From: Tetramitus jugosus
Taxonomy: Eukaryota; Protista; Heterolobosea
NCBI GenBank assembly: GCA_937625935.1
Contig: OW569375.1
Span: 62,001-126,000 of the forward strand
Reading direction: 5' to 3'
DNA length: 64,000 nucleotides
The notes beneath the pieces are model-generated. The model had not been told where the DNA came from and did not search any database. It was given only the letters and a program-made list of their open reading frames with translations. A program made the position numbers and the translations under genes. Below are positions 1 through 64,000 of the stretch, piece after piece (the stretch's first letter is position 1; every line of letters begins with the position of its first letter).

Positions 1-2181
1 GCTCTCGAAGGTGAATCATGCAGCTATTTCAGTCGAGTTAAGCTCCCTGTATCTCACATTGATTTTGGAGCTTATAAAACATCAATGATGCCCATTAGAG
101 ACCCTCAGGGAGAGGTTGTTGGAGTTGCTGCGATGGCTCTAGACATTACAGAGTTAATTGTGGCACAGGAAGCAAAGTCAGTGTCCGAAAAGAATTATCG
201 AACATTGGTGGAATCGATAGATGATGTAATTATGAAGATTAATGACAAGAATACTATTTTATTCGTGAATAGAAACTTCTTGAACTTTGACAGAGACCAC
301 ATGGCAGGTCGTTCGTTACTTGATATAATGGGCCGGAATCAAATGATTGAAATAAGTGTAAAACTGGAAAGTCTGTTCAAGAACAAGGAGTGGTTTTCAT
401 GGGAGTGGAGTATTGTTGTGCATGGCGAACAAAAACACTTTTCGAGTAGAGTGGTTCCCATTGTCAGTGATTCCTCGTCTGCTGAATGTGCCATTGTTAT
501 TACCTCCGATATCACACAAAAGAAAAGGGTGCTTGAACAAGAGCGAGAGGTGAATGAAATGAGAATTGCATCAAAGTCCAAAACTGCATTCATTTGCGAA
601 ATGAGTCATGAGATTAGAAATCCATTGAATATTGTCATGGGAAGCTTGCATTTGCTTGCAAGTACAAAGGGTTTGAACAAGACTCAACTTGATTACTTGA
701 ATGATGCCAATGAGAATTTAAAGTTATTGTTGGCAATTATTTCAGATGTGCTCGATATTTCAAAGGTTGAAGCTGGAAAATTGCAGATTATCGAGGAAAG
801 TGCCAGTGTGCTGGATATTGTCGAAACGACTGCCAATATGATACAATCTCAAGCATATGGAAAAGGATTGTCTCTTTTCACTCATGTTGACTGTCGAATA
901 CCATATCGAGTTCGCTGTGACCGTTTCAGAATCAGTCAAATATTGCTCAATTTCTTGGGAAATTCCATCAAGTTCACAAACAGAGGATACATTTGTTTGA
1001 CAGCTGAATTAGTGAGTGAAACAGAAGCAGAAGCAGAGATAAAGTTCACATGCAAAGATACTGGTTTTGGGATCAAGGATGAAGACAAAGACCAAGTATT
1101 CGAGCCATTCTATCAAGTCAAGGAACAAACACAACCACAAAAGTATGCTGGTTGGGGATTGGGATGTGCCATATGTGTTCGATTAGCAGATTTGATGAAG
1201 GGTCGAGTTGGATTGAACAGTCACTATGGTGAAGGTAGTGAATTCCATTTCACAATTTCGTTACCCAAGCTTCCTAATGTGACCAGTGCTCGTGTGACAC
1301 GGATAGAGGAGGAATTGGCATTATCAGATTATTCCACTGTATTTGTCCTGAATTGCGAGACCATTGATGCATCTCAACAATATATGGTGGATTATCTGAA
1401 GAAGCTTGGGGTTTCTAACATAACGATACCGCCAAAAGAAAAAGGAACATACGGTGATACTTCATCAATTGAGTGTTATGCTAGAAATCATGCCAGTGAG
1501 AGTATAGCAATTATTGCAAACGGTTACCACTATAGTGAATTAGATCATTTTCTTTCCAAGTTTTCCAATGTGAAACTGCTGCTGCTACAACAGCCACAGG
1601 ACGATGCACAACATGTTGAACTCAAATCTCCCAGAGCAGTCACATTGTCTTTACCAGTTCGGTTAAATCGCTTGATGATGGCCCTGACAAATTCTGAACA
1701 CTCTGAATTGAATTCATTGAATAGAGACTTGGATGTGAAGTGTTTATCTCTCAATAGCACAACTGACAACCAACCATGTCGAAAGAATTCCAAATCATTT
1801 AACTTTGATGTGGAGATACTCTGTGTGGAAGATAATATGATCAACAGAAAGGTTCTTTGCAACATGTTGCACAATCTTGGAGTGAGGAAAGTGGATGCGG
1901 CAGTCAATGGTTTGGAAGGTTTGAACAAAGTCAAGGAGAAGAAGGAACCATACTCAATTATTTTCATGGACTTGATGATGGACACGATGGATGGAATTGA
2001 ATGCACAAAGGAGATACGAGAGCTCACAGGCGAAAAGGCTCATACGCCGATTGTAGCTTGCACTGCTAATGCTGATGTACAAAGCATTTCTGATTGTTTA
2101 TCTCGTTCCTTCAACGGAGTGATCACAAAACCGATCAGCGCAGAAAAACTCCTGAAGCTCTTGCAACAATATTGCGGTTGA
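1..2181 (+). CDS. Hybrid histidine kinase (PAS-HisKA-HATPase-degenerate REC-REC), 5'-truncated by window edge
   Basis: Frame open from base 1 (ALEGESCSYFSRV..., homologous to ALSGEEMSYNSRI in the paralogue). H-box MSHEIRNPLN, N-box QILLNFLGNSIKFT, G1 DTGFGI, G2 GWGLG; receiver VEDN...FMDLMM...ACTAN...ITKP. Confidence 0.95.
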   Translation, partial: ALEGESCSYFSRVKLPVSHIDFGAYKTSMMPIRDPQGEVVGVAAMALDITELIVAQEAKSVSEKNYRTLVESIDDVIMKINDKNTILFVNRNFLNFDRDHMAGRSLLDIMGRNQMIEISVKLESLFKNKEWFSWEWSIVVHGEQKHFSSRVVPIVSDSSSAECAIVITSDITQKKRVLEQEREVNEMRIASKSKTAFICEMSHEIRNPLNIVMGSLHLLASTKGLNKTQLDYLNDANENLKLLLAIISDVLDISKVEAGKLQIIEESASVLDIVETTANMIQSQAYGKGLSLFTHVDCRIPYRVRCDRFRISQILLNFLGNSIKFTNRGYICLTAELVSETEAEAEIKFTCKDTGFGIKDEDKDQVFEPFYQVKEQTQPQKYAGWGLGCAICVRLADLMKGRVGLNSHYGEGSEFHFTISLPKLPNVTSARVTRIEEELALSDYSTVFVLNCETIDASQQYMVDYLKKLGVSNITIPPKEKGTYGDTSSIECYARNHASESIAIIANGYHYSELDHFLSKFSNVKLLLLQQPQDDAQHVELKSPRAVTLSLPVRLNRLMMALTNSEHSELNSLNRDLDVKCLSLNSTTDNQPCRKNSKSFNFDVEILCVEDNMINRKVLCNMLHNLGVRKVDAAVNGLEGLNKVKEKKEPYSIIFMDLMMDTMDGIECTKEIRELTGEKAHTPIVACTANADVQSISDCLSRSFNGVITKPISAEKLLKLLQQYCG
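454..2018 (+). repeat. Left arm of dispersed inverted repeat (blocks ~454-1165 and ~1684-2018)
   Basis: Near-identical at nucleotide level to the reverse complement of ~23874-24585 and ~23003-23337. Confidence 0.9.
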
Positions 2182-2346
2182 AGTACTCTATCTGAACCAT
2201 AAAATGGGCTGTCATCTCGTTCAGTTATTTTCGCACACCATTGTATTAATAAACTTTACCAAAGGTCTCACAAAATTCTTTTATCTCAATATCATACAAT
2301 CCCGCAAGATTTATCAAACCCAAAACTCGAATCACATTTCCAATCA

Positions 2347-2898
2347 ATGGTAGAAAACAAGCGAAACGATCAATCGAACAACAAAGAAGAGCGTCCAGGA
2401 TTCACAGTTTCCAACAACCCAATTGTCAGTAAAACTGAAACAGGTGTCGAAACAGTGGCTGATAATGCCATTTACGGTACCAAACTCCTTGATATTGATC
2501 AAGTTGTCAGTAGGGATCCCTATTTTGTTTCGGATAACCTGTCCTTCCAAAGAATTGAGTCAAGAGAGGGAGCACTCGACCCTTTGGCTCATCTCTCTGG
2601 TAACGAAGCAGAAAGTGACCCTGATCAATTGGATTTCGTCGAAGCCAAGAACGTGTTGGCCAATTTGGGCATTCCAAGACACAGCGGAACTCAGTATCGG
2701 TCAACCACCAAGGAAAATACTCCTACTCAACGAGTAGACTATGATTCATTTTACATCATGGACACCACAGCAGAGGAAGATCAAGAGGAAGAAATTGTTG
2801 TCCCCCAACGATCCTTCAACGTCAGTGTTAACAACAGTGTTTCTCACAGTGAACCATTGGAAATGAGCGAAGCGCAAAGAAATGATCCCTTCCACTGA
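2347..2898 (+). CDS. Hypothetical acidic protein, 183 aa
   Basis: ATG-initiated ORF filling the gap between two genes; no recognisable domain. Confidence 0.55.
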   Translation: MVENKRNDQSNNKEERPGFTVSNNPIVSKTETGVETVADNAIYGTKLLDIDQVVSRDPYFVSDNLSFQRIESREGALDPLAHLSGNEAESDPDQLDFVEAKNVLANLGIPRHSGTQYRSTTKENTPTQRVDYDSFYIMDTTAEEDQEEEIVVPQRSFNVSVNNSVSHSEPLEMSEAQRNDPFH

Positions 2899-2949
2899 AT
2901 CAACTGTCAATTAATCAAGAATATGTAAATGGATCAATTTTTCATTGTA

Positions 2950-3633
2950 TTAACTTCTCTTGACATTTCTGTAGGCTTGACATGGTCCAGACATGCAATA
3001 GTTTTCGCAATTTGCAGGTGGGTCAATCAGTTTTCTATCAAACTTCTTTGGGTTGAACGTTTCCAACTTGAAGTCCCACTGCTTCAAAGTTGGTGGCTGG
3101 CCCCACAATTCATTGAAAACAACGGGCAATCTTTTGTCGTCCGATGTACAATAGTAGTGGTTGAGATATTGGCCTTGCTTGGTCCAATGTTCGCACTTTT
3201 GTTGATTGATTGTTTCAATTCCAACAAAAGTTGAGTTCTTCTTTAACCAATCACCCCGAATGGCTCCAAATTGACTCTCACACTTGCAACAAAAGTCAGC
3301 TTGTGGGAATTGCAAGTATGACCAACCGTTGGTCGCAAAGATGACATTGCACTGATATTGGCTGCCATAAGGCAAGTCGACACACATCTCATCAAATTGT
3401 GGAGGATAGTGTTCATAGCGCTCAGCTCCCAACTCGTCATCGTGAAAGTAAGCAAATGTCCAACGAGATACAGGACGAGGATTGGTAAAGTTGACCATGA
3501 CACTGTACGTTGGAACGCCACCCCAGAGAGGAGGATCTCGCTTCTGCATGAGACCTGGAGCTGCCAACATGACCACAATCAATAGGCAGAGAGAAATTGA
3601 AAGATAGACCCAACGTTTATTAGCAGAGAACAT
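2950..3633 (-). CDS. Secreted/lysosomal Cys-rich protein, probably ependymin-related (EPDR+/LolA-like)
   Basis: N-terminal hydrophobic signal anchor; motifs YLQFPQADFCCKC, IRGDWL...TFVG.E, CEHWTKQG and C-terminal DPPANC. Confidence 0.6.
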   Translation of the reverse strand: MFSANKRWVYLSISLCLLIVVMLAAPGLMQKRDPPLWGGVPTYSVMVNFTNPRPVSRWTFAYFHDDELGAERYEHYPPQFDEMCVDLPYGSQYQCNVIFATNGWSYLQFPQADFCCKCESQFGAIRGDWLKKNSTFVGIETINQQKCEHWTKQGQYLNHYYCTSDDKRLPVVFNELWGQPPTLKQWDFKLETFNPKKFDRKLIDPPANCENYCMSGPCQAYRNVKRS

Positions 3634-3866
3634 TTAGATAGCAGTTAGGGAGTTGTTCGTTTTTTCACAAAGGGATTGGGAATTGAGACTATATTGGGGT
3701 ACCAATGTCGCGCGCTAGGTTCAGGGGTCTCCGGAACTCCGAAATTGACACTTGAAACCCGACAATAATTTACAGTTGCGACTGATCACTACCCGGTGAC
3801 AAAATTCGGTCCACCGAAAATTCTGACTTGGAAGAATGTCAGAACCAAATGAATTGTCAAGTGAAA

Positions 3867-4421
3867 CTAATAATGGCTTGTTCTCTTACCTCTGTTACCA
3901 CCATTTACATAACCAAAGTAGTACAAGACCTTGTTTTGAATCACCAATCGCAACCATGGCATCGTGTAACCATGTATTCCCTTTTTGAGGTCTTCAAGGT
4001 TAGGGATCACCCGATACCGTGTTCCTATGCTGCTTTCAGGTGTGTCCAAGATCACTTTACATTGACAAACTCGACCCCATTGTTGGCCTTTCGTTGCTTG
4101 AATTTTTGCTGACAATGTCTTTGAATTCTGCCCAGATAAAGATTGGAGTACCTGCTCTACTAGGACACAGGGATTGCTGATTCTATGAACCAAATTGCAG
4201 AGAATCTACTATTCATTGGCCTCCACCATGTGTGTTCTTGACATGAATAACGCTCGGAGAGCGTCATTGTTAGGTGTCTTCGAATCCAGACCGTCATCTG
4301 TAGAGTTATGTAGATCACGTTCAAGTTCTGTCGCGATCGAATTGAAAAGGTCCTCTAGTGCATCATCTAGCTGGTTGACTCCCAGCCAATTGTTACAGCG
4401 CCAGGACATTGTGAAGATCAA
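3867..4421 (-). pseudogene. Disrupted tandem paralogue of the 4393-5325 gene
   Basis: ANE/IVDSLQFGS*NQQSLCPSRAGTPIFI.../TLSAKIQ...RYRVIPNLEDLKKGIHG..PWLRLVIQ..LYYFGYVN aligns with the upstream gene but needs frameshifts near 4210 and 4120 and contains an in-frame TAG at 4183-4185. Confidence 0.8.
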
Positions 4422-5325
4422 TCTGGCTTGGGAGATTTGTGTTTTCGCAGAGAGTTTTTAGATACAATTGAGACCTCTTTTCTCTATCCCCATGATTCAC
4501 ATAACCAAAGTAATACAAGGCAATTGGAGAGAACCTCTCCTTTTCCTCTTTATCTTGGATCATGAGTCTCAACCACGGTTTCTCTTCACCTTCGATTCCC
4601 CTCTTGAGCTCTTCAATATTTGGTATCACTCGGTACTTATCTTTTTGGTTCTTACTTCCTTTCGAGGATAATTTACAGTCACAAATCTGAGTCCATCCGC
4701 TGGCCTTCTTAACCTCTATATGTGCTGCTAATCTCTGATATTGAGTACAGATGTATATGGGGGTTCCTCCTCGGCTCGGGCACAGGAGTGGTAATCTGGA
4801 AGTTTGACCACCTGTACCAAATTGAACAGAACTTACAATTTCATTAGCTACCGCTGGTTGATTCCTTGGTATAATGTTCTCTTCTATTCTCCTTCTTTTA
4901 CGGCCGTGTTTAACCTTCCCAGCAGAGTCTCTTTGTCTCTTTTTCTTTGCACTTTTCTTTGGAGGATCGCTCAGGACAACTGGCCGATGACAAGGTTTGT
5001 CACACACTTCACTATCTCCCTCTACATTCTGGTCCATCAAGGCTGTTATACTATAGAGGTTTTCTTGACTATATGTCAGTGAAGAAACGTAGTTGACTGG
5101 GGTTTCGGGAAATGAAAGGTCACCAAAGTGTAGCGGTTGTTGTTCAATGTTGGAATCCACATCTAGGTTAGTTTCTACACTTGTTTCCTCTGTTTGTTGG
5201 ATATGTACAGTGTCAAAGGAGTAAAAGAAGTGCTCGTTCCGGTTGTTGTCATCCAATGCTTTGAACAGAGGACTGTAAGTGTTGTCATTCAATAGTAAAT
5301 CGATATCTAGGTCTAGATCCTGCAT
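4393..5325 (-). CDS. Putative nuclear regulator: acidic N-terminus, NLS, C-terminal IPT/TIG-like domain
   Basis: 310-aa ORF; KKKRQR and KHGRKRRR basic clusters; C-terminal domain conserved in the adjacent pseudogene. The domain assignment is inference. Confidence 0.7.
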   Translation of the reverse strand: MQDLDLDIDLLLNDNTYSPLFKALDDNNRNEHFFYSFDTVHIQQTEETSVETNLDVDSNIEQQPLHFGDLSFPETPVNYVSSLTYSQENLYSITALMDQNVEGDSEVCDKPCHRPVVLSDPPKKSAKKKRQRDSAGKVKHGRKRRRIEENIIPRNQPAVANEIVSSVQFGTGGQTSRLPLLCPSRGGTPIYICTQYQRLAAHIEVKKASGWTQICDCKLSSKGSKNQKDKYRVIPNIEELKRGIEGEEKPWLRLMIQDKEEKERFSPIALYYFGYVNHGDREKRSQLYLKTLCENTNLPSQIDLHNVLAL

Positions 5326-5610
5326 ACTTGGTGTTGTTATCTTTGTGTTTTTGGATTTCGGTTACCAACTACCTAAATTTCTGAAATAGTTCAGATTGTC
5401 GTTCGAGTGTGTTCTGCAGAAGTCGAGAACTATCCGTTCTTGACCCATCACAAATGATTAGACGGCGGCTGTGCGTCTCTCGAATTGAGCCTGAAGCATG
5501 CACAATGCAAGGAACACGTGACATTGGACAGAAGCAACACCACCTTATTTGTCAAAAATTTTTCGCACCTAAAAAAAAACCCAAGGTATTCCGGGATTCC
5601 GAAGGAGAGT

Positions 5611-6414
5611 TTACTGGGTGGCACAACCACCACCTTCACCACCTGACATCTGTTCCATATCACCAGCTGTTAGGAAGTCCATGTTGGGCATACCACCACC
5701 AGCACCAATCTCCTCATCAGGTGCAAACTGTGTTGCAATCGAGTCTGGCAATTGTCCATAGGATTGAATCTTGTTGTACGTTTCAACCAACTCGTCCAAG
5801 CACTCTGGGAACTCTCTTGTCTGATAAAGATTGCACATGTCCTTGACACTTTGATGAATCAGAGAGACACGTTCATATTCTTCCTTGTTCTCCTCCTTCT
5901 TGTTCTCTTCATCATCCAACCATCCTTGAATCAACACATTCAACTCTTCAATGGCTTGCTGCATGCTATCAGGAGCAAACATCATTTGATTCATGAGACT
6001 TGTAATGTCTAGACCACCACCAGCAGCTCCTTCTTCTTCATTTTCTAGATCACCATCATCACCTTCACCTTGTTCACCACCAAAAGGTGCACCTGCTCCA
6101 CCACCCATCATCATATTGTTCATCATTGCATTCAACATGAAAGCAAATTGATCTTGTTGTTGATTCGCAACACCACCTTCTTCTTCATCGTCATCCTCAT
6201 CATCACCATCACCTTCTTCTTCACCATCACCACCACCACCTGATGAAAATCTCATTTGTTGCAACATTTGTTCCAATAAATTGGCACTTATATCATCATT
6301 TCCACCAATGGTTTGTTGTTGTTGTTGGGCAAAGTAGGCAGAAGTATCAAGTTCTTCAATTTCTTCTTCTTCTTCTTCAACTTCTTCAATAATGACTTTT
6401 TTGTTGTCTGACAT
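5611..6414 (-). CDS. PEX19: Peroxin 19 (farnesylated peroxisomal membrane protein receptor)
   Basis: Acidic disordered N-terminus; helical domain WLDD...EEYER...C..Y...IQSYGQLPDSI; C-terminal CaaX box CATQ. ATG taken at MSDNKK. Confidence 0.85.
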   Translation of the reverse strand: MSDNKKVIIEEVEEEEEEIEELDTSAYFAQQQQQTIGGNDDISANLLEQMLQQMRFSSGGGGDGEEEGDGDDEDDDEEEGGVANQQQDQFAFMLNAMMNNMMMGGGAGAPFGGEQGEGDDGDLENEEEGAAGGGLDITSLMNQMMFAPDSMQQAIEELNVLIQGWLDDEENKKEENKEEYERVSLIHQSVKDMCNLYQTREFPECLDELVETYNKIQSYGQLPDSIATQFAPDEEIGAGGGMPNMDFLTAGDMEQMSGGEGGGCATQ

Positions 6415-6590
6415 GATGGTGAATCTCACAAGTGTGTGGGTTGTTTTTCTGTGGTTGTTTCCTGCTGCTGACGTTGCAAGAAGATCTGAGTGAATTTATT
6501 CCCCTGCTGAGCTTTTTCGGAGTTAAACAGTTGTTTTTTCGCGCCAAAAGCATGTGTACGACCGATAAAGAAATATAGAAATGATTGAGC

Positions 6591-8449
6591 ATGGAATTTA
6601 AGAAGATCAAGGATAGAGCCTCACCTATTGTTGGTATGAGCAATTTGGTGGATGAAACTTTGAGTGAAAATCAAGCACATATCTTTCAGACTCGGCGATT
6701 GTTGAACGGTAAGGAAGTACGAAGCAACCATCTAGTCGATCATCATCTTACGAACACAAATGATGATATGATCATGGAGTCACCTCGAAGTGCAAGAAGA
6801 GGCACATGGAAACCACTAGATCATATGATATTTGCTCCTACTTCTCCCCAACACTCATCTGTCGTTCAAGATCACTCAACAGATGAAATAGAAGAAGGTA
6901 GTCAGATAATGGTAACCGAAAAATGGGAACAGAATATCCATGACGATCGTATTCTACGAACCCTGGATGACTCTTTGATGGATATTGCGAGAGAATTCTC
7001 CAGTCATGTAGTGAACGCCAGTCTGTTGAACCAAAACAGGAGTGCAAACAAAGGAATGAAGAATCGACATAACAAGGGTTCAGAAAACCCAAAGACAGCA
7101 ACATCTAAGAGAGTGTTGTGTGACGAAACTCGAGTCCTACCTACCAGATTTGTGTCGGAACCGTCCACTCCCAGAGGAAGTGTAACCTCTCGTGTCTCGG
7201 CAACAACTCGTATGAATGAGAAGAAAAAACAAGAGAAGTCTCTACCTCCGTCATCGACTCTGGAGAAAACGAAAAGTCGAACAAAGGCAGCTCTAACTAC
7301 AACCGCGAAATCAACTGTTGAGTACAAGAAAGCTCGGAGTGTGACAACATCTGATCGAGTACCATTATCGGCAAGACCTAGACTCCAGAGAAATGTTGAA
7401 ACCGAAACTCCCTTAGTATCAAAACGGAAATCTCTCTCTCCTCAATCAGTTGATCAACTCTCAATAGATCCCTTTGTCATTTCAACTTCACCAGAGGTTG
7501 TTCGGAGTAAGCAGTGGCTGGAATTGATCATGGAGAAGAAAAAACTGGCAGCAACTTCAAGTTCGCTCAATGAAACCCAATTGTATAAAACTGCCCGTTT
7601 GGCAGACCTAGAAAGTGAACTCAAGAGTTCAACTGATGATAACCTAAAGAAAATAATGGAACTACAGATGGCAAACAATCACTTGAAATATGTGGAGAAA
7701 TCCATAAAGGATTTTGGGATGATGGTTCGATCTTGTGAAGTCAAACAGGATTGGTGTTCAACCGTAGAGAAATTCCTATTATTTTATTCCCACACCATAC
7801 AGAACAGGTAAGTCCTCCTCTTTTGAAACTGGCCCACTTTTGGCTGTTGTACAACCAAGTATGTTTCTAACAACTTATAAATCCTAGAGATAAGTTATTA
7901 CAGGGAGGAAAATATGATGAGAAGAGCTGCGAAATTGATACAACGAGTCCATATGTATCTCCATCAAACCGACAAACAAACACTCAAAGTATATGCATAA
8001 CGAAAGATGGAACTGCTGTTCGAAGAACCACCGCGAGTATAATAACTACAAAATCGAGTCGGATTTCTCCAAAAAATAGATCAAGCCCACCTCCAACAAC
8101 ACCAAAGGACCATTCAACCCTCTCTTATACAATAGAGGCATCAGATGCAACAATTTCTGATTCTGCGATGAAACCGTATGATTCGTACAATTGCTTGGTC
8201 GAAGAATGCCTCATATGGTTCGCAAAATTTCTGCACAGACATGTTTTATATTTCTTTGAGATACATGATTCATCACCCTCTCCAATCCATCTCAGACCCG
8301 AAACTAGATTACTTCAAAACACGGTCTATCCATGGCTACGAAATGTTGTGAAATCAAAATTTCTAGATCAGAAAACTATTGCCTCGATCGTTCAACTGGC
8401 AGATATTATTCAGCATCAACTTGTTGTACACCAGATCATTATTCAGTAA
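6591..8449 (+). CDS. Hypothetical basic S/T/K-rich coiled-coil protein, 2 exons (6591-7807, 7888-8449)
   Basis: Intron GTAAGT...CTAAC...TAG at 7808-7887 joins ORF 6585-7811 in frame to ORF 8168-8449. Confidence 0.75.
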
Positions 8450-8533
8450 AATATTGTCTCTCTTATCGTTGTGGGAGCTGCCAAGTGCGTTGCTCCATCG
8501 GCGTAATAAATCCTAGAGATTTTAGATTAATGT

Positions 8534-11407
8534 TTATGTATCCTTTTTCTTTTTAGACAAGTACTTGTCTACAGAACTATCAATGTACTTTTGAATCTTG
8601 AGCTGTGTAGAAGGATTTTCGAGGTGTGGAAGTTTCTCCTTGCTTGCTATCTTGTGCGAAATTGTTCGGCACAGATTCTTAAACTCCTCCTTGTCCTTTA
8701 TGATACCACTCTGATAATATTTTTGCATCTGCTTTTTGACTATATCACCAGCCTTCTTCTTCAAAAGTTTCTTATCAGCTGGAGAGTCAGCAACAGGTGC
8801 CTCAATCTGTAAAACAACATCAAGATTAGGATTCTTGGCAAATGGATCAAAGTCCATCCTTCTTTCCTCGTGGGTTATCTTTTTCCTGGGAGGTGAGGGT
8901 TCAACAACACTCGATACAGTGCCAAACTTTGGAATGAATGAGGATTTCTGTGTCATATTCAACTCATTGAACAAGTCTTCGTCAATACCTGTTACTGTAG
9001 AACTCATTGGAGATGGCTCATTCCTAGAAGGAGGAAAATTGTCATTCACTTGATAAGATGATTCACTGTTCCTCTCATTATTCAACGTATCGCGAGACTG
9101 TTGATTCACATTGCGGTTATCTCTATAATTACTGAAGTCTCTCTGGTCATTGTGTCGATTCATTGATCGATGATCATTGGTCCTTGGTTCCTTTGTCCTA
9201 GGTTCGTCATCTTTGTAATAGTCTCTATCTCTCTTTCTGTTGTCATTTTGATGGAAAGAAGAGTATTTTGGAGGACTACGATTGTACTGACCTCCACTAC
9301 CTCTTCGGTTTTGATGATCATGAACAGGAGAATTGTCCTTTCTCCTTGTGGGTGACCTGTCATTATATCCTCTTCGGTTGTATTTAGGTGGAGAGCGACC
9401 TCTGCGATCTGTGCGCTCAGGGGAACGGCGAGAGGGAGAATTTTTGTTAGTTCGATAATGGCTATCATTGTCCGGATATCTCTTGTTGTCTCGAGGCTGC
9501 GCGCTTCTCACATCATACCTCTTGTCATTGTTTGTGGAGTACCGATCCTCTGTCCTCGAACGCTTGTTATGGTAGCTGCTTGCTTCATTGTCGCGATTGT
9601 TGTATCGTGTATCATGGCGAGATGAATCACGAGCTAATCTTTCCTTTTCATCATCCCTTTTATCAGAACTTCGGATAGAGCCAGCATCCTCTCTATGATC
9701 ACTATTCCTTCGTTTGTTGTCAGGAGTTCTGATTTTCATCTCTACGCTCGGATGATGAGTCGAAGAATCCATAGGGTGATTGCCTTTTGCTGACTTGAAA
9801 ACAGATTCAGTAATCTTTTGGTCAGATTTTGGAGTAATCTTTTGGCCAGATCCTGAGGGCAGAGGAGCTTCATCCAATTGTTGGTTGTTAGATATCTTCT
9901 TGGGAATTTTTACACCTTTCAAAAGCTCAGAAGGCTTTTCAACAATTTCTTCATACTCTCTTGATGGTTGTGGCCTCTCTCCCTTTGAAACCGCTTCCAC
10001 ACCCTCAGCAGCGTCCTCATTGTTCAATGTGGAGTGTTTCTCGTTGGGTGATCCATCACTACTCTTTGCTGCTTTGGTTGTTTTGTTCTGATCGCTCCTA
10101 CTCACTCTTCTTGTCGAAGTTTTACCCCTCTCTGATGTACGCTTCTGCTTTGCTGGTGTTTCCACAGGCTCAAAATCCTCAAAATTAACTTCCTCTTCGG
10201 AGTCAACATGGGAACGAGTGGTTTGTTTCCTTCTGGAAACGCTTCTTCTCCGTCTAGTTGTTTCTGATTTGATAGTCTCCTTTGTCTCCTCCTTTGCTCG
10301 AGAGTTTGTCAGAGTGTTCTTAGACTCGCGGTCATTATTTTTGACAGACTCCTCATCATCGCTACTTGATGAATCACTGGCGATTCTAGCTCTATTGAAT
10401 AGCCTTCTTCTCTTTGGTTTTGGTTCTTCTTCTGTAGTTTCTTGATTCTTACTGCTATCCTCTGCACTTTGGTTAGTGACCTCTGAGGCATGTGTCTCTT
10501 CTTTGTCTTCTGCATCCTTCTGATCTTCACTGCTAGATCGATTCCTTCTCTTTCTTCTTCTCTTGGTTACGGATGATTTTTCCTTCTCTTCTTCTTCTTC
10601 CTCTTCCTCCTTTTCTTCCTTCGATTCAGTGCTTGGTGCCGAATTCGTTTCTTCAACATTGGAATTGTCATCCACCATGGCTGAATCATCATATTCAGCA
10701 ACTTTCTCAGGGAGGGAAGATGACTTTGGTTGTTGAGTCATGTCTTGTGGTACAGGTTGCTCATGAGAACTCTCTTGTTTCTCTTGTGCTGCTTCTTGTT
10801 GTTCAGCACCAGAAACCACCTTTGGCTGTTCTTCCACATGATTGCTAATACTTTCAATCACCAACTGTTGTGGTAGTTCTTGTCGTTCTTGATGATTTGC
10901 CTCTTGAGTGTTGCTTTTATCAATGCCGTTCGTATCGCTCGTTGCTACCTCTTGTTTCTTCTCTATTTTGGGTTCAACAGCTGTTTTCTCTTCTTCCACT
11001 TCTTCTTCCTCTGAAGCTTCGACACGAATGGAACGTCTCAGAATTCTTCTCCGTTTGGGAGCTGTAGCGCTTGTCGGAGTTTCTTCACAATTTTTCTCGT
11101 CGGTTAACAAAGTTTTAGGTTGAATGGTCAAGGAGGGAAGATCCATCTTTGAAGCTTCTGTATTGGAAGCTACTTGTGGTAATGTATTCGTGGATGTCTC
11201 CTCCTCGACAACAACATCTTTTTGTTGTTCGCTCTTTTTCGTTGTTGTTGCGTTTTTTGAAAGATGAGAGGGTGATTGAGGAGATTGTATTGTTGTGGTT
11301 GATGAGGGTATTGTTACATTGGGAGTTGGTGGTTGATTTTGTTGTTGTTCATCATTTTCGGTGTCATCATCTCCAATGATTTTGGGTCTTTTGAATTTTC
11401 TGGCCAT
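8534..11407 (-). CDS. Low-complexity RS/RD-rich protein with C-terminal SRI/SCAF-type Pol II CTD-binding domain
   Basis: C-terminus IVKKQMQKYYQSGIIKDKEEFKNLCRTISHKI...KIQKYIDSSVDKY resembles SRI / PHRF1-SCAF11 C-terminal domains; RSP repeats upstream. Confidence 0.7.
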   Translation of the reverse strand: MARKFKRPKIIGDDDTENDEQQQNQPPTPNVTIPSSTTTIQSPQSPSHLSKNATTTKKSEQQKDVVVEEETSTNTLPQVASNTEASKMDLPSLTIQPKTLLTDEKNCEETPTSATAPKRRRILRRSIRVEASEEEEVEEEKTAVEPKIEKKQEVATSDTNGIDKSNTQEANHQERQELPQQLVIESISNHVEEQPKVVSGAEQQEAAQEKQESSHEQPVPQDMTQQPKSSSLPEKVAEYDDSAMVDDNSNVEETNSAPSTESKEEKEEEEEEEEKEKSSVTKRRRKRRNRSSSEDQKDAEDKEETHASEVTNQSAEDSSKNQETTEEEPKPKRRRLFNRARIASDSSSSDDEESVKNNDRESKNTLTNSRAKEETKETIKSETTRRRRSVSRRKQTTRSHVDSEEEVNFEDFEPVETPAKQKRTSERGKTSTRRVSRSDQNKTTKAAKSSDGSPNEKHSTLNNEDAAEGVEAVSKGERPQPSREYEEIVEKPSELLKGVKIPKKISNNQQLDEAPLPSGSGQKITPKSDQKITESVFKSAKGNHPMDSSTHHPSVEMKIRTPDNKRRNSDHREDAGSIRSSDKRDDEKERLARDSSRHDTRYNNRDNEASSYHNKRSRTEDRYSTNNDKRYDVRSAQPRDNKRYPDNDSHYRTNKNSPSRRSPERTDRRGRSPPKYNRRGYNDRSPTRRKDNSPVHDHQNRRGSGGQYNRSPPKYSSFHQNDNRKRDRDYYKDDEPRTKEPRTNDHRSMNRHNDQRDFSNYRDNRNVNQQSRDTLNNERNSESSYQVNDNFPPSRNEPSPMSSTVTGIDEDLFNELNMTQKSSFIPKFGTVSSVVEPSPPRKKITHEERRMDFDPFAKNPNLDVVLQIEAPVADSPADKKLLKKKAGDIVKKQMQKYYQSGIIKDKEEFKNLCRTISHKIASKEKLPHLENPSTQLKIQKYIDSSVDKYLSKKKKDT

Positions 11408-11687
11408 TTTCCTATGATTCTTCACACACAATCGAAAGCTCTCTAGTTGTTCGTTGGGGAGATATCAAAATATGTCAATGTGATGCGATCAAAAAACTGA
11501 ACTTGGACTTTGAAGGAGTTACTCAAAAAGCTTTTTGTTATTGGTCAGAGTTGATGCTTCAAGAATGTGGAGTTTCTGTTTGCCCGATTAGAAAAAAAAC
11601 TTGTTGAATATTCTTCGTTGTAAACTCCTTCTCCGATAAGACAAAAAGCTTTCTTGCTTGATTGAGAGGAAAAAAGCAAAACACAAA

Positions 11688-12443
11688 ATGGTCAAGAAAG
11701 CAACAACAAGCGGTACTCAGCTGACGCAGAGAACCAAGAATGCGTCAGAAGCAGCATCTTCTGCTCCTGCTGCCTCACATGCTCAACAACACTTTATTGT
11801 CAGTCCTTTTTTGGTTTATGAGGCACAGCGATCACTGATCAGAGACGATGTGATGGCAACACACAAACTAACGAACCCTGCTGCCATAAAGGAAGAATCA
11901 AACAATGTCATGCATCAAGGTGGATTCAAAAAAAGAACCATCAAAAAGAGCATTTTCGGAGTTTCTTCCCAGGACCAGGATGAAGACTTGGAGAAGAAGG
12001 GACTTGGATTCAAAATTTGTTGCTGTTGTTGTTATTTAGGAAAAAAGCATTTCAATATTGGATTCGGATGGGTGATTATGGCTGTCATCGTTCTCATGTT
12101 GTGCGGTGTAGCCTTCTTGAAATTTGGTGAAAATATTTGGTACGTTCAATCCGTGTACGATTTGGAGAAGATTGACTATTATTCAGTTTTGGATGTGAAG
12201 CGTGATGCGACAGCGAGGGATATTAAGCGGGCTCATCGTCAAATGGTGCTCAAGTGGCATCCTGATAAGAATCCTGACTGTGGTGACGAATGTGTGCAAA
12301 AGATGTCCAAGATTACGGAAGCTTATATTGTACTATCGGATGATGAAACACGACAATTCCACGACACGTATGAAGTGAAGCCTCCAGAGAAGATGATCCA
12401 AAAGGCTAGAGAACAACAGCATTCCAAGAAGAAGAAGAAGTAA
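11688..12443 (+). CDS. Membrane-anchored DnaJ-domain protein
   Basis: CCCCC string, one TM helix, then J-domain DYYSVL...IKRAHR...KWHPDKN. Confidence 0.9.
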   Translation: MVKKATTSGTQLTQRTKNASEAASSAPAASHAQQHFIVSPFLVYEAQRSLIRDDVMATHKLTNPAAIKEESNNVMHQGGFKKRTIKKSIFGVSSQDQDEDLEKKGLGFKICCCCCYLGKKHFNIGFGWVIMAVIVLMLCGVAFLKFGENIWYVQSVYDLEKIDYYSVLDVKRDATARDIKRAHRQMVLKWHPDKNPDCGDECVQKMSKITEAYIVLSDDETRQFHDTYEVKPPEKMIQKAREQQHSKKKKK

Positions 12444-12917
12444 TGCTTCTCTCGAGAATCGATAGATCATGTATGACCTGTGTATGTGATGCTTTGTACC
12501 CATTTACGTGATGATGATGGAAAGCACAATATTGCAGAGGATACAGACATTTGCATTCTGCGCTTCTCTATTGTGTGTTTTGCAAGTTGGTGAACGCATC
12601 ACACACGACTGTATCATTTACGTATTCAAATAAATAAGAATAGAAACATTGCGTATACAACCAAGTGTTAATTGTTACGTTCAACATCAACACGCGAACT
12701 TTGCTCACACACGGGTGCGACACAACACGCACAAGAGAAGTTCGCGTGTTTCCCTCCGATTCGCGAATTTTCGTTCGTTACGAGAATCTATTTTCGAAAC
12801 ATAGCAACAATCCTCCGTGGATTTTTCTCTGCAATTCTTTGAGATGATTTCCATATCATAAGCAACAACAAACCATATCAAACCCACCACCCATCACCAC
12901 TTAAAAGACACGCACAC

Positions 12918-15211
12918 ATGAAAACACGGCCGTTTTTGACTTTGGCAGTGTTAGCTACACTGCTTTACTGTTGCATGATATGCTGCATGACATTATCCGT
13001 TTTTGCTGAGACTACACAAGATGATTCTGTGAGCTACTTGCCAGGATATGGTCCTATCCTTGGAAATGTAAGTGGTAGAGCTCATAAGCTTTCCTTTCTT
13101 TGTTTTTTTTAACGGTCGTATTGACAGTTTTCTTTGCTTTTTTGGGTTTGGATCAAAAAGGACATTTTTGCGGGCTATGTCGATGTAAAGGAAGGAGAAT
13201 CCGAGGGATCACTTTTTTATTGGTTCGTAGGACATGCAAAGGGTAACAAGGATGCTCCAATTGTTGTTTGGTCCAACGGCGGTCCAGTAAGTGTTTTTCA
13301 ACAACCTTCTTTTTTGTAATTACGGAACTTGGGAGTTTTTGACGAACTGTTTGTATTTTTTGTTACAATGTTTTTCTTTTTGCAGGGCTCTTCAGCGTTG
13401 ATTGGATTTTTTGCAGAACTAGGTCCATTCCGAGTGCAACCAGATTTGAGTCTATCTGTGAATCCGCATTCATGGACAAACATTGCAAACATGTTATTTA
13501 TTGATCATCCAGTATGTTTTCACCTTCTTTTCATACCATCATACAATCTTGAATTTTTACTAATCAATTAAAAATGATTGATGGATACATTCTATAGATT
13601 GGTACAGGCATGAGTTATGCAAACAACAATGATACTTTTTCAAAGAATCAAGATCATGTCAGCTCTCATTTGTTAACTGTGTTGGAACACTTTTATAAGA
13701 AGCATCCAGAATACAGGAAGAATGAACTGTTTTTGACGGGAGAGAGTTATGCTGGAAAGTATATGCCTACGTTGGCTGAAAGGATCATCCGACTGAAGGA
13801 GAAGGGGCTTTGTGACATTAACTTGCAAGGTATCGTATTGGGTGATGCCTTTGTTGCTCCCATGGTTCAAAGATTGATCAAGGGAGAGCAAGCGTATTGG
13901 AATGGCTTGATGGGTCATTCCCAACTAGAACAGATCAAAACCATTCAATCGCGGTGCATACGGCACATCCAAGACGGCAATACACATCAGATTCCAAGTC
14001 CTTGTGAAGACTTGAAATCTTACATGCTTCTCGCAGCAGGTATTGTCAACGTGTATGATGTTCGTAAGTTTGTTCCATCGACGAACAAGACATTGATTGA
14101 TAAATATTTGAATCAGGATGTTGTCCGAACAGCTCTACACGTTCCTGCAGAGAAGAAAAAGTACAGCACCAATGCAAAGTCCGATGTGTATGTCAATATG
14201 AAGTACGACATTTTGCGATCAGTCAAACATTTGATTCCATTCCTCATGAAGCACGTTCGTATTCTTCTATACAATGGAAACTTTGACCTTCAGGATGGTC
14301 CAGTTGGTACTGAGCAATATCTTTTCTCACTTGGCATTCCTGAATTCAGGAGAGCTCCAAGAAACTTGTGGTTCGTGGATCAAAAGATTGCCGGTTATGA
14401 ATGGTCTCATGATTCCTTGACGTTCCTTACTGTTCATGGAGCAGGTCACTTTGTCCCAACAGATCGTCCTGTGACTGGTATTGAGATGATTCGAAAGTTT
14501 TTGAACAACGAAAAGTATTGCAAGGAGAATGAAACAGTCCCTCTCTCATTCACTACGTTGACACCTGATGAGTTTAGAGAGTATCTAGAGGTTGATGAAA
14601 AAGGAGAGCACAGAGTCCCATGTGCTATCACTAGTGAAGTGCTGTGTAAGAAACTCATGAAGGATTGCTATGGTAATGGACATTGTGAACGGGGACATTG
14701 TCTTTGCAAGCCTGGTTTCACTGGAGAGGATTGCTCATCAGTTATTGTAGACTCCTTAAAACCCAAGCAGAAATCGCAAAATAGAGCGGAACAACAAGAT
14801 TGGATCTACTACAAACTACAAAATGGTGTTCATGATGGCTATATTCACATTGAGCTGCAAGTGAACAATGCCTCAGCAATCCCCGAATTACAGACTCCTA
14901 TGACATATGATCCATATCACGCTGGTGAAGGTCATGGTGGCGATCAGCCTTTTGGAGGTGTTTGTGTCTATGTGCGAAGAGGAGACATGCCAACACATGT
15001 CTCTTACGATAGTGTTCAATGCTTTAGAGAGATTTCGAACGGTTCATTCATCGCTCCAGTTGTGCGCTCCTCTAATGAAGCACCCATCTATGTTGGTGTT
15101 TTCAATGCCCAGCCATTCAAGGTTCTCTTCGACTTGCGCTATGATCTGCTCACCCAAGACTCTTTCGTTTCGCGGCTGACGGAGAAGACCAGCAGTCATG
15201 ATGAATTGTAA
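12918..15211 (+). CDS. Serine carboxypeptidase (S10) with C-terminal EGF-like and beta-sandwich domains, HDEL end; 4 exons (12918-13067, 13161-13286, 13386-13511, 13598-15211)
   Basis: Signal peptide; spliced motifs WSNGGP|GSS, DHP|IGTGMSY, catalytic GESYAG, NGNFDL, VHGAGHFVP; EGF CYGNGHCERGHCLCKPGFTGEDC; all three introns GT-AG and frame-preserving. Confidence 0.92.
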
Positions 15212-15249
15212 AGACACAAATAAATTGTATAAACGTTAATTATATTAAA

Positions 15250-16311
15250 CTAATTGGTTGTCTTCTTGCCATATTTACACAATCTGGCCAATAAAGCACT
15301 CAATTGAAGCTGCGACTGCACACCATCCACCATTCTCATGTGACTCATTCCAATTTCCTTGATAAATTCCAATTGCACATACTCTGTCAACAATTGGTTA
15401 CTGTTTCGACGCACCACCTTGGCCAATGTTTTTATAATGTCCTGAGAACTGTATCCCTTTTGTACCAAATAGTTTAATCTCTCTTGTGCCTTCATCAGAT
15501 TCTTTTGAGCACAGAATGTGATCAATTGTGTGACAACAAGCGGATGTGGCTGATCGCACACCTTGAACACATTCTCTGCATTCACAAATCCCAATCCTTG
15601 CCAAGTAGCCTGCAAATGATTCAAACCATTTCTCAAATCACCCTCCGATGTATAGACTAGTGCTTCGAGACCATCTGGCACATGAGTCACCTGCTCTTGT
15701 TTGATGATGTACATGAGTCGAGTCAACAACTCCTCATCAGTCAATCTCCTAAATCTCACCAGTGCACACCGACTCTGAATCGGTTCAATAATTTTACTGC
15801 TATCATTGCAAGCAAACGCAAATCTGGTTGTTGCAGAATACAGTTCCATAATTCTTCTCAGAGCTTGTTGAGCACCAGTGCTCATACTGTCTGCCTCATC
15901 CAGAATAATGAGCTTGTGCCTGTTGGGAGGCAGAGTCACCTTTTTCTGAGCAAACATTTTGATTTGATTTCTGACAACGTCCAACGTTCTTGCATCACTG
16001 GCATTGAGCTCCAGTACGGCATCACGGTACACATTGGAACCCAATAGCTCTCTTGCCAAGCACATGACACTTGTAGTTTTTCCTATGCCTGGAGGACCAC
16101 TGATAATCAGATTGGGCATGTTACCTTGTTGAGAGATGACTTGGAGACGACTCACAGCTTCAGTGTTGCCTACAATGTCTTTAATATGGATGGGGCGATA
16201 CTTTTCTACCCATGGTAGCTCTAGAGCTAACGATGGAGTAGTCGTGGTGGTGGTGGTTGTTGTTGTTGGAGTCGTCGTGGTGCTTTGCTCCTGTGGCTGG
16301 ACTTGGCTCAT
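15250..16311 (-). CDS. RFC2: Replication factor C small subunit (RFC2/yeast Rfc4 type)
   Basis: PWVEKYRP, Walker [29 protein letters not shown] motif, CDQPHP. Confidence 0.95.
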
Positions 16312-16421
16312 TGTTCTTTGTGATTTTTTGGCTGTTGTGAAGGGTTTTTTGGCGCCAATCTTTTTTCACTACTTCCTTGAAAATCTGGAAGTGAATTTTG
16401 GCGGCAAAAATATACACTTTT

Positions 16422-18295
16422 TTATTCTTCTTCTTCAGGTCTGTCAGGCAGTCTGGGGCTGTCTGGTTGTTCGAGTCGCACATGAAGTTCCTCTGTTAGT
16501 TGCAGTGAAGAAAGGTCATGAGATGCATGACTGTCATCGTGATCTCTCGTTCCTCCTGTTGTCGTCTTGAACAATTCTGGGTTGATCACAGCTTCTCCAG
16601 AGTTGTCAATCTGGTTGGATGGCAAGAAGAAGATGGCCAACAGAATTCCATAATAGTTGGCCAGAGGGAGCAAGGACAAATATTGAGCGGCATTGTTTGC
16701 ATAATCGAACATGACAAATGTCACAAAATCGGCTGCCACAATCAACAGTAGCACAAAGGTCAGAATGAAGAACATTTTGAATCTTGTCCTGCTCGATTTC
16801 AAATCAATTGCACCTCTAGGATCATCGATCGTGTTGTTTGCTGTTTCCACAATGTCGTTGCCTCCAACTGCTTTGACCATATAAAACAATATCTGCAACA
16901 ACAAAAGCGCACCAATAAAGGCAATAATGATTCTCAGTGAACCAAAGAATGGAATGTCTTTCATGCTGATGGTAGGGTCAGTAACCTCGTTGAATCTCTC
17001 CCATGACAAAACAAGTGTAATGAGCAACCACAAAGCAGATACCAGGAAGAACTTTGGCAGATAGAATGATAGGAAAGTTCGTTGCTTGGGTGCGACCAGC
17101 GCCGAATGAGTCATCACCAAAATAAATAATAGGAAAATAGCGGCAAAAGTCGATTGGAAGAGAATGTTCAGCAATGGGAAGAACCAGTGATTCGCTGTCC
17201 ACTCACCAATGAAAAATGGATTGTTGAACATGTTGAGACCCAATAGAAACAGTGCGACCCATTTCTGTTCAGTCTTGCAGTAGGACCACTCTTGGCTATA
17301 GAGCAGAGATGCCATGTAAAATAAGGTTACTACGACACTCATTCCCAAAAAGATCATGCGCATCGATGTTTCAAAAGCAGTGTACTCTGGATTCGTATAT
17401 TCAAACTTTGTAAACAACACATCTTCAAAAAATCCTGCTTCATACAACTCCTTCACATTCAAAAATTTCACCATGATTTGATAGTAGGGATACACAATGT
17501 ACCGTTGTCTAAACACCACTACTGGTGAACAGAAATAACTATCACTCTATTGATTCATGACATGATCAAACAACAACAAGAACAACAATTCGGCACAATA
17601 AAAATGAATGAGATGTTGCACGTTCGCACACAAATGCACAAGACAAAAAACATCAAAGATCACACAGCACTTACAGAACAGTCCAACGACCTCGTATGTC
17701 TTTGAATTTGTCTAAACGGTTCTCCAAATCGATCATCCTTTGAATATTTGCCCGAAACAGAAACATCCATCAATAAATCATTCTTGAACAGTTCTTTGAA
17801 TTGATCCTTTTGCTTCAATAGAATACTGAGAGAGATTTCCTGATTGACTTTCCTGACTTTGGTATCCGTGTCTGCTACCAACGAAGAAGAACCATCCTTT
17901 GATCATCACATGAAAGTGTGAAAATATTGAACCAACAACAGCAATATGTTGCAAATACATGATAATGAACACACAACAAACTACAGATGATAACATACGA
18001 AAATGTTACGAAACGTCAGAGACAAGTTCTCCTTGATTTCAGGCTCAATTTTTTCAAAAACAAATTGCTGAACAGTTGGTGCTATCATGCATGACGTCAC
18101 GTGTTGTTAATACTGTGTGAGTTCAACAACAAACAAAATCTTTCAAAGAAAAATGCACCAGACACACATACCAAAGAAGAGAACAGACAATGATCCTATA
18201 ATGGTAATGAGGAAGAAGAGACATGTGATAAATATGGACGATGTGGGTAACACATCAATCAACACAGAGTACGTCTGTTTTCTGCGAGACGACAT
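16422..18295 (-). CDS. TMEM181: TMEM181 / Wntless-like multi-pass membrane protein, 4 exons
   Basis: Exon 1 MSSRRKQTYSVLIDVL...FF; three GT-AG introns join it in frame to the 16422-17519 ORF; motifs NPEYTAFE..MR..F, EQKWV..L..L...NNPFF, FYLPKF. Confidence 0.8.
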
Positions 18296-18571
18296 TTTGG
18301 TTCTTTCTGTTTTGTTTTTTCTTTGATGGAAAACCCCGAATCACAGATCAATCCGATTGATTCGTTGATCAAAACAAAAAAAACCAAAGAACAAGCATTG
18401 TGATGTGATGATGATGAAAAAAGAGAGATGAGTAACTTTGAATTGAGGATAACATGAATACAGGACATGCACGACCAAAGAGGAACACCTGACGGCAAAA
18501 TCGAGTGGACGAGCGAAAAAGATAGAGTAATTCTCCGCTCGATTTTTTGACATTTGACACATTATCAACAA

Positions 18572-18644
18572 GCCCGTCTAGCTCAGTCGGTAGAGCGCAA
18601 GGCTCTTAACCTTGTGGTCGAGGGTTCGAGCCCCTCGGTGGGCG
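18572..18644 (+). tRNA. tRNA-Lys (CUU)
   Basis: GCCCGTC acceptor stem, D-arm TAGCTCAGTCGGTAGAGC, anticodon loop CT-CTT-AA, T-loop GGTTCGAGCC, T-run terminator downstream. Confidence 0.97.
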
Positions 18645-18700
18645 ATGTGATTTTTGATTCATTTTGGACAACTACGGTTAGACAAACAGAACTAGTTCAT

Positions 18701-21700
18701 ATGAGCCTATGGCGTAACATAAAATCAAAGGTTGGACATTTTGTAGTGCGAGAGGATGGTGATGTTGATACCTCAGTTCAGTATCCAATCACTGAGGATA
18801 ACAAGGACAAGACAACTTGCTCCTCTTCAAACCGAAATCCTCTCATCCAATCAGTTGAAAATGTCAGCGATACTACATCTGATTCGAGTTTTCTCAGCTC
18901 TGAGAGTTCATCGGCCTCCTCTAGTGATAACACATCGAACCACCAATTAAGAAAGAGTTTAAGTGGCGCTGAACTGGAATCAGTCATCGGGTTGACTTCT
19001 CCTCAGAGTAATGGTTCAAAGGGTGTCAAGGGCAATCCAAGTAAAATAGTGTCCATAGCGGAGGAAACCTACATTCCACTTGAGTATGCTCGAGAGAAGA
19101 TTAAGAAGATGTTGCTCGACTGGACAAAGCTCAAGCAAGAGTACCTTTTAGCGTTGAAAGACACCGATGAGCGGTACAAACAAACAGAAAGAGAACATTT
19201 AGTAAGTGCTTTTGATACAAACAAGATCTAGAATGACAAAGACTAACCCTTCAGTGAAGGATCAAGTGGAACAATTAGAAAAATCCATGAAGAAGAGCAA
19301 GAAAGAAATTGAAAAGCTCTCGGGGATCATATCTCATTTGAAATCCGATATATACGAAGTCAATAAACAGTTAGAAGATCGGTACTATGAGTTGCAAGAC
19401 TCAAAGTTGAGTGCGATGCAAGAAAAGCAAAAATATGAAAGTGCTCAACTCCAGCTGACAGAATTACAAGAGAGTATGGTTATTAATTTACAACAACTGA
19501 ACAACTATGAAAAACAGTTTGAAGAGTATGAACAACGAAAAAGAGAGAGTGAAGAGCAGGTTGCGAAGCTCACGGAAGATATAAAAATTTTGAGGGAGTT
19601 GGAAAGTAGACGAAAGGAGGCAGAAGATTTAGTGACAAGGTTAACATTAGAATTAGAGGAGAAGAAGAAAGTGATAGATGACTTAAGTGAGCAGATCATC
19701 ACCAAAACGAGTTCTACACAGGAGGTCGCAGCAGTTTCAGAATTTCAAGCAATGGAACCTGTATTGAGAGTAAATGAACAACACGAGGAGACGGAGAAGA
19801 AACTCACAGATGCGTTGTCTCAGTTAACCAAACGAAATGAAGAATTCAAGAAGAAAGAACAGGAAGCGGAAGTTTCTTCATCTCAAATTCTGAGGTTGCA
19901 AGAAGAACTCGCCGAAGTGTCTCAGAAAATTGCTTCCATGAAAGGAAAGCAATTGACAAGCAATGGTGGAACCTTGTTCGGGGAGAAGGAAACGTTTGCT
20001 TTTGTGAAACAAGAAAAAGAAGAAGATGACTTCATCCATCAACAAACTCCAATACTTTCTGATTCGAAACAACTCATCGATTCGTTTCAAGTCATAGCTC
20101 CTGTACAACAAAAAGAAGAAGATGCCATGAAGAAGTTAAGGGAGAATGTGATCCGTCTGGAGAAGGAAGTTCTGGAAAAATCAACAGAATTAGAACAGCT
20201 TCATCAGAATGCAGAGGAACGAATCTCTCTGTTTCAGCAGAAGTTAATGCATTTGGAAGCAGATTTAGCCTCTTATCGAGAGAAGGGAACAGAGAGTGAA
20301 AATGTTAAAGAACTTCATTCCAGTGAGGTGGAGAAGCTGTCTCAGAAGTTTTCCGAGTACCAAAGCAAGGTCAAACTTCAAACTGAACAGATATCAAAGA
20401 TGACCAGGAAGATTGAGGAGTACAGATTGAAACTCAGAGAGGCTAGACAGGAGCTAGCTGCGATTCAGAAAAAGGGGAGCGAACCAACTGAACAAGAGAC
20501 ATTATTACAGATTGAGAATGGGATGATGAAACAAAAACTGTCAGATTACAACGATGTGTTAGCAATCAAGACAAACCTAGAGGATCAGATCAATGAATTA
20601 ACGAAGACAATAATGGAATTGGAGCGAAACAAGGAAAGTCACAGCGATATGATGGAAACAATCAAGAACAAGTATTCCAAGAAACTGGAGATGGTCGAAC
20701 ATAAGTATCAGGAGAAACTAAAGAGCCAAACTATTGTGTATCAGAAACAACTCCAAGAGGCTCAACAATCTTCAACGAACAGTGCCAATGAGGCTACGGG
20801 AAAGATAAAAGAACTAGAACTCAAGAATTCTTATCTAGATGGGAAGTTACACTCAGCAAACCAAACAGTAGAGCAGCTAACGGACAGTGTCAACAAGAAG
20901 ACCGAGGAAAATGATGATCTTCTGAGAAGAGTCAACTCTCTTGAGAAAACAACATATGAGATAGAATCGATGAGACAGACAATAGAAGAAGCGAAGGAAC
21001 AACTGAACAAAGAACGGCTGCGATTTTCTGACTTGGAAAGGGAGTTTAAGGAATCAGAATCAATGAGAAGAAAGCTGCACAATGAGAAAGAAGATTCCAA
21101 GGGCAAGATTCGTGTGTACGCAAGATGTAGACCACTTAGTAAATCAGAACGTGCCAATGACAACAAAATCTCAGTCGGAATTTTTGACGAATCAACTATC
21201 AGAGTGATTCCCAAGAAGAAAGATTTTGTGTTCAGCCAAGTGTTTGGAGACGACTCCACACAAGAAGAAGTGTTCAAGCATACTTCGGATCTGATTCAAA
21301 GTGCATTAGACGGTTACAATGTATGTATTTTCGCATATGGTCAAACGGGAAGTGGAAAAACGTTTACGATTGCCGGAGGTGACACACCTGAATCAGAGGG
21401 GGTCGTTCCTCGTTCAATAAGGCACATGTTTAAATTATTTGAGAAGAACAAGAAAATATATTCATATGAAGTAGAGTGCTACATGTTGGAGTTATACTTG
21501 GATGATTTGTACGATCTTTTTAGTCCAAAACAGAAAGGAGATCTCAAAATTAAAAAGGATAACAGTGGTAACGTAGTGGTCGTTGGTGTCACAAAGAAAA
21601 AAGCGACTACATGGAAGGAATTGTACGAAATTTACAACAGTGGAGGACTGAATAGACATACAAGACAAACCAAAATGAATGAGGCTAGCTCTCGGTCTCA

Positions 21701-22349
21701 TTTAGTGTTCTCAATCTTAATTAGTGGAAAAAATTTAAACACAGGCGAGGAAAGTTTAGGTAAACTGACCTTGGTGGACCTTGCCGGTTCTGAGAGTAGA
21801 AAGAAAACACAAACGGATGAAATGGGAAATAAGGAAGCACTATCGATCAATGGAAGTCTGTTATGCTTGGGTGATGTTATCTCGGCTCTAAGTGAGAAAA
21901 AGAAATATGTACCATACAGAAACAGTCCTCTGACAATGCTCTTAAGTGACTCGTTGGGTGGTGTTGCTAAAACTCTCATGTTTGTTTGTGTTTCTCCCGC
22001 CGACTACAATGTTGATGAGACTGTAACTTCTCTCACATATGCTGCAAGAGTAAGAACAATTCAGAATAGCATCAAAGCTCAGGTTGATACAGTGGAAATT
22101 GCTCGTTTGAAAAGGATTATTGAAAAACTTAAGTCAGCCCAGAAATCTGGTCAGACGGCAGATGTCACAGAGGATGAATTTGCAGAGATTAGTGACTCAC
22201 CTCTCGAAGAATCCACTCAAACCACCGAAGTTGTAGGAACAGAAGAATCGCCAGAGCCTGCACCAGACGATGTACTCACACCCAATCCCAATAGCAAGGA
22301 GAAATCGAAATCAGCTCCGAGACCAAACAAGGCGAAAAAAAAGAAATAA
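18701..22349 (+). CDS. Kinesin-14 (long coiled coil, C-terminal motor); intron 19202-19259
   Basis: KGKIRVYAR neck/motor start, FAYGQTGSGKT, NEASSRSH, LVDLAGSE, VPYRNS; intron GTAAGT...GACTAAC...AAG fuses the two ORFs in frame. Confidence 0.93.
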
Positions 22350-22360
22350 ACCACAGATCA

Positions 22361-22762
22361 ATGTTTGCCAACAGGCGTTTCGTTCAGGCCGGTTGTACCA
22401 TTAGAGGTCAATGTGTTCGATTCATGTCAACTCAGAAGCATCATCTCTCACCGAAGATTGAGCACGTTGTGTTCTTCAAGTGCAAACCAGATATCTCAGA
22501 GAAGGAAGAGGAGGAACTCAGACACATGGTGTTGTCCTTCAAGAACTCAATTGAAGGAATTCTGGAAATCAACTTTGGTCGTAACTTTAACCATGCAAGA
22601 AACCAAGGATACACACACGCACTTAGAGCCTTATTTGATTCACATTCTAGGTTGCCTGTTTATGCCAACCATCCAGAACATTTGAAATTCGTACAACGAA
22701 TGACAAATTTTAAAGTTGAGGGGACGCACTCTCTGTGTCTCGATTGGGAGGTTAAGAATTGA
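22361..22762 (+). CDS. Stress-responsive A/B barrel (Dabb) protein with probable mitochondrial presequence
   Basis: IEHVVFFK, IEGILEINFG.N, GYTH, YANHPEH motifs; Arg-rich N-terminus lacking acidic residues. Confidence 0.88.
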   Translation: MFANRRFVQAGCTIRGQCVRFMSTQKHHLSPKIEHVVFFKCKPDISEKEEEELRHMVLSFKNSIEGILEINFGRNFNHARNQGYTHALRALFDSHSRLPVYANHPEHLKFVQRMTNFKVEGTHSLCLDWEVKN

Positions 22763-22839
22763 AAGTTAACAGTAATTGTGGTAGTTGATAAATCAATGAA
22801 TCGTATGGTGCTTCACCAGGGTTGTATTATCTAATGACT

Positions 22840-25800
22840 TTAGACACAATATTGTTGTAGAGTCTTAAGGAGTTTTTCTGCACTGATGGGTTTGGTGATG
22901 ACATCGTCGAAGGAGTGAGATAAAAAATTCGAAATGCTCTGAATATCTACATTGGCAGTACAAGCTACAATGGGTGTGTGAGCCTTTTCGCCTGCGAGCT
23001 TCCGTATCTCCTTTGTGCATTCAATTCCATCCATCGTGTCCATCATCAAGTCCATGAAAATAATTGAGTATGGCTCCTTCTTCTGCTTGACTTTGTTCAA
23101 ACCTTCCAAACCATTGACTGCCGCATCCACTTTCCTCACTCCAAGATTGTGCAACATGTTGCAAAGAATCTTCCTGTTGATCATATTATCTTCCACACAG
23201 AGTACCTCCACATCAAAGTTAAATGATTTTGAATTCTTTCGACATGGTTGATTGTCAGTTGTGCTATTGAGAGATAAACACTTCACATCCAAGTCTCTAT
23301 TCAATGAATTCAATTCAGAGTGTTCAGAATTTGTCAGAGCACACATCAGTCGATTCAATCGAATTGGTAGAGACAATGTAACCGCTCTGGGAGAAGTAAG
23401 GGCAATATCTTGTTCATCTGTCGATATTGAACAATTTTGTGATATCCGTGTCTGTTGAAACAACAGAAGTTTCACTCTGGAATACTTGGACAACAAATGA
23501 TCCAATTCATCAAAGTGATAACTATTTACAATTACTGCAATGTTTTCGCTTGGGTGATCTCTTGCATAACATTCAATAATAGTACGTGTTTCATCGAGTT
23601 TTTCATTCTCTCCAAAGAAAATGGCTCGAGTTACTCCCAGTTTCTTCAAATAATCCTCAATATGGGGCTTGGATAAATGCTCGCTATCAATAACAAACGT
23701 CGTGGAATAGTCTGATTGGATCAATTCTTCTTCAAGTCGTGTCACTCGAGCACTTGTTAGCTCAGAAACCTTTGGTAACTTGGCTGTGAAATAGAATTCG
23801 CTACCAAGTCCATAATCACTTTTTAATCCAACTTGTCCTTTCATCAAATCTGCCAATTTCACACATATAGCGCATCCCAATCCCCAACCAGCATACTTTT
23901 GTGGTTGTGTTTGTTCCTTGATTTGATAGAATGGCTCGAATACTTTGTCTTTGTCTTCATCCTTGATCCCAAAACCAGTATCTTTGCATGTGAACTTTAT
24001 CTCTGCTTCTGTTTCTGTTTCACTCACTAATTCAGCTGTCAAACAAATGTATCCTCTGTTTGTGAACTTGATAGAATTTCCCAAGAAGTTGAGCAATATT
24101 TGACTGATTCTGAAACGGTCACAACGAACTCGATATGGTATTCGACAGTCAACATGAGTGAAAAGAGACAATCCTTTTCCATATGCTTGAGATTGTATCA
24201 TATTGGCAGTCGTTTCAACAATATCCAACACACTGGCACTTTCCTCGATAATCTGCAATTTTCCAGCTTCAACCTTGGAAATATCGAGCACATCTGATAT
24301 AATAGCCAACAATAACTTTAAATTCTCATTGGCATCATTCAAGTAATCAAGTTGAGTCTTGTTCAAACCCTTTGTACTTGCAAGCAAATGCAAGCTTCCC
24401 ATGACAATGTTCAATGGATTTCTAATCTCATGACTCATTTCGCAAATGAATGCAGTTTTGGACTTTGATGCAATTCTCATTTCATTCACCTCTCGCTCTT
24501 GTTCAAGCACCCTTTTCTTTTGTGTGATATCAGAGGTAATAACAATGGCACATTCAGCAGACGAGGAATCACTGACAATGGGAACGACTCTGCTTGAAAA
24601 GTGCTTTTGTTCTCCCTGCACAACATTACCCCACTCCCATGAAAAATGCTCCTTGTTCTTGAATAAGTTGCCCAATTTGATACTTATTTCGTCCATTTGA
24701 TTCTGGCCCAATATGTCGAATAACGACCGACCCGCAATGTTTTCTCTGTCAAAGTTCATGAAGTCTCGATTCACGAACAGAATGGATTTCTTGTCATTAA
24801 TCTTCAAAATTACATCATCGATCGACTCTATTAATGTTCGATAATTCTTTTCTGAAACAGTTAGCGCTTCCTGTACAACAATTAATTCGGTAGTATCGAG
24901 AGACATTGCTGTAACTCCAACAACCTCTCCCGTAGAATCTCTGATGGGCTCGAGAGATGTATGATAGGCTGCAAATTCAACATCGGAATTGGGGATCGGT
25001 ATCCGAGAGTTGTAACTCATTTCCTCGCCACTGAGAGCCCTTTGGAACCGAGCTATCTTGTCCTTGAGCACAGATTCATCCTTCAGGTACAAAACGTGCT
25101 CGGTGAAATCCTTCATATTCATTCCCACAAAAGAGCCTACTCGACCGTATTTTCTCAACCCCAGACCCTTCATGTACCTAATGGTCAGATTTTTGTCATA
25201 AACACAGACAATTCCAGGTAGGTTATTCAAGATTGTATCCAACAGAACATTCTTGTCTTGCGTGTTTCTTCTCCACTGGGCGACTCCTTCTTGAAAAATT
25301 TGGATTTGAAAGTTCCTCCAGGAGTACAACATGAACAATGGAAGGAAATGAATAAATCCACTTGGTTTCTCATAAAAGCTCATTGATTCCTCAATCGCCA
25401 ACAAACAACCTTGATTCCAATGTAAAGTATGTATCATGTACTTCACCAACGGTTCTGTCCCCAGCACCAAAAAACAGCAGTATGTCGTCAAGCAAGTCAG
25501 CCAGGTAAAGCTTTTTGGGCCTGTGCATATTTCACTGAAGAAAGGATAGATGAGAACGAAAATAGTTTCCACCTCTAATCCCAGGAGGAAGCAAGATGTG
25601 AGATGAATTACTCCACATGCCGAGACAATGAACCTCAGAAATTGAATAATTTTTCGATCAACTTTAGAACAGGTCAAGGACTTTTCTGCTACACTATCTC
25701 TATGGTCACTGCACTGACAACAGGTATCATCAAACTCCTTGGTTAAATAGTACAGGTAAATACAAAGAAGCAGAATTTGAAAGGCCATATGAATCCCCAA

Positions 25801-25971
25801 GAGATTCAATAATTGAATCGTTCCGTTCTTGTCCCTTCCCTTGTTTCTTTGACTCATGAACGCCTGACATGTCATTCCACACATGAACACGGCATGAGTG
25901 ACACTCTTGCATGCAGTCTGTGATGATCTAAACAATCCCGTGAGCTTTGGCCTCGATGGGGAATTCCACAT
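22840..25971 (-). CDS. Hybrid histidine kinase (TM sensor-PAS-PAS-HisKA-HATPase-degenerate REC-REC)
   Basis: 1043-aa ORF; several N-terminal TM helices, two PAS-like segments, same H/N/G boxes and receiver as the 1-2181 gene. Confidence 0.95.
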   Translation of the reverse strand: MWNSPSRPKLTGLFRSSQTACKSVTHAVFMCGMTCQAFMSQRNKGRDKNGTIQLLNLLGIHMAFQILLLCIYLYYLTKEFDDTCCQCSDHRDSVAEKSLTCSKVDRKIIQFLRFIVSACGVIHLTSCFLLGLEVETIFVLIYPFFSEICTGPKSFTWLTCLTTYCCFLVLGTEPLVKYMIHTLHWNQGCLLAIEESMSFYEKPSGFIHFLPLFMLYSWRNFQIQIFQEGVAQWRRNTQDKNVLLDTILNNLPGIVCVYDKNLTIRYMKGLGLRKYGRVGSFVGMNMKDFTEHVLYLKDESVLKDKIARFQRALSGEEMSYNSRIPIPNSDVEFAAYHTSLEPIRDSTGEVVGVTAMSLDTTELIVVQEALTVSEKNYRTLIESIDDVILKINDKKSILFVNRDFMNFDRENIAGRSLFDILGQNQMDEISIKLGNLFKNKEHFSWEWGNVVQGEQKHFSSRVVPIVSDSSSAECAIVITSDITQKKRVLEQEREVNEMRIASKSKTAFICEMSHEIRNPLNIVMGSLHLLASTKGLNKTQLDYLNDANENLKLLLAIISDVLDISKVEAGKLQIIEESASVLDIVETTANMIQSQAYGKGLSLFTHVDCRIPYRVRCDRFRISQILLNFLGNSIKFTNRGYICLTAELVSETETEAEIKFTCKDTGFGIKDEDKDKVFEPFYQIKEQTQPQKYAGWGLGCAICVKLADLMKGQVGLKSDYGLGSEFYFTAKLPKVSELTSARVTRLEEELIQSDYSTTFVIDSEHLSKPHIEDYLKKLGVTRAIFFGENEKLDETRTIIECYARDHPSENIAVIVNSYHFDELDHLLSKYSRVKLLLFQQTRISQNCSISTDEQDIALTSPRAVTLSLPIRLNRLMCALTNSEHSELNSLNRDLDVKCLSLNSTTDNQPCRKNSKSFNFDVEVLCVEDNMINRKILCNMLHNLGVRKVDAAVNGLEGLNKVKQKKEPYSIIFMDLMMDTMDGIECTKEIRKLAGEKAHTPIVACTANVDIQSISNFLSHSFDDVITKPISAEKLLKTLQQYCV
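23003..24585 (-). repeat. Right arm of dispersed inverted repeat within the second histidine kinase
   Basis: E.g. 23281-23337 is the exact reverse complement of 1684-1740. Confidence 0.9.
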
Positions 25972-26482
25972 TGTTGTTGATTGAAGGGAAGTGTGGTTTC
26001 GGGTGGTTATGTTTGTTGGAGTGGTGGCTTTTCAAAAGACAAGTCTCTTCTTCTTGTCTCGGACCACTTTGTGCCTAATCCGATCTTCGCGGTAAGGTGA
26101 TACCTATGGAGGAAAATCATATTTGTTAATTTTCTCTTTTCGATCTGGGCTTCGCACCAAATCTCGGTCCGAGGAATGAGCGAGAATCAGGTGACATTCT
26201 CCGTTGTATTTAAAACCGATACCTCGGGTAATCTCCATTTTCAGCAATCATATCGACGATTCAACTCGGCTGGATTTTACACACGAAAACTCTGATCTGC
26301 TCGTCATTTCAACATACATTGGGATTTTGTCCTGTTACTGCAGAATCATCGTGTGGGAAGGAGATCAAGAGAATCAACAGATGATGTTGGTGAAAATAGG
26401 AGGATCAATGCCCAAGTTCTCGCTGATCGAAACGAGCGACGTTCCATTGTATTTGCAGTCCAACAACGGACAAAAAGGGCTA

Positions 26483-28051
26483 CTAGACATCAGTAGGAAT
26501 AATACCCACTCTCTTGAACATGTTCTCTTCAGTAAAGCGGTACCATACTCCTAGTCCAGCAATCTTGTTGATCAATGCAGAGGAATCGTAGTTTTCATTC
26601 AGTGTCACCGTAATATCCTCTGCTGAGGTACTAACAGTTATTGCACCATTCGACAGCTCCATGTTCAAGTCACTTGCTGGATCATTCTCCATCTTGGTTT
26701 CAGTGATATTCTGCCAATAATTGGTGAGTTTATATCTGCCAGCACTGATGATGACAGTATAGCTCTTGTGTGCTAGTTTTTTTGCCATCTTCCCTCCCAG
26801 AACTAATCCTCCCTGCTTGTTCCATCGTTTGGGATAAAGTGATACCACTTTCTCAACTCCATCATAATTGAAACGAATGCAGAAAGAAATAGAGACTAAT
26901 CGTCTGTGGTTGGCTATGTTCAATAAATCACGATCTTGAGAGTTATAGTCTCCTCTTGGAGGATCTAGTTCTCTTTCATCTTCAAAATCTTTCCACTCGA
27001 TACTTGGATTCGCCAAAACCAAAGATTCCACGTCTGTATACTTGGAAGTATGAGTGGTATCGCGAAGTGCAATAAAGTAGTCAATTCCTACGAGGAGTTC
27101 TTCAAGGTACAGTAATGCTGATGCAATTTCAGTGGTGTACTTGATTCCATTCGTGAACTCAGTCCAGTCAAGCCCTTCATACCAGTCATTATCTTGCCTG
27201 TGTCGTTTAATCCACCAGTAAGTGTATTCAGCATCCTGATTCTGATCAATCAAGAAATCGACATGATCCTTTAGAGGTACAGAAAAAGGATAAAGAGTTC
27301 CGAGATCGATATCATTACCAAGTATGTCATGGAAGTAACTTGACTGAAGAGGCTTGCAACACTTCTGTAAGGACTGAATGTTGATTACATATGAACGGGT
27401 AGTATTATCTTTGTCTACATCCTCCTCATCTTCGTCTTCATCATGCTCGTCTAAAGAAATGAGCTTAATATCAAGTTTTGGTTCTGTGAGAGACTCGTAT
27501 GGTTTAGCATCTGGATCTACCGTCCAACGGAGTGCAAACCCATTTGTTTGCCGGTAGAATGCTCTCAAGGTGTCCGGAATTTTAGTGATGTCACTATCCT
27601 CACCTGATTGCAATTTCTCCATCTCTTCAAATGCAGAGTCTTCCGTGATGCCGTCAGACAGATTGAAGTGAGTAACCGTGACACCAGGAGTACTTGCTAG
27701 AGCTTCTACACGTTTCTTCAATCGATGCAGATAGGTTTCCATCAACCACATGTCTCTTGCCCTGTTCTTGAAGCAATTCTTCCAATTCACCACATCAGCC
27801 AGAGTCGATTGATCAATAGCTATGACAGTATCATTTAAAGCATGCTCCTTCTTCAAATATCTGTCCTTCCACATGCTTTGATCAGAAAAACTGTGGTACC
27901 AATCTTGAGATACGAGAGCACAGGAATCAAACAATTCACGTGCAGGCAAGAAATGAAATAGAGTGACAAGAATGTCATGTGGAAAATCAATCGAGTGCTT
28001 TACATGTTTTCTTGCATTCAGAGAATTGTCTTCCTCTCGTCCTCGCTTCAT
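26483..28051 (-). CDS. F-box protein with SMI1/KNR4-like domain
   Basis: F-box FPHDILVTLFHFL...CALVSQDW; IPDTLRAFYRQTNGFALRW resembles the SMI1/KNR4 (SUKH) core. Confidence 0.8.
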   Translation of the reverse strand: MKRGREEDNSLNARKHVKHSIDFPHDILVTLFHFLPARELFDSCALVSQDWYHSFSDQSMWKDRYLKKEHALNDTVIAIDQSTLADVVNWKNCFKNRARDMWLMETYLHRLKKRVEALASTPGVTVTHFNLSDGITEDSAFEEMEKLQSGEDSDITKIPDTLRAFYRQTNGFALRWTVDPDAKPYESLTEPKLDIKLISLDEHDEDEDEEDVDKDNTTRSYVINIQSLQKCCKPLQSSYFHDILGNDIDLGTLYPFSVPLKDHVDFLIDQNQDAEYTYWWIKRHRQDNDWYEGLDWTEFTNGIKYTTEIASALLYLEELLVGIDYFIALRDTTHTSKYTDVESLVLANPSIEWKDFEDERELDPPRGDYNSQDRDLLNIANHRRLVSISFCIRFNYDGVEKVVSLYPKRWNKQGGLVLGGKMAKKLAHKSYTVIISAGRYKLTNYWQNITETKMENDPASDLNMELSNGAITVSTSAEDITVTLNENYDSSALINKIAGLGVWYRFTEENMFKRVGIIPTDV

Positions 28052-28129
28052 GAAGATCTTCTTTCTTGTTTCTTGGTGTGCTCAACGAGCGGATAATTGA
28101 AAGTTCAGAGAAAAAATTTAAAAAAACGA

Positions 28130-30902
28130 ATGCAAGCGAGTCAACAACAACAAACACCCATTGTCATTCCACCCTTGGCTCGTCGAACTTCGAAGCACTT
28201 TTCATGTTCCACTGGTCAATTTTTCAATGCTTTAGGCTCACTTCAATTCAAAAAGTGCCTTCGTATCTTACAAAAGCACCAATTGAAAGCCAAACGCACC
28301 AATCGATTGGCTCACTATGAAGAAGTTTTGAATTGTCTTCGAAGGTTCATCACGTGCGAGAATTTGTACTATTCTGCCAACTTTTCAAGTAACGAGCGTG
28401 ATGTATGATGTTTCAACAAGTCAACTCATTTTTTTTGGTCATTGGACTCTGTTTCTGTTATATACTAACACAGGTTGATTGACTGATGATTGATTTTGTT
28501 TGTGGTGTTGTTGTTGTTGATGATGATGATATGTGTAGTTGCATGGTCTCTATTCGATGCTATCGAGTAATTTGTCCATTTTGGCTGCCAATGCACCCAA
28601 TGAGCTACCACCACCCATGACGGCCCATAACAATATGATGACGATGACTCGCGACAGTGTAACGAACCCGACAAGGAAAAAATCAATGAGTAGCAGCAGA
28701 AAAAAATCAAGACGATCATCTCATGTGCACAATAGCAGCAATACGAGCTTGAATAGCATGTATGAGAGTAATGATGATGAAGAGAACAATAGTAATCATC
28801 ATCACGAGGGAGATGTTGGTGGCGCTGATGGAGGAACAAGAGCTTATTATGACGAGTATGATGATGATGGTGATATGGGTAGTATGGATGATTTATCGAG
28901 TCGCTCTCGATCGAGGAACAGATTGAATCCTGCGAATTATGGTGCTGGATTGGGAGGATCATCCGAAAACTACAATTCACCTTCAATGATTGGAATGTAC
29001 GAGTCATCATTTTCGGCGAACAATAACAGAATGAGGGGAAGTGTGATGAACGATCATCAATATCATCATGGAAATAATAGTGTATCCAGTCAATACTATC
29101 AATACCAAGACAATTATGGTGTCAATATGTCTCCTTCTAATTTTGTCGACTATTATGCAAAGTATAGACATACGCCAACGAACGTTCCAAATGATCCTAC
29201 TAACAGTTCACAGGCAAGCTTTGATGATGATTTAATATTGAGCAAACCTCTTTTGCAGGATTCGAGAATCTTAATCCAACTACGACTAGAGATGATTGCG
29301 TTCTATCGTATGCTCGCAAGAACGAAAACGCCGCACAAGTATGACAATCACTGTAATGTATTGAAGGGATTGAATAGATATGTCGACCGAATTCAACACG
29401 ACTTTTTAGCCAAACATAAACAGAATGCGAGATTCGAGCTAGACACTCTCTTCTCTATTATCCAATGCGATAGTTACATGAGCCGATATAGATACAAGGA
29501 AGGAGCTTTCACATTTTGGCAAGCGAAACACTTGCTACTATCGTGGGAGAGTATGCATATGGGACCTGTGCCAGGTCCTTCTATATTTTTGAACACGCAA
29601 CGAGAAGCATCTACTCCCTCCACAGAATCATCGACGACTCCACGGGAGACACAATCTACTCCAGACACAAAATCTAATCTCCAAAATCGGACAGATTCGC
29701 CCGATATCAAAACCAATGAAAGCACATTGTCTCCCATTCTGCCAATGGATAGCTTTACGTTGAATTTGGAGGAAGAACATGCTCCTCCAGCCATCAATGT
29801 AGATCGGTCAGGTGTAAAAATTGACATCAATCAAGTCAATGAAGATCATTTCTCGGTGAGTCGATCAGATCTCGAAGACCACTCAAAAGATGCATATAGA
29901 AAAGACGCAAGGAATCCACAATCCAAAGGATTGTTTCGCTCGGTATTTGGGCTGTTTAGATCAGAACAAGAGCAACCACAGACTGGAGCATCATCAAAGG
30001 ATACTTCTCCCTCAAGAAAACAACAAACACCATCACCTAAAAAGCCCATTGATATCCGATCCAAACCATCTCAATCACTACAGAGGTCCTTTCAAGAACA
30101 AGTAATCATGCCACCCCAAAGTCCATCATTGAAGAGCCCTACAAAAGAAAAAATGAAGAGAATACTAAGCAAGGGTGAGTCCCTAGTGGGTGCCTCTGTA
30201 TCAACAGATACTGAAAGTGCTTTGATGGATGATCCTGTGTCTCCTGATACAGCCTCTTCGACCCCATTCGAGAATCAACTCACACGAACGAATTTGTATC
30301 GGTGGTTCTTAATGCTCTTCTCCTTTTCGGTCAGTAAGTTTACATTCTACTTTAGGGAGATCCTTGAGAATAGCTTTGTTGGAAATGATAACTTTTTCCA
30401 ACTGTGTTCGAATGGTATCGTTAACTATATGGCTTGGGTGCAATCATTTTACGACATGGCCGCTCCACATGCTATCTGTCTCATTTATGATACTCAAGGC
30501 GAACCTATGGAACTTAACATACCTGGAGGATATTCTCTACGCAAGAAAATTACGGAAGACGAGCCACTATCTGGAATTCGGTCCTATCCTTGTGTATTTT
30601 CTTTTCCTGCTTCTGTTAACAAGTCAATTCTGATGCAATTACATTGGCCAAACTTACTCAGTTTAATCATGGACAGCTCCAACGAACTGGATGGCCAATT
30701 AGGTGCGTTATGTTTTACAGATAATCGGATGAACACGAGTTACTACATTTGCAGAGTTGATCTGAAAATGTATTTGTGCACGATATTTGACCCTGCACCA
30801 AAAGGCAAGCCCAAAATTGAGAAGATTGCAAATGAGTTTATGTTCCACATGAACATGTTTTTGCGAAACCAAAAGTTGTTTGGCTATTGTGAATCACAAT
30901 AA
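28130..30902 (+). CDS. KICS2: KICSTOR subunit 2 (C12orf66) homologue; intron 28403-28538
   Basis: N-terminal FFNALG.LQF.K...ENLYYS, SKFTFYFRE, YPCVFSFP...HWPNL.SLI, D.RM.TSYY motifs recalled from C12orf66; GT-AG intron preserves frame. Confidence 0.75.
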
Positions 30903-30951
30903 AAGACGGCAAATAATAGTTGTTAGAAAGATCTTATATTTACAGACAGAA

Positions 30952-31680
30952 TTACATTCCAGGACCTGGAGGTGGAGGAGGTATGAAACCTCCATAATAA
31001 CTAGGTATACGATTCTGTTGCGACATTACATATTGAGGTTGTTGAGGTACAATCACGGTAATAATGGGTTGAACCATTGGATTGTTCGCAGCCAACAAAC
31101 GTTCTGCCTCTGATCCATGAAACTCCTTCGAGTTACCCTTTCTGGCATACCGCACTGAAATTTGACCACCAGACAAATATTGACCATTCATTGCTTGAAT
31201 CGCTGCATCAGAGCTCTCGAATCGATCGTAACTCACGAAACCATAGCCCTTACTCTCACCTGTCACTGAATCTCTCTGCACTCTTGGTGGTGTGACAAAA
31301 TTACCGAATCCACTGAACGCATGATACAATGTTCTATCATCGACCTCTGGCTCCAAATTTCCAATAAACAAATTGGCACCCACATCAAACACCTTCTTAT
31401 CTTGACTCGATTTGTTCACTTTGACTGCTTTGCCATACAATTTGATTCCACTCATTACATTCATCGCATAATCTGCATCCACTTCCGATTTCATCTCAAT
31501 GAATCCATAACCCGAGTGTGCTCCAGTGATACGATCCTTGGGAATATAAACGTTTTGAACAGGAACAATCTGTGAAAACAACTCCCACAGGATATCTTCG
31601 TCTACTTGTTGATCCAAATTACCGACATAACAAGTGGCATCTTGGTTTCTCTCTTGTGGTGGACCGAATGCAGTGGCCAT
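30952..31680 (-). CDS. SF3B4: Splicing factor 3B subunit 4 (SAP49/Hsh49)
   Basis: ERNQDATCYVGNLD, two RRMs, DVGANLFIGNL, HGSEAERLLAA. Confidence 0.96.
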   Translation of the reverse strand: MATAFGPPQERNQDATCYVGNLDQQVDEDILWELFSQIVPVQNVYIPKDRITGAHSGYGFIEMKSEVDADYAMNVMSGIKLYGKAVKVNKSSQDKKVFDVGANLFIGNLEPEVDDRTLYHAFSGFGNFVTPPRVQRDSVTGESKGYGFVSYDRFESSDAAIQAMNGQYLSGGQISVRYARKGNSKEFHGSEAERLLAANNPMVQPIITVIVPQQPQYVMSQQNRIPSYYGGFIPPPPPGPGM

Positions 31681-31882
31681 AGTACTACTTACTGTGCAAT
31701 CTCTCAAGCGATCAGATTTGTGAACAGAATTTGTTTCTTTGTTTTTGGTTCGACGAAGAAATGCATCCATGCATTCAGTCATTGAAACTGCTGTGGGTTT
31801 CTCCTCCAAAGGGCGCGAAAATGTTTTTTTCACATGCAGCACAACATCAATTATCGATAATTTTTATTGAAACAACAACACA

Positions 31883-34800
31883 ATGGATACGCAAGTGTTA
31901 CTTGAAACACTGAACCGCATTTTGAGTGCAACAGACAATGACGTTCGTAAACAAGCCGAGCATAATGTTGGTCTCATGTCTCACCAACCCAATTTTGTTC
32001 TCTCATTGGCAACGATTACAACAAGTCAAGAGGGTCAAATCCCAGTTCATTTGCGTCAATTGGCAGGTGTTTTGTTGAGAACTCATGTCAGTCATTATTG
32101 GAGCCCTGATGAAGAAGATGAACAACAAAATGTTCAACAACAACAGGTTCAAATCTCAGAGCAAGAGAGACAAATTTTGAAGCAAAATTTACCAAGAACA
32201 CTGGGAGATGCCAGCACCAAAATCTCTACCATTGTCGTACGTTGGTTGTGATTCACTTTTTTAGGTTTTGTGTTCGATAGTGTGTGTGAAGAGAAGAGTT
32301 GATCTTATTCTTTGCGTGTGTTGTTGTTTTTTGTTGTTTGTTTGTATATGATAGAGTATGATTATTGCCGAGATTGCTTCTCATGATTTCCCAGAGCAGT
32401 GGCCTGATTTGATTACAGTGCTCATTCAACAGTTTGAGAGTGCTGGAAACAATGAAAAAATGGCGTATGGTTCACTAAAGTGCTTAAGTTTGGTTGCTGA
32501 ACACTTTTCAGATCATCAAGTCGGTGTTTTGTTTCCAAATTTGTTCCCTTATGCCATGAAAGTGGCTGAGAGTGCAAATGTGCATGTTTTGGTGCGATCC
32601 AAAGCTCTTTCTATCGCTTCTCAATTGATTCAGTTGTTGGGAATGATGAGATTGGAGTTTGAGAAGGAATCTGATGCAATGGTGGGTCCACTCTTACCAA
32701 ATACATTGAATGTGATACTTCCTATTTTGATGCAACCGGTTGCTTCTGTTGAAGCTGACTGTTCCTTGAAAATGGAGGCTCTAAAGGTCATTTCTAGCAT
32801 CTCTCGGTTCTTTTCAAAGAAAATCTCCACTTTCTTGCCTCAAATTTTGCAGAGTGTGATGAAATCATTGGTATCTGAATATGATGTGTAAGTACTTGGC
32901 TTGTAGAATAATTGATTATAATTTCAGTATGCTTACTCAACCTTTTGTGAACGGAAAACAGATTTGTCAAATCACTGGTCATGTCATCGAGCGACATTGA
33001 TAAAAAGTATGACTCGGAGGGAGACAGAATCGATTTTGATACTCTTGTTTGTCAATTATTGGAGTTGGTGAGTACTCTAGTTGGAAAGAATGTACTCAAA
33101 GGATTCGTTTCAGATAAGAACAACGCCGCATATCTCCTATATTTGCTTATTGGGTACACGCAGATGACAGTTGAACAACAAGAACTATTCGAGGATGATC
33201 CAAACCAATTCGTATATGATAACGAATCATTCTCAATCCGATCATCCGCTTTGTTGGCAATATCTGAGTTAATGAAGCTTCACAAGGCTCAAGTGTCGGG
33301 ACCTCTTATCGAATCCAGTCAAAAGCACATGATGGAATCCGCAAAGTTCTTCCAAGAGCGACATGAATTTTGGTGGAAGCCTAGAGAAGCATGCTTTAGC
33401 ATTTTGGAAAGTTTGAGCAAGTTTTTCTCTACCAGTCCACAATTCGATATTGTAGGATTGTTGCAATCTCTACTCAAGAATGATTTGGCAACAAATGCTC
33501 CTGTCTTTTTGAAAGCCAGAGCAATCGAGTTGTCGAGCAAATTCTTTAAGATTTTATCTCCTGAGTTAAGATCCGAATTCTTCCAGGTTTATATTGCTCA
33601 TTCGAGTTCAGGAATTCCACTTCCTATCCGCCTTTATTCCACCCTAGCAATTGCTCGATTTATTGGAATGCCAGCAGATGATGCTACTAAGCAACAGAAA
33701 CATGCCATCGTTCAGCCATTTATTCGCAATATAGTAGTCAACTCTTGTGAAGTGATGAGAGAAGCGTCCGATGACAATATTCATATTCCCTTGGATACCC
33801 TGGCAGCGCTCATTCATTTTAGACCTGATTGCATTAGCCACATTGGAAAGGATATCATATCATTATTGTTGGACTTATGTGCAAAATTCGCGAGTGATCC
33901 ATCTGTTCCAATGGATATCGTTAATGTGTTCCAACAAATGGCCAAGTCAAGGCCAAATTATGAGGTTTTGCGCGATGCTTTGGTGCCTCAGCTGGCTCAT
34001 ATCCTCTCAGGACCTGCAGTCACAACCCAACAGAGCTTTGTCCAGATTTTGATTGACATCTTGACAGTCATTTTAAATAATGCTACTGAACAAGATGTTC
34101 CAATGCTCTTATCCTACTGCTTCAGACCGATTGTTACCTTGATCCTTGATAATGACGATCCTTCACTTTTGAACAACGCATCAGAGTGTCTTCGAGCTTA
34201 CATCTATATTGGTTCCGAACAGATTATGACCTATCAGTACTCCCTGAATGAAAATGGTCAAGCGGTCCAACGAGCTCCACTTCAATATATCTTCCAAGTC
34301 ATTGCTAAGCTTCTCCATCCAGAACTGCCAGATGATAGCTCATCTGGTGCCGGTGGTCTGATCAATGCACTCTTCACGACTGTTGGAAATCACTTGAATA
34401 GTGACGTAATGGCTACTATTATCAAAGCTGCAGTCCATAGACTTGCTATCACAGAGAAATTGTTTATTATTCAGTCGTTGGTCATCGTTTTTGCAAAACT
34501 GGTGCATGATCACATGTATGCTCTTCTGAATCTGCTATCATCCTATGAATTAACAACTAATTCATCAAAATTGAGCTCTCTCCTACTTTTGTTACAAAAA
34601 TGGGGAGAAAATCAAAGTCATTTCTTTGGAAACTACAGACTGAAGGTGACGACCCTTGCCCTGGCCAAGCTTTTGCTCTCTGGTGATCAACGGTTGGCAC
34701 TAAACATTCAACTTGACTCTGCTGACACAGAGCAGACCTATAGAACAAGATCCAAGGGACCCATTAAGAAGCGAACCATTATGTTCCCTATTCAAGCATT

Positions 34801-35209
34801 CCTTTTAGTGATTGAGGGTTACTTTAGAGCCAAAGAAGCTCGTGAGTTTGAAGAAAAGGGTGGAGATCTTGAAGATTTACTGTACGCCAGTGATGAAGAC
34901 GACGACTTTGACGATGAAGACCTTGATGACGAAGAGGAAGGAGACATGCCAACTTTTGCCCACGCCGATGATGAATTGAACTACTTCCAACACTTGGTCT
35001 CCAATGCTCATATCGATGACGAAGATGAGGACGATATTGAGGATGTGTTCGAGAAGCGTGATCCAATCAACAAGCTGGACCTGGAGCAAGTATTGCCAGC
35101 AACGATCAAGCAGATCATTGAGAAATATCCACATATCCTGCCTGTTGCTGAGCCATTTATGACAGAAAAGCACAAGGAATTCATCAAGCAACTCCTAGCA
35201 TCTCAATAA
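31883..35209 (+). CDS. IPO9: Importin-9-like karyopherin beta; 3 exons (31883-32236, 32355-32887, 32962-35209)
   Basis: IBN_N domain (RQLAGVLL..HV..YW), IASHDFPEQWP, DSEGD.IDF, EDDPNQFV, RTRSK motif, acidic loop and DPI..LDL tail. Confidence 0.88.
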
Positions 35210-35219
35210 ATATCATAAT

Positions 35220-36776
35220 TTATTCACCATCATACTCATCCTCATCATCATCTTCCGAGTTCTTCTTTCTATTGGCAATCACCTCTAACTTTTCTTCAAA
35301 GGACGTGCCTGTTGGTCTAGCGAGAAGTGGTACGTACTTTGGTCCAGATTCCACGAATTTGAAGTTCGAATTGAACTCAACCTGTCCCAGAGGCACATAT
35401 TTTGAATTTGCGTATTGCTCGCTCTTGATTTTGAATGAATCAGGTCGATTCAAGACGAGTGATGAATAAACATGAGAAAGCATCGTGTCAATCATTGCGG
35501 TTTTGAGCACATTCTTCGTCCACATTGACAGAAAATGCTTTGCTGTTTCATGTTGTCCATCGAGCTTTTGACAATGGATCCACTTGATATCCTCGAAAAA
35601 ACAGTCCCAGAGACAAAGCGGGAATTCGGATGCAATCGTGTACTGTGGCTTTCTCGGATACTTTTCAGCGTCCAGCATTTCTCGAATAATTTCTGGTTTT
35701 TCTTCACGTCTGCCCACATTGAACAAGATGGATGCCATGCAACGAATCTGATGCCACAAGAAGGAATACCCGCACACTACAATCTCATAGATTGCGTGTG
35801 ACTCATCAGCATCTGTACTCTGATGGTACATGCCTGATTTTTGAATGGCAACACTGAGAATTTTTCGACGAAAATTCTTTACACTATCCGCATTCATCTT
35901 GCAGAAATTTCGACAATCGTGATAACCAATAAAATATTCGGCAGCTTTCCTCATTGCTTCCACATCCAAATTTCCTCTCACAAAAAAGTACTTGTATGTT
36001 CGATAGAGACATCCGAATCGTGCATCAAACTCTGAGCCTACAGGTGCCCATCCCAACACTCTAATATCATCTGGCAATGTCTTGTTCAACATTCTCACAT
36101 AATCAAGTTCCTTGATTGCTGATTCATCTTGGTGATTGACCGATGAAAAATTCAATCTTGATTGTCCATTTCCATCACCATTTTCACTGGAAGTGGTAGT
36201 AATGGGTGGTGGAGGTGGTTTCAGAGCAGATCGAATCTGAAGACCAACCACCTGACACAGTGCACTAACTCCCTTGTCTGTTCTTCCACATCTCGAATAC
36301 GCACAATCACTTTCATTGACAATCAACTTTGTCTTTTTTAGTGCTTCAAACAAGTGGTACTCTACCGTGTTGTCCGTGTGCAATTGAGCGGCAAATCCTT
36401 GATAATTGTAACCAATGTAAGCAATCTTGAGGGCAATGTGCCTCTTGTGAGTCCTTGACCAGTCAAATTCCCTGTTATTTTGTTGTTGCTTCTTCTTTCG
36501 ATTTCTAGTCTTTTGTTGCTTTTTAATCTTGTTTGTACTTGGGTTGTTTTCTTCTTGTTTCATCACCACCTTGGTAGTAGTCGTATGGGAACGGTCACGC
36601 AAATCACGAACAATTTCATAGAGTTGGTCATGAGTGAGTTGTTCGATTGGAATGTGGTGATACTTGTCACTTTGAGATGATGCATTTCCAGTTGACACTT
36701 TACCATCTTCTGGACAACCTGTTGGTGGTGGAGTTGAATTGGGCTGCGGTTGCGTTGTTGTCGTTGTTGTTTTCAT
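35220..36776 (-). CDS. PUS3: tRNA pseudouridine 38/39 synthase (TruA family)
   Basis: RHIALKIAYIGYNYQGFA, catalytic RCGRTDKGVSA, FDARF.C..RTYKY, SFLWHQIRCM; ATG taken at MKTTT. Confidence 0.93.
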   Translation of the reverse strand: MKTTTTTTQPQPNSTPPPTGCPEDGKVSTGNASSQSDKYHHIPIEQLTHDQLYEIVRDLRDRSHTTTTKVVMKQEENNPSTNKIKKQQKTRNRKKKQQQNNREFDWSRTHKRHIALKIAYIGYNYQGFAAQLHTDNTVEYHLFEALKKTKLIVNESDCAYSRCGRTDKGVSALCQVVGLQIRSALKPPPPPITTTSSENGDGNGQSRLNFSSVNHQDESAIKELDYVRMLNKTLPDDIRVLGWAPVGSEFDARFGCLYRTYKYFFVRGNLDVEAMRKAAEYFIGYHDCRNFCKMNADSVKNFRRKILSVAIQKSGMYHQSTDADESHAIYEIVVCGYSFLWHQIRCMASILFNVGRREEKPEIIREMLDAEKYPRKPQYTIASEFPLCLWDCFFEDIKWIHCQKLDGQHETAKHFLSMWTKNVLKTAMIDTMLSHVYSSLVLNRPDSFKIKSEQYANSKYVPLGQVEFNSNFKFVESGPKYVPLLARPTGTSFEEKLEVIANRKKNSEDDDEDEYDGE

Positions 36777-37446
36777 TTCTTTTGTGCTTTTGTGTGTTGC
36801 ACGACAGTTTTTTGCGTAGTTTTTTGTTTTTGCATAGTTCGGAGAATTCGGGCGGAAAGGATTTTCTATCGCCAGAGAATCGAAGAAGAGAATGCAAACA
36901 ACAATGCGATCGTTTAGATTACAGTTGCACTTCACGATTTTTTGATGTGTTTCGAAGAATCTAGATGCGAAGAAGCAGGAATTATCAGAGTCGAATATTG
37001 AGTGTATCATTCCCGTCGACACTAAACTTCTAACTTGGAGGAACGCATTTCATTCACCCGAACAGTATTGTTATGAACTGGTAAATATTGCTCTCTCTCA
37101 ATCAAAGTTTGGTGATATTTCTTTTCGTGAAAAGAAAGAGAAGTACAAAGAGTCAAACCTGTTAATTGAGAGAGAATTGGCCGAGTTCCAAACCTTTGGT
37201 GTTCGTGCATTTCAGCACCGAGTCAATCAGTTCAATGTCTTCTTGCACCGACCCTGTGGACAGTTTATTGGAGCTTGGCAATACAACATCGGATAGAACA
37301 GATCTATCTCGGACAGAACTTCAAACAGAATCTCAATCAGTTGGGAGTAAAAGAAGGAGAAGAGTGCCAATGCGCGAGTCTGCAAGAAACGCACGCAAAC
37401 ACGCATATGAATCTAAATAGTTTATTCTCACGTCCTGGTTGATCTA

Positions 37447-38253
37447 TCAAAGGGATGCTTGAAACATTTTGACTCCCCGATCCACGGCGTCTCTAATTGC
37501 AGCATGCTTCGCTACTAATAAAGCAACCTTACGAAATTGGTGTTGTGCTAAACCATAACCTACATTTTCGTGACTGTTTCCATGTTGAACCATATCCAAG
37601 TGGATCTTGACAGACACACCGACATCATATCCCTCCTTTCCACTTTCAAACTGAACTAGATCACAGAAATCGACATCGATCGAAGCAACTTTGAGTTCCA
37701 TTCCTAATTTGCCCAATTGCATTTGCATTAACGTCCGTTGTCGATGTTGCTGAGCATATTCAGTATCGAATAACTTTTGTTCCATAGCCAGCTCCTCCCT
37801 ACTAAGAGTAACAATCGCTGGAGTCTCTGGTGATTGGTACTGAGTCATTGGTTGATGCACAGACGACGTTCCACAATCGACATCATTACCGTCTGGACCT
37901 ACCATCGGTGCTTCTGCATTAGCTTGTTCTTGTAAGGAAGCCTTATTATAAGTCATGTTTCCCATTAGTCTCCTTTTCTGATAGTCTTCATAGACTTGCA
38001 AATGCCTGGGAGTCATCCATAGAGCTCTCCTTTCCTTTGTTGTGAGTTGTGGCTCCTGAGATCCTTCACCATTGTTGTTGGTCTCTTGATGTTCATCATT
38101 GTTCAACTTTTCTTGGTTGTTACCATTGGATGCATGCTGTGGAGGCCCAGTGGACGTACTGTTGTTGTTATTATGGTCGTCAAGCATGGCATTTCCATAA
38201 TCGTCCAACCCTGCATCACCATGATCATTTGTCATGTCGTTGTTGTCACTCAT
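37447..38253 (-). CDS. Divergent Rad52/Rad59-family protein
   Basis: IDVDFCD...YDVGVS...SHENVGYG...KVAL..AK..AIRDAVDRGVKMF matches the Rad52 core (NVDFVD..VGV..YHEDVGYG..KARKEAVTDGLKRALRSF). Confidence 0.75.
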   Translation of the reverse strand: MSDNNDMTNDHGDAGLDDYGNAMLDDHNNNNSTSTGPPQHASNGNNQEKLNNDEHQETNNNGEGSQEPQLTTKERRALWMTPRHLQVYEDYQKRRLMGNMTYNKASLQEQANAEAPMVGPDGNDVDCGTSSVHQPMTQYQSPETPAIVTLSREELAMEQKLFDTEYAQQHRQRTLMQMQLGKLGMELKVASIDVDFCDLVQFESGKEGYDVGVSVKIHLDMVQHGNSHENVGYGLAQHQFRKVALLVAKHAAIRDAVDRGVKMFQASL

Positions 38254-38455
38254 TCGTTTTCTGGTGGATTTCCCTTGAAAAGCTTTTAGTCCAGTCACCG
38301 GATTCGTGTGCTTCTCTCTTGGTTTTTTCTTCTTCGAGCTTTTCAGGTCGACCAATTACTGGAACGTCGTGCTTTTGGAATGTTTCTCCGCTTGATCAAT
38401 CAAAAAAGCAAAAAGGAAAAAACAGCAGAAGCTTTTTGTCCTCCACGAACGTCGA

Positions 38456-41308
38456 ATGACCCAACCAGTTTCAACACCACCTCCATCATCAGTGACCACT
38501 ACTGACTCCCATCCCTCTCAAGACAACATTACCACAACAACAACAACATCTCCCACACAAATGAACACTACACCCACGACGACTACTACCACCATCTCCA
38601 CTGAGTCACCACAAGCATCCATCACTCCTGTTGTTGTTTCTCCCCAACAAGTCATGTCATCTCAAAAATCATCATCAACAACAACAACTACAACAAAAAT
38701 GGTGGATCACTCTTATCAAATCTCCAAAATTTACTCTACTCACATTTGCTTGACTGATCGACGCAGTAGTAGCTCTGATGCAGAGATTCAGTTTGGTGCA
38801 ATTTCTTGGTCTCAAAAAAATATGATTTGTCTGGCGGCGCACAACACTCTGCAACACAATCATTCACACTTGTTGTTGATTGATCCGAATGTACCCGGTC
38901 AGTACACAAAGATTCACACGGATCATTCGTTGCCTGCAACTGCACTTGATTGGGGATTGGTGTCATGCTCCAATCCTCTGTTGAGTGTGGATGATCAAGA
39001 TACAGTGTGTTTTTGGAAGTGCAAGGATCATTGTGTGAATGATTATGGCTCGTATGCAAAGTTTAATTTAGAAGGTGTATTGTGTGCACGGTTTGTTCAT
39101 TCAGAGAGAAGGGTATGTGTAGTGTGTTTGTTTCTTTATTTGTTTTTCGATTTGTGTTGTTTTGTTTTTTGCTATTCATGAACATGGTGTTGTTGTTGCA
39201 TGGTCTGAAATGATTGGGATGTACCGAGAGATTGACACTCCTTTTTCTGTCTGCTGTGTGTCAAATATATGAAGCGCTTGGATTTGGTGTCGTTTGATGC
39301 ACCGAGAAAATTCAACGAGGGAGTACGAATGGCTCGTGCTGTACCAACGGGAGCAAAGGCCTTTCTGTGCGTGTGCAAGACGGGACAAGTTCACTTTTGT
39401 ATGCTGGATTTAGAGAAGCAAAAATGGGTCACATCGAGCATTCATCTCAATGTAGAAGAGATTGCAGTGGCTGATTTCACGATACGACACGATGGAACCA
39501 TTTTGATTGCTTGTGTCGCAAGCAACAATTTTGCTGTCCATATATTCCACTGTTCATTGACAAAGACACACTTGACATCGGATGTGAAACCTTATACACC
39601 GAGAACTCAGTTAAACCTGGAGGAACACACCATTTTTACACTGCCTACCTCTCCTTCGTTACTTGTCAATGGTTGTGACAGTGGAATCACAAAATTGAAA
39701 TTTATTCCATTTATTAAGGACGAACCAGAGTTGTTGATCATGTGTAACAATAATCAAATTCAAAAGTGGAAGTGTGTTTCGACGACTGTGCACATCTCGA
39801 GTGTGCTGTGCGCTGTTTCAACATCACAGGATGGACTTCCGCTTCAAAAGACGGCGGATACGCCTCCAGCGAACCCGGTGGTACCCAGAGAGCGACCTGT
39901 TTGGACTCAATCCAGCAAAATAGAGATTGGCGATGACATTCATATTACTGCCTTTGAATGTACCGACGATGGATCCTGCTTTTATCTCGGATTGTCGAAT
40001 GGCTATGTGAGACGATACTCCCTTTCGAACATGGAAATGGTTGCAGATATTGGTTTAAAGCCGCGCAATTATTCGAGAGATGATGAACCTCCAACAAAGA
40101 TGTCGAAAATTGAAACCTCGTTCGATATTCGAAATATTGCAATCTCGCCCAATAATACCTGTTTCGCAGCAATTGATCAATCGAACAACATGCATGTTTG
40201 TTCAATCTATGAAACAATTGGAACCGAGTTTAATCCTCGAACAATCATACAAAAACTTGAGATCTCTCTATACAATTCCTTCGATGCATGGGATGTATTT
40301 GTGATTATGCACAAGCATTTGACAACTGCTCAAATCGAAAAAGTGGCTCAAGTATTCGATACAAGGAAAAAGAAATTTCCATTCCCCTCACATCTCACCG
40401 CTGTGACTGAAAGATGGGGAACGATAATGTACTCTTTGGGTGGAAATCGATATTTAAGTAGTCAACTATTGTTACAAGCTCAAATCATTGTTCGAAACAT
40501 TTTTACTCAGATGAGGTCCCTCCTCACTGATCAAAAGTCAGAAGATGCGAGCAGTCGCTCCAAGTATCTGTTGTCAAAGATGAAGTCAGACAGTAAGACA
40601 ACGAAAAATTGTCTCTTGTTGATTCCGTTATTCAACTGGCTCTATGATTTCTGTGTTGCCTTGTACAAAGATCTCGACGACTATGAGAAGGAACGACATG
40701 TGGGACACTACCCTCACTGCTCTATCAATTTTCTAAAAAGAGAACAACTCATGGCTGCTATTAGAGATATTCTGCAACAATCCACTTATCTTCACAATCT
40801 CTTCCATGACCCAGAAGTGCAAGCAAGTCTACCAGAGACTCGCACTAAAATTACACCATCAATCACTGTTGAGGAGCTCAAGATTATATGCTCTTTTATT
40901 GGAGAGTTCACAAAGAGATCAATGTCCATCATGAATGATGTTAAGCACGGTGCAACCGATATCAACACCAAATTCAAAGCTCACATTTCAGAACTGTTGA
41001 AGAATCATAGTGCAATGAACAATGTGATGCCTCAATACGATCGACAGCAATTGATGGATCGATTGGATCTAATACCTCAATTGACAGGTGTCTTGTCAGG
41101 CAATTTTGTTCCCAATGTGAGCACACGGCATCGGTTCGATATTGTGTCAGGTATGGAGCTGTCCAAGGACGACAGCGCTTACCGTGTTTGCAGAACGTGC
41201 TCACGTATCGTCTCGTTGCATCCCAAGGGATGGGCTTCTCGGTGGTCCACTGCTTGTCTCATGTGTGCCTCCTCATACTCTCTGCCCGGTTGTAACACCA
41301 ACTTGTAA
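38456..41308 (+). CDS. MED16: Mediator subunit 16; intron 39113-39274
   Basis: AISWSQKNMI WD40 start, AISPN..C, C-terminal DIVSG..L...RVCRTC...WASRW...CLMC zinc ribbon. Confidence 0.8.
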
Positions 41309-41437
41309 CATTCACGACCAAAACACACAAATAAAAAAACAAAAGTGCAAGTCCCAACATGCACACACAAGTTCTCCTTGACAGAACAACAAAAAGCTGA
41401 GTTGGCCAATTATCAAACCTACAGGAACAACAAAAAA

Positions 41438-42271
41438 ATGCAACAACAAGAAGCCGAACCTCAAGTCAACAAGACACATTCCAACAAGATTCTATCAGAA
41501 GAAGAAGAACGCACTAGATTGGAATGGGAACAAGAGCAAGAAACTCTAAAGACTCAATTGATCACATTCGATGACTTTGACTGGAGCATGCAGGACAACT
41601 CTTTAAAGTACATTGGAGGTGTAGACATATCGTTCAATCCAGAGAACAGAGAAGGCAACGTCAACGATGCAGTAGCTTCACTTGTTGTTTGTTCATATCC
41701 TGACTTGAAAGTGGTTTATGAGGCGTTTCATCGTGTCAACATGAACCTTCCCTATATTCCGGGCTATCTGGGGTTCAGAGAAGTGCCACACCTGGTGAAT
41801 TTGGTGAGTGAGTATCGAACAAAGAAGCCTAATCAACCGTTGGATGTCATTCTGATTGATGGCAACGGTGTTTTGCATCCGAGAGGTTTCGGATTGGCGT
41901 CTCACTTGGGCGTGTTGACTGGTGTTCCAACTGTCGGTGTGGCAAAGAATTTGTTGTACATGGATGGGTTGACCAGAGAAAAAATTAAGGAATGGACCAC
42001 GGAACATTTGAAGCAGAGAGGTGATGCGTTTGAGTTGTGTGGAGATTCTGGTGTCGTGCACGGAGCGATTCTGAAGGGAGCTGACACTGCAGTCAAACCA
42101 GTCTACGTCTCTATTGGTCACAAGATATCATTGAAGACGAGTATTGATGTGGCACGATTTTGTTGTAAGTTTAGGATTCCAGAACCTGTGAGACAAGCAG
42201 ACTTACGGTCCAGAGATGCTATTCGAGATATTAACAAATTGTATGACAAAAATAATCAAAAGAGTAACTAA
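41438..42271 (+). CDS. ENDOV: Endonuclease V (inosine-specific)
   Basis: GGVDISF, PYIPGYLGFRE, DGNGVLHPRGFGLASHLG, GVAKN, RIPEPVRQAD. Confidence 0.96.
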   Translation: MQQQEAEPQVNKTHSNKILSEEEERTRLEWEQEQETLKTQLITFDDFDWSMQDNSLKYIGGVDISFNPENREGNVNDAVASLVVCSYPDLKVVYEAFHRVNMNLPYIPGYLGFREVPHLVNLVSEYRTKKPNQPLDVILIDGNGVLHPRGFGLASHLGVLTGVPTVGVAKNLLYMDGLTREKIKEWTTEHLKQRGDAFELCGDSGVVHGAILKGADTAVKPVYVSIGHKISLKTSIDVARFCCKFRIPEPVRQADLRSRDAIRDINKLYDKNNQKSN

Positions 42272-42297
42272 TAAATAAGTAGTTTACGTTGACTTGT

Positions 42298-43707
42298 TCA
42301 AAAATCGTCGTCAATTGCAGTACAAGTTGCCAAGTGTTTCTTCATTTGCTCATAAGAGGGGAATGCAGAAGAGCACAAAGGACAAATCGATCGTGTTGAT
42401 GGCTCTACAGTTGTGGTCGTATTCGGTGGATCGTCAGTGAGATCAATCACATCATCATTGTTAGTGCGACTCTTTGGAGTTGTTGATCGTTGGATCCTTT
42501 GGTCGCTTTGTTGAGGACTACGTGTGGCTGCTGGACCCATTCGTTTCGCAAGCGATGGTGGAACCACTGGCTTAAATGTCTTTCGTACACTCGTACCTGT
42601 TCCCAAATGGCCAGATGATGCAGCTCCACTCACAGAACGATCTATTCCTTGGTTCGGGGAGTTGTTCTTGTCAATTCGATTTGAATTCGAGCTCACTTGA
42701 AGAGATGGTGGCTTCACAGGGACAAAACGAGGTTTGAACAATGCGCTCTCTGGTCGATTATTCAAGGAAGATGCAGATATTGGCTGAAATGATCTCTTTG
42801 TTGTTGTACTTGTGAATGATCGTCTATCGTTCTGTTGGATCGGCGTGACCACACGGGCCGGAGTAAGTTTATCATCACTACTATCGTTCAATACCTCTTC
42901 AACAACCTCTATTGTTTCAATATTGGATTTCGTTGTCTTATTCGGCGAAGGATTAGCACGCAAAGGTTCGGACACTAATCTTGCGTCTTGTGCTGCTGAT
43001 GTTGCAACAACAGTACTCGTGCTATTCACCACAGCAACCCTAGTAACACTGTGCACACTCTTCACTATCGAGCTCCTTGTGTTTCTCTCATTCTCATTTC
43101 CACTCTCATTACTCTGATCGAACAAATCTGGAGAAGCACCACCATCATTAGTCGTAGTACTACGACCATCATTACCGATATCATTACTACCCTGATCAAC
43201 AACAACAGCACCTCCAACTTCATCAACAACATCCGATTCATCCTTCTCCGGAGTCAACACATCTCTCAACACATATGCCATCATTCTTTGCTTCTTACGC
43301 TCAACACAATTGTCAATTCGATATCGTTTCTTGTGAATCATTTGATCCAACACTTGTTTCGTACCATCAAAATCACTCGATTCATACGCACAACAATCCT
43401 TGTTCCACTGTGCAAGCATAAAAGTCTCGTTTTCTTCATCATTTACATTTGCTGCTTCTTTAGCAACTATGACACGATCCGTATTCAACAAATGTTGTTG
43501 TTTTTCACGTTTCAATTGTTTCCAATACTCTCTTTCCCACAAGTTATTCTCAGCTGCATCATCACCAGTCAGATCTGTACTTGTTGTTGGAGCTTCGACG
43601 ATAGTAGTGGGATCGTGCTCAAAAATTTGCAATAGTGAACAAACAGTAAGGTTCAAGTCGGGGAGGGTGGTAGACTTTTTGTTGTTAGGTTCCCAATTCT
43701 GATTCAT
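42298..43707 (-). CDS. Largely disordered protein with C-terminal UBZ4-type zinc finger
   Basis: ICPLCSSAFPSYEQMKKHLATC preceded by SIM-like DDVIDLTDD. Confidence 0.7.
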   Translation of the reverse strand: MNQNWEPNNKKSTTLPDLNLTVCSLLQIFEHDPTTIVEAPTTSTDLTGDDAAENNLWEREYWKQLKREKQQHLLNTDRVIVAKEAANVNDEENETFMLAQWNKDCCAYESSDFDGTKQVLDQMIHKKRYRIDNCVERKKQRMMAYVLRDVLTPEKDESDVVDEVGGAVVVDQGSNDIGNDGRSTTTNDGGASPDLFDQSNESGNENERNTRSSIVKSVHSVTRVAVVNSTSTVVATSAAQDARLVSEPLRANPSPNKTTKSNIETIEVVEEVLNDSSDDKLTPARVVTPIQQNDRRSFTSTTTKRSFQPISASSLNNRPESALFKPRFVPVKPPSLQVSSNSNRIDKNNSPNQGIDRSVSGAASSGHLGTGTSVRKTFKPVVPPSLAKRMGPAATRSPQQSDQRIQRSTTPKSRTNNDDVIDLTDDPPNTTTTVEPSTRSICPLCSSAFPSYEQMKKHLATCTAIDDDF

Positions 43708-44041
43708 GCATGAGATGAGTTCTGTTCGTTTCTTTAGTTGGGGGCAAAAAATTGGTTGAGAAGAAACCCGTATTTTTTTTCGAGATTTGAGGGGAAACGG
43801 ATCAAGTTCGAATTGCGAGATGATGGAGTTACGAACCTGATGAGTAAAATATACAACGGTGAACAATCTCTGATTACACCATGATTACCCAAATTAATGC
43901 GTTTTAACCCTGATACGTTCGTCGAAGAACAAGAATATTCTTTTGGATGTCACTACAACGATGTGAGTGAAGAACTCACTCGAGAAGAGTGGTGAAACTG
44001 GTTCATTAGTACAACAAATATGCATCTGTATTGTGGTAAGA

Positions 44042-45934
44042 CTAAAACTTAATCTTCTTTTTCTTTTGCTTGCTCTTCTCCTTTTCTCGTTTCCTCTTCT
44101 TGGATTCTTCCTCCAGCTCTTGTGGCGTCTTTCCAACCAGTGTGAATGCTTGGCGAGTTTCAGCAACTTCAACCTTTTGTAGAATGGTTTGTTCGTTCAA
44201 GTTGTCGAGTTGATCTGGATTGATACTGATCGCTACTCCTGCTTGTTGAGTTTGATTCGAAGGAATAATGTATCTGTGACTCGATCCCATGAGATCTGTA
44301 GCTGCGACATTTGTTTTTTGTTGCTCTAGCACCTGGTACAGAGCTCTAGGTGGTTCAGTCTTTCGCAAATTGATTTGTTCAGGTGTTGGAATGCCAACAG
44401 GTCGAGTTGGTGGAGGTGGTGGTTTTGGTAATCCTGTTGGTGGAACACCAGGACGTATTGGTGGTGGAGGTGGAAGTTGGCGACTCACAACTGGTGGAAT
44501 CACCACTGTTGGAACATGTTGTTCCTCTTCCTTCTCCTCCTCTTCTTCTTGCTCCTCCTCTTCGTATTCTTCTACGTCTTCTTCCTCCTCCTCTTCTTCT
44601 TCCTCTAGATGTTCAAGCTGGCCCCAATGTTTCACATTGGCAGCTCGGATTGCATCATCTGTCCGTTCTCTCTCCATCTCAGAGTTCATCTCTGTATTGA
44701 AATAATCATTGTACAGTGGTTTTCCGTTCATGTCAGTTGGCAATTTACCCCATCCACCCGGGTGAAAACCAAAGGCAGCACCCTCTGGAATCGGTGCATT
44801 CAGACCGGGTATACGCAACTTGGGATATGATGGAGGCATTCCAGCCTTTTGCATATTTACGAGCCATGGTGGTGGCGCGCCTGGTGGCATACCTAGTGCT
44901 GTTTTGAGTCTTTCGGACATGAACCCTGGTTTGTAGTCCTGTGTAGCCTTCTTTGCATGGAACTCCTTTCCTTCGTAATACGTGTCACCAATGATTGTCA
45001 TCTTTGGTTTTGTCTGATGTTTGAAGAATGCATCTCTCAGAATTGCATAATCGATATCAATGACACCCATCTTTGGTCTCGTTCTCTCTCTTGCCTTTTG
45101 TTTGGATTTCTTTTCTTCCTCCTTCTCCAGGTACGCATCTCTCACTTGTTGAATACCAGTGTCACGAATGAAATCAGGCAATTTGAACGGTTGTTTCTCT
45201 ATGCCTCTCTTCCCCTGCAAGTATTTTCTCTTTTGAGACCAGTGTCTCGGAACAGGAACAGTGTTGAAATATGATTTTAAGTGAACCAAGAGTTTTGGAT
45301 CCTGTGCTGTCGTGTCATGTATCTCAACCACATCTGGTCTCTTTGTTGTTCTCTTCAATTCTGCAATATCAATTTGCTTTGAACGTTTCTGTTGCTTTTT
45401 TGACAAGGTTTTTTGATCATCATTGTCATCGTCCGACACTTGTTCATTCATTGCAGTTGTTTCATCGTGATTACCATCTTGATCTTCCTCTTTTTTAATT
45501 GTCGTGTGAGTATCAGCAGTAGATGCTTGCTTTTCGTCACTTGCACTCATCATCAATTGCTCTGCAGACGCAAATCGACCAAAAATTCGAGCAAATTCCT
45601 TGTAATGAGGATTCGTCTCATCAATCACATGCGGACTCACATACTCGACTTGAACATTTTTAAGCATCATCGATGGAGCACTAGTATTATTATTGTTCAT
45701 TGTTGTTGTTGTTGTGGATGATGACTGAGAAGCAGCCATTGCTGCTAGAGCAGACTCAGAGTAAATAATCTTCTTCTTTCTCCTCTTTCTCTTTTTTTTG
45801 TTATTGTTCTTGTTATTGTTTTCATTTTCATTGTTAAGAGTAAATAGAGTGAGTTGTTGATCAACTTGATCGGACGATCCATTTTGTTGTTGAACAGCAA
45901 TAGCCGTTTCACTGCTCTGTTCGGTTTGTGTCAT
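44042..45934 (-). CDS. SF3B2: Splicing factor 3B subunit 2 (SAP145/Cus1)
   Basis: RPDVVE.HD.TA.DP, VPVPRHWSQKRKYLQGKRGIEK, PSP domain PPPWL..MQ..G.PPSYP.LRIPGLNAPIP, GWGK. Confidence 0.96.
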   Translation of the reverse strand: MTQTEQSSETAIAVQQQNGSSDQVDQQLTLFTLNNENENNNKNNNKKKRKRRKKKIIYSESALAAMAASQSSSTTTTTMNNNNTSAPSMMLKNVQVEYVSPHVIDETNPHYKEFARIFGRFASAEQLMMSASDEKQASTADTHTTIKKEEDQDGNHDETTAMNEQVSDDDNDDQKTLSKKQQKRSKQIDIAELKRTTKRPDVVEIHDTTAQDPKLLVHLKSYFNTVPVPRHWSQKRKYLQGKRGIEKQPFKLPDFIRDTGIQQVRDAYLEKEEEKKSKQKARERTRPKMGVIDIDYAILRDAFFKHQTKPKMTIIGDTYYEGKEFHAKKATQDYKPGFMSERLKTALGMPPGAPPPWLVNMQKAGMPPSYPKLRIPGLNAPIPEGAAFGFHPGGWGKLPTDMNGKPLYNDYFNTEMNSEMERERTDDAIRAANVKHWGQLEHLEEEEEEEEEDVEEYEEEEQEEEEEKEEEQHVPTVVIPPVVSRQLPPPPPIRPGVPPTGLPKPPPPPTRPVGIPTPEQINLRKTEPPRALYQVLEQQKTNVAATDLMGSSHRYIIPSNQTQQAGVAISINPDQLDNLNEQTILQKVEVAETRQAFTLVGKTPQELEEESKKRKREKEKSKQKKKKIKF

Positions 45935-46087
45935 GACTCTTGTTGCTGTGATTGCTATTGTTGTTTGATTTTCCTTGTTCGAGTTTTTTTGTTGTGAGAG
46001 CGGGAAATTGGCATACAACGCGCATGGATGCACGAAATTTCGATGAAGGAAAATGACGGCCTGGAAAGGACGAATACATGAATTCAT

Positions 46088-47068
46088 TTATGGGAAGAAA
46101 GCACCTGCTTTAAACATATCCAACACCCAAACATAGTTCACAATCGCTCCAATGACACAAATGACGTGGAACAGTTGGTGACTGCTTCCGTACAAATCAA
46201 ACTTGTAGGGGAAGAATCGCTCTGGGCCCTTGATGTTTCTCACCACGAGACCTAGACCAGTCAGTGCATAGACAACTCCCATAATGACTAACAATTGGAA
46301 TGAAGCTTGATCACTCGTCTTGTACAGTTCACTGCCATTGTTCAATAGAGTTCCGAATGGGATAAGGAAGTAATGTCTGTGCAACGTGGCAATCAATCCA
46401 ATACAGGTATACAGTGAAAAATAGACGGTTCTTTGATTGGTCAATCGAAGACGAACCATTCTAGGTATCCACATGGCCAATGCCAACAAACCAGCAATGC
46501 ATGCCGTCAAATAAAACGTGCTCCAAAATGGAATATTTCTCATAATCAAATAACAGACCAACACATTGGCACCGGCCAATGTCATGACAATTCCTCTCAG
46601 ATCACACTTTAAACAGTAATGATAGGCACCTTCCGTATTCATTCTCCATGTGTGATACATGGCAGAGAGAATCATGGTCCACATGGCACAAAACGAATAG
46701 AAAAAGAACACCAATCGATCATTGACAGATACACGAGTATCCGTTGAATTTTTCAGTTCAATATCCGTAGTCAATGTCACATACATCCAGTACAGTGCAG
46801 GCAATCCATGTGTCCAAATATTCCAAGTGTCATTGTGCAGAGTAAATGCACTCCAGAAGCTATTGATCAATGAATTGACAGGAAGCTTACGGTATCCACT
46901 GAACAAGTATGGATTATCGTCGTGCATCAATCTATGGAGTCCACTTTGATGCTTAAAGTGTTCTTGAGCTTCCTTGGTGCCTGGTTTGTGATGACATTTG
47001 ATCTCTTCCAAGTGAGGGTACATTCGAAAGAGCTTGATCGATTTTTGCTCAGACTTTTTGGTCGTCAT
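46088..47068 (-). CDS. PAQR / haemolysin-III family 7-TM protein
   Basis: DNPYLFSGYR, HNDTWNIWTH, SAMYHT, PERFFPYKFD..GSSHQLFH. Confidence 0.93.
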   Translation of the reverse strand: MTTKKSEQKSIKLFRMYPHLEEIKCHHKPGTKEAQEHFKHQSGLHRLMHDDNPYLFSGYRKLPVNSLINSFWSAFTLHNDTWNIWTHGLPALYWMYVTLTTDIELKNSTDTRVSVNDRLVFFFYSFCAMWTMILSAMYHTWRMNTEGAYHYCLKCDLRGIVMTLAGANVLVCYLIMRNIPFWSTFYLTACIAGLLALAMWIPRMVRLRLTNQRTVYFSLYTCIGLIATLHRHYFLIPFGTLLNNGSELYKTSDQASFQLLVIMGVVYALTGLGLVVRNIKGPERFFPYKFDLYGSSHQLFHVICVIGAIVNYVWVLDMFKAGAFFP

Positions 47069-47217
47069 GATCGCTTATGTGAGTGTCAATGGATGTTTGT
47101 GATGTTTGTTGTTTTTGTTGGTCGCTTTTTTGATTTTATTCACACAAGGGAGAAATTGAAATTCGGCCAATATCCAACAAAAGGAGATTTGAGATTGATG
47201 GATGGTGGATGAGTTTC

Positions 47218-48396
47218 TTAGTTTATCTTCTTGGCGCCGGCAATTGGAACAACAGCAGCATCGCGCTTGGTTAGACCAATGGATGACAGAATTGCCGTGG
47301 TTGACATGTGTCGGAACGTGTGCTGGAAAGTGAATGGTGCTATCAGACTGGATAACATAAACACTGTTCCAGGGAAGTACATGAGGACAAAAAAGTGTAC
47401 AAATTCCATCTGAGGGAACACAACAGCTCCAATGAACCAGAACAGAAACACGAGACCTGTTTGAGCCATCATGACATAACGAAACACGTACACCCATTCA
47501 CTTTCACTTAATTGAAGGAGTTGACCCCGCAACAACGCTTTCCACACCCTAGTTCGATCCTCGTCATTTGTAAAGGAACTCAACTGCTTATCGCTCTTCA
47601 TAAAATCGCGTTGGATCATTCTTTTGCGCAACCAGAAAACCAACATGTAAATGGGAACCTCAGAGAAGTGATCATAGGCCATGATCAGCTTTTGAGCAAC
47701 AGGAGAATACCCTGTGTGTCCATAGAGGCACAACCATGGTATCTCAAAGAAAATTTCTTCATTGTACAGCGGCCAAAACATGCGAACACCCTTCATGTAT
47801 GAAGTATCACTCAACACATGCACCACAATACCTAGACAAAGACCAAACATGAACCCTATCCAATCAATCTTGTTTGCTGTACTGGTAGCATTAGTAGTAG
47901 CAGTACCAGTAGCAATGGTAGTAGTCGTTGTAGTAGTTGCGGTTGGCGCATGACCTTGACTCTTTTTTTTAGAAATGGTCGTTTTGGATGGATTCAAAGA
48001 TGACGATGTTGATGATGCTGTTGTTGTCATCATCCAATAAGAGAATAGAGCAAGCATTGGTACCCAAAAAATCAATGAATGACTCCAACTACGATGCAAC
48101 GACTCTGCGAGAGCAATATTCTCCGTCGTGTACCCCAGAAAAAGATAGGAAAAGCAAACGGCGACAATCGCAACAATGAGATCGGCATCAGGTATGATGG
48201 AACCAATCATGATACCTGCTCGAACCCATTGCATTCGCCTTTCATGTGCACAAATTTCTTCATCTACACTCTTATTACTATTGTTCTTTTTGTTTTGAGA
48301 ATGTTGTTGTTGTTGTTGTCTTTTGCTTTTGGAGGGAATGAATGATGTGAGGAGGATGAGAAGAAAACCTAGGAGTAAATGAATTCCACCAGGCAT
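47218..48396 (-). CDS. YdjM-like membrane-bound metal-dependent hydrolase
   Basis: MPGGIH, GSIIPDADL, HRSWSHSL, HVLSD...GVRMFWPL motifs; several TM helices. Confidence 0.85.
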   Translation of the reverse strand: MPGGIHLLLGFLLILLTSFIPSKSKRQQQQQHSQNKKNNSNKSVDEEICAHERRMQWVRAGIMIGSIIPDADLIVAIVAVCFSYLFLGYTTENIALAESLHRSWSHSLIFWVPMLALFSYWMMTTTASSTSSSLNPSKTTISKKKSQGHAPTATTTTTTTIATGTATTNATSTANKIDWIGFMFGLCLGIVVHVLSDTSYMKGVRMFWPLYNEEIFFEIPWLCLYGHTGYSPVAQKLIMAYDHFSEVPIYMLVFWLRKRMIQRDFMKSDKQLSSFTNDEDRTRVWKALLRGQLLQLSESEWVYVFRYVMMAQTGLVFLFWFIGAVVFPQMEFVHFFVLMYFPGTVFMLSSLIAPFTFQHTFRHMSTTAILSSIGLTKRDAAVVPIAGAKKIN

Positions 48397-48776
48397 GGCT
48401 TGAGCTCAAATAATTAAAAATACAAAAAGGTGATTGTTGTTTTGTTTGTTGTTGGTGTTGTCGTTTGTTTTGTTTGTTTGGTGTTGACTGGGGCGGACCA
48501 CAAACTTTTTTTTCGTGTAGTTGTTCGTTCTTGTTTGTGACGAATGTTTGCGAAAAGCTTGTTCATGCGAAAAAAAAAGGCTGTTCTGGGGGTAGTAATT
48601 TCGGAGATTCTCTTTCTTCACACACCATGTTCGAACAACGACTACATCCCGATCCGGTAGCCATCCAATCTAATCCACACAGGATTCAGAAAGGGCACGA
48701 AAACCAATCATCTCCGCTCTAATCAAAAGACAAAACACAATAAGAAACAAGACTAGTCGATTGGATCAAAGCCCAA

Positions 48777-50825
48777 ATGGACAGCACCACAACCAAAAAA
48801 CGAAAGAGAGAAGAACCAACTGCCACAACTCTCGATATTTGTGAAGAAAGTGAAGCGGCGCTCGATGAATCTCCGCCCACCAAAATCATGATGATGACAC
48901 ATCTCGATCGAGATGAAAGCTCGGAGCGCAATAGCACGAGTGGTGTCGCGAACGTCGCTTCATCGCCCACCACCATGACTGTTTCACATGAACATGGCGA
49001 CGATGAGAATAACAACAATAGCAAAGAATTCTACTATGAAAAACGAATTGCTGAATTGGAGAAAACGATACAAGCACAAAACGATTCGATTCAAAACCTC
49101 AGGAAACAATTGTTTCGTTTTACAAACAATTTGAGTGATTTGCAGTTGGATGACAAGCATTTTACAGTTCAAAATGCAGTGGATCGATTATTTGTCAATG
49201 TTCATCAATATTCAATGTATGCCATGCCAAATCTGCATGCTCAACAATTGATATCCATGGCACAAAAGAATATTGAGCGATTTTTGATTGAGAGAGTGGA
49301 TCCGTTTATTGCTGTGGCTCAGCATCGTGTGCAGGATGATGATAAGGAACCATATTTGTCATCTTATCGAAAAAGTGTGCAATTATTTGCTGAGATGAGT
49401 TGGATTATTGCAAAGTGGTTGGTTGATTTATCAAAAACAAAGATTGGTGACATGTTTCGCGTCACACAGAGACAACTGACGATCAATAGAAGTTATTTGG
49501 GTTATTATGGTGAGTTTGATTCCGAGGAAGAAGAGTATGATCGTACGACATCAATGAGAGAGTCATCGAACCCTCGCGCAGGAAATATTTTGTTGAACAT
49601 GTTGACTCAGAGGTGGAAACAGATTAGTGCAGATATTATATCGAATGAGGGAAGGCCATTAGAGAACTTTGCTGTTGCTAGTTATTTAAAAAATATGTGC
49701 AAGTATGAGAAGGAGCTCAAGTCAGCAGGATATTCAGAATTTAGCTCGCTTGTAGAGTATTATCTCGATCGACAGAAGCAACTTAATGTAGATCAGTATT
49801 TGCAAGTGTGCTTTGAGTCAGAGCGTTTTGAGAGGTACTGTTCAAAAGTGATTGATTTGGGAAGATTTGAAGAGTGTCTGAACAGAATTTATCGCGATCT
49901 AGTACCAAAGTTGAATGGATTACAATATGAAACACGAGTAACATTCACAACTAAATTGTACAACTATATCCAAACTTGTCTCAATCATCAGTTGCAATTC
50001 GAGAGAAATACGAGCAATAGAGTAGAGTCATCTGGTGGGTATGACAGAATGATACAGAAATCAATTGATCATTGGCTATCTTCAGTACATGAACATTATG
50101 ATCACTTTAGTCAATGTATGCCCATTTACACTCATCTGGTCAAGGAGCACCATGTCGCATCTAAACATGGACTGAAGGTCATTTTTCCCATGATGCGATT
50201 AATTTTAACTCAGTTTGGCAAATTAAATCTTAGAACAAGAAGGTTGTTCCTAGAGATGGTAGAACAGTTCGTGAAGAGAATCTACGATGATTTCAGCTCG
50301 CCTACTGAGCGTCTTCAATTCGTAGCGTCAGAAATTGGTAATCGGGAGTTCGCAGAATTCTTGCTTGCATGTTTATGGATACCAATTCACGAGGCACATG
50401 GAGATAAGGATTCTCCATTCGGACAAAATGGCTTCAACTTTGATTGGCAGGGCTATCAGGATGTAGCAGAGCGCGAACTTCGCCAGTCCATACTGTCACT
50501 AATCCAAGAATTCTTACCACAGTTATACGATTTTTTGACAAGGGTTGTGAATGTGTTACAGTCTGCCTCCTCATTCACCGTTTCTGGTTCCTTTGAGAAT
50601 GATGCACAACAGATGGTTGATCATTTGGAAGCTCTCCGATCAGTGTATTCGAGTGTCGGTCGCTCGAGCGATTGGCTCACCCTACTAGGTAGAGTAATCG
50701 CTACCCAAAAGAAGCGCGTTACCGCATCGAGGGCTCTCGTCGAATATCGTGATGGGTTATTGAGAAGATGGGATCCAACACAGGGAGGATGTGTAGATTG
50801 GTTTTCCGCTCTTCCGGATTTGTGA
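48777..50825 (+). CDS. Hypothetical helical protein with NLS and coiled coil
   Basis: 682-aa ORF; KKRKR, coiled coil YYEKRIAELEK; no recognised family. Confidence 0.75.
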   Translation: MDSTTTKKRKREEPTATTLDICEESEAALDESPPTKIMMMTHLDRDESSERNSTSGVANVASSPTTMTVSHEHGDDENNNNSKEFYYEKRIAELEKTIQAQNDSIQNLRKQLFRFTNNLSDLQLDDKHFTVQNAVDRLFVNVHQYSMYAMPNLHAQQLISMAQKNIERFLIERVDPFIAVAQHRVQDDDKEPYLSSYRKSVQLFAEMSWIIAKWLVDLSKTKIGDMFRVTQRQLTINRSYLGYYGEFDSEEEEYDRTTSMRESSNPRAGNILLNMLTQRWKQISADIISNEGRPLENFAVASYLKNMCKYEKELKSAGYSEFSSLVEYYLDRQKQLNVDQYLQVCFESERFERYCSKVIDLGRFEECLNRIYRDLVPKLNGLQYETRVTFTTKLYNYIQTCLNHQLQFERNTSNRVESSGGYDRMIQKSIDHWLSSVHEHYDHFSQCMPIYTHLVKEHHVASKHGLKVIFPMMRLILTQFGKLNLRTRRLFLEMVEQFVKRIYDDFSSPTERLQFVASEIGNREFAEFLLACLWIPIHEAHGDKDSPFGQNGFNFDWQGYQDVAERELRQSILSLIQEFLPQLYDFLTRVVNVLQSASSFTVSGSFENDAQQMVDHLEALRSVYSSVGRSSDWLTLLGRVIATQKKRVTASRALVEYRDGLLRRWDPTQGGCVDWFSALPDL

Positions 50826-50869
50826 ATGTACTGTCGTGACAACAGAAAGCAAAAAGAAAGCAAGCCACT

Positions 50870-51391
50870 ATGAATAATGATAACAATCAACAATTTAGGT
50901 CAAATGAGCAAAGATCTCGTTCCGATCATAAAACGGATCGGGTGCAACCAGCACCATCCACTGCAACCAGCAATCTACACGAACCCAATCCAGCTACACA
51001 GGGCTCTTTAATTCTTCATCCCACGAGGTACATGCCCATCGGTCTGAATCTAAACATTGACGAAATTGTTCCTGCTGTCCTCAACAGAAGTTATCATCAA
51101 CAAACAGACGGATCTCTTCTGCCACAGCCTGATCTCTCGCATGAAATTACGTGTTCCTTCAACAGGCAACGCCCCGAAGCAAAAAGGAATCTTGATGCCC
51201 TTGACCCATCAAGTTCGTCCAGCGGACAAAATACCAGAGGGTCTTCCAACCCCTTAAAACGGAGCGGTGACAATGTGAACCAAAAGCCGAAGCGTCAGCG
51301 GTTATGTACGATGAGATCGAATGTAGGTAGACCAATTCACTTCTTCACCTACAATTACACACCACCTCCCGAGCCTGACGAAAATAAATAA
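50870..51391 (+). CDS. Hypothetical protein, 173 aa
   Basis: ATG ORF followed by AT-rich signal; no domain recognised. Confidence 0.5.
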   Translation: MNNDNNQQFRSNEQRSRSDHKTDRVQPAPSTATSNLHEPNPATQGSLILHPTRYMPIGLNLNIDEIVPAVLNRSYHQQTDGSLLPQPDLSHEITCSFNRQRPEAKRNLDALDPSSSSSGQNTRGSSNPLKRSGDNVNQKPKRQRLCTMRSNVGRPIHFFTYNYTPPPEPDENK

Positions 51392-51425
51392 TATTTGGTT
51401 TTTATGGTGATGTATGAAAACGTCA

Positions 51426-52751
51426 CTAGGATGCATCACCACTATTTGCAAGAGTGACCAAGCTAACATGTCCACTGTTGTCACTGCTAGCAATCACATC
51501 CCCAAGTTCAGTTGCAGCCACCGCTGTTATCGGCTTCTGATGCATGCGAAACTTATGCACTGAGTTTGAAGAATATTGTAAACTAGTTCGATAGGTATCC
51601 CAGAGATAAATGAAACCTGTCTTATCTCCACACAACACTTGCTCGTAATTTCTAATAAATATCGGAGCTGTCTGGTACTCTGCACTTTTACAACCATGTA
51701 GCGAAGTGATTGGTTGTTGGCTATCAATGTTCCAGAACTTATGTGTCGAATCATCGCAACTCGTCAAAACTTCCTTTGGTGTACTACAAACATGAAATAT
51801 ACGCTTGGTAGCATCATGATCTTTGATCATAGAATTTGTGTGCGATTTGACGTACTCGTTAGGCACAATCGTTGCTCTCTCTGCCTTTGGTAGGTCAATT
51901 TTTGTCTTTTGAGAACTCCAACCTTGACTCCAACTACCTCCATATTCTTCATCACTACTACTGTCGTCATAATAATCGCTAGATTGAGAATCAACCACCG
52001 GACAGTTTACACCAAATATGCTTGTTGATTGTATTGCTCGAAAATCGCTGTGATATCTAACATCAAATAATTTGACACATGAGTCATTGTTGTTTTGAGA
52101 TGCTGTGATGATCTGATAGGGTAAGCCTGGAACCATCGCACATGAATAAACACAACCAGTGAGAGAAAGTGAAATGACTGGTCTCTGCATCGATGGATGC
52201 CAAATATAACAATAACCATCCATCGAACTGGTAATGTACAATTCGCCTTCACACTTGACATCAGTTACCAGACTACTATGACCCCTATAGTTACACTTGA
52301 GCTTCAATTGTGACAAATCATACACATGAAATTCATATTTGATGCCAACACCGCACTCGGATTGTTCATTCACAAACATTCGACTTGCAGAAGCATTATT
52401 GGCAATCAATTGATCAAACGAGGTGCCAGATGGTCCATCAGGATCAAACTGACACACACTTCCCTTCATATCTAAGCAAAAGACCCGATTTTCATGTCTT
52501 TTTGGCAAAAAGGCAACATCTCTCATTGGATAAGCATGTGCACACGATCGATTCATTCTGAATTTTGACTTTTCAAAGCTCTCTTGGTCATCTTCATCGT
52601 CACACAACTGAGAAAAGCAGCTTCTCTGAAGGAAATCTATTGTTTTTCGTTGTTTTGCGAGTGGATGTGTTTGAGAATCACGGCATATGGATCTTTGACG
52701 TTTCTTGACACCACTTCCATGCCTCATACAGTGATCCAGCACAAACTCCAT
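51426..52751 (-). CDS. WD40-repeat protein (possibly CDT2/DTL-like DCAF)
   Basis: GHSSLVTDV, TSSMDG..YIW, DSCVKLFDVR (DxR), TSCDDST.KFWN, HQKPITAV repeats. Confidence 0.8.
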   Translation of the reverse strand: MEFVLDHCMRHGSGVKKRQRSICRDSQTHPLAKQRKTIDFLQRSCFSQLCDDEDDQESFEKSKFRMNRSCAHAYPMRDVAFLPKRHENRVFCLDMKGSVCQFDPDGPSGTSFDQLIANNASASRMFVNEQSECGVGIKYEFHVYDLSQLKLKCNYRGHSSLVTDVKCEGELYITSSMDGYCYIWHPSMQRPVISLSLTGCVYSCAMVPGLPYQIITASQNNNDSCVKLFDVRYHSDFRAIQSTSIFGVNCPVVDSQSSDYYDDSSSDEEYGGSWSQGWSSQKTKIDLPKAERATIVPNEYVKSHTNSMIKDHDATKRIFHVCSTPKEVLTSCDDSTHKFWNIDSQQPITSLHGCKSAEYQTAPIFIRNYEQVLCGDKTGFIYLWDTYRTSLQYSSNSVHKFRMHQKPITAVAATELGDVIASSDNSGHVSLVTLANSGDAS

Positions 52752-52795
52752 TCCGATCTGGTTTTTCTTTCTGGTTCAGATTTTTGGTGGATTAA

Positions 52796-52820
52796 TTTGG
52801 CGCCAAAGGATTTTGGCGGG
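52796..52820. promoter_or_regulatory. Paired E2F-type sites in a 150-bp bidirectional promoter
   Basis: Palindrome TTTGGCGCCAAA (52796-52807) and TTTTGGCGGG (52811-52820); consensus TTTSSCGC. Confidence 0.5.
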
Positions 52821-52901
52821 CAAAGTTCCTATTTTTTATTGAATCACGAACATTGCAAACCGAACAAAACAACACGACACTGCATTTCCAGACAAAAAAC
52901 A

Positions 52902-54944
52902 ATGGCAAGAACCAAACAAAGTGGTATGACCCCAAGAAAGCAAGTTTCCCACCACCTGGTGGACGACGACGATAACGAACACACAGTCTCCACTGTGGAC
53001 AGAGACAACGACCAACATAATATAGACAAGGAATTATCATCATCGTCATCATCATCATCTAGTGACGAAGAAAGTGATGACTCATCATCATCTAGTGATT
53101 CTGATTCTGATTCAGAATCGTCGTCATCTGATGACAGTTCATCATCGGATGAGTCATCTCCAGAAGAGGAACACATTAGAGCTCCAATCGTTGGTGAGAC
53201 TCAATGGATACCTGATGAGATCATGTACAATATTTTCTCTTTTTTGGACTCGAGAACCGTCAAGAACAATCGTCTCGTGTGCAAAAACTGGTTCAGATTG
53301 GTGTTTGATGAGGGAGGTGCATTCTGGATGGAGAAATTGAAGCAATTGGTCAATATTGAGCACAGAAAACGTCCTCCTCGTTATCACTACCACAACCGAG
53401 TCGAGCCAGAACAACAAGTTGCTGAGGCCTGTGAAAAATATTTTCCACCCATCGAGGGCTGCTGCATGTTAGAAAGAGGCGAGTCCAAGTGTTCTTTATG
53501 TGACATTCGAGGGTATGTGGCACACAGTCGACGTTTGATTCCATTTTGTGACACCTGCCTCCGAGAAAAGTTAATCTCGCTCCCAATGTTGAGAAACACT
53601 TATGGCGTGCCAGAAACAGTGCTCAAGTCACTCGTATTGGTACATCGGCATCCCAAGCATAAAGACGTGCTCAAGACAGAAGTTGTTTATATGTTGGGTG
53701 ATGGCAATTATCAAAAGGGATTGGATAAATTGGTTGAGTATAAAAGAGCTGTTGGAACGAGCAGTCAAACGAAGTACAATACTTTTTTGGAGAATAGAAC
53801 ACGATGGTTGCGCTTATTGACGACATACTTGCTGAACAATGGTTTCTTGGAGGAAGATATTGGAATGATTGTGGATCATCATCAAAACGATTATCTCACA
53901 AGTGCTTATCAGCTCGTGGAGTGTGGGCTCCAAATGATTTCCCCCTCCATCGATGCCAAAGAATGGACAGATCTCCAAATTTTAGCCATTGCATCATCGG
54001 TTAGTTACGAATTGGATAAGGCATATCTGAAGTATCCTCACTTGGTGATTCATGCTTTTTTTATCTCAAGTGCATGGACATACAAACGCACTTGTATCAA
54101 CAAGTTTGAAGAAGTTGTGAATAGAAAATCAACTCCTTCAGAATTGAACACACTTTATCGCAAGTACTGTGGAGTTGTCGATGACTCTTGGGGTCACACT
54201 TTGGATTCAATTGAGGAAAAGATATCCAGGAATGTGCAACAATTGATCCAAGAGACATTGAAATGGCAACAATTGAGAAGATGTGTCCAAGAAAGGAGCA
54301 ATGAAAAGTATTCATTGGATGATGAACTGCCTAAAATGACACGTAATATCCTGAAACAGTTTAACACAAACAGTGATGATGCTGAACAGTATGCACAAAA
54401 CTTGATCGAAATTATGGACCGAGAATATGAATTCAAGATGTTGATTGAACAATTGGGATATGACTATGAAGGAGTAACAGTGCCAGAAGGAGTTAAAGGG
54501 TTCATCAAAAAAGGAACAGCCACAAGTCAGCTTCACACTGGCTCTCGAGTGTACGATGTGCTCTCTGCTGTCAATTATACCGTGCAGTTTATTCAAAAAG
54601 TATCACACAAAGTGCATGGAAAGTATGATGTTGCAAGTAATGTTGTTTTATCTGCGTTTGCCACTGAACCATCTGCCATTATCAAAGAAGCAATGGAAAA
54701 AGAAGTATTTTCAAATCCTTCGGTCCGTGGATTGAGAAAGATATTCTGGAGGGACTTCAACAACGGTCGAAGTTTTATGATCAAGCGATACACTGGCAAG
54801 CGAGCTTATGACAAAGTTGAGCACATACTCAGGGGAGAAGAAGAGAAACCAAACGTGGAACAAATACGCCCAACTACAAGACGTTGGCCAATTGTCCAAC
54901 GTGTCTCCTCTCGAAAACGCCAAAAGTTCTCATCTTACTCATAA
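52902..54944 (+). CDS. F-box protein with histone H3-like N-terminus, acidic tract and XPA-like Zn-finger region
   Basis: ATG at 52902 after an A/C-rich leader; MARTKQSGMTPRKQV; S/D/E tract; F-box IPDEIMYNIFSFL...RLVCKNW; CSLC...FCDTC followed by KLIS......YGV....LKSL. Confidence 0.85.
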   Translation: MARTKQSGMTPRKQVSHHLVDDDDNEHTVSTVDRDNDQHNIDKELSSSSSSSSSDEESDDSSSSSDSDSDSESSSSDDSSSSDESSPEEEHIRAPIVGETQWIPDEIMYNIFSFLDSRTVKNNRLVCKNWFRLVFDEGGAFWMEKLKQLVNIEHRKRPPRYHYHNRVEPEQQVAEACEKYFPPIEGCCMLERGESKCSLCDIRGYVAHSRRLIPFCDTCLREKLISLPMLRNTYGVPETVLKSLVLVHRHPKHKDVLKTEVVYMLGDGNYQKGLDKLVEYKRAVGTSSQTKYNTFLENRTRWLRLLTTYLLNNGFLEEDIGMIVDHHQNDYLTSAYQLVECGLQMISPSIDAKEWTDLQILAIASSVSYELDKAYLKYPHLVIHAFFISSAWTYKRTCINKFEEVVNRKSTPSELNTLYRKYCGVVDDSWGHTLDSIEEKISRNVQQLIQETLKWQQLRRCVQERSNEKYSLDDELPKMTRNILKQFNTNSDDAEQYAQNLIEIMDREYEFKMLIEQLGYDYEGVTVPEGVKGFIKKGTATSQLHTGSRVYDVLSAVNYTVQFIQKVSHKVHGKYDVASNVVLSAFATEPSAIIKEAMEKEVFSNPSVRGLRKIFWRDFNNGRSFMIKRYTGKRAYDKVEHILRGEEEKPNVEQIRPTTRRWPIVQRVSSRKRQKFSSYS

Positions 54945-55157
54945 CTTTTAATAACATCGTAAATAATATTATTTATTAAGATTACTTGAAATGGGGGCTT
55001 AGTTTGGTCTTGTTTGGTGGGAAGGTTTGAATGTGCAGACCAACAACATATGCACACACAAACGTTGTTGTGGCTGACAGTCAAAATGTTACATTGGTGA
55101 TTCTTGGGAGCTAAAATGGGTGGTAATGATGGTGGTGGCGGTGGTGAATGGTCCTTC

Positions 55158-56170
55158 TTATTCGAGACAGACAATGTCCACATCGAACCACAGTTGCTTG
55201 GAACGAATCTTGGCCAATCCTGCTGCCATTTCACGAATGGGCCGAGCTTCCCTCCACAGTGCCTCTTCGGTCAAATAGGTTGAAATCTCTGGAAAGCTGT
55301 ACATTTCAGCCAATCCTGCCGCAGTCTTATCAATCTTTCCACACTTGTGATAAATGTCCACATTAAAATCCTTGACTAACATTTTGACACATTCGAAATG
55401 ACCCAATTGTGCGCACCACATGAGTGGTGTGTATGCCCATTCCGATGGTTGCTTAATGTCTGGTTGCTCACCAAATTCAATCAACACCCGTATAAAGTCT
55501 GCATGTCCCTGCAGTGCCGCAAAATGAATGGGCCTGCTGCCGTCCTTTGTCACAGAATCAATCAATGCACCATTCTCCAACAGGTAACGACCAGTTTCGA
55601 TGCGATTGTAATATGCGGCCCAATGCAATGGGAACCACAAGTCATTTTCTTTGCCTTCATTCAGATTCTGTCCATGTTTGTGAAGCAATTTGACAATTTC
55701 AAGGAATCCGTATCGGCATGCGAGAAGAATGGGAATCCAGTATTCTCTCTCGGATTTTTCATTGTACTGACAACCCTTCTCTAGGAAGAATTGAACGAGT
55801 TGGGTGTGTCCTTTTTGGGTAGCCCACAACAATGGTGTATATCTCCACTCATCTGTTGGTTGTACGTAAAAAAAAGATTTGACGGGTGTCAGTCATCGGA
55901 CAATCGGAAAAAAGAATCGGAAAAAAATAGCAGTAGTACCGTACCATTGGTTCTTACGGTGAGGTATTGAGTATTGCCTCGGACAAGGTCAACGACCTGT
56001 TGATAATGATTATTCTTGACGTGAGAGAAAAAGCTTGCGATATCATTAGGAGTGAGCGCAACAGTGTTTGGCTGTTGTTGACTCGTCGACGTAGCAAACA
56101 TTGGTTGGTGGTTGTCGGCGCTTGGAGTGTCGCAAGAGGATGATGTAGATGATGGGTCAGTTCCTAACAT
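55158..56170 (-). CDS. Ankyrin-repeat protein; intron 55853-55944
   Basis: Repeats YTPLLWA, FPLHWAA, RPIHFAA, YTPLMWCA; GT-AG intron joins the two ORFs in frame. Confidence 0.92.
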
Positions 56171-57470
56171 TATTGTCTGTCTCTGTGTTGTGTGTTGTTT
56201 GTTGTGTGTTTTTTGGTTTGTTGAGCTCCTTTTTTTGTCTTGTGGCTTTCGGGTTTTGCTTTGGAACGGTGCCTGTTGCTGTTGCTTGAACGGAGAGTTT
56301 TGATGTTTTGGGTTTTTTTGCTCCTTGTGTGATGTGACTGGTTGTTTCTGGTGCTTGCTGTTGTATGTGAGTGTGGACTATAACCAAAAGAACAGGAGTT
56401 GTTGTTGTTTTGTGGTTGTTTCAAGGGGCACGAGGTTTGCTTGTTGTGTTTGGTTTTTCTCTGCAGAGTTCGGTTAGTTAGGGCTTTTATGCTTGTCGCA
56501 GAGAGGGGTCCCAGGCTTTCGAAACTCAGCAGAGTTGTTTGATTGAGGAAAGGAGACAACAATGACGAGCGGGAGAACTGCGAGTGTGTCTGACCGTACC
56601 AGGCTCATGACGGAGGTAGTCAAATTCGCTACCCCAGGAAATTGGTCCGATAGGATGATAGCTTTTACAACGTCAAATTGTCATCCAATTTTTGGTCCAT
56701 TCTTCGGTTTTGATAGTATTCATTGTAAGAGAATCTTTCTCATGAGGATAGCAAGATTCAACAAGGTTCCTGACATCTCCTATCGCCAACCAACGACTTG
56801 TGATTCGCTATGCGAAACTCATTCCTGTCTTGAGGAGAATCACGTTCACAGTTCTTGAGAAGACAGTTCTTGCCTAACAAGCATCGCATACCTTTCTTTA
56901 TTCACTCTGTTTATGCAGTACATCAAATCTCGGGAAAATAAGCTAGAACAACAACTCTTGACATAAAGATTTGAATATGTCCTGTCATTCACTTGTAAAA
57001 CAGGTTAGGTATTGTCTTGTCAAACAGCGTTCACTGCTTTAAACATTGGCTCTATGCAGATTATCTCAGGAAGAAGGCACATAACGGGGAAAGGAAGACC
57101 AAAACCAAACTGGACGGAGGAAATCGGAGAAAAACAAAAATAGAAATCAACGTCACATTCTTTTTGTGCGCGAACTAGGTAATCACACACCAAATCAGAA
57201 AAACTTTCGTTTACGACTGAGAGCGAACGATCAAAGGCAAAAAAAATCATCAAAGCCACGCAAGCACCAAAACAACAAGCAGTAGAGAAAACCCACACAG
57301 CCACATCACACGGAGCGCACCACCTTTGATTTCGCAACCAAAAAAAACCAGCGTCTTTTATCCTCGAACGCATCCACCACACGCACCACACGAAAAAAAA
57401 TCTTCTCCGTAACGATCACACCACCAATCAGTAATAACAACAATCACACAACACACCGATTAAAAACAGT

Positions 57471-59009
57471 ATGATTCCACGAACAGGTGCGACCTTTCTG
57501 AGGAACTTTTCTTCATCTTCCTCTCAACAACAACAACAACAACAACAGCAACAACAACAGCAACAGCAACAACAAATGTACAATCAACAATTTGCTCCAG
57601 CGCCGTATTATACGACCAATAGCATGAACAGCAATGTGGCTGTCGTGTCATCAGGTGCCTCCACCGCTTCTTCTTTCCCACAATCTCAACATCTTCATTC
57701 TCACCATCATTCTCATCCATCATCCACACCACACCCTCATCATCCATCCCAACAACAACAAATCTCACCCTCTGCTCACCAATACTCTTTCCAACAACAA
57801 CAACAACAACAACCATCACAGTTTATTCACCAACAATCATATACTCAAATGATGCAACAACAACAAGAGGCCAATCAAAGGACAATGTGGATCCAACAAC
57901 AACAAATTCAAGCTTTCCTCAAGGAAAAACTCTCATCTCTTCCGCTCAATGTTCGCTTCAACATTTTGGATTTTATGGACGTGGATTGTGGTGTTTTTGA
58001 CTTTGGTATCTTCAATTTGAAGCTCGCACTGCAGACTGTGTTTGTCAGGAGACCGAATCAATACTCACTGCCGACGACAAGCAACCATCACTCCATGATG
58101 AACACGAGTAACAATATCAATTATAATAGTAATAGTAATAATAGTAGTGGTGGTAGTGGTACGAACACTGTACAAAAGAGCAGCAGTGGACCACAATTAG
58201 TGGACTCCAAGTATGCCATTCTTGCATTCAAAAACATTCGAATCAGAGCATTCCAATGCAGTCCAGTTCTCTCCCTGTGCCATCAATTCAACAGTCTCAC
58301 AATCACTGAGCTGTCCCTCCATCAATTGTCCACCATTACGACCTATTGTCGTAAATTGACACGATTGGCCATTGGTCATCAATCACGTATCGTAGATCAA
58401 TGGGTCACTTGTTTATTGGAGATGAAATCGTTGAAGCAGTTGAGTGTGGAGAGTTGTGAGAGATTGAGTCACAATGGATTAGCAAACTTGTTTTTGCATC
58501 CATCAGTGGTGAATCTGCGGTTGAATCGAGTCACCTTTTCCAGTCTGGAGATTTTTAATAGCTTGAAGCTGATGAACAGAGTGTTGGTCACATTGGAACT
58601 GTCTCATCGCAATGGAGACTTGTGGTTGGACGATGATACATTTATCATTTTGTCTCAACATCCAACGATACGACACATTATGCTGAGCAACTTTTTGATT
58701 CGTGAACGATACACGTGGTTAACATCTCCCAACTGCAGATTGGAAACTTTCTCATTGGCCAATTGTGAGATTCAGAATCATCCATTGTTCATGAATGAAT
58801 TGTCTCAGAACACATCCATCACCAGTCTCAATTTTGCTGTCCAGCCAGAGATGAAGTATGAAACGTTGGGTGCAGTGTTGAATATGAAGAATTTGAGGAG
58901 ATTGGAGGTGGACAGTGGAATATGGTTCCATGATGTCGATGTGACTCAAATGATTCACTTGAGGCGTGCTCTCAACGCCAGAAATGTGCAATTCATCGAA
59001 TGGCCATAA
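57471..59009 (+). CDS. PolyQ-rich protein with degenerate F-box and leucine-rich repeats
   Basis: LSSLPLNVRFNILDFM (F-box-like), LRRs LKQLSVESC, LETFSLANC, ITSLNF, LRRLEV. Confidence 0.8.
   Translation: MIPRTGATFLRNFSSSSSQQQQQQQQQQQQQQQQQMYNQQFAPAPYYTTNSMNSNVAVVSSGASTASSFPQSQHLHSHHHSHPSSTPHPHHPSQQQQISPSAHQYSFQQQQQQQPSQFIHQQSYTQMMQQQQEANQRTMWIQQQQIQAFLKEKLSSLPLNVRFNILDFMDVDCGVFDFGIFNLKLALQTVFVRRPNQYSLPTTSNHHSMMNTSNNINYNSNSNNSSGGSGTNTVQKSSSGPQLVDSKYAILAFKNIRIRAFQCSPVLSLCHQFNSLTITELSLHQLSTITTYCRKLTRLAIGHQSRIVDQWVTCLLEMKSLKQLSVESCERLSHNGLANLFLHPSVVNLRLNRVTFSSLEIFNSLKLMNRVLVTLELSHRNGDLWLDDDTFIILSQHPTIRHIMLSNFLIRERYTWLTSPNCRLETFSLANCEIQNHPLFMNELSQNTSITSLNFAVQPEMKYETLGAVLNMKNLRRLEVDSGIWFHDVDVTQMIHLRRALNARNVQFIEWP
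57524..57574 (+). repeat. (CAA/CAG)n trinucleotide repeat encoding polyQ
   Basis: caacaacaacaacaacaacagcaa... seen directly. Confidence 0.9.
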
Positions 59010-59245
59010 GAGAGACAACTATTTGACATGATCTACCAAAAAAGAAAATGAATAGGTGCTCACCACACCTATCATTACAACAAGAGGACCAACAATCGTG
59101 ATAATGATCCGTATTGTTCGCTCACAAAAATAAATTGATACTTTATACGAACCATCATTTGACGACGAATCATTATGGTGCTTGTATACAATGAGCATTT
59201 TTTATTTGATATCCGCATCTCAACCAAGTTCTTGCCACTATCTTT

Positions 59246-59322
59246 CTGCTTTGATAATTGTCATGATACAATACAGGCACGCAATGACCCTTCAACAATG
59301 TATCAGTCATGTATAAAAACAG
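59246..59322 (-). promoter_or_regulatory. SECIS element (type II-like) in the GPx 3' UTR
   Basis: Minus strand CUGUUUU..AUGAC-UGAUACAUUGU-UGAA-GGGUCAUUGCGUGCCU-GUAUUGUAUCA-UGAC..AAAGCAG: helix I, UGA/GA quartet, helix II, apical AA and mini-stem. Confidence 0.85.
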
Positions 59323-59377
59323 TTTGATCTGAGCCTCGAACGGGAGAATTAGACTTTTGGGACCAATTGTAAAGCTT

Positions 59378-59953
59378 TTACAAAAGCTTGGCAATATCAT
59401 TCTCAAAGCTTAATGGTCCAGTAGTGCTTGCATATCTGTGCAACACTTCACCTTGCTTATTGACCAAGAACTTTGTGTAGTTCCATTTGATTTCATTGGT
59501 CAAGAAACCTGCAGCCTTCTTTTTGAGGAAGGCATACAATGGATGAGTGGTCGAACCATTGACATCAATCTTTGCAAATAAACGATAGGTGGCACCCTTG
59601 TTCTTTGCAAATTCCTTGATTTCATCGGGGGTACCAGGTTCTTGGCCGCCAAATTGATTACATGGAAAAGCTAACACTTCAAAACCTCTTGAATTATACT
59701 TTTCATAGAGTGTTTGCAATTCAGCTGTGCATATCAAGTCACACAACGTGTAAGTGAGCCGAGCTGAACAACAACAGTTGTGATGACGATCCAAAACCAA
59801 AAAATGTGGTGTCGTGTACTTACTGTAATTTTTGGCGGCTAAACCTCACTTGGAGGCAACATTGACTACAATGACAACCTTGTCAGCGTAGTCTCGCATG
59901 GATACTTCATTGCCATCGATATCGGTGGCAGTAAAGTCGTAAAAGTGTGACAT
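59378..59953 (-). CDS. GPX: Selenocysteine glutathione peroxidase (PHGPx/GPx4-like); exons 59953-59824 and 59724-59378; Sec TGA at 59846-59848
   Basis: VNVASK(TGA)GL..KNY|TEL at the catalytic position, LAFPCNQFGGQEPG, IKWNYTKFLV; GTAAGT...CAG intron; downstream SECIS. Confidence 0.95.
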
Positions 59954-60085
59954 GATATGTTTTGTTTGTTTCGGTTTGGTTCCAGAGAAAGAGGAAAAAT
60001 GCGCACAAGTGGTTCGAGTTCTTGATGGCGATTCAAAGAGAACAAGACGGCTAAAAGACGGGAATTTAAACCACAAACAGTGTGT

Positions 60086-62455
60086 TTATACTGTAAAAGA
60101 TACATGAGAGTAGGACATTTGGAGCATATCTAGGACCTCCTTGGAGAGCAGAGGACATTTTTCAACTTTCAACTCCCGAAGTCCACTTCGTTTTAGGTGA
60201 CGGCATGAAGAATTAGAACTGTTTGCTACTTCTTCTTGGATGCGCTTTGGATTGCACAGTGTGTTGCACAGCTTCTTGAGCACCGTGTCCGTAATATTGT
60301 TGCACTCACTAACGTCTAACCGGATCAGATAGATACACAAACCAACATAATCGAGTCCAGTGTTGTCAATCTGATAGCACTTTCTCAGTTGCAAGTCTTC
60401 TAGGTGATGCAGAGTTGTCAGGAATCCCAAGCCGCGGTTTGTAAATTGTCTGCAACCGGTGAGATTCAATTGTTGCAACGTATTACCCAAATGTTCGCTA
60501 ATGTACTCAAGGGACAGATCTGTAATATTGTCACAACGCTTGAGATTCAACACCGTAAGATTGGGAGAGCCTTCTACAATGGTCTTAATACCTTGATCTG
60601 TAATGTGGTCTGAAAATGCAAGTACTAGTTCCTTCAAGTTCTTTGTCCACATATTTAAATTGTTCATACAACTGTCGCTTGTTAATTTACAACCCATCAT
60701 AGTAATACGCTCTAGTTTGGGTAATCCATCTGGAGCATCAATTCCTGATAGAGTAGCCTTATCACAACCTGTTAGATTCAGCGACTTTAGACCCTTACAC
60801 GCGTTGAGAATGTACGATAATCCCTTGTTGGTTATAAATCTACAGCATTGCAGATTCAGTACTTCAAGGGCAGTCAACTGGCTTATACTTTGAAGTCCTT
60901 CATCAGTAATTTTGTGACAGAAGGTCACGTCCAAAAATTGAAGCGTATTCTTGGATTTACTAGTGGCCAAGTGCCGAAGTCCAAGATCACTAATGTGCAC
61001 ACAGCCAGTGAGATCCAAACTGACAAGATGTTCAAACTGAGCTAGATAAATCAGAGCATTATCGTTCACCTTGGTGCAGCCTTTCAGATTGAGATCTCTC
61101 AAGTTTTGACAAAAGAATGTCAAATATTTGATTCCGTTTTCGGTGATGTGATGACAACCAAGAAAGTTTAGAGACTTGAGTGTGTGCAGTCCATAATGTG
61201 GCTCCACACCACTCTTTTGGGAATGGTTCTGTCTCTGATCTCCTGATCTTGGTGGTGGATACACATAAGAGATGTGAGTGTAGTACTGAAGGTTGTACGA
61301 GTTTGAAACGCCAAATTTTTGCAAATGTACGCGCTTCTGGTTCGCCAATTGAGCCAATCTTCTCTGGGATGCTGTTATTCTCAATTCGGAGTGAGATGAG
61401 ATTTCACTCATCGAATTGTAGGAACCAGACTCAGAACTGAACTCATCTTCGTCCACCAATGTAAAATCATTTTGTGTGTCCAGGTCACTGTCTTCATAGA
61501 TTGTGTCACCAGTGAATGAACCAGTCATATCATCCAAACTGTCCAAATGAGACTCATAATCAAAATTAAAGTCGTACGAACCAGACAATGGATCATCCTT
61601 TGGTACAGACAAATAATCTGCATTACTATAAATGTACTTGTGAGCCAATTGTAACAATCCCTTGTCTGTGAGTTGAAAATCTTCACTTGAACCAGTGTTG
61701 CACAGATCCAACGACTCCAATCGAACAAATTTGCGAACGACTTGAACAAAATTGTCCTCTTTCATTCTTCGTAGCTTGCCTCGAACTTCCACAGTGTGAG
61801 CGCACTGGAACCACAAGACTGCAAATCGACGACTCACTCGCGCAGTTCTTGCCAAATCAACTACAGGTACGTAGCGGAATATAGACATGACCAATTCATC
61901 TGGTAGGTGATCAAAGCAAATCTCAACATCATCATCCACAAATGAAGTATCATCTGAACATACATCCAGCTCTGATTCTCCGAGGTACTTATTGTTGTTG
62001 CTATTATGGTATTGATTCTTGTTGTTGGATGATTGTAGTTTTGTGGATGGACGAGTCCATGGTGCGGTTACTGTTGTCGTTGTTGTTGTTGTTGTTGGGA
62101 ATCGTTGCTGGATTCTAGGATCAGAACCGTAGTAGGGCGACAGGAATTGCTTCTTTTTTGAGCGGGAACCAGAGGAGCGCACCGGAGAATTTTTGCTCGA
62201 TTTACTGCGTCGCAAGAGTTGTTTTTGAAGCTTGAGTTTTTGGATTTGTTGTTCGTTTAGGTTGATTGTTGATGCAGTGTCAATGACCAAGTGTGGTGTG
62301 CTGGATACACACACATGTGCGTTCAACAATGATGAGGACGATGATTTTTTCGGTTGTTGAGAGGCACTATTACTATTGTTGTTGCTAGTGAGGGGAGTGG
62401 TAGGTTTGACACCGGAGCCTTTCGTGCCCACAGAAGGAACCTTGTTGTTGTGCAT
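60086..62455 (-). CDS. F-box/LRR (FBXL-type) protein
   Basis: FDHLPDELVMSIFRYV F-box; many LxxLxLxGCxxITDxG cysteine-containing LRRs. Confidence 0.93.
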   Translation of the reverse strand: MHNNKVPSVGTKGSGVKPTTPLTSNNNSNSASQQPKKSSSSSLLNAHVCVSSTPHLVIDTASTINLNEQQIQKLKLQKQLLRRSKSSKNSPVRSSGSRSKKKQFLSPYYGSDPRIQQRFPTTTTTTTTVTAPWTRPSTKLQSSNNKNQYHNSNNNKYLGESELDVCSDDTSFVDDDVEICFDHLPDELVMSIFRYVPVVDLARTARVSRRFAVLWFQCAHTVEVRGKLRRMKEDNFVQVVRKFVRLESLDLCNTGSSEDFQLTDKGLLQLAHKYIYSNADYLSVPKDDPLSGSYDFNFDYESHLDSLDDMTGSFTGDTIYEDSDLDTQNDFTLVDEDEFSSESGSYNSMSEISSHSELRITASQRRLAQLANQKRVHLQKFGVSNSYNLQYYTHISYVYPPPRSGDQRQNHSQKSGVEPHYGLHTLKSLNFLGCHHITENGIKYLTFFCQNLRDLNLKGCTKVNDNALIYLAQFEHLVSLDLTGCVHISDLGLRHLATSKSKNTLQFLDVTFCHKITDEGLQSISQLTALEVLNLQCCRFITNKGLSYILNACKGLKSLNLTGCDKATLSGIDAPDGLPKLERITMMGCKLTSDSCMNNLNMWTKNLKELVLAFSDHITDQGIKTIVEGSPNLTVLNLKRCDNITDLSLEYISEHLGNTLQQLNLTGCRQFTNRGLGFLTTLHHLEDLQLRKCYQIDNTGLDYVGLCIYLIRLDVSECNNITDTVLKKLCNTLCNPKRIQEEVANSSNSSCRHLKRSGLRELKVEKCPLLSKEVLDMLQMSYSHVSFTV

Positions 62456-62712
62456 GTCGCGTGTTTTGTTTGTTGTTTGTTTTGACCAAACTGAATTTTT
62501 AGCTTTGGGCTGTCACTCAGTGACGAATTCTCCAACAAACAACGAACTGTGCACGAACATACGACGGTGGTAAACACCAAGATAATCTCTCAATATTTTA
62601 TGAAATAAACATTTCGGTTTCTCCTATCATTCATGAAACGACGCCATTCACTCAAATTGTTTGGGCGCCAATAATTTTTTTGGTACATCCATGAAAATTC
62701 TATTAATATCTA

Positions 62713-62785
62713 GGTCGTTTAGCTCAGACGGTAGAGCGTTGGTCTAATAAGCCATTGGTCGCAGGTTCGATCCCTGCAACGACCA
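62713..62785 (+). tRNA. tRNA-Ile (AAU)
   Basis: GGTCGTT/AACGACC acceptor stem, TAGCTCAGACGGTAGAGC D-arm, loop CT-AAT-AA, GGTTCGATCC T-arm, TTCTTTT terminator. Confidence 0.95.
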
Positions 62786-63141
62786 TTCTTTTGAGTGTCT
62801 ATCAAGTATTTTTAGAATAATCTCATAGTTACAACAAGCGCAGAATTTATCGGTGAAAAACATTCTGATAACAACAGCCGAACAACAACAAAATAATTTC
62901 ACTTCTTGTCATTGTCCAACGTTGTCCAACCAACGAAACATTTTATATTGAGAGAATTCACAGCTCCCCTCTCTCTGTACATAGCTAACTACAACAACAA
63001 CAACTCTGGAAACAAAACTGCACAAAACATTGTTTTCTTCAATCGCCCAGTCTCACAGTATTTCCTATCTATCGTACCATCCATATATCATTGAAGATTA
63101 CCTATTTCTGAAAGTTGACAACTGAAAACAATCATTACGCC

Positions 63142-63724
63142 ATGAAGAGAACACTTGAAGACAGGTAAGTGACTAGCTGTTTGTTTCGAAAGATGGATGA
63201 TTGATTTTTTGTGTCTTGTTCGTTCAATGTGTGTGACTTTGTATGCTCATCATTGCTTGTTTTTAACTGTCGATCAACAACAACAACAACAAAAACTTGA
63301 TACAAAAAATTATCATCGTCATCATGATTTGTCAAAACAACGTCGAATTGGGAAACATGATCACAGAAACACCACCACGACCACCACGACTACAATATCA
63401 AATAGTAACAATAACAACAATAACAACAACAACAATAGTAGCAGTGAAAGAAGAAAGAGAAGAAGAACAGCTGTTGCACCATCATCATCCACAGCATCAT
63501 CATCATCATCTCATTTGCACATTAGTGAACTGTTACCATCACCTTCATTGTATGATGCAATTCAGACGTTGCGTGATGATGATTTGCCATCCAAAAATCA
63601 ATTGCTTCATTATATTGAACAAGTAGAGAATGCAATTTCAAATCTGAGTGCAAGAGTCGAAGAATACAATTTTAATCATCAAAACAACAACCACAGTGAT
63701 CATCATCATCATCATGTGATCAAC

Positions 63725-63759
<35 letters not shown>

Positions 63760-64000
63760 TAATAGGAAGGATGAATTCAACAATAGTAATGACGATCAAC
63801 TGATACGCAACAAGAACAAAATTCAACAAATTTACTTTGAAAATCGGAAAAAGTGTCAAGAGGCATACAGTCAGTTTGATTCACTGCTGCCAGACAGTAT
63901 GCTACACTCATCTGCATCACCTGCTTCTTCTTCTTATTCTTTGTACAGTAGTGATGCAACATTGTTGGAGCCATTGAAACATGTGGGCAATTACAGTGAG
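63142..64000 (+). CDS. N/H/T-rich hypothetical protein, 3'-truncated; probable intron 63165-63366
   Basis: MKRTLED AG|GTAAGT donor; CACAG acceptor restores a frame open to the window end (RRKRRR NLS, polyN). Absent from the ORF track because it has no stop in the window. Confidence 0.65.
63724..63762 (+). repeat. (AAT)n repeat encoding polyN
   Basis: aataataat... seen directly. Confidence 0.85.

Follow-up and report, generated by a model that had tools for sequence, protein, structure and literature searches.

Does an amoeba ubiquitin-ligase receptor carry a piece of histone H3 at its N-terminus and, if so, does that piece act as a histone tail? The question is raised by an open reading frame at 52902-54944 (plus strand) of the window, by which we mean the whole 64-kb stretch of Tetramitus jugosus DNA analysed here. 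The frame encodes a protein of 680 aa with the N-terminus MARTKQSGMTPRKQVS; its translation from 52902 reads MARTKQSGMTPRKQVSHHLVDDDD. A first-pass annotation had taken the start, M-ARTKQS-GMTPRKQVS, for a compressed H3 tail with Met at the K14-equivalent, and had proposed a histone-mimic bait on an SCF ligase. Our main reading, to which we assign a probability of about 0.4, is that the protein displays a working mimic of H3(1-6) at the N-terminus of an SCF receptor.

Start codon and promoter of the F-box gene

The ORF track begins this frame at an upstream TTG (52584), as had been pointed out. Within 52700-52935, the plus strand holds ATGs at 52719, 52902 and 52926 only. The divergent neighboring gene has its own ATG at 52751 on the minus strand, and the first ATG downstream of it is 52902, with A at -3 and G at +4. 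No intergenic ATG precedes 52902, which makes it, on the sequence, the best candidate for the translation start and supports the start proposed earlier. The features of the 5' region are as follows.

52752..52901, no strand: promoter common to the F-box gene and the divergent WD40 gene, 150 bp, with three E2F-like boxes
52796-52803, plus: E2F-like box TTTGGCGC
52800-52807, minus: E2F-like box TTTGGCGC
52812-52819, plus: E2F-like box TTTGGCGG
52902..52904, plus: start codon, the earliest intergenic ATG, context aaaaaacaATGg
52905..52922, plus: ARTKQS, H3 residues 1-6 (T6>S), by comparison with H3 genes
52923..52931, plus: G-M-T, remnant of H3 G12/G13-K14-A15, by comparison with a relative and H3
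52932..52949, plus: PRKQVS, H3 residues 16-21 (PRKQLS in the L023-type H3)

The motif TTTGGCGS occurs nine times in the 64-kb window against 1.7 expected, a count reached by none of 100 shuffles. Capture of an H3 promoter along with the tail was considered and rejected, as similarity to the H3 genes begins merely 5-8 nt before the ATG at 52902; the gained piece is therefore essentially the tail itself. We also set aside the divergent WD40 neighbor as a tail reader of the WDR5 or RbAp48 type, since it matches generic WD40 proteins only.

The N-terminus descends from a histone H3 gene

The H3 genes of this genome are of two types, one (the L023 type) reading PRKQLS and the other ..QLASK. Set against them, the resemblance noticed at first pass holds: ARTKQ and PRKQ[L/V]S both match the genome's own H3 genes, and the codons of ARTKQS are those of H3 gene L023 except for AAG>AAA and ACA>AGT. 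Across the 26.35-Mb genome, ATG followed by ARTKQ occurs seven times (five H3 genes, the F-box gene and one 28-codon orphan), and a reversed-pattern control occurs nowhere. Non-histone MARTKQ starts thus number only two in 26 Mb, and the sole companion of the F-box protein is the orphan ORF elsewhere in the genome, MARTKQTISRKS.

Contigs from three soil RNA libraries, each from a different study, read MARTKQSVRKTTGDKAP at the start of the F-box gene. This is a fuller H3 tail, which aligns codon by codon with H3 and keeps all of the modifiable residues (R2, T3, K4, R8, K9, T11 and K14), with four changes relative to H3, two of them Ser/Thr swaps. The contigs represent metatranscriptome relatives, may contain DNA and are silent on the 5' end of the transcript. 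Metagenome contig scans by protein or DNA pattern gave no matches, and the relatives' tails are consequently known only from joints and from 30-letter loose ends of mapped reads; the PRNQIS continuation of the soil form was read from a single loose end, which may derive from a different copy. The window and the soil form agree in all of the 43 nt around the ATG, and beyond these the sequence is replaced on both sides.

Given the rarity of ATG plus ARTKQ in the genome and the codon-by-codon alignment of the relative's fuller tail, we conclude from sequence comparison that the tail of the F-box protein is homologous to H3, beyond a chance match. The comparison likewise indicates that MARTKQSVRKTTGDKAP is the older form, persisting in soil relatives, and that MARTKQS-GMTPRKQVS is a shortened derivative, formed by in-frame loss of VRKTT and D together with AAG>ATG (K14>M). 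In detail, GGT GAT AAG GCA CCA of the relative corresponds to GGT ATG ACC CCA in the window, so that the placement of Met at the K14-equivalent is confirmed by descent. The Met codon (ATG 52926-52928), where the relative has AAG for Lys, also provides a second in-frame ATG. Taken together, the alignments indicate that the 5' end of the gene in this lineage is built from some 21 codons of the beginning of an H3 gene, with the acidic tract then following.

An F-box protein predicted to dock on Skp1

Downstream of the tail, the protein is organized as follows.

52962..53183, plus: acidic Ser/Asp/Glu tract, residues 21-94, predicted disordered
53208..53321, plus: F-box, residues 103-140; PF12937 (F-box-like), E 4.7e-8, 33.1 bits against a cut-off of 24.3
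53490..53558, plus: C4 zinc finger C197-x2-C200-x15-C216-x2-C219, its cysteines conserved in every member spanning the finger
53568..53702, plus: segment with weak likeness to the XPA/Rad14 DNA-binding domain, residues 223-267, by structure comparison
53703..54905, plus: helical body, common to the family members P0001, P0002 and P0004, by family alignment and model
54906..54944, plus: conserved basic C-terminus SSRKRQKFSSYS and stop codon, by family alignment

The anatomy described at first pass is borne out, with the XPA likeness reduced to a weak one. Residues 21-95 comprise 29 S, 17 D and 9 E, and the acidic tract is present in the C49 paralog too and missing from distant family members. 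A profile search of the PDB matches the F-boxes of beta-TrCP, Skp2 and KDM2A. The protein belongs to a small family that has no Pfam model, consisting of the F-box, the C4 zinc finger with its weakly XPA/Rad14-like continuation, the helical body and a basic end. The C-terminal family motif is SSRKRQKFSSY, in which R671, R673, S677 and Y679 are invariant in five members and which looks like a nuclear-localisation signal. An AlphaFold model of residues 95-680 has a mean pLDDT of 52, and Foldseek gave no PDB match for it. Pfam finds no JmjC, CXXC or PHD domain in the protein and no histone fold (PF00125) at E <= 1; the genome's histone-fold loci exclude the F-box gene, and those opened at the Pfam level are ordinary histones, CenH3-like and NF-Y-like proteins, with no F-box fusion among them. 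An Atlas feature search returned generic F-box or unnamed clusters only.

The genome encodes Skp1 (104.6 bits) and at least seven cullin genes. A complex model of the F-box protein with the genome's own Skp1 (L042:1492-1995:-) scores 0.83, against 0.01 for the best control, by a score whose calibrated mark is reached by 51 of 78 solved complexes and by 2 of 108 mismatched pairs. Contacts agree between runs to at least 71%, and the partner pLDDT is at least 55; the pass may owe something to solved Skp1–F-box complexes that the model has memorized. With the Pfam F-box and this predicted docking, the gene is predicted to encode a substrate receptor of an SCF (Skp1-cullin-F-box) ubiquitin ligase, in line with the earlier assignment.

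The likeness to XPA/Rad14 lies in a C4 zinc finger followed by a helix-rich segment. In a Foldseek search of the PDB, XPA/Rad14 ranks first and supplies seven of the eight best matches of a model with pLDDT 59, but these have E values of 0.2-1.3, and structural alignment with XPA 137-195 gives Z 3.4-3.9 and an rmsd of 2.0-3.4 Å over 43-49 residues; neither score reaches significance (E >= 0.2, Z < 4). The spacing of the finger also differs, being x15 in the F-box protein and x17 in XPA. The XPA_N and XPA_C profiles do not match at E <= 10, the PDB profile search returns no XPA, and BLASTP against the genome's own weak XPA_C-like ORF yields no alignment. A relationship to XPA by sequence was accordingly rejected.

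Fate of the tail among close and distant relatives

The C49 paralog, 80% identical to the window gene (dS 0.21), has lost the ATG and ARTKQ and has PINPIS in place of PRKQVS, and it maintains an intact frame of 674 codons despite the lost tail start. Between the two paralogs, dN/dS is 0.55, and the whole gene is fast-evolving. A variant in the source organism's own reads (run X1) reads MQSMTPRKQIS and is without ARTK; across MTPRKQ[V/I]S it differs from the window by three synonymous changes and one conservative Val/Ile change. Very close copies thus show four states, namely full (soil), shortened (window), ARTK-less (X1) and start lost (C49), and distant family members have neither the tail nor the acidic tract. 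The first-pass annotation had itself named such variation among orthologues as counting against its proposal: C49, the X1 variant and the distant members vary or lose the ARTKQ/PRKQ motifs. Such instability in the nearest copies speaks against a fixed "bait"; what stands of that idea is an H3-derived N-terminus on a predicted SCF receptor.

Relatives in sequence collections are few. A HMMER scan of 1.84 billion representatives retrieved five proteins only, none of them a close relative with its N-terminus; the contig of P0001 breaks off inside the zinc finger. Word-indexed protein searches with the whole protein, with the N-terminal 100 aa (region 1-46) and with residues 1-330 (region 95-330) gave no matches.

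A mimicry model and its alternatives

Use of the tail as a histone mimic is plausible on the sequence features described above. Methionine aminopeptidase removes Met before Ala, and the mature protein would therefore begin A-R-T-K-Q-S like H3. The free H3(1-6)-like end (tail peptide ARTKQSGMTPRKQVS) would then sit in the H3K4 pocket of histone-tail binders of the PHD-finger or WD40 kind. Its binding would couple the ligase to these proteins, either as substrates or as a means of bringing the ligase to chromatin. DNA or another substrate may be held by the zinc-finger module and the helical body, and the E2F-like promoter would match expression to S phase. The Met at the K14-equivalent would have arisen incidentally as the tail was shortened, and would not be a methyltransferase trap. 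The points in favor of mimicry are the match of the tail to H3, the rarity of MARTKQ, the soil tail, the 43-nt conservation, the constrained MTPRKQ[V/I]S, the use of the first ATG, the SCF context and a second H3-tail protein described below (C28); the points against are the unstable tail in the closest copies, the tail-less distant members and the fast evolution of the gene.

An equally probable competitor, likewise somewhat below even odds, is that the tail is a fusion relic. A rearrangement would have joined about 21 first codons of H3 to an F-box gene, only the start codon and its context would matter, and the rest would be a decaying neutral tail, pared down by deletions that keep the frame or skipped by initiation further downstream. 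The four tail states within very close copies, the C49 gene that is intact without a tail, the distant members that work without one and the relaxed selection on the family (dN/dS 0.55) all fit such decay, and the orphan MARTKQTISRKS ORF suggests a scattering of H3 5' fragments. However, every coding variant is in frame and retains some of the motif, the substitutions within PRKQ[V/I]S are conservative where they are not synonymous, and the soil form retains all modifiable residues. The absence of the H3 promoter from the captured piece and the existence of C28 also speak against a mere relic.

The mimicry reading supposes that ARTK is exposed. We consider it unlikely that it is hidden, either by a start at Met9 (52926) or by a cryptic in-frame intron from GT 52924 to AG 52986 that reshapes the N-terminus. 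A second ATG is indeed present in frame at 52926, the sequence GTATGA...GATAAC...ACACAG would splice in frame, and the genome has short introns, e.g., one of 77 nt in the C28 gene. Nevertheless, 52902 comes first and has A at -3 and G at +4, the putative intron would leave MARTKQS at the start, and no such joint is seen among the contigs. The joint 52923>52992 in X8 was rejected as an intron, as it ends GT..CC and X10 continues with other letters; it marks a replaced segment.

It is rather improbable that the tail serves nuclear import or histone supply, being read by histone importins or chaperones like H3 1-28 and, with the acidic tract, linking the ligase with histone traffic in S phase. 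The H3 tail itself acts as a signal for import, a basic tail is here followed by a chaperone-like acidic tract, and the E2F-like boxes of the promoter have a counterpart in H3 gene L026, which carries a TTTGGCGCGAAA box at -167. Yet the family already has its conserved basic, NLS-like C-terminal motif, the K14 region is missing from the window tail, and a tail-less paralog persists.

Least credible, and in our view very improbable, is the earlier suggestion that Met at K14 captures a SET methyltransferase, of the host or Legionella RomA, and delivers it to SCF: the Met does sit at the K14-equivalent by descent and T. jugosus is a recorded host of Legionella pneumophila (PMC5714891), but the fuller soil form keeps Lys, the loss of G13/D and the change of A15 to T turned G-(G/D)-K-A-P into G-M-T-P and so removed the G-K-A-P context around Met, AAG>ATG takes a single base change and falls in a segment that is subject to deletions, and the Met also makes a second in-frame start. 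Similar to H3K27M, H3K36M and EZHIP, Met here replaces a histone Lys; those inhibitors, however, hold Met in an intact, conserved motif that preserves the enzyme's recognition context, whereas the context in the window tail is disrupted and close relatives keep Lys. Moreover, K14 is chiefly an acetylation site.

Comparison with known histone mimics

The start FOG1, SALL and BCL11A share, MSRRKQ, resembles the MARTKQS of the F-box protein. These belong to the H3 N-terminal mimicry proteins (H3TMs: VRK1, PCLAF/PAF15, BCL11A/B, SALL, FOG1 and others; Chen et al. 2021, PMC8166343), whose rule is M-[small]-R-x-K at the very N-terminus, and which bind PHD fingers and NuRD in vitro (PMC8166343). Once the Met is gone, the A/S-R-x-K end is free to insert into pockets of PHD fingers, NuRD or WD40 proteins, and binding to H3K4 readers (PHD, Tudor, NuRD) is a mark of the class. 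MARTK, read from the first intergenic ATG, conforms to this rule in the form M-Z-R-X-K, where Z permits Met removal. The H3TMs differ in that theirs are look-alikes of 4-6 residues without shown descent from H3, whereas about 16-21 residues of the F-box protein align with H3 codon by codon, including the second motif PRKQVS. Its tail, a candidate mimic, is carried by an F-box ligase receptor.

KDM2A/FBXL11 and KDM2B are likewise F-box proteins, the F-box of KDM2A being among the PDB matches of the profile; they dock on Skp1, as is predicted here, and act on chromatin, as is proposed here. In contrast, the KDM2 proteins read or erase histone marks through JmjC, CXXC and PHD domains, while the window protein carries a histone tail itself.

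The locus offers a ubiquitin-ligase receptor with a piece descended from an H3 gene, in a natural allelic series of full, shortened, ARTK-less and tail-less forms. A working tail would mean that nature has fused a histone tail to a degradation machine, and would offer a direct handle on H3 readers and writers in Heterolobosea. This group counts Legionella hosts and Naegleria among its members, and its chromatin biology has hardly been explored. Even if the tail does not work, the locus documents the capture, and then the erosion, of a histone 5' fragment.

The same genome holds a further non-histone protein, C28 (G000:C28:336687), that starts with a nearly full-length H3 tail (residues 1-21) with K4>F. 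As in the F-box protein, the tail could be exposed by Met removal and a tail Lys has become hydrophobic (K4>F there, K14>M here); unlike it, the C28 tail is nearly full length, is split by an intron and is followed by a ubiquitin-like domain. What is known of histone mimicry comes chiefly from viral proteins and from a small number of animal proteins with look-alike motifs of 4-6 residues. It is conceivable, although we hold it to be doubtful, that this amoeba uses H3-derived tails as portable modules on chromatin-acting enzymes (the SCF receptor and C28), on which its own mark writers and readers then act. Histone mimicry would in that case have arisen by descent and domain shuffling in a free-living eukaryote, and not as convergent short motifs.

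A histone H3-derived N-terminus on a probable SCF substrate receptor

The F-box gene lies in the window G000:C32:62001-126000 of a 26.35-Mb eukaryotic genome (56 contigs, ~41% GC) of densely packed long ORFs, and the window is present in public runs from the source organism itself and in groundwater and soil metagenomes and metatranscriptomes. As the first-pass annotation had noted, the mechanical ORF begins at an upstream TTG. Its first part overlaps a divergently transcribed WD40 gene at that gene's 5' end. Within 52700–52935 the plus strand has just three ATGs, at 52719 (which falls in WD40 coding sequence), 52902 and 52926, with none in 52752–52901. Position −3 of ATG 52902 is A and position +4 is G. 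The features of the locus are:

52584, plus strand: TTG at which the mechanical ORF begins
51426–52751, minus strand: divergent neighbour (ATG at 52751), a WD40 protein of 441 aa that has generic WD40 matches only and contains an acidic insert, DDSSSDEE
52796–52819: three TTTGGCGS boxes
6541, 16348, 16397, 59646 and 59831: further TTTGGCGS boxes
52902–54944, plus strand: F-box gene
52924–52986: putative cryptic intron of 63 nt (GTATGA...GATAAC...ACACAG), whose removal would keep the frame and give MARTKQSVSTVDRD; none of the public contigs supports it
54906–54941: C-terminal motif S-[RK]-K-R-[QR]-[KR]-[FY]-S-x-Y

Translated from 52902, the 680-aa protein begins MARTKQSGMTPRKQVSHHLVDDDD and continues with an acidic tract (residues 21–95, of which 29 are Ser, 17 Asp and 9 Glu), an F-box (residues 103–140; PF12937, E 4.7e-8, above the cut-off), a C4 zinc finger (C197–C219) and a helical body that is closed by the basic C-terminus SSRKRQKFSSYS; a profile search detected no histone fold in it. 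This is the arrangement that the first-pass annotation had described, from the H3-like start and S/D/E tract to the F-box, the C4 finger and the missing histone fold. For its proposed XPA-like continuation, profile searches, a PDB profile search and BLASTP against the genome's own weakly XPA_C-like ORF found no relationship to XPA by sequence, and by structure there may be a weak likeness at most: for a low-confidence model of residues 175–332 (pLDDT 59), seven of the eight best Foldseek PDB matches are XPA or Rad14 at E values of only 0.2–1.3, and VIA-align of this model places residues 223–267 on XPA 137–195 (Z 3.4–3.9, rmsd 2.0–3.4 Å over 43–49 residues). Modelling and structure search found no recognisable fold for the helical body. 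The C-terminal motif is family-wide, being kept in the distant members P0001, P0002 and P0004 even at 21% overall identity, and may serve in nuclear localisation or docking.

Residues 95–175, modelled with the genome's own Skp1 in three runs alongside three controls, scored 0.83 in every run (best control, 0.01), with contacts agreeing at 71% or more and a partner pLDDT of at least 55. Among solved complexes 51 of 78 pass the mark that this model passes, as against 2 of 108 among mismatched pairs. Because Skp1–F-box complexes have already been solved, this is a likeness and not proof of binding. The genome also encodes at least seven cullins, and the protein is probably an SCF receptor. We find this anatomy, in which such a receptor carries a tail truly derived from H3, to be real and unusual; within the library searched, no F-box protein bearing a histone mimic turned up.

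Descent of the tail from histone H3

The genome contains five H3 genes of two types, QLSQK and QLASK. A whole-genome search for ATG followed by ARTKQ returned seven places (none with a reversed-pattern control), namely these five genes, the F-box gene and an orphan ORF of 28 codons. This ORF, MARTKQTISRKSMQISLSTEMQGLDTSS* at G000:C12:96639-96725 between two unrelated genes, may be a stranded H3 5' fragment or a chance match.

Public contigs aligned onto window 51400–55400 supplied a fuller version of the tail. In contigs of three soil RNA libraries, each from a different study, the same 5' leader as in the window is followed by ATG GCA AGA ACC AAA CAA AGT G, continuing TG AGA AAG ACA ACC GGT GAT AAG GCA CCA, that is, MARTKQSVRKTTGDKAP. 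This soil form matches the H3 gene L023 (ATG GCA AGA ACC AAG CAA ACA GCA AGA AAG TCC ACT GGT GGT AAG GCA CCA) codon by codon. The window form is reached from it by (I) in-frame loss of GTG AGA AAG ACA ACC (VRKTT), (II) in-frame loss of GAT (D) and (III) AAG>ATG (K14>M) together with GCA>ACC (A15>T). Since the window form can be derived in this way from a form matching L023, we conclude from the sequences that the tail descends from H3 residues 1–21, with QLSQK-type H3 nearest. The Met is confirmed as the counterpart of H3 K14. Similarity to the H3 genes begins merely 5–8 nt upstream of the ATG, and therefore capture of an H3 promoter along with the tail is ruled out.

Instability of the tail among close copies

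The H3 tail is not stable across close copies of the gene. The C49 paralog, a full second copy (80% protein identity, dS 0.21, dN/dS 0.55), aligns in its DNA through the leader, and a piece of ~29 nt with the ATG and ARTKQ is absent. The remainder of its tail, ..RKNGDKAPINPISHH, is out of use, and the first ATG past its E2F-like box, the Met of HHMLDD, opens an intact tail-less protein of 674 aa. A third, truncated copy lies at C32:454556 (L005). At both loci the copy stands beside paralogous genes of 323–363 aa (MVGTPLFNTRHELR...), an apparent segmental duplication (G000:C49:34189-38964, L002; G000:C32:453056-456289, L005); as the assembly note reports that haplotypic duplications were removed, either duplicate may be a leftover haplotype.

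Over window 52843–52996, the deep run X1 of the source organism itself contains three or more versions of the gene's 5' end. One contig is exact to the window and one has a soil-like leader; in a variant contig 52873–52955 is replaced, and it reads MQSMTPRKQIS, without ARTK. Alternative letters at about half depth along the whole gene point to divergent haplotypes or extra copies absent from the assembly. A second haplotype is reported for the strain, one having been deposited (PMC11106597), and the X1 versions may accordingly be alleles.

Further out, P0002 and P0004, which are 21–23% identical and lie in tandem on one metagenome contig, begin directly with the F-box and have neither H3 tail nor acidic tract. 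The N-terminus of P0001 (32–33% identical) is not visible because its contig ends inside the zinc finger. The 45.6-kb JGI metagenome contig with P0002 (3300062347, L032) holds two distant members in tandem at 1479–4683, a 488-aa gene and the 560-aa P0002; the former has the length of P0004 and is possibly P0004.

By the first-pass annotation's own criterion this variation counts against a fixed bait, with the start lost in C49, ARTK missing from an X1 variant, Lys at the Met position in the soil form and no tail in P0002 and P0004. The idea that the Met traps methyltransferases at K14 also becomes unlikely, as the soil form keeps Lys there. These losses, among close copies and distant members alike, would fit a decaying relic. 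However, all coding variants of the tail are in frame, and window and soil form agree at all of the 43 nt that surround the ATG, with both flanks replaced. The soil form retains R2, T3, K4, R8, K9, T11 and K14, two of its four changes being Ser/Thr swaps, and of the four changes in MTPRKQ[V/I]S that separate the window from the X1 variant, three are synonymous and one is Val/Ile. Because the samples are small, these amount to weak signs of sequence constraint, and on present evidence we put the chances that the tail, though shortened, functions as an H3(1–6) mimic, rather than being a decaying relic, at about even.

Related H3-tail proteins

The nearest described class is that of the H3 N-terminal mimicry proteins, whose sequences open with M-[small]-R-x-K. 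Once the Met has been removed, they bind to NuRD and to PHD fingers and Tudor domains in vitro (PMC8166343). The F-box protein follows the sequence rule of this class. In contrast to that class, its tail is derived from H3 itself over 16–21 residues, includes a second H3 motif and is carried by an F-box receptor. A second non-histone gene with an H3-tail start occurs at G000:C28:336687-336755 (L039:1422-1569). An intron of 77 nt (GT..AG, branch site CTAAC) separates its exon 1 (ATG GCA AG) from A ACA TTC CAA...; K4 is replaced by F, and a ubiquitin-like domain follows the tail.

A candidate cell-cycle promoter

The F-box gene and the divergent WD40 gene have a common 150-bp promoter. Its three TTTGGCGS boxes fit the E2F consensus. 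The window holds nine such boxes against 1.7 expected (0 of 100 shuffles reach nine), mostly between genes or in divergent promoters, and one H3 gene carries TTTGGCGCGAAA at −167. TTTGGCGS is a candidate element of cell-cycle promoters in this amoeba, and the E2F-like boxes suggest that expression of the F-box gene may be tied to S phase.
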